Assembly: GCA_049605255.1 (NCBI GenBank)
Contig: JBMYUJ010000003.1
Coordinates: 5,063-69,062, forward strand
Origin: Magnetospiraceae bacterium
GTDB lineage: Bacteria > Pseudomonadota > Alphaproteobacteria > Rhodospirillales > JBMYUJ01
DNA length: 64,000 bases
Direction: 5' to 3'
Shown: positions 1 to 64,000 of the stretch, piece by piece
Layout of the letters: every line of letters starts with the position of its first letter
Numbering within the stretch: position 1 is the first letter of the stretch
Position numbers and translations under genes: made by a program
Notes under the pieces: generated by a model
Told to the model about the DNA's origin: nothing
Seen by the model: only the letters and a program-made list of their open reading frames with translations
The model's database searches: none

Positions 1-149
1 ATCTCGCCCCGCGCCTTCACCGCGCCTGCCGCCTGAATGGCGCCGCCGAACAGCAACAGCTTTTCGGTCAGGGTGGTTTTACCGGCATCCGGGTGGGAAA
101 TAATGGCGAAGGTGCGCCGCCGCGCCACCGCCGTATCGAGGGCCGTCAT
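1..149 (-). CDS. prfC: Peptide chain release factor 3, N-terminal fragment (gene continues beyond window start)
   Basis: The reverse complement from the ATG at 149-147 reads [49 protein letters not shown]. This is the RF3 N-terminus with the GTPase P-loop AHPDAGKTT. The ORF runs off the window edge. Confidence 0.85.
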
Positions 150-257
150 CTGGGCAATCCGGGTTTCATTACGGGACAGGGGCCGGACTTTAGCGATTTC
201 GGCGGTGATTACCAAGATAAAGCTTTCGCGCGCGGGCGGGCGGCAGTAAGAGGGGGC

Positions 258-1130
258 ATGAAACATATCTCCCCCACCTTTGCCCGCGCCATGCCCCTGG
301 TGTTCGTGCTGCTTTGGAGCTCAGGTTTTATCGGCGCCAAATACGGCGTTCCCTATGCGGAACCCTTTACCTTGCTGGGGCTTCGGCTTGCCATCGTCAC
401 GGTGATCATGGGCGGGGTCTGCGTGGTGTATCGGGTGCCTTGGCCGCGGCGGCGCGATGTTGTCTGGCGCGCGGCGATCATTGGCATTTTGATGCATGGC
501 GGCTATTTGGGCGGGGTATTTGCGGCCATTTCACTTGGCATGTCCGTCGGTCTGGCGGCCCTGTTCGTGGGCCTGCAACCCTTGCTCACCGCCTTGCTGG
601 CGGGCCCCATGTTCGGTGAGCGGCTGAGCTTGCGGCAATGGGGCGGTTTGGGCCTGGGCTTTGTTGGCGTCGCCCTGGTCGTTTCTGGCAAAACCAGCTT
701 TGACGGGGTCGAACCTCTCGCCTTCCTCTTCATCGCCATCGCCCTGGTGGGCATTTCTTCCGGCACGCTGTTCCAAAAGCGCTATGGCACCGAAATTGAG
801 ATGCGCATGGGATCGGTAATCCAGTTCGCCGCAGCGGGGGTGGTGATGGGGATCGTCTCCTTCTTTTTGGAGGCTCAACAGATTACCTGGGCCATGCCAC
901 TGATCCTGACCCTGTTATGGCTGGTGTTTGGTCTTTCTATCGGGGCGGTTTTTTTGCTGTATATTCTTATTCGCGACGGGGAAGCGGCGCGGGTGGCCAG
1001 CCTGTTCTATCTGGTGCCGCCGGTTTCTGCGATCATGGCCTTTCTGCTGTTCGGCGAAACCATGGATGGCCCGACCCTGGGCGGCTTGGCGGCCACCGTG
1101 GTGGGCGTTGCCCTGGTACAGAAGCGATAG
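258..1130 (+). CDS. DMT/EamA-family transporter
   Basis: An internal ATG at 258 is preceded by GAGGGGG. The product starts [30 protein letters not shown], is a ~10-TM hydrophobic protein, and has the typical EamA duplication. The upstream part of the 93..1130 ORF looks non-coding. Confidence 0.8.
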
Positions 1131-1140
1131 GAGGAAATAC

Positions 1141-1725
1141 ATGGCCAAGGTGACATCCATTTGTGTTTTCTGCGGTTCGCGGATGGGGATGGATCCCACC
1201 CACGCCCAGGCCGCCCTGCATCTCGGCACCTTGTTGGCAGACCGGGGTATTCGGTTGATCTATGGCGGCGGGGGCATCGGGTTGATGGGCCAAGTGGCGC
1301 AGGCCACCGTGGATGCGGGCGGGCAGGTGACCGGGATCATCCCCACTTTCCTGCAAAACTATGAGCTGGGTGGCCCCGCCGAAGCCGAGGTCATCGTCGT
1401 CGACAGCATGCACGAACGCAAACGCATGATGTTTGAGCGCGCCGACGCGTTCGTTATTTTGCCCGGCGGCCTGGGCACCTTGGACGAGGCCATCGAGATC
1501 ACCACCTGGAAGCAGCTCCAACGGCATCAAAAGCCGATCATCTTTCTGAATGAGGGGCGCTATTGGAACCCGTTTCTCGCCCTTATCGATCACGTGGTCG
1601 AAAACGGCTATGGGCATGGGAAGGTCAAGGAACTGTATTCGGTGGTCGATACCGTTGAAGCCGTTTTCGACGCCATTGCGGCGGCGCCAGCGCCAGATGA
1701 AGAAGTGTTCACCAGTCACCTTTGA
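1141..1725 (+). CDS. LOG-family (TIGR00730) nucleotide 5'-monophosphate nucleosidase
   Basis: The ATG at 1141 follows a TAGGAGGAAA SD. The product has VFCGS, IYGGGGIGLMG and PGGLGTLDE motifs characteristic of LOG / lysine-decarboxylase-like proteins. Confidence 0.85.
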   Translation: MAKVTSICVFCGSRMGMDPTHAQAALHLGTLLADRGIRLIYGGGGIGLMGQVAQATVDAGGQVTGIIPTFLQNYELGGPAEAEVIVVDSMHERKRMMFERADAFVILPGGLGTLDEAIEITTWKQLQRHQKPIIFLNEGRYWNPFLALIDHVVENGYGHGKVKELYSVVDTVEAVFDAIAAAPAPDEEVFTSHL

Positions 1726-1733
1726 TCCGGTGC

Positions 1734-2846
1734 CTATTCCGCCGCGTTCTTTTCCGCTTCCAGCAGGGCGGCGCGTTCTTCCACCAGAGCCACCACCTTG
1801 TCGATCAGGGCCGCGCCCCCCACCGGTTTATCCACCGAACCGCCCACATAGATCATATGTCGGTTATTGCCACCGCCGGTGACCCCAACGTCGGAAGAGC
1901 GGGCCTCCCCGGGGCCGTTCACCACACAACCGATGATGGAGACGGTAATGGGGGCATGAATATGGGCCAGGCGTTCTTCGATGGTGGAAACGGTTTTGAT
2001 CACATCGAACCCCTGCCGCGCGCAACTGGGGCAGGCGATGATCCGCACGCCGCGATGGCGCAGGTTCAGGGCTTTGAGGATATCGAAGCCGACCCGGATC
2101 TCTTCCACCGGGTTGGCCGAGAGGGACACCCGGATGGTATCGCCGATCCCCTCCATCAGCAGGGTGCCGAGCCCGATGGCGGAGACCACCGACCCGGAAC
2201 GCAGCCCCCCGGCCTCGGTAATTCCCAGATGCAGCGGATAGTCGCAGGCTTTGGCAAGGGCGCGGTAGGACGCAATGGACAAGAATACGTCCGACGCCTT
2301 CACACTGATCTTGAAATCGAAAAAGTCGTTGTCTTCCAGAATGCGGGCATGGGTGAGGGCGCTTTCCACCATAGCCTCCGGGCAGGGTTCCCGATATTTG
2401 TCCAACAGCGCCTTTTCCAGGCTGCCCGCGTTGACGCCAATGCGCATGGAACAGCCATGGTCCTTGGCGGCGCGCACCACTTCCTGGACCCTGAGGGCAG
2501 ACCCGATATTGCCGGGATTGATGCGCAGGCAGGCAGCGCCCGCTTCGGCGGCTTCGATAGCGCGCCGGTAATGGAAATGGATATCCGCGACAATGGGAAC
2601 GGTGGTGGAGGCCACGATTTCCTTCAAGGCGGCGGTGGAGTCTTCATCCGGGCAGGAAATTCGCACGATGTCCGCGCCTGCTTCTTCCAGCGCGCGGACC
2701 TGGGCGATGGTACTCTTGGCATCCGCCGTCACCGTGTTGGTCATGGATTGGACCGAGATAGGGGCATGATCGCCCACCGGCACATCACCAACCATCAGGC
2801 GCCGGGACGGGCGCCGGGTGATCTCACGATAGGGGTAGTTTCCCAT
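1734..2846 (-). CDS. ispG: 4-hydroxy-3-methylbut-2-en-1-yl diphosphate synthase (flavodoxin)
   Basis: The 370-aa product is full-length IspG/GcpE-like, with [14 protein letters not shown] and the C-terminal CPSCAR and GCVVNGPGE 4Fe-4S ligand motifs. Confidence 0.95.
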
Positions 2847-2913
2847 GGGTCTGCGGCTCCGAAAAGAAGGAAGTGGCGACTGTTATAGGCGATTTAGGCG
2901 CTCTATCACAGCG

Positions 2914-2938
2914 AAAGGGCGCCAAAATGGCGCCCTTT
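2914..2938 (-). terminator. Putative rho-independent terminator after the DegP-type gene
   Basis: A perfect 10-bp stem (AAAGGGCGCC/GGCGCCCTTT) with a 5-nt loop lies 38 nt downstream of the protease stop. On the minus strand it is followed by TTTCGCTG, a weak U-tract. Confidence 0.5.
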
Positions 2939-2975
2939 GCGATGAATTTAATCAAGCTGCAATCCGCTGGGTCCT

Positions 2976-4490
2976 CTAGCTGTCGATTCTGACGGCCACG
3001 AACCGCACACCACCTTGGGCTTCGAGCATCAATAACACGGAGCGCCGCTTCTCTGCCCGAGCATTGGCGATTTCGCGAGAGACCTCTGCCGGGGAGGACA
3101 CCTTGTTCTGGTTGACCTCGGCAATGACATCCCCGGGGACCACGTCCTTCTCGGCGGCGGGGCCGTTGCCATCGACGTCGATTACCACCACACCCTTGAT
3201 ATTCCCATCGATTTCAAACTGCTCCCGCAGTTCCGGCGTCAGGGCGCCCAAGGTCAACCCGAGGGTTTCCTCCTTGGCGGTGGGGGCATTGCTTTTCGGT
3301 TCCTCTCGGGCCGCAGCCAGATATTCCTGCTTCAGCTCCGCCACTTCGATGCTGGCGGTTTCCTTCTTGCCGTCCCGCCAAACTTCCACCTCAACGGTCT
3401 TGCCCACCGGTGTATCGGCGACGATCCGCGGCAGCTTGCGCATTTCCGGCACGTCCCTGCCATCAAAGGTCAAGATCACGTCGCCGGGCTTCAATCCGCC
3501 ACCCGCTGCCGGGCTGCCTTCGGTTACGCTGGCCACCAGGGCGCCACGTGCGGAGTCCAGTTTCAGACTCTCGGCAATTTCATCGGTTACCAATTGAATG
3601 CGCACGCCCAACCAACCGCGCTTCACTTGGCCAGATTGAATCAATTGATCAACAATCGGTTCGGCCACCTGGCTGGGCACGGCAAAGCCGATGCCCACAT
3701 TGCCGCCAGACGGCGAAAAAATCAGGGTGTTCACGCCGATCACATCGCCGTCCAGATTGAACAGCGGGCCGCCGGAATTGCCTTTGTTGATGGAGGCGTC
3801 GGTTTGGATAAAGTCGTCATAGCGTCCGGCGTTGATATCCCGGCCCCGCGCGGAAATGATCCCGGCGGTGACGGTGCTACCCAAGCCGAAGGGGTTGCCC
3901 ACGGCCATGACCCAATCGCCCACATGGGCCTGATCCGAATTGCCGAATTTGACCGCAGGGATTTCAGCGGCATCCGGATCGATCTTCAGCACCGCGATAT
4001 CCGTTTCCGGATCGGTGCCGACCAATTCCGCGTCGATAATGGTGCCGTCATGCAAGACAACCCGGATTTCCGCCGCATCGGCAATCACATGGTTGTTGGT
4101 CACAACATGTCCTTCGGTATCGATCACAAAACCGGATCCAAGCGATGTCGGGCGTCGCTGCGGGTGAGGCGCCCCTTGGCCTTGCCGCTTTTCAAAGAAA
4201 TCCTTGAAAAACTCTTCGAAGGGCGAGCCCGGGGGAAGATTGAATTCCTCCATGGCTTGGGGGCCGCCGTTGCTGGCCTGGGTGGTCGAGATGGTGACCA
4301 CCGAGGGAATGACCTTTTTCGCCAGGCCGGAGAAGCTCTCCGGCGCCGGGGCCGCCTGCGCCGCAGCCATCATGGCCAGCGCAATGACGAAGACCGACAG
4401 GGCGGTGACCAAAATGTGGAACGGCGACGGTGTCGATCGGGCTGCGACGGCCGACCGGCTCAAGGCGCTTTGCTGATTATTGGTTCTCAC
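2976..4490 (-). CDS. Periplasmic Do/DegP/DegQ-family serine endoprotease (trypsin domain plus two PDZ domains)
   Basis: The 504-aa product starts at a GTG with a GGAG SD and has a signal/TM segment. It carries the catalytic motifs TNNHV, D..IAVLK and GNSGGPL, followed by two PDZ-like regions. Confidence 0.9.
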   Translation of the reverse strand: MRTNNQQSALSRSAVAARSTPSPFHILVTALSVFVIALAMMAAAQAAPAPESFSGLAKKVIPSVVTISTTQASNGGPQAMEEFNLPPGSPFEEFFKDFFEKRQGQGAPHPQRRPTSLGSGFVIDTEGHVVTNNHVIADAAEIRVVLHDGTIIDAELVGTDPETDIAVLKIDPDAAEIPAVKFGNSDQAHVGDWVMAVGNPFGLGSTVTAGIISARGRDINAGRYDDFIQTDASINKGNSGGPLFNLDGDVIGVNTLIFSPSGGNVGIGFAVPSQVAEPIVDQLIQSGQVKRGWLGVRIQLVTDEIAESLKLDSARGALVASVTEGSPAAGGGLKPGDVILTFDGRDVPEMRKLPRIVADTPVGKTVEVEVWRDGKKETASIEVAELKQEYLAAAREEPKSNAPTAKEETLGLTLGALTPELREQFEIDGNIKGVVVIDVDGNGPAAEKDVVPGDVIAEVNQNKVSSPAEVSREIANARAEKRRSVLLMLEAQGGVRFVAVRIDS

Positions 4491-5497
4491 CTCGAATACT
4501 CCATGTTTTTCAAACGCGATGGGACAGCGTTTTTTTTGCTGGTTTCCAGGTAATCAGATGAAGGGGCGCAATCAAGCGCCTTTCTGAGGAGATTTTCATA
4601 TGGGGCCAGAATACGGTTGAACTATGGCATCTATGGGGAAACCCCGCCCCGACTTGTGAAATGGCATTTGCCCGCTTGAGGAGGGAAGGTGTCGACAATA
4701 ATCTTATAACAGCTAGAAAATTCTATTATACACGCAATAAGGGGTGTCAATGGGGGTCATGCGGAGCGTTGGCGGGTCGAAAACCCGCCGGGAGCGGTAC
4801 TCCCGTGCGGGGATTGCCGCGGAGTTGTTCCGGTAGATTCGAGAGGCGGGGGTCGACCCCTCAGATCGACCGATGCTGCGGCGATTCGCCTATGCCTTTC
4901 GGCGGGAGACCGGTTGGCAACTACAGCTCCTCGCAGACCTTGGCGGCCACGTTTACCGGGTTTGCGCCCTGAATTCACGCGCAGAACCCGTACCGCGAAA
5001 GGCGGCCTTCCGGGCGCTGAAAAACATGTGTCTTCCGGGCGCGAGGATCGTCGGCACCGGAGCAGCGCCTGCGCTCTTTTTGCGCCCATTTCTTTGGGAC
5101 ACGGGCTCTCGATTCATAAAATTGGCGCCCTTTTTGGACCTCGCCAATCCCGTGGGACTATGGGGAAACAGGGCCGCGGATGTCCGCGCGGTATAGTCCG
5201 CCTTGGCGAAGATTGATCGACCTTACTTGAGGGAGACCTTTTGGACCGGTCCGGTGACTGGACGGCCATCCGGCGGGTTGGTTGCCGCGATCCGGTTGTT
5301 TCAGCGTGCCAGGGGGATCAGCCCATCCGGTCGTATTTACCCAAGGGATGCCACCGCCACGGCGCTCGCCGCGCGACGGACGCGATCTAGTCGGACGGCC
5401 CGGCATTGGCCCTTGGGTCAACGGTTGCCCCGCACCACTGCGCAACAAGTGGGGAAGGCGCCCCTGCGGCGGCGCGCCTCGGACCCAAACTTGACCG

Positions 5498-6604
5498 TTA
5501 TTGCACGACGATGCGCGGGCCTTTCGGCGCCGCGCCGCCAATGATTGCCGAAACTTTCGCCCAAATCTTATCGGCGCAGGCCTTGTAGGCTTGCGCGTGG
5601 GCACTTTCCGGATCGGATACCACGATCGGGTTGCCCGCATCGGAGGTTTCCCGAATCGCCATATCCAGGGGAATTTCCCCGAGGAAATCGGCGCCGAGCT
5701 GCCCGGCCACTTTGCGGGCGCCGCCATGGCTGAAGATCTCCGTGCGCTCCCCGCAATGGGGGCAGGCGAAATAGCTCATATTCTCGATGATGCCAAACAC
5801 CGGCACCTCGACCTTGCGGAACATGTTCAGGCCCTTGCGGGCATCGAGCAGCGCGATATCCTGCGGGGTGGAGACGATCACCGCGCCGGTCAAAGGCACC
5901 CGCTGCGCCATGGTCAGCTGCGCATCGCCGGTGCCCGGCGGCATATCGACCACCAACACATCCAGAGCGCCCCAATTCACATCCCGCATCATCTGTTCCA
6001 GGGCGCCCATCACTATGGGGCCGCGCCAGATCATCGGGGTGTCTTCCTCTACCAGGAAACCCATAGACATGCACAGAATGCCATGGTTGCCCATGGGATC
6101 GAGCGTCCGCCCGTCCGACGAGGAGGGCTCGCCCCGAATGCCCAGCATGCGCGGCATGGACGGGCCGTAGATATCCGCGTCCAGAAGGCCAACTGTCAGC
6201 CCCTTCGCAGACAGGGCCAGGGCCAGATTCACCGCGGTGGTGGATTTGCCGACGCCGCCTTTGCCAGAGGCCACGGCGATAATGGATTTAACCTGCGGCA
6301 GAAGCATATTTTCAAAGCCCTCGCTGGTGGCTTTATGCTCCGCCTCGGCACCAGGGCGCTCCGCTGTCAGCACCACCGTAGCGGTGATGACGCCGGGTAA
6401 CCCATGCACGATTTTCTCCGCTTCGGCGCGCAGGGGCTCCAACGCCGGGCCCCGTTGCGGGTCGACCTGAATGGTAAACGCAACATGGCCATCCTTGACC
6501 TGTAGGCCCTGGACCATCCCCAGGCTGACGATATCCGCCTTGCGGTCCGGGTCGATGACCCCGCCCAATGCTTCGAGAATCTGTTGTTCGTTTACCGAGG
6601 CCAT
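5498..6604 (-). CDS. apbC: Mrp/ApbC/NBP35-family Fe-S cluster carrier ATPase
   Basis: The product has an N-terminal DUF59-like domain ([12 protein letters not shown]), a deviant Walker [11 protein letters not shown], and the CPHCG cluster-binding motif. Confidence 0.9.
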
Positions 6605-6824
6605 CCTTGATTTCTCCTGTGTATCAGACGATATCCCTGGGAACCGAGGAATTTAATCCGTTGTCGACCCCGGGGGTGCGGCTTCAAGGCACGCTTTGTG
6701 GACATAGCGGATCATATAGGGCAGGTTGCGGCACGGTACAAACCCGATTGGGAGTTTTGTTCCCCTAAAGGAGTAGTTATTTGCGGGCCTGCCCGTAGAT
6801 CATCGACACAAGAAGAGGAAGACT

Positions 6825-7976
6825 ATGGCTTGGAATTCACAAGGCGGCGGCCCCTGGGGCGGTGGCGGAAATGGTCAAGGCCCCTGGGGCGGCGGCAATG
6901 GCGGCTCCGGTGGCGGAGGCGGGCCATCCGGTCAAATGCCACCTGATCTGGAGGACATGATTCGCAAGAGTCAGGACCGCATCAAGAAATTTGTCCCCGG
7001 GGGGGGCAATGGCTTGTTACCCGGTGGATTCCGCAGCTTAACCGTGGTCGTTCTGTTGGCGGTTATCGTGTGGGGTTTCTTTGGCATGTATCGGGTGCAG
7101 CCGGGCGAACAAGGCGTTGAGCTGCTGTTCGGCGAATTTGTCAAGACCACGGAATCCGGCCTGCATTTTTGGTTTCCGCCGCCGATTGGCTCAGTAGAAA
7201 AACCCAATGTGGAGAAAACCAATGTAATCACCATCGGCTATCGCGGCAGCGGCGATGTGCGCGGCGATCTTGTGCGGGACGTGCCGCAAGAAAGCCTGAT
7301 GATCACCGGTGATCAGAATATCGTCGACGTGGATTTCATGGTGCAATGGCGGATCAGCAGCGCGGCGGATTACCTGTTTAACATCCGCGACCCGGAAACC
7401 ACCATCAAGGCCGCCGCCGAAAGCGCGATTCGCGAAGTGGTGGGCCAGATGCCGCTGGAAAACACCCTGTCCCTGGCGCGCGGCGAGGTGCAAGACAAAA
7501 CGCGGGTGATTCTTCAGGAAATATTGAATAAATACAATGCGGGTGTGGCCATCGCGGACGTAAAGCTGCAAAAGACCGAACCGCCTTCGGACGTGATCGA
7601 TGCCTTTAACGATGTGCAGCGGGCGCGGCAGGACCAGGAACGTCTGGTCAACGAGGCCACCGCCTATCGCAACGACATCGTGCCCCGGGCGCGAGGCCAG
7701 GCGAAACGCATGATCGAGGATGCCTCCGCTTACAAGGAAAGGGTGGTCCGCGACGCGGAAGGTGAGGCGAACCGGTTCTTGTCTGTTCTGGAGGCCTATA
7801 AAACGGGCCGCGAAGTGACCAGCCAACGGCTGTATCTGGAGGCCATGCAGAGCATTCTCGGCAAATCCGAAAAAGTGATCATCGATCCATCCGGTGAAGG
7901 GGGGAGCGGCGGAGTTGTGCCCTATTTGCCCCTGCCGGAAGTCCAAAAACGCCGCACGGGAGGAGCCGCCCAATGA
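6825..7976 (+). CDS. hflK: FtsH protease modulator HflK (SPFH/band-7)
   Basis: The product has a Gly-rich N-terminus (GGGPWGGGGNGQGPWGGGNGG), one TM and an SPFH domain. Its stop overlaps the following hflC start. Confidence 0.9.
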   Translation: MAWNSQGGGPWGGGGNGQGPWGGGNGGSGGGGGPSGQMPPDLEDMIRKSQDRIKKFVPGGGNGLLPGGFRSLTVVVLLAVIVWGFFGMYRVQPGEQGVELLFGEFVKTTESGLHFWFPPPIGSVEKPNVEKTNVITIGYRGSGDVRGDLVRDVPQESLMITGDQNIVDVDFMVQWRISSAADYLFNIRDPETTIKAAAESAIREVVGQMPLENTLSLARGEVQDKTRVILQEILNKYNAGVAIADVKLQKTEPPSDVIDAFNDVQRARQDQERLVNEATAYRNDIVPRARGQAKRMIEDASAYKERVVRDAEGEANRFLSVLEAYKTGREVTSQRLYLEAMQSILGKSEKVIIDPSGEGGSGGVVPYLPLPEVQKRRTGGAAQ

Positions 7977-8842
7977 AGAAACTTGGATTAATCGGCGGCG
8001 TTGTCGTTGTGGTCGCCCTGTTGATCGTGGCGAACATGTCCCTTTACACGGTGTATCAAACCCAGCAGGCCCTGGTGCTGCAATTTGGCAATCCGGTGGG
8101 CGTGGAGGACCGTCCAGGGCTCCATTTCAAATTGCCGTGGCGCAATGTGGAATATTACGAACAGCGCATCCTTGATCTCGATCCCCCGCCCCAGGAAATC
8201 ATTCTGCGGGATCAAAAGCGGATCAATGTGGATGCTTTCGCGCGATACAAGATCAAGAACCCGCTGGTATTCCGTCAACGTGCGCTGACCGACGCCAATT
8301 TTCGGCAGATCTTCGGCGGCCGGTTGAACGCGGCCATTCGTGACCGGGTGGGTCAGGTCCTGTTGGGGGATATGCTGACCGCAAACCGGACCAAGGTGAT
8401 GTCGGAGATCGATGATCAGATGAAATCACAGGCGGAGGAATTTGGGATCGAGGTGATCGATGTGCGAATCGGCCGGACCGATCTGCCGGCGGCCACCAGC
8501 CAGTCGGTCTATAACCGGATGCGGTCAGACCGGATCGCCTATGCGGCGGAAATTCGAGCCCAAGGCGAGGAAAAGAAGCTGGAGATCGAAGCCCAGGCCG
8601 ACCGGGAACGGACCGTCATCCTGGCGGAAGCCCGCAAAACCTCGGAAACCCTGCGCGGTGAAGGGGATGCCCAGCGCACCCGATTGTTGGTTGATGCCTA
8701 TGGCCAGGATCCGGATTTCTTCGCCTTCTATCGGTCCATGGAGGCCTATGGTGCCGCTTTGGGTGAAGGAACAACGCTGGTCTTGTCGCCGGATAGTGAT
8801 TTCTTCCGGTTCTTCGGGGATCGCAACGGCGGGAAGGAATAA
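7973..8842 (+). CDS. hflC: FtsH protease modulator HflC (SPFH/band-7)
   Basis: The 289-aa product has an N-terminal TM and an SPFH domain. It overlaps hflK by 4 nt (ATGA), indicating translational coupling. Confidence 0.9.
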   Translation: MKKLGLIGGVVVVVALLIVANMSLYTVYQTQQALVLQFGNPVGVEDRPGLHFKLPWRNVEYYEQRILDLDPPPQEIILRDQKRINVDAFARYKIKNPLVFRQRALTDANFRQIFGGRLNAAIRDRVGQVLLGDMLTANRTKVMSEIDDQMKSQAEEFGIEVIDVRIGRTDLPAATSQSVYNRMRSDRIAYAAEIRAQGEEKKLEIEAQADRERTVILAEARKTSETLRGEGDAQRTRLLVDAYGQDPDFFAFYRSMEAYGAALGEGTTLVLSPDSDFFRFFGDRNGGKE

Positions 8843-8860
8843 CCGGCCTTTCGATGACGC

Positions 8861-8896
8861 GAAGACGCGGACCTGTGGGAGCGGGTCCGCGTCTTT
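8861..8896 (+). terminator. Rho-independent terminator after hflC
   Basis: The arms GAAGACGCGGACC and GGTCCGCGTCTT form a 12-bp perfect stem, followed directly by a TTTT run, 19 nt after the hflC stop. Confidence 0.55.
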
Positions 8897-8921
8897 TACA
8901 TTTGGAGCATGAGGGAAAGGA

Positions 8922-9107
8922 ATGACGGAACTCTTGGCCGCCCTGGGGCTGGCCTTGGCGATCGAAGGCATGCTGTACGCGCTGTTTCCGGCGGCCATGA
9001 AACGTATGATGATGCAGGTCTTGGCCACGCCTTTGTCCTCCCTTCGCGGTGTGGGGTTGAGCGCCGCTGCCATCGGCGTGGTCATTGTGTGGCTTGCACA
9101 CGGCTGA
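8922..9107 (+). CDS. DUF2065-family small membrane protein
   Basis: The 61-aa two-TM protein starts MTELLAALGLALAIEGMLYALFP and has a GAGGGAAAGGA SD. The position after hflKC is typical for DUF2065 in proteobacteria. Confidence 0.7.
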   Translation: MTELLAALGLALAIEGMLYALFPAAMKRMMMQVLATPLSSLRGVGLSAAAIGVVIVWLAHG

Positions 9108-9193
9108 CAGGCCCCGCAAAAAATGTTTAGAGTGCGATTCATGGGCCGCTCCATGCGGCGCGGCAAAGCGCTTGAACAATTCCCGGCCTGGTC

Positions 9194-12100
9194 GTGAAAA
9201 AATTTCTTATCGGTAGTTTCGCCCTTTTGATGGTCGCCGTCGCCGCGCTGCTCTCGGCGCCCCTGGTGATCGATTGGAGCGTCTATCGCGGCGATATCGA
9301 GCGAATCGTTTCCTTGTCCCTGGGGCGCGAGGTCTCAATTCAGGGATCTGTCAACGCCCGCCTGCTGCCGTATCCGGCCATGGAGGTGGGGGCGGTTACC
9401 GTTGAGTCCCTGGAGGGCGGTGCCGCGCCGTATTTTGCGCGAATCGATCGGGTTTCCTTTGAAGCCTCCTGGATGGCGTTTTTCCGCGGCGAATTACGTT
9501 TAACCTCCGTAACTTTGGGGGGAGCCCGGGTCCAGTTGGAGCGGCGCACAGATGGCGTGGGGAACTGGATTCTCACCGGGGCCTTGCCCGCCTTCGGAGA
9601 GTCGTTTCCCATTCGCGTGGATCAATTCCAAATTCAGTCGGGCACCCTCCGTTGGATCGATTCCGCTGGCGCCGTCGCGGCACAGCTGGAAGCCGTCGCG
9701 GGTCGGTTCACGGCGGATGCGGTGAACGGCCCTTTCCAGGGTCGCGGACAAGGGGAATACCGGGGCGTTCCCCTCAGCCTGGAACTGTCCATTGGACGCA
9801 TTGACTCAGATCGTCCGGCCTCTTTCTCGGCCCGCCTGGGTCTGAGTGGCGGCGCTGGTAGCGTACAGGTAGCAGGCACCCTCAGCGGCGATGACGCGGG
9901 TCCGACCTTGCGGGGTCAGGCCATCTTGGAAGCAACCAGCCTGGCAAAGCTTATGGGCGCGATTGAGGGGGGTGGCACCTTTCCCGGCGCATTGGATCAA
10001 CCCTTCAAGCTAGAAACGGCCTTCTTCACCGCCAGGCAGGAGATGGAACTGCCACAAATATCTTTGCTGTTGGGAAGCACCCGTTTCGATGGCGGCGGGG
10101 TTGTCAGTCTTTCCGACGAGGTGGCCGCGCAGATCTTCCTCGCGGTGAAGAATCTCAACCTGGATAGCTTGGCGGCGGCGCCGCCCATTCGGACCAAGGG
10201 CGCGGCGCTGGTGGTCGACGCGGCGCCACCCGCCGGTGCGGTGGCGACGGTCCCCCGAAAGCCCGGCGCCTCGCCCCTGGTGGCTTTGGCGCATTGGTTG
10301 GTGACCAAACCAGCCTTGTCGCTGACGGTGGATATCCGCGCCGACGCGCTTATCCTGGGCGGGGATGTGGTGCGCCAATCCCATATGAATTGGACGGTGG
10401 GCGCGGGCGGGATCACCCTCAACACGGCGACGGCGCTGTTGCCCGGCGGCACCTCGGCGACGTTGCAGGGGGTGGTGGCCCCATTCCTGGACCCCCCCGC
10501 ATTCACCGGCAGCGGTGGCATCGATATCGGCACGCCGCGCGGTTTCCTGCGTTGGTTGGGCATTGAGGTTCCGGCGGGCATTTCCCAAAGCCGCCTGCGG
10601 ACAGCGACTTTGACCGCGCAGATCGCCGCGACCTCAGCGGAAATCCGGCTGCAAAAATTGGCCATGCGGGTCGACACCACGGAGCTGCGGGGGGCGTTGA
10701 CCCTGGTGCCCGCCACCAGGCCCTCCGTTGGGGCCAACCTGCATTTGGATCATTTGGACCTCGACGGCTATGCCGGATCCGATGTGGCGGCGGATATCTT
10801 GCGGTCTTTCGCCGCTTTTGACGCCAATTTCAAACTGTCTACCGACGCGCTGTACTGGGGGGGTCGGCGATTCTCCGCCGTCGGCGCATCGGGCACATTG
10901 CAAAATGGCACATTGACCCTGTCCGACCTCACCGGCACGGACGGCGACACCCAGTATCGCATTGCGGGGGCGATTCAGGACTTGGGCGACACGCCCCGGG
11001 CGCAGGACCTCTCGGTGGTTATCACCGCCCAAGAACTGCGCACATTCCTATCGCAAGCGGGCTGGTCGGTGGGGGGCGCGCTCGGGCCTTTGGCCATTCA
11101 CGCGGTCCTGAATGGCGCCTTGGCGGCGCCGAAGGTGGAAGCCTTGGTCGAGCTCCTGGGTGGGAATATGGACCTTCAGGGCATTTTGCGCCCGGTGGGG
11201 GACGCGACGGGCCCGTCGGTCACTCTGGTGGCGCATTTTCCCAAAGCCTCGGCGTTTCTCCAACGTTTGGGGTGGGTCCATGACCCGGAACGGCTTCACG
11301 GCGCCCTGGACCTGACCGGATCGGCAACGATTCAGGCGTCGTCAATCACCCTGGCAAACTTGGAAGCCAAGGTCGCGGGCGGGGCCCTCAAGGGGCAATT
11401 TGACTTGCGGTTTTCCGGCTTGCGCCCGCAGGCTCGCGCGAAAATCACCGGAACAGGAATACGCTTGGATGCGTTCCTTCCTGCGCCCAGCGACACGGAA
11501 ACGGCGCCGGAAGATACCGATGGGGCGGCCACCTGGGCGACCATCCCCGTGGATTTTTCCATTCTCCGACGCATCGAGGGGCGGGCCGCGGTCGCTTTCG
11601 AAAATTCTCGTTTCCGCACCCATGCGGTGGAGCGCTTGGCCTTCGATGCCAGTCTCAATGCGGGGCGGTTGGATATCATCGGGCTGACCGGCGTTGTGGA
11701 TGGTGGAAAATTGCGCCTGGACGGGCATTTGGAAACCGCCACGGGGGCGGATTCCTATGCGGTCGACCTGGCCTATGAAAAAGGGTCTTTGGCAGCGATT
11801 TTTCCCGGGTCGGGAGACGGAGAGCTCTCCATGACTTTCAAGGCGACGGGGACCGGTGCGTCCGTGCGCCGCGCGGTGGCCTCATTGGCGGGAAATGGAA
11901 ACCTGCGCCTGACGGTGCGCAAACTTCCGCCAGAAACCCCCTTGCCCATGATGCCTGGGCTCGCGGCCATCTTGGAATGGTTGGGCGGCAGCGGGGCGGT
12001 TACGGCAGACCTGACCGCCACCGAGGGGCGCCTTTCTGCCGATCCGGTCACCGTGATCGGGGAGGCGGGGCGGGCAACGCTGTCCTATTCCCTCGACCCG

Positions 12101-12211
12101 TTGACCGGGACGCTGACGGGGTCTGGGACAGCGGTTCGCGGTGAAGATTCCCGGTTCAAGATGTCTGTGCGGGGGAATTGGGAGGCGCCCCGAGTGACGT
12201 TCTCGCCGTAA
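9194..12211 (+). CDS. AsmA-family outer-membrane biogenesis/lipid-transport-like protein
   Basis: The 1005-aa product starts at a GTG and has an N-terminal anchor (MKKFLIGSFALLMVAVAALL). The rest is a long Gly/Ala/Leu-rich, beta-rich region with an AsmA-like N-terminal module (VIDWSVYRGDIE...). Confidence 0.7.
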   Translation: MKKFLIGSFALLMVAVAALLSAPLVIDWSVYRGDIERIVSLSLGREVSIQGSVNARLLPYPAMEVGAVTVESLEGGAAPYFARIDRVSFEASWMAFFRGELRLTSVTLGGARVQLERRTDGVGNWILTGALPAFGESFPIRVDQFQIQSGTLRWIDSAGAVAAQLEAVAGRFTADAVNGPFQGRGQGEYRGVPLSLELSIGRIDSDRPASFSARLGLSGGAGSVQVAGTLSGDDAGPTLRGQAILEATSLAKLMGAIEGGGTFPGALDQPFKLETAFFTARQEMELPQISLLLGSTRFDGGGVVSLSDEVAAQIFLAVKNLNLDSLAAAPPIRTKGAALVVDAAPPAGAVATVPRKPGASPLVALAHWLVTKPALSLTVDIRADALILGGDVVRQSHMNWTVGAGGITLNTATALLPGGTSATLQGVVAPFLDPPAFTGSGGIDIGTPRGFLRWLGIEVPAGISQSRLRTATLTAQIAATSAEIRLQKLAMRVDTTELRGALTLVPATRPSVGANLHLDHLDLDGYAGSDVAADILRSFAAFDANFKLSTDALYWGGRRFSAVGASGTLQNGTLTLSDLTGTDGDTQYRIAGAIQDLGDTPRAQDLSVVITAQELRTFLSQAGWSVGGALGPLAIHAVLNGALAAPKVEALVELLGGNMDLQGILRPVGDATGPSVTLVAHFPKASAFLQRLGWVHDPERLHGALDLTGSATIQASSITLANLEAKVAGGALKGQFDLRFSGLRPQARAKITGTGIRLDAFLPAPSDTETAPEDTDGAATWATIPVDFSILRRIEGRAAVAFENSRFRTHAVERLAFDASLNAGRLDIIGLTGVVDGGKLRLDGHLETATGADSYAVDLAYEKGSLAAIFPGSGDGELSMTFKATGTGASVRRAVASLAGNGNLRLTVRKLPPETPLPMMPGLAAILEWLGGSGAVTADLTATEGRLSADPVTVIGEAGRATLSYSLDPLTGTLTGSGTAVRGEDSRFKMSVRGNWEAPRVTFSP

Positions 12212-12310
12212 AAACGATAGCAGTCGCCCGACTCTGCGCGTCGTCACTTCGGCCCCCCAGCCGAACGCGCTATTGTGGGCCCGGTTTGAGTGATTCAGGA
12301 GCGACCTGAA

Positions 12311-13840
12311 ATGCCCCCTTCCGCCGTTTTTCGGCTCGCGATCTACGCCAGCGCGTTTCTGGTCGGGTTCGTGATCATGGCTTTCGAGATTTTGGGCAGC
12401 CGCTATCTCCACCCCCATTTCGGCGGTGGGGTGCATGTATGGGCGGCGTTGATCTCCACGGTTCTACTGGCCCTGATGCTGGGATATTTCGCGGGTGGTT
12501 GGCTGGCGGATCAGACGCCACGACCGCCCACCCTGGGCATTCTGGTGATCATTTCTGCGGGCCTGATGGCCGGAGTGCCGGTGCTTGCTGACAGCTACTT
12601 CGAGGCGGTTTTCGATTCGGTGGAGTCTGTCGCCTTGGGCGCCTTGCTGGCCGCCGGCGGGCTGATGTTGCCTCCCTTGACCCTGCTGGGCGCTTTTTCC
12701 CCCTTTGCGGTCCGATTGATTCTGGTGGACACGGCCCATTCCGGGCGGGTGGCCGGTCGGGTGTACGGCATTTCCACCTTCGGCAATATTCTCGGCACCC
12801 TGGCGACCACCTACGCCTTCATCCCCCATTTCGGCACGGCAGCGATGACCATGACCCTGGCCGGGGTGACGGCCTTGGTCGGGATCGGTTTGGTAATCCC
12901 GCTACGGGGGGCGCGGGGGGTGGGCGCCATCGCGGCCACTGTTTCCTTGGCTTTGGGAGGGCAGGCGGCGGCATGCTCGGGCGCGCCGGTTCCCATCGCC
13001 ACCTTCAAGACCCTCGCCAGCGGTAATCTGGAGACCCTGGAAAGCCCCTATCAGACCATCTTCATCGATAAGATCGGAAATCGGGTGATGATGCGATTCG
13101 GCTACCACGAAAGGGATGCGGAACAATCGGTGCATGATTACCTGATGCCCTGGTCTTTGCAGCATGATTACGCGCGGTTGATGACTCTGGCACCGGTCTA
13201 TGCACAAGAGCGCAAATCGCTGCTGATAATCGGGTTGGGCGGCGGTGTAGTGACCCGCTATCTGCACCGCCACCTGGACGACCTGGACGTCACCGGTGTG
13301 GAAATCGATCCCATGGTGGTGGCGTGTGCGCGCAAATATTTCGGGTTCCGGGAGTCGGAGACCTATCGCGCGGTTGTTCAAGATGGGCGGGTTTTCCTGC
13401 GCCGCGCCAAAGGGCAAAAATTCGATATGATCCTGGTGGATGCCTACAAGCGGCACGCGATCCCCTTTCATCTCATGACCCGGGAATTCTACGATATCCT
13501 CAGCGATCATTTGGCCGGTGGCGGCGTTGCCGTATTCAATTTCTTCCGGAGCGAGGCCCTGTTTCCACGCAATCTGGCAACCCTGGCGGATGTGTTCGAT
13601 CAACTGGATGTGTACGAAACCCGCGATGGGCATAATCACATCGTTTACGCGTATCGGGGCCCCCGGCGGGATGCGGAGACGTTGCAGAAGATCGCCGGTG
13701 CTTTGCAGCGCAAGGGCGGCTTTCGCCATAACCTGATGCGCCTTTTGGCGCGGGGCGGTCCGGCCCCCGAACCCGTTTCCGACGCCCAAATCCTCACGGA
13801 TGACTTCGCCCCCGTCGGGGTCTTATCTGGCGAGCAATAA
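12311..13840 (+). CDS. Fused polytopic-membrane / spermidine-synthase-like protein (paralog 1, degenerate active-site motifs)
   Basis: The ATG at 12311 follows an AGGAG SD. About 200 aa of TM helices are followed by a class-I methyltransferase/SpeE-like fold (LLIIGLGGGVVTRYL, VEIDP, ILVDAY). The canonical GGGDG and D-x-x-DP motifs are not conserved. Confidence 0.75.
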   Translation: MPPSAVFRLAIYASAFLVGFVIMAFEILGSRYLHPHFGGGVHVWAALISTVLLALMLGYFAGGWLADQTPRPPTLGILVIISAGLMAGVPVLADSYFEAVFDSVESVALGALLAAGGLMLPPLTLLGAFSPFAVRLILVDTAHSGRVAGRVYGISTFGNILGTLATTYAFIPHFGTAAMTMTLAGVTALVGIGLVIPLRGARGVGAIAATVSLALGGQAAACSGAPVPIATFKTLASGNLETLESPYQTIFIDKIGNRVMMRFGYHERDAEQSVHDYLMPWSLQHDYARLMTLAPVYAQERKSLLIIGLGGGVVTRYLHRHLDDLDVTGVEIDPMVVACARKYFGFRESETYRAVVQDGRVFLRRAKGQKFDMILVDAYKRHAIPFHLMTREFYDILSDHLAGGGVAVFNFFRSEALFPRNLATLADVFDQLDVYETRDGHNHIVYAYRGPRRDAETLQKIAGALQRKGGFRHNLMRLLARGGPAPEPVSDAQILTDDFAPVGVLSGEQ

Positions 13841-13844
13841 AACC

Positions 13845-14108
13845 TTAGGCGTGGCTTTTGATGATTTCCGTCAAGGTGACGGCAAGATGGTCATCCACCA
13901 CCACGACCTCGCCTTTCGCGACCAAACGGCCGTTGACCAGAAGGTCCACAGGGTCTTCGATCCCCCGGTCCAAGACTACGACGGCGCCCCGGCCGAGCTT
14001 GAGAAGCTGGCTTACTTGCAAGGTTGCCCGCCCCAACACCGCCGACATATCGGCCTGGACGTCGTAAACGGCATCCAGTGGCGCTTGATTTTTGTCATCA
14101 TCTGCCAT
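13845..14108 (-). CDS. fliN: FliN/SpoA-domain flagellar motor switch protein (stand-alone)
   Basis: From the ATG at 14108 the product is 87 aa. The SpoA domain reads LGRATLQVSQLLKLGRGAVVVLDRGIEDPVDLLVNGRLVAKGEVVVVDDHLAVTLTEI. The upstream 38 codons of the ORF are probably not translated. Confidence 0.75.
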   Translation of the reverse strand: MADDDKNQAPLDAVYDVQADMSAVLGRATLQVSQLLKLGRGAVVVLDRGIEDPVDLLVNGRLVAKGEVVVVDDHLAVTLTEIIKSHA

Positions 14109-14270
14109 GGGGCCTGATCCTTGCGCGATTTCTTTAAAATCCGGTGAATCTTGGCCCGTGGTGGCGCAGACCGCAAGCAAAACCGTTTTTGCCTCGGAAA
14201 TCGTATGTTTCGGCCTTGACACGTTGAGGCGTCTGGACTACCAAACGCTTCCTTCTCGTGAGGACCCCCT

Positions 14271-14347
14271 GGGGGTGTAGCTCAGTTGGTTAGAGCGCTG
14301 GCCTGTCACGCCAGAGGCCGCGGGTTCGAGTCCCGTCACTCCCGCCA
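14271..14347 (+). tRNA. tRNA-Asp (anticodon GTC)
   Basis: A 77-nt cloverleaf was folded by hand. The acceptor is GGGGGTG/CACTCCC, the D arm GCTC-AGTTGGTTA-GAGC, and the anticodon arm CTGGC-CTGTCAC-GCCAG. The T arm is GCGGG-TTCGAGT-CCCGT, with discriminator G and an encoded CCA. Confidence 0.95.
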
Positions 14348-14734
14348 TTCACTATCGTCTGGGTTCCTCCAAACTTCCTCTTTTTTCCGCTCCTATAATG
14401 TTTCGCCGCTTGGCGTGCCGTGGAAACGGAGTCGCTGCGTGTTTGGGGAGCCAACTGGCACCAAGGGACCTTGACACCCGGGGCTTGCTGGACTACACGA
14501 ACGAAGGCTCCGTTCCCATCTTTCGTTGCGTGAATCATGCGTTAAGGGGAAGGGCGGCGGGGCCTGCTGATCGTTCGGCACTGGTTATTTGGGGATGTGT
14601 CTGCGATCGGTTTTCCTGTCGGCCCCGGTCTTAGGTGGCTGGCGTGGGTGCGCGGTCGCGTTATCCATTTTCAAATCCTGGGCGGCGGCACTCTCTGGCT
14701 GTCGCCGTAACGACATAACCAGGGGGCGGTTTAC

Positions 14735-15100
14735 ATGGAAACCATGTTGCAGGAATACCTGCCGATCCTGATCTTCCTGGGGATCGCCATCGGCATGGCG
14801 GTCGCGATGATCATTGCATCGTTCGTTTTGGTCAAACAGCATCCCGATCCAGAGAAAAACGCCATATACGAATGCGGCTTCGATGCTTTCGATGATGCCC
14901 GCGGGCGTTTCGATGTGCGGTTTTATCTGGTCTCGATCCTGTTCATCATATTCGATCTGGAGGTTGCCTTCCTGTTTCCCTGGGCAGTCAGCCTGGGCAC
15001 CATCGGGGTGTTTGGCTTCTGGTCGATGATGATCTTTTTGGGCGTGTTGACGATCGGCTTCATTTACGAATGGCGGAAGGGAGCGTTGGAATGGGAGTAG
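14735..15100 (+). CDS. nuoA: NADH-quinone oxidoreductase subunit A
   Basis: The 121-aa 3-TM protein contains the YECGF motif and is the first gene of the contiguous nuo operon. Confidence 0.95.
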
Positions 15101-15642
15101 AACCGAATTCCCCGGGTGGGCTTCAGCCGATTCCACCGGGTCCGGATCAGGACGCCCTGCTAAAACATGTGGGCGAGGAATTCGCCAACCGTGGCTTCAT
15201 GACCGCCAAGCTGGATTGGGTGGTGAACTGGGCCCGCACCGGGTCTATGTGGCCGCTCACTTTTGGTCTGGCCTGCTGCGCCATGGAGATGATCCAGGCC
15301 TATTGCAGCCGGTACGATCTTGACCGGTTCGGCATTGTGCCCCGCCCCAGCCCCCGTCAGGCAGACGTGATCATCGTCGCCGGCACCCTCACCAACAAAA
15401 TGGCCCCCGCCTTCCGCCGGGTTTATGACCAGATGGCGGAACCCCGGTATGTGATCTCCATGGGATCCTGCGCCAATGGGGGCGGCTATTATCACTATTC
15501 CTATTCGGTGGTCCGCGGGTGTGACCGCGTGGTGCCGGTGGATATCTACGTCCCCGGATGCCCGCCGACGGCAGAGGCCCTGGTTTACGGGCTTTTGCAG
15601 CTCCAGCGAAAGATTCGCCGGACTGGGACCCTTTGGCGCTGA
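15091..15642 (+). CDS. nuoB: NADH-quinone oxidoreductase subunit B
   Basis: The product has the GLACCAMEM and GCPP N2-cluster motifs. I chose the ATG at 15091, which overlaps the nuoA stop, but the start could be the upstream in-frame codon at 15070. Confidence 0.9.
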
Positions 15643-15661
15643 TGACCCCCTGCGAGGCAAG

Positions 15662-16279
15662 ATGACCCAACAACTTATTGACCTCGGCGACTATATCGCG
15701 ACGGCCCTCTCCGATGACGTCATCGGTCATGAGGTCCGCCTCGGTGAATTGATGGTGCGGGTGCGCCGGGACTCCATCACCAAGGTGCTGATTTTCCTGC
15801 GTGACGATACCAACTGCCTGTTCAAACAGTTGGTGGATGTGTGCGGTGTCGACTATCCCGAACGGGATGAGCGGTTCGAGGTGGTCTATAACCTGTTGAG
15901 CCTGACCCATAATTTGCGGGTGCGCATCAAGGTGACCACCGACGAGGAAACCCCGGTACCGTCGGTGGTGCCGGTGCATAGCGGCGCCAACTGGTTCGAG
16001 CGGGAAACCTGGGACATGTATGGCGTGATGTTCGCCGGGCATCCCGATCTACGCAGGATATTGACCGATTACGGCTTTGAAGGGCATCCGCTGCGCAAGG
16101 ATTTTCCGCTCACCGGTTATGTGGAACTGCGCTACGACGAGGATCTGAAGCGGGTGGTTTACGAACCCGTGAAGCTGACCCAAGACTTCCGCACCTTTGA
16201 TTTCATGAGCCCGTGGGAGGCCATGACCCAGGTGCTGCCGGGTGACGAGAAGGCCGATCAGAATGAGGAGAAGTCGTAG
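15662..16279 (+). CDS. nuoC: NADH-quinone oxidoreductase subunit C
   Basis: From the ATG at 15662 the product starts [12 protein letters not shown] and contains [10 protein letters not shown] and the 30-kDa subunit signature. Confidence 0.93.
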
Positions 16280-17461
16280 ATGTCCCATGCGGCGATCAAG
16301 AACTTCACGCTGAACTTCGGCCCGCAACACCCCTCCGCGCATGGTGTGCTCCGTCTGGTTCTGGAAATGGACGGCGAGATTGTGGAACGGGCCGATCCGC
16401 ATATCGGGCTGTTGCACCGGGGCACGGAAAAGCTCATCGAGAACAAGACCTATCACCAATGTATTCCGTATTTCGACCGGCTGGATTACGTCTGCCCCCA
16501 TAACCAGGAATATACCTTCGTGCTCGCCGTTGAAAAATTGGCGGGGGTCGAGGTGCCGTTGCGGGCGCAGTATTTGCGGGTCATGTTCGCCGAGCTGGGC
16601 CGCATCGAAAATCACATCTTCAACCTGTGCGCCTATGCCATGGATGTGGGCGCCATGACCCCCATGCTGTGGGGGTACGAGGAACGGGAATACATCTTCG
16701 AATTCCTGGAGCGGGCGTCGGGCGCCCGGCTGCACCGGAACTATTACCGGGTCGGTGGTGTCGCCCAGGATGTGCCGCAGCAATTGCTGGATGATATCCA
16801 TGCCTGGAATAACGGGCGTTTTCCGGCCTTCCAAAAGGATCTGGAAATCCTGTTGACGGAAAACCGGATCTGGAAGCAGCGCACCGTGGGCATCGGCGCC
16901 CTGACGGTGGATCAGGCCCTGGACTGGGGCTTTACGGGGCCAAACCTGCGGGCGGCGGGCCTGCCCTGGGATATCCGCAAGGCGCAGCCCTACGACGTTT
17001 ACGAAAAGATGGACTTCGACATTCCCGTAGGAACGTCGGGGGATTGCTACGAGCGGTTCCTTGTGCGGCTGCGGGAAATGGAAGAAAGCCGCAAGATCAT
17101 CAACCAGTGCTTGGAAGCGATGCCCGGTGGCCCGTCGATTTCCGACGACCGGCGCGTGGCGCCGCCGCCCCGGGCGGAGATGAAGCGGTCCATGGAAGCG
17201 CTGATCCATCACTTTAAGCTCTATACCGAGGGCATGCATGTGCCGGCGGGGGAAACCTATTTCGCGACCGAAGCGCCGAAGGGGGAATTCGCCGTCTATC
17301 TGGTGGCGGATGGCACCAACCGGCCCTACCGTTGCAAGATCCGGGCGCCCGGCTTCGTGAGTCTGCAAGGGATCGATCTTTTGTCGCGCGGTCATATGCT
17401 GGCCGACGTGGTGTGCAACATCGGCGCCGTGGACGTCGTGTTCGGGGAAATCGACCGATGA
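16280..17461 (+). CDS. nuoD: NADH-quinone oxidoreductase subunit D
   Basis: The 393-aa product has [15 protein letters not shown] and the 49-kDa subunit signature. Its ATG abuts the nuoC stop. Confidence 0.97.
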
Positions 17462-18093
17462 GCGTATCCATCAGCACGGTTGAACAACCGGAAACCTTCG
17501 GCTTCAACAATGATAACAAGGCGAAGGTCAAAGAGATCATCGCCAAATATCCAGAAGGGCGGCAATCCAGCGCCGTGATGCCCTTGTTGGACCTGGCGCA
17601 GCGCCAGCATCAGGGCTGGTTGCCCAAGGCGGCGATGGATCATATCGCCGATATGCTGGGCATGCCCGCGATCAAGGTGTACGAGGTTGCCAGCTTCTAC
17701 ACCATGTATAATCTGGCGCCGGTGGGCGAATATCACGTCCAGGTCTGCACCAATATTTCATGCTTCATCCGGGGCTCAGACGAGATCGCGGCCGCCTGCA
17801 AAAAGGCGCTGGGCGTGGAATTCGGCGAAACCACCAAGGATGGCAAATTCACCCTGGCCGAGGTGGAATGCCTGGGCGCCTGTGTGAATGCCCCGATGAT
17901 TCAGGTGAACGATGATTTTTACGAAGACCTGACGGCGGAATCGGTGACCCGGGTTCTGGAAGCCATGAAAAAGGGGGAAACCCCGACAGCGGGCCCGCAA
18001 GGCGCGCGCAAGGGCTGCATGCCCGCCAATGGCTTGACCACGCTGATGGATCAGGCCGATTTGGCGGCCAAGGTGCAAGGAGGTAAAGGCTGA
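17458..18093 (+). CDS. nuoE: NADH-quinone oxidoreductase subunit E
   Basis: The ATG at 17458 overlaps the nuoD stop (ATGA). The product has the 2Fe-2S thioredoxin-like fold with C..C and CLGAC motifs. Confidence 0.93.
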
Positions 18094-19379
18094 TGCTGAG
18101 CGATAAGGATCGCATCTTTACCAACATCTACGGCCTTAAAGGCAGTAGCCTGGAGGTGGCCAAGTCCATCGGGGATTGGGACGGCACCAAGGATCTGATT
18201 GCCAAGGGCCGGGACTGGATCATCGAGGAGGTCAAGGCCTCGGGCCTACGTGGGCGCGGCGGCGCCGGCTTTTCCACCGGTCTGAAATGGTCCTTCATGC
18301 CCAAGGAATCCGATGGTCGGCCCAGCTATCTGGTGGTCAATGCGGACGAGGGCGAACCGGGCACCTGCAAGGACCGGGAGATCATGCGGGCCGAGCCCCA
18401 TAAGCTGATCGAGGGCTGCTTGTTGGCTGGTGTCGGTATCGGCGCCCATGCGGCCTACATCTATATTCGCGGGGAGTTTTTCCGGGAAGCGGAAGCCCTG
18501 CAAACGGCTATTGACGAAGCCTATGCGGCGGGCCTGATCGGCAAGAACGCCTGTGGTTCCGGCTGGGACATGGATGTCTATGTCCATCGGGGCATGGGCG
18601 CCTATATCTGCGGCGAGGAAAGCGCGCTGATCCAAAGCCTGGAAGGCAAGAAAGGCCAACCTCGGCTGAAGCCGCCGTTCCCGGCGGGTGTGGGCCTTTA
18701 TGGCTGCCCGACCACGGTGAATAATGTGGAATCCATCGCCGTGGTGCCGGAAATCCTGCGCCGCGGCGGCGCCTGGTTCGGCGGGCTCGGCAAGCAGAAT
18801 AACACGGGTACCAAGCTGTTTTGCGTGTCTGGCCATGTGAATACCCCCAGCACCTTCGAAGAGGAAATGGGTATTCCCTTGAAGGAGATGTTGGAAAAGC
18901 ATTGCGGCGGCGTGGTCGGTGGCTGGGATCATCTGCTGGCGGTTATTCCCGGTGGCAGTTCCGTGCCGGTGCTGAACAAGGAGCAATGCGAAACCGTGAC
19001 CATGGATTTCGATTCCTTGAAGGAGGCCGGGTCGGGCCTCGGTACCGCCGCGGTCGTGGTGATGAACAAGGATGTGGATGTGGTGCGGGCGATCACCCGG
19101 CTCTCGAAATTCTACATGCATGAAAGCTGCGGCCAATGCACCCCCTGCCGCGAAGGCACCGGGTGGATGTGGCGCATGATGGACCGCATGGCCGAGGGCG
19201 ACGCGGGCATCGAGGAGATCGATCTTCTGGAACATGTCACCCGTCGCGTGGAGGGGCATACCATCTGCGCACTGGGGGATGCGGCGGCCTGGCCTATTCA
19301 GGGGCTGATCCGTCAATTCCGTCCGTTACTTGAACAACGCATTGCCGACCGTCAGTCGGCGAAGAAAAGCGCGGCGTAG
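18093..19379 (+). CDS. nuoF: NADH-quinone oxidoreductase subunit F
   Basis: The product has the [13 protein letters not shown] site, [11 protein letters not shown], and the [12 protein letters not shown] 4Fe-4S motif. Confidence 0.97.
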
Positions 19380-19391
19380 GAGCGTTAGGGT

Positions 19392-21452
19392 ATGCCCAAG
19401 CTGACCATTGATGGGACCGAGATCGAGGTCGACGCCGGTTTGACGGTGTTGCAGGCCTGCGAGGAAGCCGGTGTGGAAATCCCCCGCTTTTGCTACCACG
19501 AACGCCTGTCCATTGCGGGGAACTGCCGCATGTGCCTGGTGGAGATGGAGCGGGCGCCGAAGCTGATCGCGTCCTGCGCCATGCCCGTGGCCGAGGGCAT
19601 GGTGATCAAGACCAACAGCCCCAAGGTCAAGGAAGGCCGCGCCGGGGTGATGGAATTTCTGCTGGTCAACCATCCGCTGGATTGCCCGATCTGCGATCAG
19701 GGTGGGGAATGTGATTTGCAGGACCAGGCCCAGGCCTACGGCCAGTTCCATGGGCGTTTCCAGGAAATGAAGCGCACGGTGCCGGAAAAGGATTACGGCC
19801 CGCTGATCCGTGCCGTCATGACCCGCTGCATCCATTGCACCCGTTGCATCCGGTTCTGCGAACAGGTGGCCGGGACCCCGCAATTGGGTGGCATCGGTCG
19901 CGGCGAGCATATGGAGGTCACCGATTATGTGGGCGGCGCCATCGCGTCCGAGATGTCAGGCAATCTGGTGGATATCTGCCCCGTCGGCGCGCTGACCAGC
20001 ATCCCCTATCAGTTTCATGCCCGTCCGTGGGAATTGACCAAGACCCAGGGTGTGGATGTGTTTGACGCGGTGGGCGCCAATATCCGCATCGATACCCGGG
20101 GCAACGAGGTGATGCGGGTGATGCCACGCATCAACGAGGATGTTAACGAGGAATGGCTGGCCGATAAATCCCGGTTCGCGGTGGATGGTTTGAAACGTCA
20201 GCGGCTAGATAAGCCCTACCTGCGCAAGGACGGCAAATTGGCACCGGCCTCCTGGGATGACGCCTTTGCCGCCATTGCCGAGAAACTGAATGGCCTGGAC
20301 GGCAAGAAGATCGGCGCTCTGGTCGGGGATCAGGCGGATGCGGAATCCATGTTTGCCCTCAAGGAGCTGATGACCGCTCTGGGCTCGCCGAATCTGGACT
20401 GTCGGCAGGATGGTGCCGCGTTGGATGGCTCCGCGCGGGCCGGATATCTGTTCAATTCCACCATCGCCGGGATCGACGAAGCGGATGTGATATTGCTGGT
20501 GGGCACGAACCCTCGTTGGGAAGCCCCGGTGATCAATACCCGTATTCGCGGGCGCTACCTGCGCGGCGGGCTGACCGTTGGCGTGGTTGGCGCAATGCCG
20601 GACCTCAACTACAAGGCCGAGCATCTGGGCGATAGCCTGGAAGATTTCAGCAAGCTGGCCAACGGGCGCAGCAACTTTGCCAAAGCGCTGAAGGATGCCG
20701 AACGGCCCATGGTGATTCTGGGTACCGGTCCGCTCACCCGCCCCGATGGCGCGGCGGTGCTGGCCGAAGTACGCAGCGTTTGCGAAAGCCTGGGCGTCAT
20801 CAAGGATGGCTGGAACGGGTTCAATGTCCTGCAAATGGCGGCCTCGCGGGTGGCCGGACTGGATATGGGCTTCGTACCGGGCGCGGGTGGCCTGGATACC
20901 CAAGGCATCGTGGCCTCTGCCGGAGCGGGCGCCATCGAAGCGGTGTACCTGTTGGGCGCCGACGAGATCGACATGAGCGCGCTGGGCAAGGCTTTCGTGA
21001 TCTATCAGGGCCATCATGGGGATGCGGGCGCGCATCGGGCCGATGTGGTTTTGCCGGGCGCCGCGTATACAGAGAAAAATGGCACCTGGGTGAATACGGA
21101 GGGCCGCGTGCAGCGGGGCCTGAAGGCGGCGGTGCCGCCGGGCGAGGCCCGGGAAGATTGGGCGATCCTGCGGGCCTTGTCTGGCAAGCTGGGCAAGACG
21201 CTGCCTTACGACAGCCTGGACGCGCTGCGGGCCAAGCTGGTGGCGGATTATCCCACATTTGCCACGCTGGATACGGTGGCCGCGGCGCCGTGGGAAAGTT
21301 TTGGAACACCGGGGGATCTGGCCGGGGGTGTGCTGACCTCGCCGGTGCTGAACTACTACCAAACCGATCCGATCAGCCGGGTGTCGCCCACCATGGCGGC
21401 ATGCACGGCGGAATTTGTCGAGCAGGGGGGGAAGACAGGGACCGATGGCTGA
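19392..21452 (+). CDS. nuoG: NADH-quinone oxidoreductase subunit G
   Basis: The 686-aa product has N-terminal 2Fe-2S and 4Fe-4S motifs ([36 protein letters not shown]). Confidence 0.96.
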
Positions 21453-22449
21453 CTGGATTTTAGAACTGATCTGGACGGTTTTCCTGATCTTATTGATCGT
21501 GGTGCCGCTCCTCTTGTCGGTGGCCTACCTCACCTATGCGGAACGCAAGGTGATCAGCGCCATGCATCTGCGCAAGGGGCCGAACGTGGTGGGGCCGCTG
21601 GGCCTGTTACAGCCCATGGCGGACGGCGCCAAGCTGTTCTTCAAGGAAACCATCCTGCCGTCGCGGGCCAACAAGCCGGTGTTCATCATCGCGCCGATGT
21701 TGACCTTCATCCTGGCGTTGATCGGTTGGGCGGTGATTCCGTTCGGCGAAGGCATGGTGCTGGCCGATATCAATGTGGGCATCATGTATCTGTTCGCGGT
21801 TTCGGGCCTGGGTGTCTATGGCATCGCCATGGCCGGTTGGGCCTCCAACGCGCGCTATTCCTTCCTGGGGGGCATGCGCTCGGCGGCGCAGATGGTGTCT
21901 TACGAGGTCTCCATGGGCTTCGTGATCATTACCGTGTTGCTCTGCGTGGGCTCGCTCAACCTGTCGGACATCGTGATGGCGCAGAAGACCGTTTGGTTCT
22001 TCATTCCGCTGTTCCCCATGTTTATCATCTTCTTCATTTCCACCGTGGCGGAAACCAACCGGCATCCGTTTGACCTGCCGGAAGCGGAAGCGGAGCTGGT
22101 GGCGGGCTTCAATACGGAATATTCCGCCATGACCTTCGCCCTGTTCTTCCTGGGTGAATATGCGAACATGATCCTGATGTCGGGCATGACCACGATCCTG
22201 TTCCTGGGGGGCTGGTTGCCGCCCTTGGATATTGCACCGCTCAACTGGATCCCGGGTGTGATCTGGTTTGCGCTGAAGATCGCCTTCTGCCTGTTCGTCT
22301 TCATCTGGATCCGGGCCACCTTCCCGCGCTATCGCTACGATCAGTTGATGCGTCTGGGGTGGAAAGTTTTCCTGCCGATCTCGCTGGCGGCGGTGGTCAT
22401 CGTTTCGGGTTTCTTGGTGGCGTTCGATCTGACGCCGGTCGTTCAATAG
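21445..22449 (+). CDS. nuoH: NADH-quinone oxidoreductase subunit H
   Basis: The ATG at 21445 overlaps the nuoG end. The product has [19 protein letters not shown] and is a polytopic membrane protein. Confidence 0.95.
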
Positions 22450-22468
22450 GGATTGGAAGAGAGCACAC

Positions 22469-22957
22469 ATGAGCATCATGCAACGCACTTTCCAGACCGT
22501 GTTCCTGTGGGAATTGGTACAGGGCATGGCCCTGACGCTGAAATATTTCTTCCGGCCCAAGGTCACCATCAATTATCCGTTCGAGCGCGGGCCGCTCAGC
22601 CCCCGGTTCAAGGGCGAACATGCCTTGCGGCGCTACCCCGGGGGGGAAGAGCGCTGCATCGCCTGTAAGCTGTGCGAAGCCGCCTGCCCGGCGCAGGCCA
22701 TCACCATCGAGGCGGAACCCCGCACCGATGGCAGCCGACGCACCACCCGGTACGATATCGACATGTGCAAATGCATCTATTGTGGCCTGTGCCAAGAGGC
22801 CTGCCCGGTGGATGCCATCGTTGAAGGACCGAATTTCGAGTTCGCCACGGAAACCCGGGAAGAGCTCATGTACAACAAGGAAAAACTGCTGGCCAACGGC
22901 GACCGCTGGGAAGCGGAGCTGGCGGCCCGGATCGAGGCGGACGCGCCTTACCGGTGA
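22469..22957 (+). CDS. nuoI: NADH-quinone oxidoreductase subunit I
   Basis: The product has two ferredoxin motifs, [12 protein letters not shown] and [12 protein letters not shown]. Confidence 0.96.
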
Positions 22958-23018
22958 GCGGATACGGAACGAAACCTTTACGCCAAGGAAACGGGCGGGC
23001 GGGCCCAGAGGGGATGAC

Positions 23019-23630
23019 ATGATATTTCAGGCGTTGATCTTTTATTTATTTGCCGGGATTACCATCGCATCGGCGGTCATGGTGATCAGCGCCCGGAACC
23101 CGGTGCATTCCGTTCTGTTCCTGATTCTCGCTTTCTTTAATGCGGCGGGCCTGTTCATCCTGCTGGGCGCCGAATTCTTGGCGATGATCCTGGTGGTGGT
23201 TTATGTGGGCGCGGTCGCGGTATTGTTCTTGTTTGTGGTGATGATGCTGGATATCAGCTTCGTGCAGCTGCGCGAAGGGGTGCATCAATATCTACCCATC
23301 GGCGGGCTGATTGCCATCGTGATCGTGGCGGAGGTCCTGGTGGCCCTCAGCGGTTGGCATTTCTCGGCAGAGAACGCCCATTTCGGCGCGCCAACCCCGG
23401 CCATGGATCAGGTGCATAACACCGCCGCACTCGGCCAGCTGGTCTATACCCATTACATCTATTTGTTCCAGGCGGCAGGTCTGATCTTGTTGGTGGCCAT
23501 GATCGGCGCCATCGTGCTGACCCACCGCAAGCGGCCCGGCGTGCGCAAACAGAACATCAACACGCAGGTCAATACCCGGGCGGAGGAAGTGGTGAAAGTG
23601 CGTAAGATTCAACCGGGGAGTGGCGTGTAA
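23019..23630 (+). CDS. nuoJ: NADH-quinone oxidoreductase subunit J
   Basis: The internal ATG at 23019 gives [37 protein letters not shown]. The upstream part of the 22620 ORF overlaps nuoI out of frame. Confidence 0.9.
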
Positions 23631-23632
23631 CC

Positions 23633-23941
23633 ATGGAAATCGGCCTGTACCATTACCTGACGGTTGCCGCGATCCTGTTCGCGCTCGGCGTACTGGGTAT
23701 CTTTGTCAACCGCAAGAACGTGATCGTCATCCTGATGTCGGTTGAACTGATCTTGCTGGCGGTGAATATCAATCTGGTGTCCTTTTCCAGCTTCCTGGGG
23801 GATCTGGTGGGGCAAGTGTTCACCATGTTCATCCTGACCGTGGCCGCCGCCGAGGCCGCTATCGGCCTGGCCATCTTGGTGGTCTTCTTCCGCAACCGCG
23901 GCAGTATCGCGGTTGAAGATATCAACGCGATGAAGGGGTAG
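23633..23941 (+). CDS. nuoK: NADH-quinone oxidoreductase subunit K
   Basis: The 102-aa 3-TM protein ends with [21 protein letters not shown]. Confidence 0.95.
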
Positions 23942-23950
23942 GGCGCGCCC

Positions 23951-25897
23951 ATGTATGCATTAATCGTCTTTTCGCCGCTGCTCACCGCCGCCATCGCCGG
24001 CTTGTTGGCGCTGTTTTCGCCGACGGAGGAGCATAAAAAACATCAGTTCGATACGCTGGCCCAGTACTTGACCAGCGGTGGCCTGCTGTTCTCCTGCGCC
24101 TTATCCATTGCCGCCTTCATCGATGTGGGGCTGAACGGCAACGCGCAGACCATCAATATCTTGACCTGGGTGCAATCCGGCGGCCTGGATGTGAATTGGG
24201 CCCTGCGGTTCGATACCCTGACCGTGGTCATGCTGATCGTGGTCACCGGCGTGTCCTCCATGGTGCATATCTATTCCATCGGCTACATGCATCACGACCC
24301 GGATGTGCCCCGGTTTATGTGTTATCTCAGCCTGTTCACCTTCTTCATGCTGATGCTGGTGACCGGCGATAACCTGTTGCAACTGTTCTTCGGTTGGGAA
24401 GGGGTGGGGCTCGCCTCCTATCTGCTGATCGGGTTCTGGTACAAAAAGCCGTCGGCCAATGCGGCGGCGATCAAGGCCTTCCTGGTCAACCGGGTCGGCG
24501 ATTTCGGCTTCGCGTTGGGCATTTTCGCCACCTTCGTGCTGTTCGATACCATCGATTACACCGCGATTTTTGATAGCGCCGAAAGCATGAAGGATGCGAC
24601 CTTCGTGATCTTCGGGATCGAAGTGCATGCGCTGACCGCTACCTGCCTGCTGTTGTTCGTGGGCGCCATGGGCAAATCGGCGCAATTGGGGCTGCATACC
24701 TGGCTGCCGGACGCCATGGAAGGCCCGACCCCGGTGTCCGCCCTGATCCACGCCGCGACCATGGTGACCGCCGGTGTGTTCATGGTGGCGCGCCTGTCAC
24801 CCCTGTTTGAATATTCCGACACGGCGTTGACGGTGGTGACCTTCGTCGGCGCGACCACGGCCTTCTTCGCGGCGACCGTGGGCTTGGTGCAAAACGATAT
24901 CAAGCGGGTAATCGCCTATTCCACCTGTTCCCAGCTGGGCTACATGTTCTTTGCCTGTGGGGTTTCCGCTTATTCCGCGGGGATCTTCCACCTGATGACC
25001 CACGGTTTTTTCAAGGCGCTATTGTTCCTGGGCGCGGGTTCGGTGATCCACGCCATGTCTGACGAACAAGACATGCGCAAGATGGGGGGTATCTGGAAAA
25101 AGATCCCGCAAACCTATGTGCTGATGTGGATCGGCAGCCTGGCCTTGGGCGGGGTGTTCCCCTTCGCCGGCTATTATTCCAAGGATATCGTGCTGGAGGC
25201 CGCCTACGCGGCGCATACGCCGGTGGGCACCTATGCCTTCTGGCTCGGCATTCTCGCCGCCTTCATGACGGCCTTCTATTCCTGGCGGCTGTTGTTGATG
25301 ACGTTCCACGGGGCGCCCCGGGCCGATGATGTGGTGATGGCCCATGTGCATGAATCGCCCAAGGTTATGATCGGTCCGCTGATCCCGCTTGCCATTGGCG
25401 CGGTGGTTGCCGGGTTCCTGGCTTATGACCTTTTCGTCGGCCACGATGCAGAGCAATTCTGGAACGGTGCCATTCTGATCCTTCCTGAACATCAGGCTTT
25501 GGAGCATGCCCACCATGTGACGGCCTGGGTGAAGTTCCTGCCCCTGGTCATGGGCCTTTCGGGGATCGGGCTTGCCTATGTGATGTATCTGCTGGCGCCC
25601 AGTCTGCCCGGCATACTGGCCAACAACCTGCGGGGCGTTTACCAGTTCATCTTGAACAAATGGTATTTCGACGAGCTGTATGACTTCCTGTTCGTGCGCC
25701 CGGCCATGGTGATCGGTCGGGGCCTGTGGAAGGGCGGCGATGGCGCGGTGATTGACGGTGTGGGGCCGGATGGCATCGCGGCGGCAACGCGCAATATCGC
25801 GGGCCGGGTGGCCCGTTGGCAAAGCGGCTATCTCTACCACTACGCCTTCGTGATGGTGATCGGTTTCACGGTCCTGATCACGCTGTATTTGATCTAG
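23951..25897 (+). CDS. nuoL: NADH-quinone oxidoreductase subunit L
   Basis: The 648-aa antiporter-like subunit contains [15 protein letters not shown] and [32 protein letters not shown]. Confidence 0.96.
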
Positions 25898-25910
25898 GGG
25901 TTCGAGCGAC

Positions 25911-27425
25911 ATGGAAAACTTGCCTATCCTGTCCGTTGTGACGTTCCTGCCCCTGCTGGGCGCCACCTTCATCCTGCAGATTCGGGGTGACGAACAGATG
26001 GTGGCGCAAAACGCCCGGGGCGTCGCTTTGTGGACGACCCTGGTGGTCTTCGTGCTGTCTCTGTTTATTTGGGCCGCGTTTGATCCCAGCACTGCCGAGT
26101 TCCAGTTTGAAGAGCGCGCCAGTTGGATCCCCACCTATGGCATCGAATACCATATGGGTGTGGACGGCATTTCCATGTTCTTCGTGCTGTTGTCCACTTT
26201 CCTGATGCCGCTTTGTATCTTGTCGAGCTGGAAAGCCATCACCAAGAACGTGAAGGAATACATGGTCGCCTTTCTGATCTTGGAGACCATGATGGTGGGC
26301 ATGTTCTGTGCCCTGGATTTCATCCTGTTCTATATTTTCTTCGAGGCAGTGCTGATCCCCATGTTCCTGATCATCGGGGTGTGGGGCGGTCCGCGCCGGG
26401 TCTATTCAGCGTTTAAGTTCTTTCTGTATACGCTGCTGGGCTCCGTGCTCATGCTGCTGGCTATCTTCGCCGTCTATTTCGAGGCGGGTACCACGGATGT
26501 GACCAAGCTGCTGACATATGATTTCCCCTATCAGCTGCAAATCTGGTTGTGGTTGGCCTGTTTCGCTTCCTTCGCGGTGAAGGTCCCCATGTGGCCTGTG
26601 CATACCTGGCTGCCGGACGCCCACGTGGAAGCGCCGACGGCGGGCTCCGTGATCCTGGCCGGGGTGCTGTTGAAAATGGGCGGCTACGGGTTCTTGCGGT
26701 TCTCCATCCCCATGTTCCCCCTGGCGACGGCGGATTTCGTGCCGCTGGTCTATACCTTGTCCATCATTGCGGTGGTCTATACCTCCCTGGTCGCCCTGGC
26801 CCAGGAGGATATGAAGAAGCTGATCGCTTATTCCTCGGTGGCGCATATGGGCTTTGTGACCATCGGTGCCTTTACCCTGACGGTAAATGGCGTGGAGGGC
26901 GCGATCTTCCAGATGCTCAGCCACGGCGTGGTTTCCGCTGCGTTGTTCCTTGTCGTGGGCGTGGTGTATGACCGCATCCATTCCCGCGACATTGCCATGT
27001 ATGGCGGCCTGGTGCATCGCATGCCCGGCTATGCGCTGGTGTTCATGATATTCATGCTGGCCTCTGTTGGCTTGCCGGGGACGGCCGGGTTCGTTGGCGA
27101 GTTCCTGATCCTGCTCGGCGCCTTCCAGGATAACACCTGGGTGGCCGCGTTGGCCGCGACAGGGCTGATTCTGGGCGCTGCGTACATGCTGTACCTCTAT
27201 CGTCGGGTGATTTTCGGCGAACTGACCAAGGATCACCTGAAAGCCATCACCGACCTGACGAAGCGGGAGGTGATCGTGTTCGCGCCGCTGATCATCGTCA
27301 CCATCTGGATGGGGGTGTATCCCAGTTCCTTCCTGGATGTGATGCATGTATCGGTCGAGAATTTGGTGACCAATTACCACGCCGCTGTGGACGCGGCACG
27401 GTCCACGATCCTTGTGGCCCGGTAA
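25911..27425 (+). CDS. nuoM: NADH-quinone oxidoreductase subunit M
   Basis: The 504-aa antiporter-like subunit contains [25 protein letters not shown]. Confidence 0.96.
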
Positions 27426-27440
27426 GGAGACGAGAGAGCC

Positions 27441-28892
27441 ATGCCCTTAGCGGAAGTCCCCAATATCGTTCCGGCGCTGCCCGAGCTATTTCTCGCCATC
27501 GTCTCCATGGTTATGTTGATCATGGGTACCTTCCAGAAGCAAAAAGATGGCGCCCTTGGCGTGGCCATGGTCGGCACCATCTCCCTGATCCTGGCCATGG
27601 TGCTGGTGGCCTTCTTTGGCTTCAAGGAAGCGGAAACCTTTAACGGCATGTTTGTCACCAATAACTTCATTGGCTACGCGAAGTTGCTGGTGCTGACGGC
27701 CAGTACTTTGGCGCTGTATCTGGCCTTTGGTGATCTGCGGGCCGCCGGGAACGAACGGTACGAATATTCCGTGCTGATCGTGCTGGCGACGCTGGGCATG
27801 ATGTTGATGGTCTCTGCAGACGATTTGATCGCCCTTTATATGGGCCTGGAACTGCAGAGTTTGTCGCTCTATGTGCTGGCGGCGCATCAGCGCGACGTGC
27901 TGCGCTCGTCCGAAGCGGGGGTGAAGTATTTCGTGCTCGGCGCCCTGGCCTCCGGCATGCTGCTCTATGGCGCCTCCCTGGTTTATGGCTTTACCGGCAC
28001 CACCAGTTTTGACACCCTGGCCGAGCAGTTCTCCCACGGCCATGTGCAAACCGGTGTGATCGTCGGCTTGGTGTTCATGATCGTGGGGCTCGCGTTCAAG
28101 GTCTCCGCCGTGCCGTTCCACATGTGGACGCCGGATGTGTATGAAGGCGCGCCAACCCCGGTCACTGCGTTCTTCGCCGTGGCCCCGAAAATGGCCGCAA
28201 TTACACTGTTCGTGCGTGTTCTGATGGATCCCTTCGGGCCGCTGGTGGGCGAGTGGCAACAGGTGGTGATCGTCATTTCCGGCGCCTCCATGGTGCTCGG
28301 CGCCTTTGCCGCCATTGCTCAACGCAATATTAAACGGCTGATGGCCTACAGCTCCATCGGCCATGTGGGCTATGCGCTGATCGGTTTGGCTACCGGCACG
28401 GTAGGCGGCGTGCGCGGCATCATGGTCTATATGGCCATCTATATCTTCATGAACCTGGGTGCTTTCGCCTGCATCATCGCCATGCGCCGCGGTGGCAAGC
28501 CGGTGGAACAGATCGATGATTTGGCGGGTCTTTCTAAAAACCAGCCTCTGATGGCCGCCGCCATGGCCGCCTTCATGTTTTCCATGGCGGGTATCCCGCC
28601 GCTGGCCGGGTTCTTCGGCAAGCTCTATGTGTTCATCTCGGCCATCGAGGCAGGCCTCTATGGCCTGGCGGTGATCGGTGTGCTGTCTAGCGTAGTCGGT
28701 GCGTTCTATTACATGCGGATCATCAAGATCATGTATTTCGATGAGCCCGCCGATGCCTTCGATCGGCCCATGGCACCGGAAGTTCAGTTGGTGTTGATTG
28801 CCGCTGCGGCGGTGGTGTTACTGTTCTTCGCCTATCCCGATCCGATACTGAACGGCGCGGCGGTGGCGGCACAAACACTGGTTGCCAAATAG
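27441..28892 (+). CDS. nuoN: NADH-quinone oxidoreductase subunit N
   Basis: The 483-aa antiporter-like subunit contains KVSAVPFHMWTPDVYEGAPTPVTAF and is the last nuo gene. Confidence 0.95.
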   Translation: MPLAEVPNIVPALPELFLAIVSMVMLIMGTFQKQKDGALGVAMVGTISLILAMVLVAFFGFKEAETFNGMFVTNNFIGYAKLLVLTASTLALYLAFGDLRAAGNERYEYSVLIVLATLGMMLMVSADDLIALYMGLELQSLSLYVLAAHQRDVLRSSEAGVKYFVLGALASGMLLYGASLVYGFTGTTSFDTLAEQFSHGHVQTGVIVGLVFMIVGLAFKVSAVPFHMWTPDVYEGAPTPVTAFFAVAPKMAAITLFVRVLMDPFGPLVGEWQQVVIVISGASMVLGAFAAIAQRNIKRLMAYSSIGHVGYALIGLATGTVGGVRGIMVYMAIYIFMNLGAFACIIAMRRGGKPVEQIDDLAGLSKNQPLMAAAMAAFMFSMAGIPPLAGFFGKLYVFISAIEAGLYGLAVIGVLSSVVGAFYYMRIIKIMYFDEPADAFDRPMAPEVQLVLIAAAAVVLLFFAYPDPILNGAAVAAQTLVAK

Positions 28893-29652
28893 GGTGGCTT
28901 CCCTGCCACCCGGCTATGCCCTCACGGCATTGGACCGGGTCGATAGCACCAGCGCCGAGGCCCATCGCCGCGCGCTGGACGGGGCGCCCGATGGCACGGT
29001 TATTTTCGCCAATAGCCAAGATAGTGGCCGGGGGCGTCGGGGCCGGGCCTGGGAATCCCCCCCGGGTAATCTTTATTGCAGTCTGATTCTGCGGCCTGCG
29101 GCGCCACTTAAGCATTGGCCTAATCTCAGTTTCATCGCCGCCTTGGCTGTCGCTGATACCTTGGATAAGGTCCTCGGGTTCCCGGATTTCGCCCGCTGTA
29201 AATGGCCCAATGATGTGTTGCTGGACGGCGCCAAAGTGGCGGGTATTTTACTCGAAACCGCCGGTTTGCCGCAGGCACCTTGTGTGATCCTGGGTATAGG
29301 TATCAATGTCTTGCACCATCCGGAGGACACCCCTTATCCGGCGACGGCTTTGTCCAAATTTGGCGTGGAGAAGACTGCCCGTGCGATTACGGAAGATCTG
29401 ATCGGCGCGCTGGACACCTGGCGCAAGCGGTGGGAGCGGGACGGGTTCGGCGGCATTCGCAATGCCTGGGTGGCCCGTGCCGTCAATCTGGGGGAGCGGA
29501 TTGTGGTGCGCACCGCCGATCAGGAACTGCATGGGACCTTCCTGGACCTGGATCCAGAAGGGGCTCTGATTTTGGAATGCCAGGGAAAAAAGCAATTGAT
29601 CACAGCGGGCGATGTGTTTGCCGAGGGAGGGCGCCATGCTTCTCGCCATTGA
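28882..29652 (+). CDS. birA: Biotin--[acetyl-CoA-carboxylase] ligase
   Basis: The product has the QDSGRGRRGRAW biotin-binding loop, KWPNDV and GIGIN. The start is uncertain: TTG at 28882 overlapping nuoN, or GTG at 28894. Confidence 0.8.
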   Translation: MPNRVASLPPGYALTALDRVDSTSAEAHRRALDGAPDGTVIFANSQDSGRGRRGRAWESPPGNLYCSLILRPAAPLKHWPNLSFIAALAVADTLDKVLGFPDFARCKWPNDVLLDGAKVAGILLETAGLPQAPCVILGIGINVLHHPEDTPYPATALSKFGVEKTARAITEDLIGALDTWRKRWERDGFGGIRNAWVARAVNLGERIVVRTADQELHGTFLDLDPEGALILECQGKKQLITAGDVFAEGGRHASRH

Positions 29653-30409
29653 TTCGGGAAACACCAATATCGTTTTTTCGGTTTTCGATGCCGCCGGGGC
29701 CGTTCTCGGGGAGTGGCGCAGCTCGGCGGCCAATGTGCGCACAGCGGATGAATTTGGCGTCTGGCTGACTCAGCTCATGGGGCTCGCGGGCATTGATTAC
29801 AAAGCCATCGATGCGGCGATCATCGCTACGGTGGTGCCCGCGAACCTGTTTGACCTGAAAACCCTGTGCAGCCGGTATTTCGGTTGCCAAGCCTTGGTCA
29901 TTGGCGATCCTGCCGTCGATCTCGGCATTGAGGTTCTGGTGGATAACCCGGAGGAAGTCGGCGCCGACCGGTTGGTCAACGCCGTGGGGGGGCATATCAA
30001 TTATAAAGGCGATTTGATCGTTTTGGATTTCGGCACTGCGACCACCTTCGACGTGGTGGATGCCGGGGGAAACTATCGGGGCGGCGTGATCGCACCGGGG
30101 ATCAACCTCTCTATCGAGGCCCTGCACCAGGCGGCGGCAAAGCTGCCCCGCATCGCCATTCGGCGCCCGGAAAAAGTGATCGGCACAGGCACCATCACCG
30201 CCATGCAATCGGGCGTGTTTTATGGTTATGTGGGGATGATCGAAGGCATGGTGGCCCGGATCAAGGCGGAGTACAATGCGCCGATGACCGTGATCGCCAC
30301 AGGTGGTCTGGCCGCCCTTTTCGATGAGGCGACCAAAGTTATTGATGCGGTGGAACCCCATCTGACCCTTTTCGGCCTTTATGCCATCTACCGCCGCAAT
30401 ACCGGCTAA
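29636..30409 (+). CDS. coaX: Type III pantothenate kinase
   Basis: The ATG at 29636 gives MLLAIDSGNTNIVF. The product also has GADR and DFGTATTFD and belongs to the acetate/sugar kinase fold. Confidence 0.9.
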   Translation: MLLAIDSGNTNIVFSVFDAAGAVLGEWRSSAANVRTADEFGVWLTQLMGLAGIDYKAIDAAIIATVVPANLFDLKTLCSRYFGCQALVIGDPAVDLGIEVLVDNPEEVGADRLVNAVGGHINYKGDLIVLDFGTATTFDVVDAGGNYRGGVIAPGINLSIEALHQAAAKLPRIAIRRPEKVIGTGTITAMQSGVFYGYVGMIEGMVARIKAEYNAPMTVIATGGLAALFDEATKVIDAVEPHLTLFGLYAIYRRNTG

Positions 30410-30421
30410 TGGGATGAGTTC

Positions 30422-32113
30422 ATGACAGCTCATGATAACGTAGCGCCCGACGGCCCGGAACTGCTCTATGTCCCCCTGGGGGGCACCGGTGAGATTGGCA
30501 TGAATCTTGGCCTCTATGGCTATGGCAGTGCCGATGGCCACCGCTGGTTGATGGTCGATTGCGGCATCACCTTTGGGGATGATACCACACCGGGGGTGGA
30601 GATCATTCTCCCCGATCCCAGCTTCATCGCCGAACGTGCCGACCGATTGGAAGGTTTGCTGTTGACCCATGGCCATGAAGACCATCTCGGCGCCATTCCT
30701 TACCTGTGGCGGCGGTTTCGCTGCCCCATCTATGCCACCCCGTTTACCGCCGGGCTGCTCCGCCGCAAGCTGGAGGATGCCAAGCTGGCAAACGAAGTGC
30801 CGCTGCATGTGATCGATCTGAAATCCCGTCTCAAGATCGGACCATTTGATCTGCAGATGATTACGGTGACCCATTCCATCCCCGAGGCCAATTCGGTGGT
30901 GATTCGCACGCCCGTGGGCACGGCGGTGCATTCCGGCGATTGGAAATTCGATCCCGATCCGGTGATTGGGGAGGTGAGCGATCTGGAGGCCCTCGCCAAG
31001 GTGGGGAACGAAGGCGTCCACGCTTTCATTTGCGATTCCACCAATGTGCTGAACGAAAAGCGCAGTGGGTCGGAGGGCGCATTGCTGGAGACCCTGACCA
31101 ATGTCATTTCCCGCCATAAAAAGAAGGTGGCAGTGGCCTGCTTTGCCACCAACGTGGCGCGGCTGAATACCATCGCCAAGGCGGCGCGGGCCAATGGGCG
31201 GGAGGTGGCGCTGTTCGGCCGATCGCTCTGGCGCCTGCTGGCGGTGGCCAAGGAAAATGGCTATGTGGCCGGGCTTCCCAATTTCATCAAGGAATCCGAA
31301 GCCGGCTATATTCCCGATGAAAAATTGCTGGTGGTCTGCACCGGCAGCCAGGGTGAACCCCGGGCGGCCCTGTCGCGCATCGCGCGGGGGGAACATCCCC
31401 ATCTGTCCCTCGGGCGGGGGGATGCGGTGATCTTTTCGTCTCGGGTGATTCCCGGCAATGAGCGGGCCATTGGCCGCCTGCAAAATCAGTTGGTGGAAAA
31501 ATCTGTTTCCCTGATCACCTGGAAGGACGATTTCATCCATGTGTCCGGCCATCCCAGCGCGCCCGAAATGCGGGAGATGTATGGCCTGCTGCGGCCCCGG
31601 ATCGCCGTGCCCCAACATGGGGAATCCCGCCATCTGCTGGCCCATGCGGCACTTGCCACCGAGATGGGGGCAGAGCAAGTCGTGGTCATCGGCGATGGCG
31701 ATATCCTGCGCCTCGCGCCCGGCCCGGCGGAGGTGGTGGATAGCGCGCCCGTGGGCCGTTTGACGCTGGAGGGCAACCGCATCGCGGCTCTGGATAGTGA
31801 AATTCATATGGGGCGCAAACGGGCGCTCTATAACGGCCATGTGGTGATGACCGTGGTGGTGGATAAAAATGGCGATATCCTGGGAACGCCGCAGATGACG
31901 ACCCAGGGCCTGTTGGACGAAGAAATCGCCGACGATGCAGAGATTGCCGCCCAGGTGCTGGACGCGGTGAGCCATGCGGCGGATAAGTTGAAGCGGGCGG
32001 AACGCCGGGACGACGCCATCCTTGCCGAGGCCCTGCGCATCGCCGTGCGCCGCGCCTTTAGAACCAGCCTCGACAAACGCCCGGTCACGAAGATCCATCT
32101 CGTGCGGGTTTAA
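30422..32113 (+). CDS. rnj: Ribonuclease J (metallo-beta-lactamase / beta-CASP)
   Basis: The 563-aa product has the THGHEDHLGA motif and a beta-CASP region ending HVSGHPS. Confidence 0.9.
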   Translation: MTAHDNVAPDGPELLYVPLGGTGEIGMNLGLYGYGSADGHRWLMVDCGITFGDDTTPGVEIILPDPSFIAERADRLEGLLLTHGHEDHLGAIPYLWRRFRCPIYATPFTAGLLRRKLEDAKLANEVPLHVIDLKSRLKIGPFDLQMITVTHSIPEANSVVIRTPVGTAVHSGDWKFDPDPVIGEVSDLEALAKVGNEGVHAFICDSTNVLNEKRSGSEGALLETLTNVISRHKKKVAVACFATNVARLNTIAKAARANGREVALFGRSLWRLLAVAKENGYVAGLPNFIKESEAGYIPDEKLLVVCTGSQGEPRAALSRIARGEHPHLSLGRGDAVIFSSRVIPGNERAIGRLQNQLVEKSVSLITWKDDFIHVSGHPSAPEMREMYGLLRPRIAVPQHGESRHLLAHAALATEMGAEQVVVIGDGDILRLAPGPAEVVDSAPVGRLTLEGNRIAALDSEIHMGRKRALYNGHVVMTVVVDKNGDILGTPQMTTQGLLDEEIADDAEIAAQVLDAVSHAADKLKRAERRDDAILAEALRIAVRRAFRTSLDKRPVTKIHLVRV

Positions 32114-33015
32114 CGCCGCCGGGGATCTAGGGCTAAATAGTCGCACTGCGCCCGGGTTGCCGGTTGGGCGACGAAGGCCTCCAGATGGTTCAGCCCGATA
32201 TATTCCCCGTCTACGATCACTTCCTCCCCCAGAGCCCGCCAGGCGGCCATGATCTTCTCTGGCGGGAGTTTTGGTTTGCGCTGGTCTTCCACGCTGGCGC
32301 GCACCCGGCGCAGGGCATATTCCCGCGCGATCTCCAGGGTGGGGAAGCCTGCGATGTCGAATTGTTCCTCCGGATCCGTGCGGTGGAAATTATCGATCAC
32401 CCGCACGGAATACCCTTTCTTCGAGTCCTCAAAGGCTTGCACCTTGGCCTTGGCGGCGGCGCCGTTCTTGGGGTTCAGGGCGGCAACGCGGGGTTCCAGT
32501 TCCAGCCGCAGCTTGGCATCGGTGATATAGCCGAGGGAATCCGACGCGCCCCAATAGTTCCCCTGCGCGAGGAAATAATCGATTAAATCCGCCCGATGTT
32601 GTTGCTGCGCGGTGGCGGGACGAATCTGGCGGATGGCCATGGAGGCCTCTGTGGTGTTGCCGAGCCTCAGAGATTGCAAAAACAGTGCCCGCCATACGTC
32701 GCTGAACCGGCTTTCCAGGGCGTTGAACCGGTCCTGATCCGCCTTCACGGCTTCCTCAAGACGGATCAGGGACGCCCGCAGGGGGCGAATATCCTTGGGG
32801 TGCTGGAGGTTGATAATCCCCAGGCGCAGGTCTTCGAGGGATTCCGAGGGGCCGCCGTCGCGAATCTCCGCCATGCTGGTGGGCGCCGCTGGCGGGGATT
32901 CTAAGGGGACTGCCGTGCCGATCGGGCGAGAGCGATCACCGGGAACCGGTCGGTCCTTTTCGGGTATCGTGCCCCCCAGAAGCCGGATCAACCCATGTCG
33001 TAACTTGTTCAACAT
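32110..33015 (-). CDS. Hypothetical cytoplasmic protein, no family recognised
   Basis: This is the only long ORF in the gap, and it overlaps rnj by 4 nt tail-to-tail. The start is ambiguous: ATG at 33015, or TTG at 33033 as in the ORF track. It has no TM segment and no motif I can name. Confidence 0.5.
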   Translation of the reverse strand: MLNKLRHGLIRLLGGTIPEKDRPVPGDRSRPIGTAVPLESPPAAPTSMAEIRDGGPSESLEDLRLGIINLQHPKDIRPLRASLIRLEEAVKADQDRFNALESRFSDVWRALFLQSLRLGNTTEASMAIRQIRPATAQQQHRADLIDYFLAQGNYWGASDSLGYITDAKLRLELEPRVAALNPKNGAAAKAKVQAFEDSKKGYSVRVIDNFHRTDPEEQFDIAGFPTLEIAREYALRRVRASVEDQRKPKLPPEKIMAAWRALGEEVIVDGEYIGLNHLEAFVAQPATRAQCDYLALDPRRR

Positions 33016-33118
33016 TCTTTTTTTGCCCGCCAAAGGTGGGAGGTTCCGCGCTGGCCCTGGATTTTCCGCCCATCATTGTATAGGTAACAAGGATCGTGAT
33101 CGGCTTAAGGAGTAAACC

Positions 33119-33523
33119 ATGATCGGACGATTAAATCACGTTGCCATCGCCGTGCCGGATTTAGAGGCGGCCGCCGCCACCTACCGGGGCATTCTGGGCG
33201 CCAAGGTGTCGGACCCGCAAGACGAGCCGGACCATGGGGTGACCGTGGTGTTTGTCGAACTGCCGAACACGAAGATCGAACTGCTCTATCCTCTGGGGGA
33301 AAACTCCCCCATCGCCAAATATCTGGAAAAGAACCCCATGGGCGGCATGCATCATGTCTGCTACGAGGTGGAAGATATCCTGGCGGCGCGGGATCAGCTG
33401 AAAGCCACCGGCGCCCGTGTGGTCGGCGATGGCGAACCCAAGATCGGCGCCCATGGCAAGCCGGTGCTGTTCCTGCATCCCAAGGATTTCTGTGGCACGT
33501 TGACGGAACTCGAACAGGCATGA
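33119..33523 (+). CDS. mce: Methylmalonyl-CoA epimerase (VOC/glyoxalase fold)
   Basis: The 134-aa product has LNHVAIAVPDL, GGMHHVCYEV and the LHPKD..G.L.EL ending. A strong TAAGGAG SD precedes the start. Confidence 0.85.
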   Translation: MIGRLNHVAIAVPDLEAAAATYRGILGAKVSDPQDEPDHGVTVVFVELPNTKIELLYPLGENSPIAKYLEKNPMGGMHHVCYEVEDILAARDQLKATGARVVGDGEPKIGAHGKPVLFLHPKDFCGTLTELEQA

Positions 33524-34887
33524 TCGGCGGCCTGGCGGATCCGGACGTTCGGTCTGCGATTCGTCAGGGCGATGGTGCGGCGGTGAAGGCCTGGGTGCGG
33601 CAGCATAAGGGTCGCAAACGGTTCAGCCGCCTGCTGATCCATGCCGCCGGGTGTCCGAAGGCGGGGCCGGAGATTCTGGATTGCCTGGTGAAAGCAGGGG
33701 CCGACCCCAATTTCACCGAGATGGTGGAAGAATTCACCATTGGCCCCGCGCTCGCCACCGCCGCGCAAGAGGGCAGCTTGGCAACGGTGCTCTGGTTGCT
33801 GGACCATGGGGCCGATATCGCCTACCAAACCCGCGAGGGCTATTCGGCGCTGGTGCATGCGGCGTATAACCGAAGCGAAGAGGGGGCGGCCATTCTTGAC
33901 GCCCTGATCGCCCGAGGGGCCGACCTGAATCTTCAAACCCAGTATGCGGAATCCCCCCTCAGCATCGCCGCCTGGTCGGGCCGATTTTCGCTGATCCGGC
34001 AATTGCTGGCGGCGGGGGCCGATCCGGCGCCGCTGCGCTGGGATGCACTGATGCGGGCTGTCGCCCTGGGCACGGCGGCGGAATGCAAGGCGGTGCTTGA
34101 TGGCGGCGCGCCGCGCGATGGCCGCGACCGGTGGGAGCGCACGCCGTTTCTGCTGGCGGCGCAAACGGGGGACGTGGACAAGGCCGCGCTGCTTTTGAAG
34201 GCGGGCGCCGATCCGGAAGCGGTTTCCCGCCTTGGCCATACGGCGCTGATGGAGGCGGTGGCGCTGAACCAAGCCGCCCTGGCCCATTGGTTGCTGCAGC
34301 GCGGGGCCTCCCTCGATTCGCCCTTAAGCACCGCCCCCACGCCCCTTATGATCGCCGCGGAAAACGGCGCGGTAGACTGTGTTCATGTGCTGCTCAACCA
34401 CGGCGCCGATCCCGCCGCGGAAGGCCCCTATGGTGGCGATGCCATGACCCATGCGTCCACCATTGAGGTGGTTAGGGCCCTGCACGCGGCAGGCGCGGAT
34501 CTGGACCGGGTGGGCAGCGATGGCTATAACGCGCTGAAATCGGCGGTGGAGGCGGGAAATGAAGGTCTTGTTCGTGCCTTGCTTGATCTCGGCGCCGACC
34601 CGAACCGGGCGAGCACGGGCGAGGGGCCATTACATGCGGCTGTCGGTCTGGACCAGGGCACTCTTGTGGACCTTTTGCTGGCCCACGGGGCCGATCCGAA
34701 CCAGCAGGATGTGGATGGCTGGACCCCGATGCATGGGGTGCAATCGGCAGCGGTAGCGCAGTCGCTTTTGGATCACGGCGGGGACCCCACCATCTTGGAT
34801 GCGGTCAGCCAATCGCCTTGGAATTATGCCCGCTCGGAAGACATCCGGAAGGTAATGGAAACCGCCATAGAGGCACGAAAAACATGA
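33520..34887 (+). CDS. Ankyrin-repeat protein (about 11-12 ANK repeats)
   Basis: The product has repeated G.(T/S)(A/P)L(M/H).A...G......LL..GADP(N) units throughout. ATGA overlaps occur with mce upstream and tag downstream. Confidence 0.85.
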   Translation: MIGGLADPDVRSAIRQGDGAAVKAWVRQHKGRKRFSRLLIHAAGCPKAGPEILDCLVKAGADPNFTEMVEEFTIGPALATAAQEGSLATVLWLLDHGADIAYQTREGYSALVHAAYNRSEEGAAILDALIARGADLNLQTQYAESPLSIAAWSGRFSLIRQLLAAGADPAPLRWDALMRAVALGTAAECKAVLDGGAPRDGRDRWERTPFLLAAQTGDVDKAALLLKAGADPEAVSRLGHTALMEAVALNQAALAHWLLQRGASLDSPLSTAPTPLMIAAENGAVDCVHVLLNHGADPAAEGPYGGDAMTHASTIEVVRALHAAGADLDRVGSDGYNALKSAVEAGNEGLVRALLDLGADPNRASTGEGPLHAAVGLDQGTLVDLLLAHGADPNQQDVDGWTPMHGVQSAAVAQSLLDHGGDPTILDAVSQSPWNYARSEDIRKVMETAIEARKT

Positions 34888-35441
34888 GTACCTATTGCGA
34901 TATGGCCCCCGGCCACCCGCTGCACGGCCCCTATCATGATTTGGAATATGGCTTTCCTCAAGCGGATGAAACGGTCTTGTTCGAGCGGCTGACCCTGGAG
35001 ATTTTCCAGGCCGGATTGTCGTGGGAATTGGTGTTGAAAAAGCGCGCTGCGATGCAGGTTGCCTTCGAAGGCTTCGATGTGGATAAGGTGGCGGCCTATG
35101 GGGAGGTGGAACGGGCCCGCTTGTTGGCCGATGCGGGGATCATCCGCAACCGATTGAAAATCAACGCCATTATCCATAACGCGGGGCAAATTCAGCAGCT
35201 TCGGGCCAGCCATGGGGGCTTCGCGGCCTGGATCGCCGCGCAGCACCCGCTCAAGAAAGCCGATTGGGTCAAACTGTTCAAGAAGACCTTCAAATTCACC
35301 GGCGGGGAGATCGTGGGGGAGTTCCTGCTCAGCCTCGGCTATCTCCCCCACGCCCATCGTCCCGATTGCCCGGTCTATGGAAAAATCGCCGCCCTCGATC
35401 CGCCTTGGCAGACCGTGGGCGCCGATTTTTATAAAGATTAG
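34884..35441 (+). CDS. tag: DNA-3-methyladenine glycosylase I
   Basis: The ATG at 34884 gives MSTYCDMAPGHPLHGPYHDLEYGFP. The product also has FERLTLEIFQAGLSW, and the Zn-site Cys/His residues are present. Confidence 0.9.
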   Translation: MSTYCDMAPGHPLHGPYHDLEYGFPQADETVLFERLTLEIFQAGLSWELVLKKRAAMQVAFEGFDVDKVAAYGEVERARLLADAGIIRNRLKINAIIHNAGQIQQLRASHGGFAAWIAAQHPLKKADWVKLFKKTFKFTGGEIVGEFLLSLGYLPHAHRPDCPVYGKIAALDPPWQTVGADFYKD

Positions 35442-35444
35442 GAG

Positions 35445-36401
35445 TTATTTGGGCATCGCGCCCAAATCCACGGCATAGGTTGCCACGGGTAGAACGTCCG
35501 GGATCAGCCCGTTTTCCTTCAGGAACAGCGCAAACCGTTCATAGCGCCCGCTATCCAGCGCGGCGGGGCGCAGGGCAAAGCGGGGCAGGGTATCCCGCCA
35601 GGCCCGCTTGTTAAGTTCATCATCCAGTTTTTCATCATAGGAAACGAAGGCCTGCCAGGCCTCTTCCGGATGGTTCAGCATGTAGATGGTGGCTTTTTCC
35701 AAAGCCGCGAGGAACTGCTGATGCCTCGGGTCGGCCAGGGTCTCTTTATGGGCCACCAGGATCAACTCGTCATAGGCGGGCACGCCTTCTTCCTCGGGGT
35801 AAAAGGCCCGGCCCGGTTTTTCCACGATATCCATCTGATTGAGTTCGAAGTTGCGGAAGGCGCCGATCACCGCATCCACCTGCCCGGCGATAAGGGAGGG
35901 GGAGAGGGAAAAATTGACGTTCACCAGTTCCACGTCGGCCAGAACCAGGCCGTATTTTTCCAACATGGCTTTCAGTAGCGCATCTTCGAACCCGCCGACG
36001 GAAAAGCCGATCTTGGCGCCTTTCAGGTCGGCAATGGATTTCACCGGCCCGTCGCCCAACACCACGAGGGAATTCAGCGGCGTGGCCACAATGGTGCCGA
36101 TCCGCACCAGGGGCAGGCCCGCGGCGGCCTGCATATGCAATTGCGGCTGATAGGTGATGGCCAGATCGGCCTTTTTGGCGGCAACCAACTTGGGTGGATC
36201 ATTGGGGTTGGCGGGTGCGATCAGGTCCACCGCGAGCCCCGCTTCGGTAAAGAACCCCTTTTGTTGGGCGACGATGAAGGGGCCATGGTCTGGATTGACG
36301 AACCAATCCAGCAGCACGGTCACCTTGTCCTGGGCCAGGGCGGCGGGGGAGAGGAAGGCCCAGACCGCGAGCGCGACGAGCAGGGAGGGGAAACGGGGCA
36401 T
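35445..36401 (-). CDS. ABC transporter substrate-binding protein, NMT1/THI5 (ThiY)-like
   Basis: The product has a signal peptide (MPRFPSLLVALAVWAFLSPAALA) and a NMT1/THI5-type periplasmic binding fold (VTVLLDWFVNPDHGPF). It is the last gene of the TPP-riboswitch operon. Confidence 0.8.
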   Translation of the reverse strand: MPRFPSLLVALAVWAFLSPAALAQDKVTVLLDWFVNPDHGPFIVAQQKGFFTEAGLAVDLIAPANPNDPPKLVAAKKADLAITYQPQLHMQAAAGLPLVRIGTIVATPLNSLVVLGDGPVKSIADLKGAKIGFSVGGFEDALLKAMLEKYGLVLADVELVNVNFSLSPSLIAGQVDAVIGAFRNFELNQMDIVEKPGRAFYPEEEGVPAYDELILVAHKETLADPRHQQFLAALEKATIYMLNHPEEAWQAFVSYDEKLDDELNKRAWRDTLPRFALRPAALDSGRYERFALFLKENGLIPDVLPVATYAVDLGAMPK

Positions 36402-36435
36402 GACGGAAGTCTCCTTTCAAGGGTTTAATCCGAGA

Positions 36436-37179
36436 TTATGATTCGGGTTGCCAGGGCACCCAGCGGCGCAGCAGGCGATCCACGGCGCCGTAGAGCCCAA
36501 GGGCCAGCACGCCGAGGACGAAGAGGGCGGCGAACATCAAGTCGATCTGAATGCGCGCCTGGGCATGTAACATCAGGAACCCCAGGCCTTCGCTGGACCC
36601 GACCCATTCGCCCACCACGGCGCCGATGGGGGCGACGGCGGTGGCGACCCGAATCCCAGAGCTGAGGGCGGGCAGGGCGGCTGGCAGGCGCACATGGCGC
36701 AGTTGGGCCCAGCGGCTGCCGCCCATGGTGGCGGCCAGATCCAACCAGCCCGGCGGCGTGCGGCGCAGGCCATCCAAAAAGGCGGCGGTCACGGGGAAGA
36801 AGATGATCAGCACCGCCATCGCTACTTTTGAGGCCATGCCATAGCCCAGCCACAGCACCAGCAGCGGCGCCAGGGCGAAAACGGGGATCGCCTGACTGAT
36901 CACCAAGATCGGCAACAGCCAACGGCGGGCGGGGGCCCATTGGGCGATGCTGAGCGCGGCGGCGCTGCCCAGAATGGTCCCCAGGATCAGGCCGAGCAGG
37001 ATTTCCGTCAGGGTGATCAGGCCGTGTTCGGCGAGGGCCTGGCTATGGGCACCGAGGGCGGCCAGAACCCGACCCGGCCCGGGCAGGATGTAGGGGGGCG
37101 TTCCTGCGATCCAGACCACGCCTTGCCAGATCGCCAGCAGGCCAAGGAGCAGCACGAACCCGCGCCAGATCGCGTTCAT
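36436..37179 (-). CDS. ABC transporter permease (ThiX-like, nitrate/sulfonate/taurine family)
   Basis: The 247-aa 6-TM protein has an EAA-type loop (AATMGGSRWAQLRHVRLPAALP). Confidence 0.8.
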   Translation of the reverse strand: MNAIWRGFVLLLGLLAIWQGVVWIAGTPPYILPGPGRVLAALGAHSQALAEHGLITLTEILLGLILGTILGSAAALSIAQWAPARRWLLPILVISQAIPVFALAPLLVLWLGYGMASKVAMAVLIIFFPVTAAFLDGLRRTPPGWLDLAATMGGSRWAQLRHVRLPAALPALSSGIRVATAVAPIGAVVGEWVGSSEGLGFLMLHAQARIQIDLMFAALFVLGVLALGLYGAVDRLLRRWVPWQPES

Positions 37180-37922
37180 GATCCGGCCGCCATCAACTGA
37201 TCCAACAATTGGGCCTGTAAGCGGAGCATTTGGGGGTCGGCGGGGTTGCGCGGCGGCGACCCTGGGGGGTGCAGCGCCTCACCCAATTGTGCGGGCCGGC
37301 CGCGCATTACAAAAATGCTGTCCCCGAGCCGCAGCGCCTCCAGCGGATCATGGGTGACGAACAGCACGGTGCGCCCCGCCAGCAGGCGGGCGGCCAGATC
37401 CTGCAAGCGCATCCGGGTGATGGCATCCACCGCCGAAAACGGCTCATCCATCAGGATCAACGGGCGATCTTCCATCAGGGTGCGGGCCAAGGCGGCCCGT
37501 TGCCGCATACCGCCGGACAGGGCATCCGGGCGCTGGGTTGCCGCGTCTTCCAGCCCTACTGCGGACAGCAAGGCCATCGCCCGCTTCAGGTCTGGGGCGT
37601 CCCCCCGCAACCGCGCCCCCAGGGCCACATTCTCCAACGTCGAGAGCCAGGGCAGCAACAGATCGGCCTGCGCCATATAGGCGAGTCGGCCCGGGAGCCC
37701 GGCACCGTCGCTGGTTGTGATGTTGCCGGTGACTGTGGGTTCCAGCCCGGCGATCAACCGCAGGAGGCTGCTCTTGCCGACCCCGCTGGGCCCCAAAAGA
37801 CAGGTCCATTGCCCGGCGGGAAGGTCCAAATGCAAGCCATCGAACAGCGCTTTGCCGTGATAGACGAGGCGCGCATTTCGGACGGTGAGGGAGAAAACGG
37901 GAGGAGTCGGGGTTTCGATCAT
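37176..37922 (-). CDS. ABC transporter ATP-binding protein (ThiZ-like)
   Basis: The product has Walker A GPSGVGKSS, signature LSGGMRQR and Walker B LILMDEPF. It overlaps the permease gene by 4 nt. Confidence 0.85.
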   Translation of the reverse strand: MIETPTPPVFSLTVRNARLVYHGKALFDGLHLDLPAGQWTCLLGPSGVGKSSLLRLIAGLEPTVTGNITTSDGAGLPGRLAYMAQADLLLPWLSTLENVALGARLRGDAPDLKRAMALLSAVGLEDAATQRPDALSGGMRQRAALARTLMEDRPLILMDEPFSAVDAITRMRLQDLAARLLAGRTVLFVTHDPLEALRLGDSIFVMRGRPAQLGEALHPPGSPPRNPADPQMLRLQAQLLDQLMAAGS

Positions 37923-37925
37923 CTC

Positions 37926-38052
37926 ACGGCACGCATCCCTACGCCGGCGTTACCCGGATCAGGTTCAAGGAGTCGCTCCGCTATGTTCGGGCCGCGATTA
38001 AAGGGCCGCCGTCTACAGGAACCTCTCAGCCGCTTGCCGCGGCTCCCCCTGG
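37926..38052 (-). promoter_or_regulatory. TPP (THI-box) riboswitch
   Basis: The minus strand reads GGGGAGCCGCGGCAAGCGGCTGAGAGG...CCTTGAACCTGATCCGGGTAACGCCGGCGTAGGGATGCG. It contains the invariant CTGAGA, ACCTGATC.GG.TAA..CC.GCGTAGGGA core with an extended P3. It ends 4-8 nt before the ATPase ATG, so SD sequestration is plausible. Confidence 0.85.
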
Positions 38053-38122
38053 TGAAGGTACGTCACATTAAGGCCGTCAAATGCTGTTTTCAAGTCCATG
38101 ATCTTTTGCCTACACTGCGCCC

Positions 38123-38560
38123 ATGAAACGCCTCGCCCTTTTACTGATGCTCTTATTCGCCGCGCCGACCTTCGCCGAGGGCGCTCTCAGCCCCTTGACC
38201 ATCGAAGTGGGCGAGGGGGCGGTGGTGTTCCAGGTGGAACTTGCCGACGATGATGCGGAGCGCGCCGTGGGCCTGATGAATCGCACAGAGCTTCCCGCCA
38301 GCCAAGGCATGCTGTTTGATTATCGGCAGCCCCGATCCGTTGCCATGTGGATGAAGAATACGCTGATACCCCTGGATATGCTGTTCATCGGCGCCGATGG
38401 CCGCATCGTGAACATTGTGGAAAATGCCGAGCCGTTGACCCTCACCCCGCGCCGGTCTGCCGGTCCGGTCAGGGCGGTGCTGGAATTGCCAGGCGGCACC
38501 GTGGCGGCCTTGGGGATTAAATCGGGCGCCAAGGTCCGTCACGCGGTGTTCAATCGGTAA
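38123..38560 (+). CDS. DUF192-domain secreted protein
   Basis: The product has a signal peptide (MKRLALLLMLLFAAPTFA) and GLM.R..L....GMLF......MWMKNT.IPLD.. motifs. Confidence 0.75.
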   Translation: MKRLALLLMLLFAAPTFAEGALSPLTIEVGEGAVVFQVELADDDAERAVGLMNRTELPASQGMLFDYRQPRSVAMWMKNTLIPLDMLFIGADGRIVNIVENAEPLTLTPRRSAGPVRAVLELPGGTVAALGIKSGAKVRHAVFNR

Positions 38561-38642
38561 AAACATTGAAACAGCAGATGCGCCCGGGGGGCGCCTATGC
38601 TAAGAAACCGCCAGATCATCCCTATCTTTTGAGGAGGAATTC

Positions 38643-39401
38643 ATGGCGCGTCGTCCGCTGATCGCTGGCAATTGGAAAATGAATGGCCTGCGGGCCGATG
38701 GCACCGCGCTGGCCGAAGGTTTGGCCGCGGCGGTGAAGTCGCTGCAATCCCCCGCCTTCGATATGCTGGTATGCCCGCCGTTTCCGCTGCTGGGCACCGT
38801 GCATAGCGCCCTGGATGGCTGCTTCATCGGCCTGGGCGGGCAGGATTGCCATATGGCGGAAAAGGGCGCGCATACGGGCGATGTCAGCGCGACGATGTTG
38901 GCCGATATCGGCTGCGATTATGTGATCGTCGGGCATTCTGAACGGCGCGCCGATCACGGTGAAAGCAGCGAAACAGTGAAGACGAAGGCGGAAGCGGCGC
39001 TGGCGGCGGGCTTGACCGCGATCGTCTGCATTGGCGAGACCCTGGAACAGCGCGAGGCGGGGCGCACGCTGGATGTGAACAAGGAACAGCTTCAAGGGTC
39101 CTTGCCAAAGGGCGCCACGGCGGCCAATTGCGTGATCGCCTACGAACCGGTCTGGGCCATTGGCACCGGCAAAGTGGCGACACCGGAACAAGCACAAGAG
39201 GTGCACGCGGCTGTACGGGCGGAGCTTGCGGCGCTGGTCGGCGCGGGCGTGGCCGATGCCATGCGTATTCTTTATGGCGGATCCATGAAGCCGGGCAACG
39301 CGGCGGAATTGATCGGTCAGGCAGATATCGATGGTGGGTTGATTGGTGGTGCCTCGTTGAAGGTGGAAGACTTCATGGGCATCGCGGCGGCTTGCAAATA
39401 G
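38643..39401 (+). CDS. tpiA: Triosephosphate isomerase
   Basis: The product has AGNWKMNG, VGHSERR, AYEPVWAIGTG and GGASL motifs. A GAGGAGG SD precedes the start. Confidence 0.95.
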   Translation: MARRPLIAGNWKMNGLRADGTALAEGLAAAVKSLQSPAFDMLVCPPFPLLGTVHSALDGCFIGLGGQDCHMAEKGAHTGDVSATMLADIGCDYVIVGHSERRADHGESSETVKTKAEAALAAGLTAIVCIGETLEQREAGRTLDVNKEQLQGSLPKGATAANCVIAYEPVWAIGTGKVATPEQAQEVHAAVRAELAALVGAGVADAMRILYGGSMKPGNAAELIGQADIDGGLIGGASLKVEDFMGIAAACK

Positions 39402-39495
39402 CCGTTCGCACGCCCCATCTAACGTTTTTTCCTGGAAAATCCGGCCCGGACCCGGTAAAAGCCGCCGGTCACATCATCGAGAAAGCCTGAACCCC

Positions 39496-39837
39496 ATGAC
39501 TACGGTACTGCTTGTCATCCATCTGATTTTGACCGTCGCGCTGGTTGCGGTCGTCTTGCTGCAACGGAGCGAAGGCGGCGCGCTGGGCATTGGCGGCGGT
39601 GGCGGCGGCGGTGGTGGCAACCTGATGAGTGGTCGCGGGGCGGCCAATCTGTTGACTCGGGCCACCGCGATTTTGGCCGGTGGGTTCATGATCACCAGTC
39701 TGGTGCTCAGCCTGATGGCGTCGGGCCAGGGGTCCAAGTCCTCGATTCTCGATGCACCGCTCAGCGAACCGCTGCTTCCCGCGGCTCCCGCCGAACCGGA
39801 AACCCCTGCCGAACCGGCACCCCCCCTCGCCCAATAG
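39496..39837 (+). CDS. secG: Preprotein translocase subunit SecG
   Basis: The 113-aa product starts LLVIHLILTVALVAVVLLQRSEGG, followed by a Gly run and a second TM. This is the typical SecG layout. Confidence 0.9.
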   Translation: MTTVLLVIHLILTVALVAVVLLQRSEGGALGIGGGGGGGGGNLMSGRGAANLLTRATAILAGGFMITSLVLSLMASGQGSKSSILDAPLSEPLLPAAPAEPETPAEPAPPLAQ

Positions 39838-39930
39838 GGCAGGAAAACTAGGCCTTTTCGCACGCCTGCAACCGGCGCATATTTCCGCGCGCCATAACCT
39901 TTGACAGCGCTAGGATTTCGGGTAGGTTGA

Positions 39931-41567
<1,637 letters not shown>

Positions 41568-41568
<1 letters not shown>

Positions 41569-42416
41569 TGAATGAAGCTGTCCGTCATGTAAAGGTTGGT
41601 TCTCTGCGGCTCGGCAATGATCTGCCGTTGACGATGATTGCCGGTCCTTGTGTCCTGGAAAGTCGGGATCATGCCCTGGAGACCGCATCGGCCATCAAGG
41701 AGATTTGCGCGTCGGTGGGAATCGGCGTCATCTACAAGACCTCTTTCGACAAGGCCAACCGCACCAGCATTTCCGGCGTGCGCGGCATGGGGCTTTCCAA
41801 GGCCCTAGCGGTGTTTGCGGAAATCAAGGAAAGCCTGGGGCTGCCTGTGCTGACCGATGTGCATGATGCCGCCCAATGCGTGGAAGCAGCGAAGGTGGTC
41901 GACGTGCTACAGATCCCCGCTTTTCTGTGCCGCCAGACGGATTTGTTGCTGGCGGCGGCGGAAACGGGGGCGGTGGTAAACGTCAAGAAAGGCCAGTTCC
42001 TGGCGCCTTGGGACATGAAAAACGTTGTGGCCAAGTTGGAGGCGGGGGGCAACCGCAAGGTCCTGGTGACGGAACGGGGGGCCTCCTTCGGCTATAACAC
42101 CCTGGTGGCCGACATGCGCGGATTGCCGATCATGGCGCGCGATACAGGCTGCCCGGTGGTGTTTGACGCCACCCATTCGGTGCAACAGCCCGGCGGTAAA
42201 GGGACAGCGTCTGGTGGCCAGCGGGAATTTGCCCCTGTGTTGGCTCGCGCCGCAGTCGCCATCGGCGTGGCGGCGGTATTCATGGAAACTCATCCCGACC
42301 CGGATAACGCACCGTCGGACGGCCCCAACATGGTGCCCTTGGGACAACTCAAGGGGGTCCTCGACATTCTCATGACCTTGGACAAGGTCGCCAAGGCGCA
42401 TCCCGTGCAGATTTAA
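41568..42416 (+). CDS. kdsA: 3-deoxy-8-phosphooctulonate synthase
   Basis: The 282-aa product has [30 protein letters not shown] and DATHSVQ. Its start overlaps the pyrG stop by 1 nt. Confidence 0.95.
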
Positions 42417-43808
<1,392 letters not shown>

Positions 43809-43813
43809 CCGGA

Positions 43814-44134
43814 TTGGAAATCGCCAGGACTCCGGCGCCTCCCTATTACGCAGTGATCTTCACCAGCGTCTTACGGGCGCCGGATAACCCGGACTACGCG
43901 GCCGCCGCCGCTCGCATGATCGAACTGGCTCAAGACCAACCGGGTTTTCTTGGCGTCGAAACGGCGCGCGAGGGCCTGGGGATTACGGTTTCCTATTGGG
44001 AAGACGAGGCCGCCATTCGGGCCTGGCGGGATCAGGCGGAGCATGCCATCGCGCGGGAACGGGGGCGCCAGGAATGGTACAGCGCCTTTGCCCTGCGCAT
44101 CGCCCGTGTGGAGCGGGATTCCCATCTGGGATGA
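43814..44134 (+). CDS. ABM (antibiotic biosynthesis monooxygenase)-family protein
   Basis: The 106-aa product has YYAVIFTS, QPGFLGVE and ITVSYWEDEAAIRAW. It starts at a TTG, and there is no in-frame ATG upstream. Confidence 0.7.
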   Translation: MEIARTPAPPYYAVIFTSVLRAPDNPDYAAAAARMIELAQDQPGFLGVETAREGLGITVSYWEDEAAIRAWRDQAEHAIARERGRQEWYSAFALRIARVERDSHLG

Positions 44135-44166
44135 AGCAAAGCCGACCACGGCTTAAGGGCCGGACT

Positions 44167-44406
44167 TTAGTACCCCCGTTTGGTTTTTTCCTGTTCCACC
44201 TGATTGGTGTAGCTGTCGAAAGTGTCGGTGACCTGTTCACCCAGGACGCCGACCGCGCTAATGATGGCCAAGGCAATTCCCGAGACAATCAATGCATATT
44301 CGATGGAGGTGGCGCCGCTCTCATCGAAACGTCGAATCGACCGGAATCGTCCTCTCAACGCCAGCAAACCCACACCCGATTTTACAATGGTAAACGGCAA
44401 ATTCAT
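44167..44406 (-). CDS. Flp/Fap-family type IVb pilin (stand-alone)
   Basis: The 79-aa product has the Flp motif G/ATSIEYALIVSGIALAIISAV after a basic leader. No tad/cpa genes are nearby. Confidence 0.7.
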   Translation of the reverse strand: MNLPFTIVKSGVGLLALRGRFRSIRRFDESGATSIEYALIVSGIALAIISAVGVLGEQVTDTFDSYTNQVEQEKTKRGY

Positions 44407-44632
44407 GCATCCTTCAGTTTTACCGCGAAATTCCTAGCGCCAGGATACCTTAAAGTTTCGACAAGTAAAAACTGTTAAATTGCTGATTTCTATATTAATA
44501 ATCTAACAATAATACTGTCGATCAAGCGCAGTCCCGGCGGGTTCCCCGCTATAATTGTCGGAGAAGCCATTTTTTCAGTCCCTTCAAGGTGATACGGCTT
44601 GACGGGTGGCTGGACCCAATCCTGGAGGTGAC

Positions 44633-46282
44633 GTGGAATCTCTTCTCCTTTCCATCGAATATAGTGATCCGCTGTGGCTCGCTATCGCGTTTCTTTGCGG
44701 GTTGCTGTCGCGGCAAGTGGGTCTGCCGCCGCTGGTAGGCTATCTGGTGGCCGGATTCGTCTTGCATGGCATGGGGGCCGAGGGCGGTGACTTTCTGGGA
44801 GCGGTGGCGGATCTGGGCGTAACCCTGTTGCTCTTTACGATTGGCCTGAAGCTGAAGCTGACCAGCCTGCTGCGGCCAGAGATTTGGGCCGTCGCCTCCA
44901 TCCACATGGTGGTCTCCATCATTGTCGCCTTTGCCCTGTTGATGGGGCTGAGCCTGACCGGATTGTGGCTGTTTGGCGGGTTGGGAGCCACGGAGGCCGC
45001 GCTCATCGCCTTTGCCTTAAGTTTCTCCAGCACGGTGTTTGCGGTGAAAGTGCTGGAGGACAAAGGTGCGACCATCTCCAAATTTGGGCGCACCGCCATC
45101 GGCGTACTGATTATTCAAGACATCGTCGCGGTGATTTTCCTCGCCATCTCCAGTGGGAAGGTGCCATCCCCGTTGGCCGTGGGGTTGATTCTGCTAATCC
45201 CGCTTCGCCCGGTGTTTTTAATGATGCTGCGACGAACCGGCCACGGTGAACTGCTGACCCTGTTTGGCCTGCTACTGGCCCTGGGGGGCGCCAGTATTTT
45301 CGAGGTGGTGGGCATGAAGGGGGACCTGGGCGCCTTGGTGCTTGGCATTTTGCTGTCGGGGCACAAAAAGACCAACGAACTCGCCCGGTCCTTGTTGGAT
45401 TTCAAGGATCTGTTTTTGGTCGGGTTTTTTCTCAGCATCGGGCTCACGGGGATCCCCGATTGGGAGGCGGTGTTCACCGCCGTGATTCTCGTGCTGTTGA
45501 TCCCGGTCAAGGTGGTTCTCTATGTCGGGCTTTTCCTGCGCTACAAAATGCGCGCCGGGGCGGCATATCTCGCGTCGCTCAGCCTTGCCAACTACAGCGA
45601 ATTTGGTTTGATCGTGGGGGCCATCGCCGCCAGCGCGGGTTGGATTGCATCAGATTGGCTGGTGGCGTTTGCCATTGCCTTATCGTTCTCATTTGTCTTC
45701 GCATCTGTGCTTAATCGGCTTGGTGATACCATGTTCGATAGGGTTAAGACCCGCATTGCCCAATACGAAAGCGAGCAGCGCCTGCCAGGCGACGGCGAAA
45801 TCTATCTGTCCGGGGTCAAGGTGCTGATATTCGGCATGGGCCGGGTGGGGGCGGGTGCTTATGACACCCTCACACCGATTTATGGCGAATCGGTTCTCGG
45901 CGTGGATATGGACGAACGCCGGGGCGATATGCACAATCCAGAAACTCGCCGGGTGCTGCAAGGGGATGCGACCAACAGCGAGTTTTGGCAGCGTCTCAAT
46001 ATGCCGCACGATGCCATTGAAATGATCCTCCTCGCCTTGCCGACCCACGAGGCGAACCTGATGGCCATCACCACCATTCGGGGTCGGGGATATGACGGAT
46101 TTGTCGCCGCGGTGTCGAAATATGACGACCAAGGTAAAATCTTGAGGGAAAACGGGGTGGATGAGGTGGTGAACCTCTATGCGGAAGCGGGATCCGGCTT
46201 CGCGGAACATGCGCGCCTTAGTTTTCTGGGTGAGGCAAGCCCGCTCGACAAACCGGCACCCGAGGAAACCGACGGGGACTGA
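44633..46282 (+). CDS. Kef-type cation:proton antiporter with C-terminal TrkA-N/RCK domain
   Basis: The product has a Na+/H+-exchanger membrane domain (GLPPLVGYLVAGFVLHG) and a VLIFGMGRVGAGAY Rossmann motif. I chose the GTG at 44633 because it follows GGAGG; the ORF-track start is 44606. Confidence 0.8.
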   Translation: MESLLLSIEYSDPLWLAIAFLCGLLSRQVGLPPLVGYLVAGFVLHGMGAEGGDFLGAVADLGVTLLLFTIGLKLKLTSLLRPEIWAVASIHMVVSIIVAFALLMGLSLTGLWLFGGLGATEAALIAFALSFSSTVFAVKVLEDKGATISKFGRTAIGVLIIQDIVAVIFLAISSGKVPSPLAVGLILLIPLRPVFLMMLRRTGHGELLTLFGLLLALGGASIFEVVGMKGDLGALVLGILLSGHKKTNELARSLLDFKDLFLVGFFLSIGLTGIPDWEAVFTAVILVLLIPVKVVLYVGLFLRYKMRAGAAYLASLSLANYSEFGLIVGAIAASAGWIASDWLVAFAIALSFSFVFASVLNRLGDTMFDRVKTRIAQYESEQRLPGDGEIYLSGVKVLIFGMGRVGAGAYDTLTPIYGESVLGVDMDERRGDMHNPETRRVLQGDATNSEFWQRLNMPHDAIEMILLALPTHEANLMAITTIRGRGYDGFVAAVSKYDDQGKILRENGVDEVVNLYAEAGSGFAEHARLSFLGEASPLDKPAPEETDGD

Positions 46283-46291
46283 GCGCGGGCT

Positions 46292-47353
46292 TTATCGGGA
46301 AGTCAGAAACGCCGCAAAAAGATCGCGCACGACCTGTTCACCCAGATCGCGGGTGATGAAGACCAGGCGGCTGCGCCGGTCGGAATCCGGCCAGGCCTCT
46401 AGGGCGACGGGTTGGTGAAACACATGCTGCACTCCATGCAAGGCTACGGGGCGGTCTTCCCCCGCGATATTCAAAATGCCTTTCACCCGCAGCAGGCTGG
46501 TGCCATGGGTCGCCATCAACATGCCCATGGCTTCGCCTAAGGAAGGCCAGTCCAACGGCGCCTCCCAGGTGAGGACGAAGGAGGCGATGCGCGAATCATG
46601 GGCATGGTGATGATGATGCCCCGGGTCTTCGTGTGGGGCCGCCACCTGGCCTAGCCAGCGGTTGAGATCGGGGGTTCTGTCTCGCCCGTTGAACAGGCCG
46701 CAATCGAAGATTTGTGCCGGGTCCACCACGCCGTTGTCGATGCATAGCAAATCCGCCCCGGGGTTCAGGGCCCGCAGTCGGTCGGCGAGCGGGGGCACAT
46801 TCCCTGCTTCGGCCATGTCGGTTTTGGTGATCAGCAAGCGGTCGGCCAGGGCCACCTGCTTGACCGATTCCGCATGTTGGTCGAGGGTTTGCCCACCGAC
46901 CAGGGCATCCACGGTGGTGACGATCCCATCCAACCGGTACCGCGCCGCCAGCAGGGGCTCGGCCACCAGGGTGTGGATCAGGGGTGCGGGATCGGCGAGC
47001 CCGGTGGTCTCTATAATCAACCGCTTGAATTCTGGGATGTCTACCTTGATCCGTTTCAGAAACAAATCCCGCAACGCGGTCACCATGTCCCCCCGAACCG
47101 AACAGCAGATGCAGCCCGATTCCAAGACCATAACCTCTTCGTCCACCGCGCGGACCAGCAGATGATCCAGCGCCACCGATCCGAATTCGTTAATCAAAAC
47201 GGCGGTCTCGCCCAGGTCCGGTAAGCCCAACAGGTGATTGAGCACGGTGGTCTTGCCGCTGCCCAGAAAGCCGGTCAGAAGGGTGACCGGGATGGCCTGG
47301 GCCGCCTCGGTGGCCAGATCCCGCGACCCAGATGCCATCGTTTCAGGTGCCAT
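46292..47353 (-). CDS. COG0523/CobW-family metallochaperone GTPase (zinc-type)
   Basis: The product has the P-loop GFLGSGKTT, the metal motif GCICCS, and a His-rich stretch HEDPGHHHHHAHD between the GTPase and C-terminal domains. It overlaps hisI by 11 nt. Confidence 0.85.
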   Translation of the reverse strand: MAPETMASGSRDLATEAAQAIPVTLLTGFLGSGKTTVLNHLLGLPDLGETAVLINEFGSVALDHLLVRAVDEEVMVLESGCICCSVRGDMVTALRDLFLKRIKVDIPEFKRLIIETTGLADPAPLIHTLVAEPLLAARYRLDGIVTTVDALVGGQTLDQHAESVKQVALADRLLITKTDMAEAGNVPPLADRLRALNPGADLLCIDNGVVDPAQIFDCGLFNGRDRTPDLNRWLGQVAAPHEDPGHHHHHAHDSRIASFVLTWEAPLDWPSLGEAMGMLMATHGTSLLRVKGILNIAGEDRPVALHGVQHVFHQPVALEAWPDSDRRSRLVFITRDLGEQVVRDLFAAFLTSR

Positions 47354-47750
47354 ATAGATCGCCGGGATCGATTTCCACCTCAGCGATTTGGGTGATCTCG
47401 CCGTCTCGGATTGCGTTGAAAAAGCAGGTCCGCCGCCCGGTGTGGCAGGCCACGCCTTTCTGGTCGACCACTAACAGCAGGGTATCGCCATCGCAATCCC
47501 AGCGGAAGTCGACGAGATGCTGCTCCTGGCCGGAGCTTTCCCCCTTGCGCCAGAGCTTTCCGCGCGACCGTGACCAATAGCAAACCCGCCCGGTGGTCAG
47601 GGTCTCGGTGATGGAGGCCGCATTCATCCAGGCCATCATCAGGATTTCCCCCGTGCCCTCTTGCTGGGCGATGGCGGGGATCAGCCCCTCGGTCGTGAAG
47701 GAGAGGCTGGCAAGGAGGTTTTGGATGGTCTCTGGGGTTTCGCTACGCAT
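47343..47750 (-). CDS. hisI: Phosphoribosyl-AMP cyclohydrolase
   Basis: The 135-aa product has GLIPAIAQ, MMAWMN, YWSRSR..LW.KGE.SG and D.DGD.LL..V...G.ACHTG..(S/T)CF. Confidence 0.9.
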   Translation of the reverse strand: MRSETPETIQNLLASLSFTTEGLIPAIAQQEGTGEILMMAWMNAASITETLTTGRVCYWSRSRGKLWRKGESSGQEQHLVDFRWDCDGDTLLLVVDQKGVACHTGRRTCFFNAIRDGEITQIAEVEIDPGDLYGT

Positions 47751-47780
47751 GGGCCTTAGATCGTCCTAATAGGGGCTATG

Positions 47781-48719
47781 TCAACTTTTCGCGGCGGCTT
47801 TCAGGCAGGTGGCGATAGCGGCGAGGTTCGCCTCCAGAAGTTGCTCGTAAAGCGCCGCCCCGGGGGCAATGTCGATACCCAGGGGATCAATGGTGGCGAA
47901 GGAGGCCCCCACTTCCGCCGCCAGGGCACGCAGGCTCTCCCCCTGTTTCTTGAATTGCGGCTCGGCCAAAATGCAGACGGACGGGTTCTTCCCGATGGCC
48001 GCGCGCAGGGCGCTCAGCCGCCGTGCGCTGGCTGGTACATCGGGGTTTACCGTCACCGTACCCAGGCTGCGCAGCCCCAACGCCACTTCGAAATATTGGA
48101 AACCGTCATGGAAGGTGAGCACCGGAACGGCGTCGGTTGCGCGGCCGCCAAGCTGCGCTTCCAGCCGTTGCTTTGCGTTAATATTCCGCATTTTTTCCGC
48201 AAAGCCAGCGGCATTGGCCTGGTAGTGGGTCGCGTTCGCGGGATCACGCGCGGCCAACTGCACCGCCATCCCTTCGGCAATGACGGCGGCATTTTCCGGG
48301 TGCAGCCACACATGGGGGTCAACGGCCGCTTCTGCCGCGTCGTGGTCATGTACACCGGCCTCGCGCCAGGGCAGGGTGATCAGGCCGGGTAGGTCGAGAA
48401 TGGTGACCAAGGCCTTACGTTCGGTAAAATCCTGAGTGCGCCCGTTCAAGAAGGTTTCCAGCCCCGGGCCGATCCATAACAGCAGGTCTGCTTGCGCGAG
48501 GGCGCGGGCCTGGGAAGGGCGCAAGGTGAGGCCATGAGGCGATTGATTGCCGTCCAAAAGCAAGGCCGGTTCATCGACCCCCGCCATCACCGTGGCGGCG
48601 ATAGCATGCAGGGGTTTCAGAGTCGCCAAAACCTTGGGGGACTCAGCAGCCGCCTGACTGGCGCCCCAAAGGCACAGGAGTAGGGTTAGAGAAAGTTGAC
48701 GCCGCCACCGCGCTGCCAT
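47781..48719 (-). CDS. znuA: Zinc ABC transporter substrate-binding protein
   Basis: The product has a signal peptide and a cluster-A-I SBP fold (VLATLKPLH, DPHVWL). An acidic/His loop (HDHDAAEAAVDPH) is also present. Confidence 0.85.
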   Translation of the reverse strand: MAARWRRQLSLTLLLCLWGASQAAAESPKVLATLKPLHAIAATVMAGVDEPALLLDGNQSPHGLTLRPSQARALAQADLLLWIGPGLETFLNGRTQDFTERKALVTILDLPGLITLPWREAGVHDHDAAEAAVDPHVWLHPENAAVIAEGMAVQLAARDPANATHYQANAAGFAEKMRNINAKQRLEAQLGGRATDAVPVLTFHDGFQYFEVALGLRSLGTVTVNPDVPASARRLSALRAAIGKNPSVCILAEPQFKKQGESLRALAAEVGASFATIDPLGIDIAPGAALYEQLLEANLAAIATCLKAAAKS

Positions 48720-48723
48720 GATA

Positions 48724-48754
48724 AGGGTCCTTCGTTTCGTGAGCGAAGGACCCT
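48724..48754. promoter_or_regulatory. Perfect 11-bp inverted repeat at the znuA translation start / znuA-znuC divergent region
   Basis: The sequence is AGGGTCCTTCG-N9-CGAAGGACCCT. On the minus strand the 3' arm contains AAGGA about 9 nt before the znuA ATG. It could be either an operator or an RBS-sequestering hairpin. Confidence 0.4.
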
Positions 48755-48808
48755 AGTATACTTCACCGCACCGGTCTACCGGCCCATGAACAGAATGAAA
48801 GAAGAGGC

Positions 48809-49603
48809 ATGAAACTCCCAACCGCGGCGCCCCCCTTGGCCAACGTTGAACCCGTCCTCCAGCTGGAGAATGTGACGCTGGCGCGCGGTGGGCATGCCAT
48901 CCTGAAGGGCGTCAGCCTGGAGGTTTTCGTCGGCGGGATCGTCACCCTGATCGGGCCCAATGGGGCCGGCAAGACCACCTTGGTGCGGGTAGCGTTGGGG
49001 TTGATCGAACCGGATTCCGGGGTCATTCGGCGTCAAGCGGGGGTTCGGGTCGGCTACATGCCGCAGAAGATCGCCATCGATGCCTCATTGCCGCTGACGG
49101 TGAAGCGTTTTTTGGGGTTGGGCGGCTGGCGACTGGGTAAGCGTATTCCGGCCATCCTGGAGGAGGTGGGCGTGCCCCATCTGGCAAACTCTGACATGGC
49201 GTCTCTTTCAGGTGGTGAGATGCAGCGGGTCCTCATGGCCCGTGCGTTGCTGCGAGACCCAACGTTGCTGATCTTGGACGAACCGGATCAGGGCTTGGAT
49301 ATCGCCGGTCAGGCGCATCTGTATGACTTGATCGCCGAGGTGCGGGAAAAGCGGGGCTGTGCGGTACTGATGATCTCCCACGATCTGCACATGGTGATGG
49401 CGGCGACAGACCATGTGATCTGCCTCAACCAGCATGTGTGCTGCGCCGGACATCCGGAAACCGTGCGCACGGACCCGTCCTTTGTGGAGATGTTTGGTGA
49501 TCAGGTCGCCCATTCCCTTGCGGTCTATCACCATGATCACGACCATGATCATGATGTAACCGGCAACGTGGTGCCGCCGGAGGATCACCACCACCATGGA
49601 TGA
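48809..49603 (+). CDS. znuC: Zinc ABC transporter ATP-binding protein
   Basis: The product has Walker A GPNGAGKTT, signature LSGGEMQR and Walker B LLILDEP. It has a C-terminal His/Asp-rich tail (HHDHDHDHD...EDHHHHG). Confidence 0.9.
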   Translation: MKLPTAAPPLANVEPVLQLENVTLARGGHAILKGVSLEVFVGGIVTLIGPNGAGKTTLVRVALGLIEPDSGVIRRQAGVRVGYMPQKIAIDASLPLTVKRFLGLGGWRLGKRIPAILEEVGVPHLANSDMASLSGGEMQRVLMARALLRDPTLLILDEPDQGLDIAGQAHLYDLIAEVREKRGCAVLMISHDLHMVMAATDHVICLNQHVCCAGHPETVRTDPSFVEMFGDQVAHSLAVYHHDHDHDHDVTGNVVPPEDHHHHG

Positions 49604-50390
49604 TTTTCTGCTTCGGGCCTTGGCGGCCGGGCTGGTGATTGCCCTGGCGGCGGCCCCGCTGGGCTGTTTCATGGTCTGGCGCCGTATGGCGTATTTCGGC
49701 GATACGCTGGCCCATTCGGCCTTGCTGGGGGTTGCCCTGGGGGCCATTGCCGGTCTCGCCCCACTGGCGGGGGTGCTGGTGGTGAGTCTGGCGGTGGCGA
49801 GCCTCCTGGCGGTGTTGCAGCGGCGGCGCCTGCTGCCCTTGGCCGCCGATACGCTTTTGGGGATTCTGTCCCATGGTGCTTTGGCCCTGGGGCTTGTCGC
49901 TGTCTCCGTGAGCGGCGGCGGGCAGGGCGATCTGATGGGCTATCTATTCGGCGATATCCTTGCTGTTTCTGCAGATGACCTCGTGATCCTCAGTCTGGGG
50001 GGCGCGTGCCTTCTCGGTGTGGTGGCCTTGTTGTGGCGACCGCTTCTCTCCATCACCGCCAGCGAGGATTTGGCACGGGTGGATGGGGTGCCCGTTGGGT
50101 TGGTGCGGTTTTTGTTCATGGCGCTGGTTGCGGTCGCCGTCGCCGGGGCCATGAAAGCCGTTGGCGTGTTGCTGGTTACCGCCTTGCTGATCATCCCGGC
50201 GGCGACAGCCCGGCCCTTGTCGCGTTCCCCAGAAGGCATGGCCCTGCGGGGCGCCCTGGTGGGCATGGCTTCTGTCATCGGAGGCTTGGGCGCGTCGTTT
50301 CTCATCGACGTGCCCACCGGCCCGATGATCGTGGTGATGTCGTTGATCGCCTTCGTGATCGTGGATTTTATGCCGCGGAAAAGCCGCTAA
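49596..50390 (+). CDS. znuB: Zinc ABC transporter permease
   Basis: The 264-aa polytopic ABC-3 family permease overlaps znuC by 8 nt. Confidence 0.9.
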   Translation: MDDFLLRALAAGLVIALAAAPLGCFMVWRRMAYFGDTLAHSALLGVALGAIAGLAPLAGVLVVSLAVASLLAVLQRRRLLPLAADTLLGILSHGALALGLVAVSVSGGGQGDLMGYLFGDILAVSADDLVILSLGGACLLGVVALLWRPLLSITASEDLARVDGVPVGLVRFLFMALVAVAVAGAMKAVGVLLVTALLIIPAATARPLSRSPEGMALRGALVGMASVIGGLGASFLIDVPTGPMIVVMSLIAFVIVDFMPRKSR

Positions 50391-51553
50391 CCGATCGCCG
50401 CCATCTGGTTAAACCCTTTTTCCAGATCCGCGATCAGGTCGAGCGGGTCTTCCAAGCCCACATAGAAGCGGACAACCTGCCCCGCTTCGGTCCAGGGCAC
50501 GGCGGTGCGGACTTTGCGGGGATTCGGGTGGGAGACGAGACTCTCGAAACCGCCCCAACTTTCCCCGATGCCGAAAAATTCCAGCGCATCCACCAGGGCA
50601 TCCACCGCTTCTTGCCGGGTATCATGCAGCACCACGGCGAACAGGCCCGTACTGCCGGTGAAATCCCGTTTCCAATAGTCATGGCCGGGGCAATCGGCGA
50701 AAGCCGGATGCAGCAGCCGTTTGACCTCCGGTCGGGTGCGCAGCCAGCCGGCGACGGTAAGGGCGCTTTCCTGGTGGCGTTCCAGCCGGATGCCCAGGGT
50801 GCGCAAGCCCCGTTGCGCCAGATAACAATCATCGGGGGCGACGGAATAGCCGAAATCGATCTGCGTCCGCTTGATCTTTCGGTGCAGAGCCGCATCCATG
50901 CAGATGGTGCCCATCATCACGTCCGAATGGCCGGACAGATATTTGGTGGCCGCCTGGACCGAGATATCCACGCCAAAGCCTTTGGCGGCGAAATAGACCC
51001 CACCGCTCCAGGTGTTATCCATCATCACCTTGGCGCCATGGGCATGGGCGGCGGCGATGATTGCCGGGCTATCAGGCACTTCGAAGGTCAAAGACCCGGG
51101 CGCTTCCAAGACCACCATCCGGGTTTTCGGGGTCATCAGGGCGGCGATACCGCCCCCTATACTCTGATCGTAGTAGGTCGTTTCGATGCCGAACCGGGCA
51201 AGGTAGTTGTTACAGAACCGCCGGGTCGGGCCATAGCTATTATCGGGCACCAGAACATGATCGCCCGCGCTCAGTAGCGCCAGAAGGGGCACGGCGATGG
51301 CGCCGATGCCCGTGGGCACCGCCACGCAGCGGTCATAGCCTTCCAGCGCCGCCACCGCGTCTTCGAAGGCGAACGTGGTGGGCGTGCCGAAATGGCCATA
51401 ATAGACCCCTTCCAGGGGGGTTTTATCCCCGTCCCGGAATGATTCCAGAGAGCCCTTGAGAATGGTCGAGGCATGATAAACCGGCGGGTTCACCACCCCA
51501 TGGTGATCGAGTGGTGACCGGCCCGCCTTGACGATGCGGGTATCCCGTTTCAT
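50387..51553 (-). CDS. metC: Cystathionine beta-lyase (Cys/Met-metabolism PLP enzyme)
   Basis: The ATG at 51553 gives MKRDTRIVKAGR. The product has DNTW and SVQAATKYLSGHSD (PLP lysine) and appears collinear with E. coli MetC. The upstream 53 codons of the ORF are unlikely to be coding. Confidence 0.85.
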   Translation of the reverse strand: MKRDTRIVKAGRSPLDHHGVVNPPVYHASTILKGSLESFRDGDKTPLEGVYYGHFGTPTTFAFEDAVAALEGYDRCVAVPTGIGAIAVPLLALLSAGDHVLVPDNSYGPTRRFCNNYLARFGIETTYYDQSIGGGIAALMTPKTRMVVLEAPGSLTFEVPDSPAIIAAAHAHGAKVMMDNTWSGGVYFAAKGFGVDISVQAATKYLSGHSDVMMGTICMDAALHRKIKRTQIDFGYSVAPDDCYLAQRGLRTLGIRLERHQESALTVAGWLRTRPEVKRLLHPAFADCPGHDYWKRDFTGSTGLFAVVLHDTRQEAVDALVDALEFFGIGESWGGFESLVSHPNPRKVRTAVPWTEAGQVVRFYVGLEDPLDLIADLEKGFNQMAAIG

Positions 51554-51567
51554 GGCGGGGCCTGGCC

Positions 51568-51813
51568 TCAGGCGTTGCGCAGATGGACGCCCTGCTGTTC
51601 GAGCTGATGCGCTTCCCGGTTCTTGGTGTTCAAGACTTCCTTGGCCGCTTCCAGACCGGCTTTTTCGATAGCGTCTGCATCGGAGGCGGCATCCTGCGCA
51701 ACCTGGAACCATTGGTCGATGGCATCGCCGGTGGCTTGAATGTTGCTCACCCGGACGATTTTTTCCATGGCGGTCAGGCGGGCGTTGATCCGTTGCAGGT
51801 CGGTGTCGTTCAT
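51568..51813 (-). CDS. Small helical hypothetical protein (81 aa)
   Basis: The ORF lies between sseA and metC on the same strand, and the ATG at 51813 is preferred over the TTG at 51828. I recognise no family, so coding status is inferred only from position and ORF length. Confidence 0.4.
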   Translation of the reverse strand: MNDTDLQRINARLTAMEKIVRVSNIQATGDAIDQWFQVAQDAASDADAIEKAGLEAAKEVLNTKNREAHQLEQQGVHLRNA

Positions 51814-51847
51814 TGTTCTCGTTCCCAAATTTTATCCGTTGAAGCGA

Positions 51848-52711
51848 TTAATCTTCGACGGGCCGGTTGGGGTCTGATCCCCATTCGGCCCAAGAGCCGT
51901 CGTAGACGGCGACCCTGTCGTAACCTAGAAGAAAAGCGGCGAAAGTGGGCACGCATGCGGTAACGCCGGTCCCGCAAGAAGCGATCATGGGCTGATCTAG
52001 CTGCAACCCGGCCTCCTCGAAGGCCGCGCGGATCTGGCCCGCATCCTTAACCGTGAAGCTGCCGCTCATATCGATCAATTTCCCGAAGGGCAGGTTGACG
52101 CTGCCCGGGACCCGACCCCGGCGGGGTGAGGGGCGCGGTTCCGGTTCGGTCCCGGCGAAGCGACCGGGCGAGCGGGCATCCACAAATGTTTCCGCTGCGG
52201 AAAGGATGTTCTTGGCCACCTGATCCGCCGAGCGGACCATTCCCATATCCGGCGGGGCGGCGGTGAACGTGGTGGGGGTGGGATTGGCGGGGCCGGATTC
52301 CATAGGCCGGTTTTCCACCAACCATTTCGGCAGGCCACCATTCAACACGGAAACTTTTTCATGACCGAACAGACGAAACGTCCACCACACCCGCATGGCG
52401 GCGGAAAACCCGCCGACGCTGTCGTAGACGATCACATGATCTTCATTGCCGATCCCCATGGCGCCCACTTTCTCGGCGAACAAGTCGTCGGTGGGGATCA
52501 TATGCGGCAGCGTGGTCTCCTGGTCGCAGACCGTATCGATATCGAAATGCATCGCGCCGGGGATATGCTGTTCCTCATACTCCTTGAACTGATCCCGGGG
52601 ATTGGTGGGCAAAAACCAGGTGCCGTCGAGGATCTTGACCCCGGGTGCCCCCAGATTTTCTTGCAGCCAGTCGGTTTCCACCAAGGCGTGACCATTGGGA
52701 TAAATGCTCAT
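51848..52711 (-). CDS. sseA: 3-mercaptopyruvate sulfurtransferase (tandem rhodanese)
   Basis: The 287-aa product has two rhodanese domains, and the active-site loop CGTGVTA is of the 3-MST type. Confidence 0.85.
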   Translation of the reverse strand: MSIYPNGHALVETDWLQENLGAPGVKILDGTWFLPTNPRDQFKEYEEQHIPGAMHFDIDTVCDQETTLPHMIPTDDLFAEKVGAMGIGNEDHVIVYDSVGGFSAAMRVWWTFRLFGHEKVSVLNGGLPKWLVENRPMESGPANPTPTTFTAAPPDMGMVRSADQVAKNILSAAETFVDARSPGRFAGTEPEPRPSPRRGRVPGSVNLPFGKLIDMSGSFTVKDAGQIRAAFEEAGLQLDQPMIASCGTGVTACVPTFAAFLLGYDRVAVYDGSWAEWGSDPNRPVED

Positions 52712-52719
52712 GGGGTGAC

Positions 52720-53724
52720 TTATGCCTCCAACCAGCTAGGAACGGGTAAGCCCTTTTCGGCGAGGAAAGCCGGGTTATACAGCTTGCTCTGATAGCGGGC
52801 GCCCAGGTCGCACAGGATGGTAACGATGGTATGGCCGGGCCCCAGTTCCCTGGCCATGCGCACCGCCCCGGCCAGATTGATGCCGGTGGATCCGCCCAGG
52901 ATCAGCCCTTCCTTCACCACCATGTCGAACAGGATGGTCATCGCCTCGTCATCGGGGATCTGATAGGCGGTATCGATGGGGGCGTCCTTCAGGTTGGCCG
53001 TGATGCGCCCCTGGCCAATCCCTTCGGTGACCGAACCGCCGACTGCCTTCAGTTCCCCATTGATGTAGTAATTGTAGAGGGCAGAGCCCAGGGGGTCCGA
53101 CAGCGCCGTGCGGATGTCCGGGTTTTTCTCCTTCAGATAGGTGCAGATCCCGGCCAGGGTACCGCCAGTGCCGACGGAACAGGTGAACCCATCCACCGTG
53201 CCATCGGTCTGATCCCAGATCTCTGGACCCGTGGACTGATAATGGCCGTCCCGGTTGGCCACATTGTCGAACTGGTTGGCCCAGATGGCGCCGTTGGGCT
53301 CGGTCTTGGCCAGGTCCTCGGCGATCCGCTGAGACACATGCACATAGTTTCCCGGGTCCTTATAGGGCACGGCGGGCACCAGCCGCAGATCCGCGCCGCA
53401 AGACCGCAAGGTGTCTTTCTTCTCCTGGCTTTGGGTCTCCGGCATAACGATCACGGTGCGATAGCCAAGCGCATTGCCGACCAGGGAAAGGCCGATCCCG
53501 GTATTCCCCGCGGTGCCTTCCACGATTACGCCACCGGGCCGCAACAGGCCCCGCGCTTCCGCATCCGCAACGATATACTTCGCCGCCCGGTCCTTCACCG
53601 ACCCGCCGGGGTTCAGGAATTCCGCTTTGCCCAGAATGGTACAGCCCGTCGCCGCCGACAGGCTGCGGAGCTTGATCAGCGGCGTATTGCCGACGATGTC
53701 GAGAAATCCTTGGGCAATTTTCAT
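52720..53724 (-). CDS. PLP-dependent cysteine synthase / cystathionine beta-synthase-like enzyme (no CBS-pair domains)
   Basis: The product has GNTPL, LNPGGSVKDR (PLP lysine), GNTGIG and SVGTGGT. The TEGIGQG loop resembles the CBS catalytic core more than CysK. Confidence 0.85.
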   Translation of the reverse strand: MKIAQGFLDIVGNTPLIKLRSLSAATGCTILGKAEFLNPGGSVKDRAAKYIVADAEARGLLRPGGVIVEGTAGNTGIGLSLVGNALGYRTVIVMPETQSQEKKDTLRSCGADLRLVPAVPYKDPGNYVHVSQRIAEDLAKTEPNGAIWANQFDNVANRDGHYQSTGPEIWDQTDGTVDGFTCSVGTGGTLAGICTYLKEKNPDIRTALSDPLGSALYNYYINGELKAVGGSVTEGIGQGRITANLKDAPIDTAYQIPDDEAMTILFDMVVKEGLILGGSTGINLAGAVRMARELGPGHTIVTILCDLGARYQSKLYNPAFLAEKGLPVPSWLEA

Positions 53725-53795
53725 CGCAGGGGGCCAGGAGCTAATGGGAGTGTCCTAAAAAAGGTGGGGAAGACTAGCGGGGCAGGCAATCGGTT

Positions 53796-54413
53796 TCAAG
53801 GTTGACGGCGCCATTTTTCACGGAATTCCGCATGGCGCGCCCGGAAAAGCAGGATGCCGATCAGCGCGGTGGCGTTGATAATCTCGCCCGCGTCCAGCAT
53901 GGTAAAGACGTCCTCGACCCCGATGGCGGTGACGCGGATATCCTCATGCTCTTCCGCCAGGCCATGCACACCGCCCACAGTGGCGCTGTCCACTTGCCCG
54001 CAAAACAGGGCGATGGACTCCGACGATCCTCCGGGGGTCACCAGAAAGGAGATCAGCGGTTCCAGCGCCTGCACCGGGCAATTGGCTTCCTCCACCACTT
54101 CGCGGCGGATCACCTCCTCCGCCGTTTCACCGTCTTCGATGATGCCGGCCACGATCTCCCACATCCAGGGGTGCCAGCCCGCCGCATGGGCACCGACCCT
54201 GAACTGTTCAATCATCACCAACTGATCGAGATCCGCATCATACAGCACGACCGCTGCCGCATGGCCGCGCTCGAAAACTTCCCGCTGCATTATGCCTGTA
54301 AAGCCGCCTTCATAGGTGCGGTGGCGCAATCTATACTGGTCGACCTGAAAATAACCCTTGAAAGGCGTGGTTTTTTCAACGACGTCAACGGTGGGATCCT
54401 TGGGACCGGGCAT
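53796..54413 (-). CDS. nudF: ADP-ribose pyrophosphatase (NUDIX)
   Basis: The product has the NUDIX box GIIEDGETAEEVIRREVVEEANC and the NudF-like N-terminal region. Confidence 0.8.
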   Translation of the reverse strand: MPGPKDPTVDVVEKTTPFKGYFQVDQYRLRHRTYEGGFTGIMQREVFERGHAAAVVLYDADLDQLVMIEQFRVGAHAAGWHPWMWEIVAGIIEDGETAEEVIRREVVEEANCPVQALEPLISFLVTPGGSSESIALFCGQVDSATVGGVHGLAEEHEDIRVTAIGVEDVFTMLDAGEIINATALIGILLFRARHAEFREKWRRQP

Positions 54414-54531
54414 GGCTTCCTCGAGGACGATGTGAGTGAGAGTGTTAATGATACGCCGTCTATAGAGGATTGCGCCCGTTGAGGCCAGCCTCCCGGCAGG
54501 CGACCTGCATAAGACAGAGGATGATTGGCCG

Positions 54532-55770
54532 ATGAATAACGAACGCAGCGAGAAAATCGAATTTCCAGGCGCGATGGGGAAGATGCTGGCGGCACGCCTG
54601 GACTTGCCCGCCGGGGAACCCCTGGCCTATGCCCTTTTTGCCCACTGCTTTACCTGTTCGAAGGAGATTTATGCGGCGGCGCGGGTCTCGGCGGCGCTCA
54701 CCGCCCATGGAATCGGTGTGCTGCGGTTCGATTTTACCGGGCTTGGCAGCTCGGAAGGGGAATTCGCCAATACCAACTTTACCTCCAACACCCAGGATAT
54801 CTTGCAAGCAGCGGCTTATCTGCGAGAGCATCACCAGGCGCCGAAAATCCTGATTGGCCATTCCTTTGGTGGGGCCGCCATGCTGGCGGTGGCCGGGCAA
54901 ATCGAGGAGGCCGTGGCGGTCGCCACCATCGGGGCGCCCAGCGACCCCGCGCATGTCACCCATCTGTTCGAGGGCAAATTGGAGGAAATCGAACAGCAAG
55001 GGTCCGCCCTGGTCCGATTGGCCGGGCGACCCTTCACGATCTCCCAGCAGTTCGTAGAGGATATCGCCGAGCAGAAAATGACCGAGGCCATTGGCGAGAT
55101 GCGCAAGGCCCTGCTGATTTTCCATGCGCCTTTGGACGGTATCGTGGGGGTGGAGAATGCCGCCCGTATTTTCCGGGCCGCGAAGCATCCCAAAAGCTTC
55201 GTGTCGCTGGATGATGCAGACCATCTGCTGTCCCGCCGGGTAGACGCGGAATATGTGGCGCAGGTGATTTCCAGTTGGGCCTCCCGCTATTTGGGCGAGG
55301 CGGCCAAAGCCCATCGGCCCCGGGTGGTTGCGGAAAACGGTTATGTGACCGTGGCGGAAACCGGCGAGGGCAAATTCGCCAACGCGGTGGCGGTGGGGGA
55401 AAAACATTATTTCCTGGCCGATGAACCCTTGGCGGCGGGGGGCACGGATACGGGGCCGGGGCCCTATGATTTCCTGATGGCGGGGCTGGGGTCCTGCACC
55501 GCCATGACCCTGCGCATGTATGCAGAGCATAAGGGTCTGCCCCTGGACCGGGTGACGGTGACCCTGCATCATGGCAAAATCCATGCGAAGGATTGCCGGG
55601 AATGTGAATCGACAACCGGGCGGGTGGATCGTATCGACCGGCAGATCAAAATCGAGGGGCCTGAATTGACCGACGCGGAGCGGGCGAGATTGTTGGAAAT
55701 CGCCGATAAATGCCCCGTGCATAAAACCCTGCATTCGGAGGTTCTGATCGTCACGGAAGCGGCGGAATAG
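54532..55770 (+). CDS. Bifunctional alpha/beta-hydrolase / OsmC-family protein
   Basis: The N-terminal hydrolase domain has the GHSFGG nucleophile elbow. The C-terminal OsmC/Ohr-like domain has GSCTAMT and CPVHKTL. Confidence 0.8.
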   Translation: MNNERSEKIEFPGAMGKMLAARLDLPAGEPLAYALFAHCFTCSKEIYAAARVSAALTAHGIGVLRFDFTGLGSSEGEFANTNFTSNTQDILQAAAYLREHHQAPKILIGHSFGGAAMLAVAGQIEEAVAVATIGAPSDPAHVTHLFEGKLEEIEQQGSALVRLAGRPFTISQQFVEDIAEQKMTEAIGEMRKALLIFHAPLDGIVGVENAARIFRAAKHPKSFVSLDDADHLLSRRVDAEYVAQVISSWASRYLGEAAKAHRPRVVAENGYVTVAETGEGKFANAVAVGEKHYFLADEPLAAGGTDTGPGPYDFLMAGLGSCTAMTLRMYAEHKGLPLDRVTVTLHHGKIHAKDCRECESTTGRVDRIDRQIKIEGPELTDAERARLLEIADKCPVHKTLHSEVLIVTEAAE

Positions 55771-56208
55771 GTGGTACGGCTCGGCCCCCGATCCACCTCG
55801 GGCGTGGTTTTCGCGCGGCTCGGCGTCGCATTGGCGGTGGGGCTCGCGCTGCTGATTGTGGGCATCCCGCCTTTGGTGCGGGGCGTCGCTGCCGTGGCCA
55901 CGGGTCAGAAGGCCAAGGCCCAGGTGGTGCGGGAGGGCGGCGCCCTTTATTACCGTCATGAACGGGGAGACGGTGCCGATACCCGCTATTACTTCATTCC
56001 GGCAGGCGGGATAGAACGCCCCTGGGATCATAAACCGGGGGATGCGGTTACGGTTTACGTCGACTCGGCAGACCCGACCCAAGGCATGCAGGGCGATGCA
56101 GTATCGCTGATTGCCGGGCCCGCGCTCATGGTGTTCTTGGGGCTGGCGGGGGTCTATTTCGGTGTTACTGGATTGGTGCAACGACGCAGAGAATTGCGGC
56201 GGTCATAA
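55771..56208 (+). CDS. DUF3592-like two-TM membrane protein
   Basis: The GTG start immediately abuts the preceding stop. The product has an N-terminal TM, a beta-rich middle region (PGDAVTVYVD) and a C-terminal TM. Confidence 0.55.
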   Translation: MVRLGPRSTSGVVFARLGVALAVGLALLIVGIPPLVRGVAAVATGQKAKAQVVREGGALYYRHERGDGADTRYYFIPAGGIERPWDHKPGDAVTVYVDSADPTQGMQGDAVSLIAGPALMVFLGLAGVYFGVTGLVQRRRELRRS

Positions 56209-56217
56209 ACCGGCGCC

Positions 56218-56850
56218 TCAACTTTCTCCTTCTTTCTTGGGCCAGAGTTTTTCCGCCAAAGCGATCGGGAACCAGCGGCAGAGATACACTTCCGTATCAT
56301 CAGGATAAACCTCGATCTCCACCGTCAGATCATCATCGTCGATGCCGGTAAGTTCATAATATTCGAAGGCTTCCCAGGATTTCCCCGTCCCGGATTTGAA
56401 CTTGGACCGCAGGCAATCCACGCTTTCCCGATATCCTTCCGGGTCGATCCAGGGCTGGAGCTCCTCGGCGATATTCTGCACCGGAATATCCTTGGTGTAG
56501 CCTTCGCCAAAGAGGCTGCCGAACGCTTCCATATCGAAAGTTGATTCCACCTCCCGGCGTTTTAGGCGACGCGACACCACGATCCCCGCCTCCCCATCGG
56601 ATCGGTCCACGCTGAACCCCAGGGTAATGCCCCGCCGGGTGATGATGAAGGAGGGCTCCGCACCATCGCCATAATCCACGGCGTTGGCTTCCTCCACCTT
56701 GAACAGGCCACCGCTGATGGCGGGCAGGGGCGCCTCGCCAAACTCCACGAAATCACCGACGGTTAATTCCTCCGGTTTGGTGAGGCTGCGTTTGGGCGGC
56801 GGCGGCGTCGATGGGCCGGGTTTTAATTTGTTGCGGATTTTGTCGAACAT
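56218..56850 (-). CDS. YjfK/DUF4178-like cytoplasmic protein (operon gene 6)
   Basis: The ATG at 56850 shares one base with the TGA of the upstream aminopropyltransferase gene. The 210-aa acidic protein has W.AFEYYEL...DDDLTVEIEV, which resembles DUF4178/DUF2491 signatures, but the assignment is tentative. The upstream 91 codons of the 301-aa ORF overlap the upstream gene and are rejected. Confidence 0.6.
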   Translation of the reverse strand: MFDKIRNKLKPGPSTPPPPKRSLTKPEELTVGDFVEFGEAPLPAISGGLFKVEEANAVDYGDGAEPSFIITRRGITLGFSVDRSDGEAGIVVSRRLKRREVESTFDMEAFGSLFGEGYTKDIPVQNIAEELQPWIDPEGYRESVDCLRSKFKSGTGKSWEAFEYYELTGIDDDDLTVEIEVYPDDTEVYLCRWFPIALAEKLWPKKEGES

Positions 56851-58619
56851 CAGTCTTCCTTTGTCTGCGTCGGCACCGGGCCCGCGCCGGTGACCTTGAT
56901 TTCCCGCTGCCCCCAGGCTTTTTGGTGCAGCAGATACATACGGTGGCTGCCCAGGGTGTTGGGCTCCAACCCCTCCGCCGCCGCCAGGAACCCTTCCGGG
57001 AATTCGTAGGCGGCCTTTAGGAAAGATTTTGTCGCCCAGAACCCGCTTGGCAAGGGGTGTGTGGACTCTGCCAGGCGCTGGCTGGCGGGCCGCCCCTGGG
57101 GCACCGCGATGGTCCAGCCCCATTCGCCGAAGCTGGGCACATTGGCATGGTAGCGCTCCACCGAGCCGAAACCGGCGGCCTCCAAAGTAACGCCGACGGT
57201 CAAAAAGGCATCCCGCGCGTGGTAGGGACTGGTGGATTGGATGGCGATGGCCCCATCCCCGGCCAGCGCCTGGCGCAGCTTGGCGTAGAACCGGGCGCTG
57301 TAAAGCTTGTTGAGGTTCGGGTGGCTGGGGTCGGGCAGATCGACGATGATGGTATCGAACCGTTTCCCCTCCCGCAAAATCTGATCAATGCTGTTATAGG
57401 CATCACCGAGAATGACCTGCACCCGCGGGTCCTTGAAGCTGCGGTTGGAAATCTCCAGCAAGCGTTCATTGATCACCCGCCCTTCTAGGGCCACGGGCTC
57501 GGAAAAAAGGCGGATCATCTGTTGATCCAGTTCCAGCACGGTCACCTGGTCCGGGTGCCAACGCAGAATATCCCGCACCGCCATGCCGTCGCCGCCGCCA
57601 ATCACGAGAATATCCTTGTTGCGGGCGGACGCCAGCAAGGGCGGGCCCACCAGCATGGCATGGTAGACCGCTTCATCACAGGTGCAGAATTGCAGCCGTC
57701 CATTCAAGAACAGGGAGAATTGGGCGGGCATGTCGGGCGCCGTGCGCCGTTCGGTCAGGGTGATATGTTGAAAATCCGTGCTCTTTGAAAAGATGACCCG
57801 GTCTTCATAGAGCAGGTTCTCCAGGGATTGCCGCCAATCGGCCACATTAAAGCTCAGGAACAGCAGAAACAGCCCGATGAGGCCATGGGCCCCGGCGAAG
57901 AGGCGGGGATGGCGCACATGACGCCAGCGCAGGATCAAGAAGGCCAAGCCGACGGTCAGATTCGCGGCGGCAACCCAGAGGGCCGCCCGCTCCGGCGGCA
58001 CGGCCAGTAAAATGGCGACGAAAATCGCCGCCCCAACCCCGGCGCCGATATAATCCAGCCCATAGACCGTACCCGTATTATGTTCCAAATGGGCCTGATA
58101 CAGCCGTTCGCGCACCCGGGCGATCAGGGGAATTTCCATGCCCACCCCGGCGCCCAGCACGAAGCCCGCCACATAGGGGAAGTATTTCGCCCATGTTTCC
58201 AGATGGTGGGACAGGCCACCATGGGGCACGGCATCGAAGGGCATGCCAAAATTGGCGGCGATCAGGCGCGGCAGCTCCGCAACGAAGGCAAACATGCCGG
58301 CAATCATCAAAACCGCCGTGGCGCCGATCAGGGCGATGGCCAGTTCCAAAACCACGAAGGCGGTTTCCGGGTCTTTCAGCCGCTTTGCGGCCAGGGCGCC
58401 CACCCCCATGGAGACAATCATCACCCCGATCATGGTGAAGATGGCATGTTCCATCAGGCCGATCACCCGGCCCGCGTAATGGGACAGCAAATATTCGTAG
58501 ATCAATCCGGCCCCGGCGAGGACCATCATGATCAGCAGGATGGCCGCATCCTTGAGGCGGGCCTTTTGCAGGTCTGTTCGATGCATGGAGGAGGCCGATA
58601 CGGGCGGAACGGGTCGCAT
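56850..58619 (-). CDS. Membrane-anchored polyamine aminopropyltransferase (spermidine/spermine synthase-like, paralog 2) (operon gene 5)
   Basis: The 589-aa product has about 7-8 N-terminal TM helices. The C-terminal SpeE fold has intact VIGGGDG, LELD and IIVDLPDPSHP..LYS..FY motifs. Confidence 0.8.
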   Translation of the reverse strand: MRPVPPVSASSMHRTDLQKARLKDAAILLIMMVLAGAGLIYEYLLSHYAGRVIGLMEHAIFTMIGVMIVSMGVGALAAKRLKDPETAFVVLELAIALIGATAVLMIAGMFAFVAELPRLIAANFGMPFDAVPHGGLSHHLETWAKYFPYVAGFVLGAGVGMEIPLIARVRERLYQAHLEHNTGTVYGLDYIGAGVGAAIFVAILLAVPPERAALWVAAANLTVGLAFLILRWRHVRHPRLFAGAHGLIGLFLLFLSFNVADWRQSLENLLYEDRVIFSKSTDFQHITLTERRTAPDMPAQFSLFLNGRLQFCTCDEAVYHAMLVGPPLLASARNKDILVIGGGDGMAVRDILRWHPDQVTVLELDQQMIRLFSEPVALEGRVINERLLEISNRSFKDPRVQVILGDAYNSIDQILREGKRFDTIIVDLPDPSHPNLNKLYSARFYAKLRQALAGDGAIAIQSTSPYHARDAFLTVGVTLEAAGFGSVERYHANVPSFGEWGWTIAVPQGRPASQRLAESTHPLPSGFWATKSFLKAAYEFPEGFLAAAEGLEPNTLGSHRMYLLHQKAWGQREIKVTGAGPVPTQTKED

Positions 58620-58642
58620 GCCCAGGCTGAGCGCCGATTACA

Positions 58643-59533
58643 TCAGCTATTCACCGCCAACATGGCAAGGCCGAGGGCGGTATAGACCGCCGCCTGCACG
58701 GCGCCGATGGCCACATTGCCCTGGCGATCCACCTCGTCTTGTAAATCGATGCCCCAGAGAAGAATCCGCTCCGCGATCATCGACAAGATCGCTAGCACCA
58801 TCAAGCTGACCACCGCCACCAGGATCCAAGACCCGAACACCCAGATCACCGCCGAGGGATCAAACGGGGCCAGATTGAGGGCGCTGGAGATGGCGAAGGC
58901 GGCGGCGATGCGATAGCCGCTGAAGCGCAGGGCGAGGGCCGTATTACCGCCCCGGATGGTTTCCATCAGCGGCGCCTGGCCGGTGCGCGAATGCAATTTG
59001 ATCCGGTAAAAGGAGACCAGGCTGAGCAGGGCTTGGCTGACCAAGAAGCTGCCCAGGCCGACCAAGGCTGTCACCAATCCGCCATCCTGCACCCAATCCA
59101 GCACCGCGCGCACGATCAGGGCGGTGGCGATGGCATTGCCCGCATCGGTCATGGCGACGGCGATATTTCCGGCGCGCAGTTCATCGCGCACCGCGAAGCT
59201 GGACATGGAAACCTTGTCGAACACCGCATGTGCGGCAAACACCATGGCCAATCCGGCAACGCCATAGGCGAGCACCAGGACGGCTTCGTTGGCTGGGGAC
59301 GCGGCGGCATCCCCCGCCAGCACACCGGTGAGCAATATCCCCATGGCGAACACCCCACCCGCCAACACGATCCCGAAGGCCGGATTATCTCGCTGCGCCA
59401 GTTCTTCCGATGGATTGACCCGCGCGACGGCGCCCATCATGAAGCGCATGGCCACCAAAAGGGCGGCGCCGATCACCAAATCAATGGCCAGGATCAGCAG
59501 ATAGTTGGCGTTTAAACCCATGTAAGACAACAT
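58643..59533 (-). CDS. Polytopic membrane protein with four DUF350 (YjfL)-type repeats (operon gene 4)
   Basis: The 296-aa product has four spaced repeats: QRDNPAFGIVLAGG, LRAGNIAVAMTDAG, IRGGNTALALRFSG and DRQGNVAIGAVQAA. Each repeat precedes a TM hairpin. An AGAGGGA SD precedes the start. Confidence 0.7.
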   Translation of the reverse strand: MLSYMGLNANYLLILAIDLVIGAALLVAMRFMMGAVARVNPSEELAQRDNPAFGIVLAGGVFAMGILLTGVLAGDAAASPANEAVLVLAYGVAGLAMVFAAHAVFDKVSMSSFAVRDELRAGNIAVAMTDAGNAIATALIVRAVLDWVQDGGLVTALVGLGSFLVSQALLSLVSFYRIKLHSRTGQAPLMETIRGGNTALALRFSGYRIAAAFAISSALNLAPFDPSAVIWVFGSWILVAVVSLMVLAILSMIAERILLWGIDLQDEVDRQGNVAIGAVQAAVYTALGLAMLAVNS

Positions 59534-59551
59534 TTCGCGATCCCTCTTTGA

Positions 59552-60526
59552 TTACTTGCCGCCGGAGCTGCCGCCGGACCGGGTCGAAGCCCGGTAGCTG
59601 CTGCTGGCGCTGTTGGAATATGAACTGCCGTAGGTGGACACGGTCCGTGGGCCGCTGGTGGCCGCTTGCGTGCTGGTCCGGCTAAACGGGGGCACGCCAG
59701 ACGCCGTGCGCCCGGCGCGGGGGGGTGGCGGAGGGGGCACGCTGGTATTGGTGCGTGTGGCAAAGGAGGAGGGCGTGCGCCCCGTCTGCTTGCCATATTG
59801 CTTGATAGACCCCCACGAAGAAGACATCCGCCCCACCTCGCTTTGCCGCCAAGTGGCACTGCCGTAGCGGTTTTGATACCGATCGTATCGATAAGACCAA
59901 GGCCGGTCATAATACCAGCCGGAATAGCTCCAGCGGCCCGGCCCCATGATGGGGGCATAGATCGGGTGCCAGTACCAATAGGTGGACCCGGAAGATGTTC
60001 GGGTCCATTGCCCGTAATGGGAATTTCCCACCAACCTGTCGCCCGGAAGGCCCACCTTGTCCTCCGGCACATCGAGGGGTTTAAGCGCGCCTTTGGTCAT
60101 GGCGGCGATGGTATTGATCTCATCGACCAGTCCCGCATCCACGTTCTTTTCCGTGGCGGCTTCGGTCAGCAGACGCATCCAGGTTACAGCTTGCGCCGAG
60201 TCGACGCGGTTCTGATTGACGTTCCGCAGGATGCGGTTACTGCGGGCCTGCAGGTCTTTCAGGATCGGATTTCTGGTTTTTGTGCCCGCGGCGGCCAACC
60301 AATCAATATCCTTCGCCCGGTCGGGCAGGAGTTCTTTTGCCTTGGTCGCGTATTCCGTCAGCTTTTTGTCATAGGGCAGAACGTCCTGATCCAGCTTGTC
60401 GCCAACGGCCACGATGTCTTTGTTGAGTTCGGCGGAGAGCTGCTTGATCTCATCAATATTCGGGTCCGAACAGGCGGTTGTGACCAAAAGCGCCAACGCC
60501 GCCACAATCGGGGATGTCCATCGCAT
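59552..60526 (-). CDS. Lipoprotein with helical N-domain and Trp/Tyr/Ser/Arg-rich, poly-Pro C-terminal region (operon gene 3)
   Basis: The ATG at 60526 follows an AGGAGG SD and gives MRWTSPIVAALALLVTTAC (lipobox). The C-terminal half has YWYWHPIY, GWYYDRPWSYRYDRYQNRY and PPPPPP, followed by a Ser-rich tail ending RSGGSSGGK. The composition is reminiscent of YjfM/DUF1190, but the assignment is tentative. Confidence 0.6.
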   Translation of the reverse strand: MRWTSPIVAALALLVTTACSDPNIDEIKQLSAELNKDIVAVGDKLDQDVLPYDKKLTEYATKAKELLPDRAKDIDWLAAAGTKTRNPILKDLQARSNRILRNVNQNRVDSAQAVTWMRLLTEAATEKNVDAGLVDEINTIAAMTKGALKPLDVPEDKVGLPGDRLVGNSHYGQWTRTSSGSTYWYWHPIYAPIMGPGRWSYSGWYYDRPWSYRYDRYQNRYGSATWRQSEVGRMSSSWGSIKQYGKQTGRTPSSFATRTNTSVPPPPPPRAGRTASGVPPFSRTSTQAATSGPRTVSTYGSSYSNSASSSYRASTRSGGSSGGK

Positions 60527-60557
60527 AGGGTTCCGTCCTCCTGGGTCGCGCTGTGTA

Positions 60558-61655
60558 TTAGGCACCGGCTAACCCCTGTTCCGTTTCCCGAAAGGCGGCG
60601 AAGGCGGTTTCCGGCACCAGGATGTAGATCGCTTGCGCGTCCACCCGGTCTGATCCTTTCAAATCGGCCCGTACCGAGCCGTCGGCGCATTCGATGGCGA
60701 TGGGGGTGCCAAGATCACGCCCGACCAGATCGCCCACCACCTCGGCCCAAGATGTGTTCTTGAACGGCATGGCAAGACGCATGCATTCCTCGCCGTTGGA
60801 ATCCCACAGGGCCTCGATGATCTGTTCGGCGCCCGGCGAGATGATGGCCCGCACCAGCAATTCCGGATAGGCCCGGATCGGCTTGATCACGGAATGCACG
60901 CCAAGAGTCTCCAACCGGGTCCGGATCTGCGGATCATAGGTTTCCGCCAGAATGCGCCGGTCGCCGGAAACCCCTTGCGACATCAATTGATGGCAGACAT
61001 CAAACACCAGGCTATCGGAATGGGTCGCGTCATCGACAGACAAGACCGCCACCGTATGGGCGGCCCGCACATTGGCCCTGTCCAGCACCGCCATATCGTT
61101 GGGCGCGCCGCCCACCAGCTTCACCCCGCGTGATACCAAACCGGGGGGCAGGCCCTCGGGCAACTGATCGCTGACCACGATGACGGGACGGTCTCGGTGG
61201 TCGGTATGCGAACTGGAGAGTTCGCCCAACACCTGCACGAAATAGCGTTCGCCGTTGGTGCCGGGGAAGTTGATAAAGACGATATGGTCTTCCATACGCA
61301 CCCTCACATGGCCTCTTCTTTTGCGGTCGCGCCGATCAATCACAAATTCGACAATGAGGCTCGTGATGTAGCCTACGGCGGGGATTGCGGGGATGTAAAT
61401 AAAAAGAACGGTGATGATCCGGCCCAGGCCGCTTCCCGGCGCGAGGTCGCCAAACCCCACCGTGGTGCCGGCGGTGGCTGTGAACCAGAGGGCATCGTCA
61501 AAGGTCCAGCCCTCTACCTCCGAGATCAGCAGTGCGTGCAACACCGCAATCATCAGGAGCAGGATCAACACCATGACCGCATCGCGCATGGGATTGCCAA
61601 TAATCCCCGCGCGCCGCATCCGGCTCAGTCCCTTGAGGAGTTTAAAGATGATCAA
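60558..61655 (-). CDS. Two-TM potassium channel with C-terminal RCK/TrkA-like domain (operon gene 2)
   Basis: The product has the selectivity filter TVGFGD flanked by two TM helices. The cytoplasmic domain begins HIVFINFPGTNGERY, so it has an RCK-like topology without a canonical GxGxxG. The start is a TTG at 61655, or a downstream ATG. Confidence 0.8.
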   Translation of the reverse strand: MIIFKLLKGLSRMRRAGIIGNPMRDAVMVLILLLMIAVLHALLISEVEGWTFDDALWFTATAGTTVGFGDLAPGSGLGRIITVLFIYIPAIPAVGYITSLIVEFVIDRRDRKRRGHVRVRMEDHIVFINFPGTNGERYFVQVLGELSSSHTDHRDRPVIVVSDQLPEGLPPGLVSRGVKLVGGAPNDMAVLDRANVRAAHTVAVLSVDDATHSDSLVFDVCHQLMSQGVSGDRRILAETYDPQIRTRLETLGVHSVIKPIRAYPELLVRAIISPGAEQIIEALWDSNGEECMRLAMPFKNTSWAEVVGDLVGRDLGTPIAIECADGSVRADLKGSDRVDAQAIYILVPETAFAAFRETEQGLAGA

Positions 61656-61720
61656 TGGTCGCCCCCATCTAGCCTATTCAGCCAAGGTTGGCGGCGGAAA
61701 TCAAGGTTGCATATGGTGAA

Positions 61721-61966
61721 TTATTTGTCGCCACCGGCGGCGGTATCGATGCGGCCCAATTGATCGGGCGACAAATCACCGTAGCCGGGCAGGGTGACAT
61801 CCTGTGCTAAAACAGCCTGGTTCGGCGTCGTCCCGTGCCCCGTTTCTTCGGTCAGAATGCTGGTAAACGCCACTATCAGGACCGCAAAACCCGCGCCCAC
61901 TAAAAGCAAATCCGTGGTAAAACCCCGCCTCCCGCTCTGGCGCGGCGCTTCCAAATCTTCCGTCAT
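61721..61966 (-). CDS. Small single-TM protein (operon gene 1)
   Basis: The 81-aa product has a basic N-terminus and one TM helix (DLLLVGAGFAVLIVAFTSIL). It starts at an ATG and lies 65 nt upstream of the channel gene on the same strand. I recognise no family. Confidence 0.4.
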   Translation of the reverse strand: MTEDLEAPRQSGRRGFTTDLLLVGAGFAVLIVAFTSILTEETGHGTTPNQAVLAQDVTLPGYGDLSPDQLGRIDTAAGGDK

Positions 61967-62061
61967 CCCTCGACCATTTAATCGATTCTACCGATATCTT
62001 ACCTGAGAATGCCGGTCAAAGAGCCAAAAAAGAGTTAATCCCAGGCCAGGGCTGGTATGGA

Positions 62062-62532
62062 TCAGACAATCAGCCGCCCGCTGGCCCCCACAACGATGGT
62101 GGCAATCCCGAGCAGGAGATTGATCCCGACAATGGTTCGGATCCTTGCCTGTTGTGCGGCGGCGGCGGGCCAATTGGCAGCGGCGGCGTGCTTTTTGAAC
62201 GCCGGGTAGGGGACGAAAAAGACATAGGCATATAGCGCCGTCATGATCAAAGCCAAGCCGAGCATCAGGTGGATATGCAGGGGCGCGCCGACCATGCCGC
62301 CGAAATACCAAACGAGAATTAAGATGCCCGAAATAAACAGCGCGGCGATACTAATCCAAACCCATAAGAAGAACCGGGCAAAGACCGCATTCCAGAGGCC
62401 GATACGGTGGGGCGGTTCCAGGAGCATGACTGAGGGCCGTAAGACGATATAGGCGAAAAACAAGCCGCCAACCCAGAGGGTCGCCGCCAAGATATGCACC
62501 GGATACATCAGTAGGCCGAAACTGGGCATCAT
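62062..62532 (-). CDS. CopD-like four-TM membrane protein
   Basis: The ATG at 62532 follows AAGGAAGGGGGA. The product has HILAATLWVGGLFFAYIVLRP, typical of CopD/YebZ-like small proteins. The ORF-track start at 62571 lies inside a hairpin. Confidence 0.55.
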   Translation of the reverse strand: MMPSFGLLMYPVHILAATLWVGGLFFAYIVLRPSVMLLEPPHRIGLWNAVFARFFLWVWISIAALFISGILILVWYFGGMVGAPLHIHLMLGLALIMTALYAYVFFVPYPAFKKHAAAANWPAAAAQQARIRTIVGINLLLGIATIVVGASGRLIV

Positions 62533-62556
62533 TTTTCCCCCTTCCTTAAAGCGGAA

Positions 62557-62585
62557 CTGCCAGCCCAACAAAGCTGGGCTGGCAG
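62557..62585 (-). terminator. Strong hairpin between parA-like and CopD-like genes (terminator or attenuator)
   Basis: The arms CTGCCAGCCCA/TGGGCTGGCAG form a perfect 11-bp stem with a 7-nt loop. On the minus strand it is followed by TTCCGCTTT. Confidence 0.45.
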
Positions 62586-62693
62586 CCGCGGAGTTTCCGG
62601 TTAATAGGGGCGGACCTTGGATTTCTATTCGGCCTGGAAAACCATGGGCCGTCCCGCAATGGCGTCAGAACAACGCATCCTAGCCACACGGAC

Positions 62694-63329
62694 TCATTTA
62701 ATAAGTCGCCGCACCTCCTGCAAGAGGGCATTGATTTCTGCCGCGGCAACGGATCGTTTGGCCGCCTCGGTCACCCCCAAGCCTTCCATCATGCTCGACG
62801 CGAAAGCGGTTCGATTGCCGATGCTGGTTTTGGCGGCCCGCAATCCCTGGTCTTTGATCGCCGCCAGGATTTTCGCCGTCACCTTGGCGCGCGGCGGCAC
62901 CCGATTGAGGACGATCAGGGTATGGGCCCGTTCCCGGCTGGCCGCGTCGATGGTGGCCTTGGTTGCCCACAGGTCCATAGGGCTGGGTTGTAACGGAATG
63001 AGCGCCAAATCCGCCGCGTTGAGCGCATGTTTGGTTTCCGTCTCCGCATGGGGCGGGCTGTCGATGATCACGTAATCGTGGCTGCCACGCAGCCGGTCCA
63101 GTTCCGTGCCCACACGCCAACCCGCAACCGCGGAAAGGTCGATCTCCTGAGCCGCCGGATCGCGCGTCATGCGCACAGCATGCCACCCGCTCAGGCTTTT
63201 TTGCGGATCGATATCCATCAAGGCGACAGATTTTCCTGTATTGCGCAACGCCACGGCCAGTTGCACCGCCAGCGTTGTTTTTCCCGCACCGCCCTTACCT
63301 TGGGCGATGGTCAGTACCCGTGCCGCCAT
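62694..63329 (-). CDS. ParA/MinD-family ATPase (orphan, no parB)
   Basis: The 211-aa product has a deviant Walker A (QGKGGAGKTT) and the IIDSPP Walker B region. A CAGGAGAA SD precedes the start. Confidence 0.8.
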   Translation of the reverse strand: MAARVLTIAQGKGGAGKTTLAVQLAVALRNTGKSVALMDIDPQKSLSGWHAVRMTRDPAAQEIDLSAVAGWRVGTELDRLRGSHDYVIIDSPPHAETETKHALNAADLALIPLQPSPMDLWATKATIDAASRERAHTLIVLNRVPPRAKVTAKILAAIKDQGLRAAKTSIGNRTAFASSMMEGLGVTEAAKRSVAAAEINALLQEVRRLIK

Positions 63330-63446
63330 TATCCGTTCTCCTGGGAAATTCGCTGCCTCGTTGCTGGCGCCAGATGATAGGCCTTATTGGACTGCTGTGA
63401 AAGGCCCCGTAAGCGGTGTAGTGGGCAAAAATCAACGGTTGCCGCC

Positions 63447-64000
63447 TCATGCGGCATGGATTGATGCCAGATAGGCCTCCGCATCCCGCAGCAAAGCGGT
63501 AACCATAGGGTCATCGATGCCCAAAATGGAAAATTTATGCGCGATATTGCGCAGATATTCCATGCTGGTGCCGAGAATACCAGTCCCGGTCGCCAGGCAT
63601 TTGATCTGCTCCTCACGCGTAATATTGGCGTCGATGAGTTCCGTATCGTGATCGGCGACGAAGGTAAGCGCCTGCACATATTCGCCGCCGATGTCGGTGG
63701 AGATGAACTTCGGGAGATAACACGGGCCCAGCAATTCCCGTTGCCACAGAATATAGGTCTCCTGGTCAACCGCGCTCTGGTGGATACGGAATGCGAGGCC
63801 ATCGCATCCCGGACCTCGATCCAAGGCTGCCATCAGGCCCGGCGTTTCCCGGGTGCCACGACCACCGAAAATGTCCTTTAGGATGAAAAGCCGAGCGTAA
63901 TCCGGCGCGTGAGCGCGCCGTACATCGGTAAATTTGATCGCCGGATCCCACATCAAGGAACCATAAGCAAAGACCCAAAGGTCTCCTTCTGGGCGACCGC
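63447..64000 (-). CDS. chaC: ChaC-family gamma-glutamylcyclotransferase (5' end outside window)
   Basis: The reading frame is open to the window edge (...WVFAYGSLMWDP...). The product has the YGSLMW and G.RE.PGL motifs of the ChaC family. Confidence 0.8.
   Translation of the reverse strand, partial: GRPEGDLWVFAYGSLMWDPAIKFTDVRRAHAPDYARLFILKDIFGGRGTRETPGLMAALDRGPGCDGLAFRIHQSAVDQETYILWQRELLGPCYLPKFISTDIGGEYVQALTFVADHDTELIDANITREEQIKCLATGTGILGTSMEYLRNIAHKFSILGIDDPMVTALLRDAEAYLASIHAA

Follow-up and report, generated by a model that had tools for sequence, protein, structure and literature searches.

The minus-strand gene cluster at positions 56218-61966 of the window (the whole 64,000-nucleotide stretch of DNA that was analysed) is real and is part of an already known envelope system of bacteria whose function is unsolved; it probably derives, within its own lineage, from an envelope operon conserved in proteobacteria, with loss of the genes for PspA, DUF2170 and the ribbon-helix-helix (RHH) regulator. 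The core of this operon consists of a 7-TM/aminopropyltransferase fusion, a double-DUF350 protein, a lipoprotein and a DUF4178-like protein, usually together with an MthK-type, RCK-gated K+ channel.

Six co-directional ORFs, here g1 to g6 in the order of transcription, fill the interval in the ORF map, and the tight packing described in the sequence-only reading was recovered both in the coordinates and in the junction spacings read from the sequence. g1 and g2 are separated by 65 nt, g2 and g3 by 31 nt when g3 starts at the ATG at 60526 (with the GTG at 60565 they overlap by 8 nt), g3, which ends at 59552, and g4 by 18 nt, and g4 and g5 by 23 nt, while g5 and g6 meet in a TGATG stop/start overlap (56848-56852, minus strand; -1 nt) with one base common to stop and start. 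Upstream of g1, 95 intergenic nt (61967..62061, minus strand) follow a co-directional CopD-like gene, identified by its CopD match, and probably delimit the unit on its upstream side; this stretch has no Rfam match and no promoter or terminator signals above chance. The first ORF, g1 (61721..61966, minus strand), encodes 81 residues with one predicted TM helix (a single hydrophobic segment in the hydropathy profile), has a GC3 of 0.66 against 0.69-0.79 in its neighbours and is annotated by NCBI as hypothetical ACPGO3_01500. Because it has no homologue across the 86 related loci and no match in Pfam (nor in NCBIfam), the conserved module comprises five genes (g2-g6), with g1 as an orphan whose membership of the system, previously assumed, is doubtful.

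The second gene, g2 (60558..61655, minus strand), encodes a K+ channel of the MthK-like type, whose 2-TM pore carries the TVGFGD filter and which has an RCK-like domain in the cytoplasm; the TVGFGD channel with an RCK-like tail that had been read from the sequence is now supported by profiles and alignment. It matches the Pfam family Ion_trans_2 with an E-value of 1e-11, its RCK-type matches (Slo-like_RCK and TrkA_N) reach about 20 bits each, under their cut-offs, and it aligns over its full length, with an E-value of 2e-11, to the Ca2+-gated Methanothermobacter K+ channel MthK (PDB 1lnq and others). Both proteins combine a 2-TM pore with a single RCK domain, with TVGFGD in g2 in place of the TVGYGD selectivity filter of MthK; unlike MthK, g2 is embedded in a polyamine/PspA-type operon and its RCK domain scores under the Pfam cut-offs. 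Its TTG start is supported because the orthologue in the nearest related operon (47% identity, E 1e-117) aligns from residue 3 and the NCBI gene call has the identical start.

The lipoprotein g3 (59552..60526, or from the alternative GTG start at 60565; minus strand), defined by family alignment and by synteny with the nearest related operon (37% identity to the orthologue at the same position, E 2e-63), combines a helical N-terminal half with an aromatic-rich motif (LVGNxxYGxW...YSYY) and a tail that is rich in Ser, Thr and Arg and ends in Gly-Lys, with the lipobox Cys19 and the C-terminal G-K invariant in the family alignment. It falls into no Pfam family, none of 33 family members matches DUF1190, and nothing beyond low-complexity similarity connects it to YjfM/DUF1190. 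The gene for its DUF350 neighbour always adjoins the lipoprotein gene (41 of 47 related loci). In the window this neighbour, g4 (58643..59533, minus strand), is an integral membrane protein for which PF03994 and hydropathy indicate two YjfL-size DUF350 units and an expected 8 TM segments; the PF03994 match (E 9.7e-33) falls into two stretches that each cover the whole profile, confirming the DUF350 assignment made earlier.

The enzyme of the cluster, g5 (56850..58619, minus strand), joins, as profiles and alignments indicate, a 7-TM membrane domain to an aminopropyltransferase (PABS) domain of the dcSAM type. Its earlier description as a membrane-tethered, SpeE-like aminopropyltransferase with intact motifs holds: it scores 554.6 bits against NCBIfam NF002956/PRK03612 (cutoff 472) and matches Pfam Spermine_synth with an E-value of 2.6e-33, GGGDG and D-L-P-D-P are both present and family-invariant, and alignment with solved spermidine synthases shows GGGDG and DxxDP conserved and the catalytic and acceptor-binding Asp residues intact. 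The membrane domain has no relative in the PDB; its column identity across the family averages 61%, and its invariant positions include His, Arg, Glu, Asp and Asn. The C-terminus of g5 is 8-10 residues longer than in its nearest homologues. If the TM helices are exactly seven, charge bias places the catalytic domain in the periplasm, which is at odds with a cytoplasmic reaction that depends on dcSAM.

The last gene, g6 (56218..56850, minus strand), encodes an acidic, cytoplasmic, beta-rich protein of 210 residues (41 acidic, 26 basic) without TM segments, characterised through its homologues and an AF2 model. Its earlier assignment as DUF4178-like was upheld through the family, as 33 of 86 homologues match PF13785 (DUF4178; best E 1.9e-7) while the window protein itself does not, and g6 is best described, judging from these homologues, as a divergent DUF4178 relative; there is no similarity to YjfK/DUF2491. 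The family comprises 116 representative clusters among 1.84 billion proteins, and its fold is confidently predicted by the AF2 model (pLDDT 94.4), with neither a fold nor a sequence match in the PDB. g6 retains all family-invariant residues, and its divergence is not accelerated (39/37% identity to relatives versus 36% among these). In the relatives its homologue is always the next gene after pspA, joined to it by the same kind of stop/start coupling that links g5 and g6 here.

We surveyed 47 related loci, each flanked on either side by at least 8 kb. The SpeE fusion, DUF2170, PspA and g6-family genes occur in that order in 42 of them, and such recurrent clustering in 42 of 47 related genomes puts the arrangement far beyond chance. 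Lipoprotein and DUF350 genes are each found in 41 of the 47, the K+ channel in 35 and the RHH gene in 33; 15 of the surveyed loci have speD within the cluster or next to it. The conserved neighbours span Alpha-, Gamma- and Zetaproteobacteria as well as Nitrospirota. All nearest relatives of g5 (57-60% identity) show the order K-L-D-S-I-P-6-R (K, channel; L, lipoprotein; D, DUF350; S, SpeE fusion; I, DUF2170; P, PspA; 6, g6 family; R, RHH), and the nearest related operon also holds an orthologue of g6 after PspA (39%, E 1e-52). By sequence comparison, the cluster and the K-L-D-S-I-P-6-R operons of related Alphaproteobacteria are orthologous and syntenic; exactly I, P and R are absent from the window, and the five retained genes are intact. 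The junction between g5 and g6 is the site that DUF2170 and pspA occupy in relatives; g6 directly follows the enzyme gene only in the window, which is also the one locus with a g6-family gene but no PspA (1 of 48). Within the 64-kb window, tblastn and profile searches found no PspA, DUF2170, RHH or YjfC, and there is no speD either. The suggestion that a polyamine/membrane neighbourhood of the PspA-associated kind has here a member without PspA stands; this variant is seen only once, and the databases searched contain no closer relative.

This operon type has been described before, as a CesT/Tir(DUF2170)-PspA pair with a 7TM-spermidine-synthase-like fusion, the "second major group" of Ravi et al. 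(2024, mSystems; PMC11237479), exemplified by S. oneidensis AAN56744-AAN56747, and the window cluster belongs to this SpeE-fusion sister system. The two share the 7TM-PABS fusion, the 8-TM DUF350 protein, the lipoprotein family and the DUF4178-like protein, but the window lacks the PSP-defining DUF2170-PspA dyad and the RHH gene. Shewanella loci in our survey read L-D-S-I-P-6-R-K, with 49-52% identity to g5. The authors treat SpeE-fusion and ATP-grasp operons as separate but related groups, mention a K+ channel for the ATP-grasp type only, and propose for the operon a role in monitoring either polyamines or aminopropylation of other substrates, citing Li et al. (2019) for the latter (Ravi et al., 2024). 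In contrast to that account, which lists no channel for the second group, 35 of the 42 related PspA-containing operons carry one co-directionally. In the wider YjfI/YjfJ-centred family of envelope operons, the only member with reported phenotypes (biofilm, rhamnolipid, osmotic induction) is the Pseudomonas aeruginosa bac cluster (PMC10948618), where BacA is DUF2170 and BacB PspA-like, both without counterpart in the window, and which has no spermidine-synthase-like gene. The view that none of the components has a role established by experiment was nearly right, but the literature already describes the system and has tested it in part. Li, Kurihara, Kim, Liang and Michael are said to have linked, in 2019, a membrane-protein/SpdSyn-like fusion to AdoMetDC (SpeD), and such fusions reportedly do not rescue an E. 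coli speE deletion mutant and come from hosts without spermidine. g5 belongs to the same fusion family and shares the DUF350 neighbour; these negative results concern other species, and their carry-over to g5 is assumed.

The main competitor to a true loss, possible but clearly the less probable, is that the DUF2170-PspA pair (perhaps with RHH and SpeD) has moved elsewhere and acts in trans. The window covers 64 kb of an 85-kb MAG contig and is only part of the genome, so pspA/yjfI, RHH and speD may lie elsewhere; trans-recruitment of PspA has been suggested for other abbreviated operons (Ravi et al., 2024), and the full conservation of g6, normally coupled to PspA, fits a partner somewhere in the genome. 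Against this, nothing PspA-like occurs in the 64 kb, and the dyad sits strictly between the SpeE fusion and the g6-family gene in 42 of 42 related operons, so that relocation would be unprecedented.

It is improbable that the locus is instead a variant of E. coli yjfIJKLMC with SpeE swapped in and a K+ channel newly recruited, as the sequence-only reading had it. That "third group" of ATP-grasp operons does have in common with the window DUF350, a lipoprotein with a low-complexity, Ser/Gly/Tyr-rich tail, a small cytoplasmic protein and a polyamine-related enzyme, some of its species have a ligand-gated K+ channel, PspA-lacking variants are known, and the literature relates both operon types, with a channel mentioned for the ATP-grasp type only (Ravi et al., 2024). 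However, its enzyme is the ATP-grasp, GspS-like ligase YjfC, absent from the 64-kb window, rather than an aminopropyltransferase; YjfK (DUF2491) and YjfM (DUF1190) are not detectably related to g6 and g3; YjfL has one DUF350 unit and g4 two; and the nearest relatives have the channel at the same place (channel-lipoprotein-DUF350-SpeE fusion), which, with its presence in 35 of 42 related operons, makes it a standard part and no new recruit. Very unlikely, too, is an ordinary spermidine/polyamine synthase for bulk synthesis among unrelated neighbours: NCBI names g5 so, with a score above the cutoff of an NCBIfam "equivalog" and intact active-site Asp residues, yet in 41-42 of 47 genomes the neighbours accompany the enzyme, its membrane domain is strongly conserved, and the reported failure of complementation counts against it. 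We give equally little credence to a decaying remnant or an assembly/binning artefact, with the operon middle deleted or the junction chimeric. The unique architecture, the MAG source and the C-terminal extension of g5 would fit, but the five genes are full length with invariant residues kept and no accelerated divergence, and the g5/g6 junction is a clean translational-coupling overlap without truncation, with uniform base composition across it.

Under the preferred reading of a derived operon without PspA, the fusion enzyme would carry out dcSAM-dependent aminopropylation, at or in the inner membrane, of an amine acceptor other than free putrescine, and its membrane domain may bind or conduct acceptor or product. 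The DUF350 protein and the lipoprotein would be the membrane and periplasmic parts of the machine to which the enzyme belongs, with g6, translationally coupled to PspA in relatives, as its cytoplasmic adaptor, and the K+ channel may tie the module to membrane potential or turgor. In the lineage of the window this core would run with neither a PspA arm dedicated to membrane repair nor a regulator of its own in the cluster, making it a rare form in which the core has lost the PspA partner that is otherwise always alongside.

The six open reading frames that the sequence-only reading had grouped into one minus-strand cluster at 56218-61966 were correctly placed, as our ORF map shows them in succession on that strand. 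Read from the sequence, the junctions measure 65 nt between the first gene (g1) and the K+ channel gene (g2), either 31 nt (ATG start at 60526) or an 8-nt overlap (GTG start at 60565) between g2 and the lipoprotein gene (g3), 18 nt between g3 and the DUF350 gene (g4), 23 nt between g4 and the gene of the SpeE fusion enzyme (g5), and a 1-nt overlap, TGATG, between g5 and the gene of a 210-aa protein (g6). The window is part of a Magnetospiraceae MAG, whose NCBI gene calls agree with these ORFs, including the TTG start of g2. A convergent gene that ends at 56208 limits the cluster downstream and a CopD-like gene, followed by a 95-nt spacer, limits it upstream; the outer flanks hold housekeeping genes without relation to it (ParA-like, ChaC, alpha/beta-hydrolase-OsmC, NUDIX and a PLP enzyme). 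Base composition is even throughout the cluster region, in which promoter and terminator scans, an Rfam scan and a repeat search gave no signal above chance. The 81-aa product of g1 (61721-61966) has a single TM segment and an acidic tail; because neither 86 loci nor Pfam contain a homologue, and because its third-position GC is a little below that of its neighbours, we regard g1 as an orphan ORF outside the system. A promoter-like hexamer pair falls within its 3' end (61749-61720), but such sites are no commoner than chance. Just downstream of the cluster, the opposite strand encodes a 412-aa protein with an alpha/beta-hydrolase domain fused to an OsmC-like domain (54532-55770). ChaC-like genes occur near the cluster both in the window, some 1.5 kb upstream (63447-63956), and in L007, an alphaproteobacterial MAG, some 3 kb downstream (10541-11101); this is probably a coincidence.

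The other five genes, g2 to g6, form one conserved module. The product of g5 scores 554.6 bits against NF002956 (PRK03612, 'polyamine aminopropyltransferase'; cutoff 472) and has seven hydrophobic segments ahead of its PABS domain, the architecture of a fusion between a 7-TM domain and a spermidine-synthase-like domain. Its homologues number in the thousands, the closest being only 57-60% identical, and an exact-sequence look-up returned no contig. The g4 product matches DUF350 (PF03994, E 9.7e-33) and comprises two complete YjfL-size units in 296 aa, as in 8-TM members of the YjfL family. That of g2 has the features of a 2-TM pore, with two TM segments, the TVGFGD selectivity filter and an Ion_trans_2 match (E 1e-11), and can be aligned from end to end to MthK, a Ca2+-gated channel (E 2e-11); the alignment continues through the RCK domain, and the RCK and TrkA_N matches (20.2 and 20.5 bits) lie under the Pfam cut-offs (24 and 23.8). 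The g3 product belongs to no Pfam family; its lipobox Cys is invariant, and it has a motif rich in aromatic residues as well as a tail rich in Ser, Thr and Arg. Pfam holds no model for the lipoprotein type named 'Ctha_1186', and we assigned g3 by its homology (profile E 6e-81) to the dedicated lipoprotein found in 41 of 47 SpeE-fusion operons. Two other assignments were rejected: DUF1190 (YjfM), which gave a low-complexity tail match only (E 1.4) and matched none of 33 g3 homologues, and the EAGR_box, whose weak matches in 7 of the 33 we put down to aromatic and glycine composition.

Two related types of PspA operons are described in Ravi et al. 2024 (PMC11237479). Type 1 (group 2) has a 7TM-spermidine-synthase-like fusion alongside a novel lipoprotein, a DUF4178 protein and a DUF350 protein with 8 TM helices; an RHH gene belongs to it in some cases. 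Type 2 (group 3), that of E. coli yjf, combines an ATP-grasp ligase with a 4-TM DUF350 protein, DUF1190, DUF2491 and a K+ channel. Variants without PspA are given for the ATP-grasp type only, and such systems are proposed to monitor polyamines or 'aminopropylation of other substrates', for which Li et al. 2019 is cited. The window cluster shares with the SpeE-fusion operons the fusion enzyme, the 8-TM DUF350 protein, the lipoprotein and the DUF4178-type gene, but has neither the DUF2170-PspA dyad nor the RHH gene. It differs from the yjfIJKLMC type in the absence of the ATP-grasp ligase YjfC (tblastn on the window, best E 6.7) and of relatives of DUF2491 (YjfK) and DUF1190 (YjfM). By gene content and homology, we assign it to the SpeE-fusion type and not to the ATP-grasp type; the sequence-only reading was right to see a PspA-less relative of this polyamine/membrane-stress neighbourhood, but took yjfIJKLMC for the neighbourhood in question. 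In E. coli MG1655 (L002), the RefSeq name of yjfC (10029-11192) is now 'peptide--spermidine ligase'; a literature search for YjfC did not find the study behind this name. In P. aeruginosa, a DUF2170/PspA cluster from which the enzyme is absent shows biofilm phenotypes, and its authors point to a lack of experimental data on the spermidine-synthase-type operon (PMC10948618).

Close counterparts of the module occur in two alphaproteobacterial MAGs, which encode, in this order, a K+ channel, a lipoprotein, a DUF350 protein, a SpeE fusion, DUF2170, PspA_IM30, a 205-aa Pfam-less protein and a 98-aa protein. Judged by similarity, the window proteins are orthologous to the products of these operons. 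Compared with L003, a near alphaproteobacterial relative, identity is 47% for the channel (E 1e-117), 37% for the lipoprotein (E 2e-63) and 39% between g6 and the gene after pspA (E 1e-52; profile E 4e-54), by which orthology g6 corresponds to the DUF4178-type gene that follows pspA in SpeE-fusion operons. To place the locus more broadly, we surveyed 80 species-representative loci from the g5 alignment, in which ORFs were labelled with profiles from the window and L003 proteins. With K for the channel, L for the lipoprotein, D for DUF350, S for the fusion enzyme, I for DUF2170, P for PspA, 6 for the g6 family and R for the 98-aa RHH-like gene, the recurring orders in the fetched loci are L-D-S-I-P-6-R-K (17), S-I-P-6-R-K-L-D (16), L-D-S-I-P-6-R (10), L-D-S-I-P-6-K (8) and K-L-D-S-I-P-6-R (7). 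Presence was counted in the 47 loci that have 8 kb or more on both flanks: DUF2170, PspA and the g6 family are each found in 42/47, the lipoprotein and DUF350 each in 41/47, the channel in 35/47 and the RHH-like gene in 33/47 (33 of the 42 relatives; its FitA-like RHH match is weak). The K+ channel, previously taken to have been recruited to the window cluster, is therefore a regular member of the SpeE-type operon, although it is absent from the published description of that type. The five other well-flanked loci contain the enzyme gene alone, in some cases after speD.

The survey also brought up departures from these arrangements. In seven loci (L016, L029, L041, L051, L060, L064 and L076) the fusion enzyme (48-54% identity) has no partner genes in the 3.6-10 kb fetched on either side, and in L060 and L064 speD precedes the lone gene. 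Fifteen surveyed loci have a SpeD (AdoMet_dc) gene within the cluster or next to it (L060, at 9557-9988 with E 1.8e-31, as well as L064, L032, L072, L061, L044, L050, L042, L066, L070, L014, L015, L026, L008 and L011), and a Peptidase_M50B-like gene comes after it in the zetaproteobacterial L014. In L069 (509-5058), from a Pseudomonadales MAG, the gene after those of the lipoprotein, the DUF350 protein and the SpeE fusion overlaps its predecessor by 4 nt and stands where DUF2170, PspA and g6 would be; it encodes a Pfam-less protein of 233 aa that has a TM helix at its N-terminus. This locus may represent a second sort of PspA-less variant.

The product of g6 is an acidic protein without TM segments that matches nothing in Pfam, even at E 10, or in NCBIfam. 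Word-indexed homologue searches with g6, and likewise with g3, returned only the query proteins, while an exhaustive search of 1.84 billion representatives gathered a family of 116 clusters. The closest relative, P0123, is 53% identical and is carried on a 1.8-kb contig; an exact-sequence look-up of g6 found one 1.8-kb Logan contig only, and a metagenome scan with g6 and P0123 found no relative. An AlphaFold2 model from the alignment of representative matches is confident (pLDDT 94.4, pTM 0.87; a single-sequence run gave pLDDT 34) and consists mainly of beta strands with a few short helices, but neither Foldseek of the model against the PDB (best E 0.13, TM below 0.25) nor a search of PDB sequences with the family profile gave a match. 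DUF4178 (PF13785) is matched at E <=0.01 by 33 of 86 g6 homologues (best 1.9e-7) and not by the window protein itself, so that the homology is transitive. Ten homologues scanned singly reach 19-22 bits against a cutoff of 25, in matches that span profile positions 7-131 of 136 with one insertion. Since these matches cover nearly the whole model, we consider the g6 family a divergent branch of DUF4178, in agreement with the DUF4178 label given to the Shewanella counterpart of g6 in Ravi et al. 2024 (PMC11237479). A relationship to YjfK/DUF2491, proposed from the sequence alone, was rejected (BLASTP against YjfK, best E 1.5; DUF2491 matches in 0/36 and 0/86 homologues). The representatives include variants of the g6/DUF4178-like domain (P0166, P0175, P0194, P0196, P0205, P0214, P0230, P0237 and P0137); in some family members the domain is N-terminal in proteins of 400-570 aa with Pfam-less extensions, and in one it follows an RDD membrane domain.

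What sets the window locus apart is the absence of one arm of the operon. Searches by tblastn and profiles found no PspA, DUF2170, RHH gene, YjfC or SpeD in the 64 kb. The K-L-D-S order of the nearest relatives is kept and exactly I, P and R are missing, the simplest reading being that they were lost in this lineage. In every surveyed locus with a g6 homologue pspA stands directly ahead of it, the window being the sole exception, and the two genes are translationally coupled in the relatives (they overlap by 0-4 nt or lie no more than 10 nt apart). In the window g6 has this kind of coupling with g5 instead, and the g5 protein exceeds its nearest homologues by 8-10 residues at the C-terminus; such a clean coupling overlap is not what would be expected of a chimeric assembly. 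There is also no sign of decay, since g6 retains all residues invariant in the family and the five proteins have not diverged at an accelerated pace: g6 is 39% and 37% identical to the two nearest clades, which are 36% identical to one another, and the other four proteins behave alike. The locus shows that the core was kept without a PspA arm encoded in cis, and its intactness suggests that the core does not exist for the sake of PspA, which would be an accessory to it. Alternatively, the PspA pair could act in trans from elsewhere in the genome, of which our view spans 64 kb; we consider this conceivable but rather doubtful. Comparative genomics had already brought the system to light, and the window locus is a rare variant of it in an uncultured organism.

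As for what the core does, the C-terminal half of g5 aligns to solved spermidine synthases with the GGGDG, DxxDP acidic pair and Y-H motif intact, and GGGDG, D427/D430, Y319, Q284 and D315/E316 are invariant in the family alignment. The active site is thus of the dcSAM type and complete, down to the acidic residues by which a protonated amine acceptor is held. The membrane domain (57825-58619), for which a profile search of PDB sequences found no relative with known structure, is polar and conserved (mean column identity 61%; the invariant residues include His, Arg, Glu, Asp and Asn), and this N-terminal half is conserved beyond the needs of a simple anchor. Within the family, Lys and Arg are enriched in the N-tail and the TM2-3, TM4-5 and TM6-7 loops (on average 11.2 positive residues versus 3.3 on the opposite side, 32 sequences). 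Combined with seven helices, this bias would place the catalytic domain on the periplasmic face, which is at odds with a dcSAM-dependent enzyme; the explanation would be either that the conserved, Pro/Gly-rich TM3-4 loop of 35 residues conceals an eighth membrane pass or that the topology departs from convention. Fusions of this family reportedly fail to complement an E. coli speE deletion, their hosts are said to be without spermidine though SpeD is active, and related fusions reportedly do not make spermidine or any other free polyamine. We infer that the acceptor aminopropylated by g5 is not free putrescine but another amine, one that is associated with the membrane or translocated. The DUF350 protein and the lipoprotein would work on the membrane and periplasmic side, g6 would be a cytoplasmic adaptor, joined to PspA in the relatives, and the module may be linked by the RCK-like channel to membrane potential or K+ flux.

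One improbable candidate acceptor is the lipoprotein itself. All 65 distinct homologues from the window and L003-L087 end in Gly-Lys (RGK 31, GGK 18, SGK 16), preceded by a disordered tail (in g3, at 59552-59800) of about 27% Ser, 13% Arg and 9% Lys (22% Arg+Lys); the lipobox Cys is followed by Gly or Ser. Like that of Lpp, the C-terminal Lys may serve in attachment to peptidoglycan; it may instead act as an amine acceptor. The silaffin-like, Ser/Arg/Lys-rich tail, its universal Gly-Lys end and the positive-inside bias that would place the catalytic domain on the periplasmic face together point to the boldest proposal, that the acceptor is not a small polyamine but a macromolecule of the envelope, the lipoprotein of the same operon being the most provocative choice, with PspA as an optional repair accessory. 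We rate this proposal as very improbable; if true, it would represent a bacterial system that aminopropylates protein or lipid on the envelope side, where the conserved membrane domain would deliver dcSAM, and the PspA repair arm would be dispensable, as seen at the window locus.

The main question is what gets aminopropylated, for which the window locus is no more testable than the operons of cultured Shewanella, Thalassotalea and Pseudoalteromonas. In marine and sediment Proteobacteria this family of operons is widespread, and it brings together three themes with few connections between them, polyamine-type chemistry, PspA/ESCRT-III membrane repair and K+ channels; within it, the window locus is a natural experiment, showing that a core of enzyme, DUF350 protein, lipoprotein, DUF4178-like protein and channel can persist intact without the PspA/DUF2170 arm.
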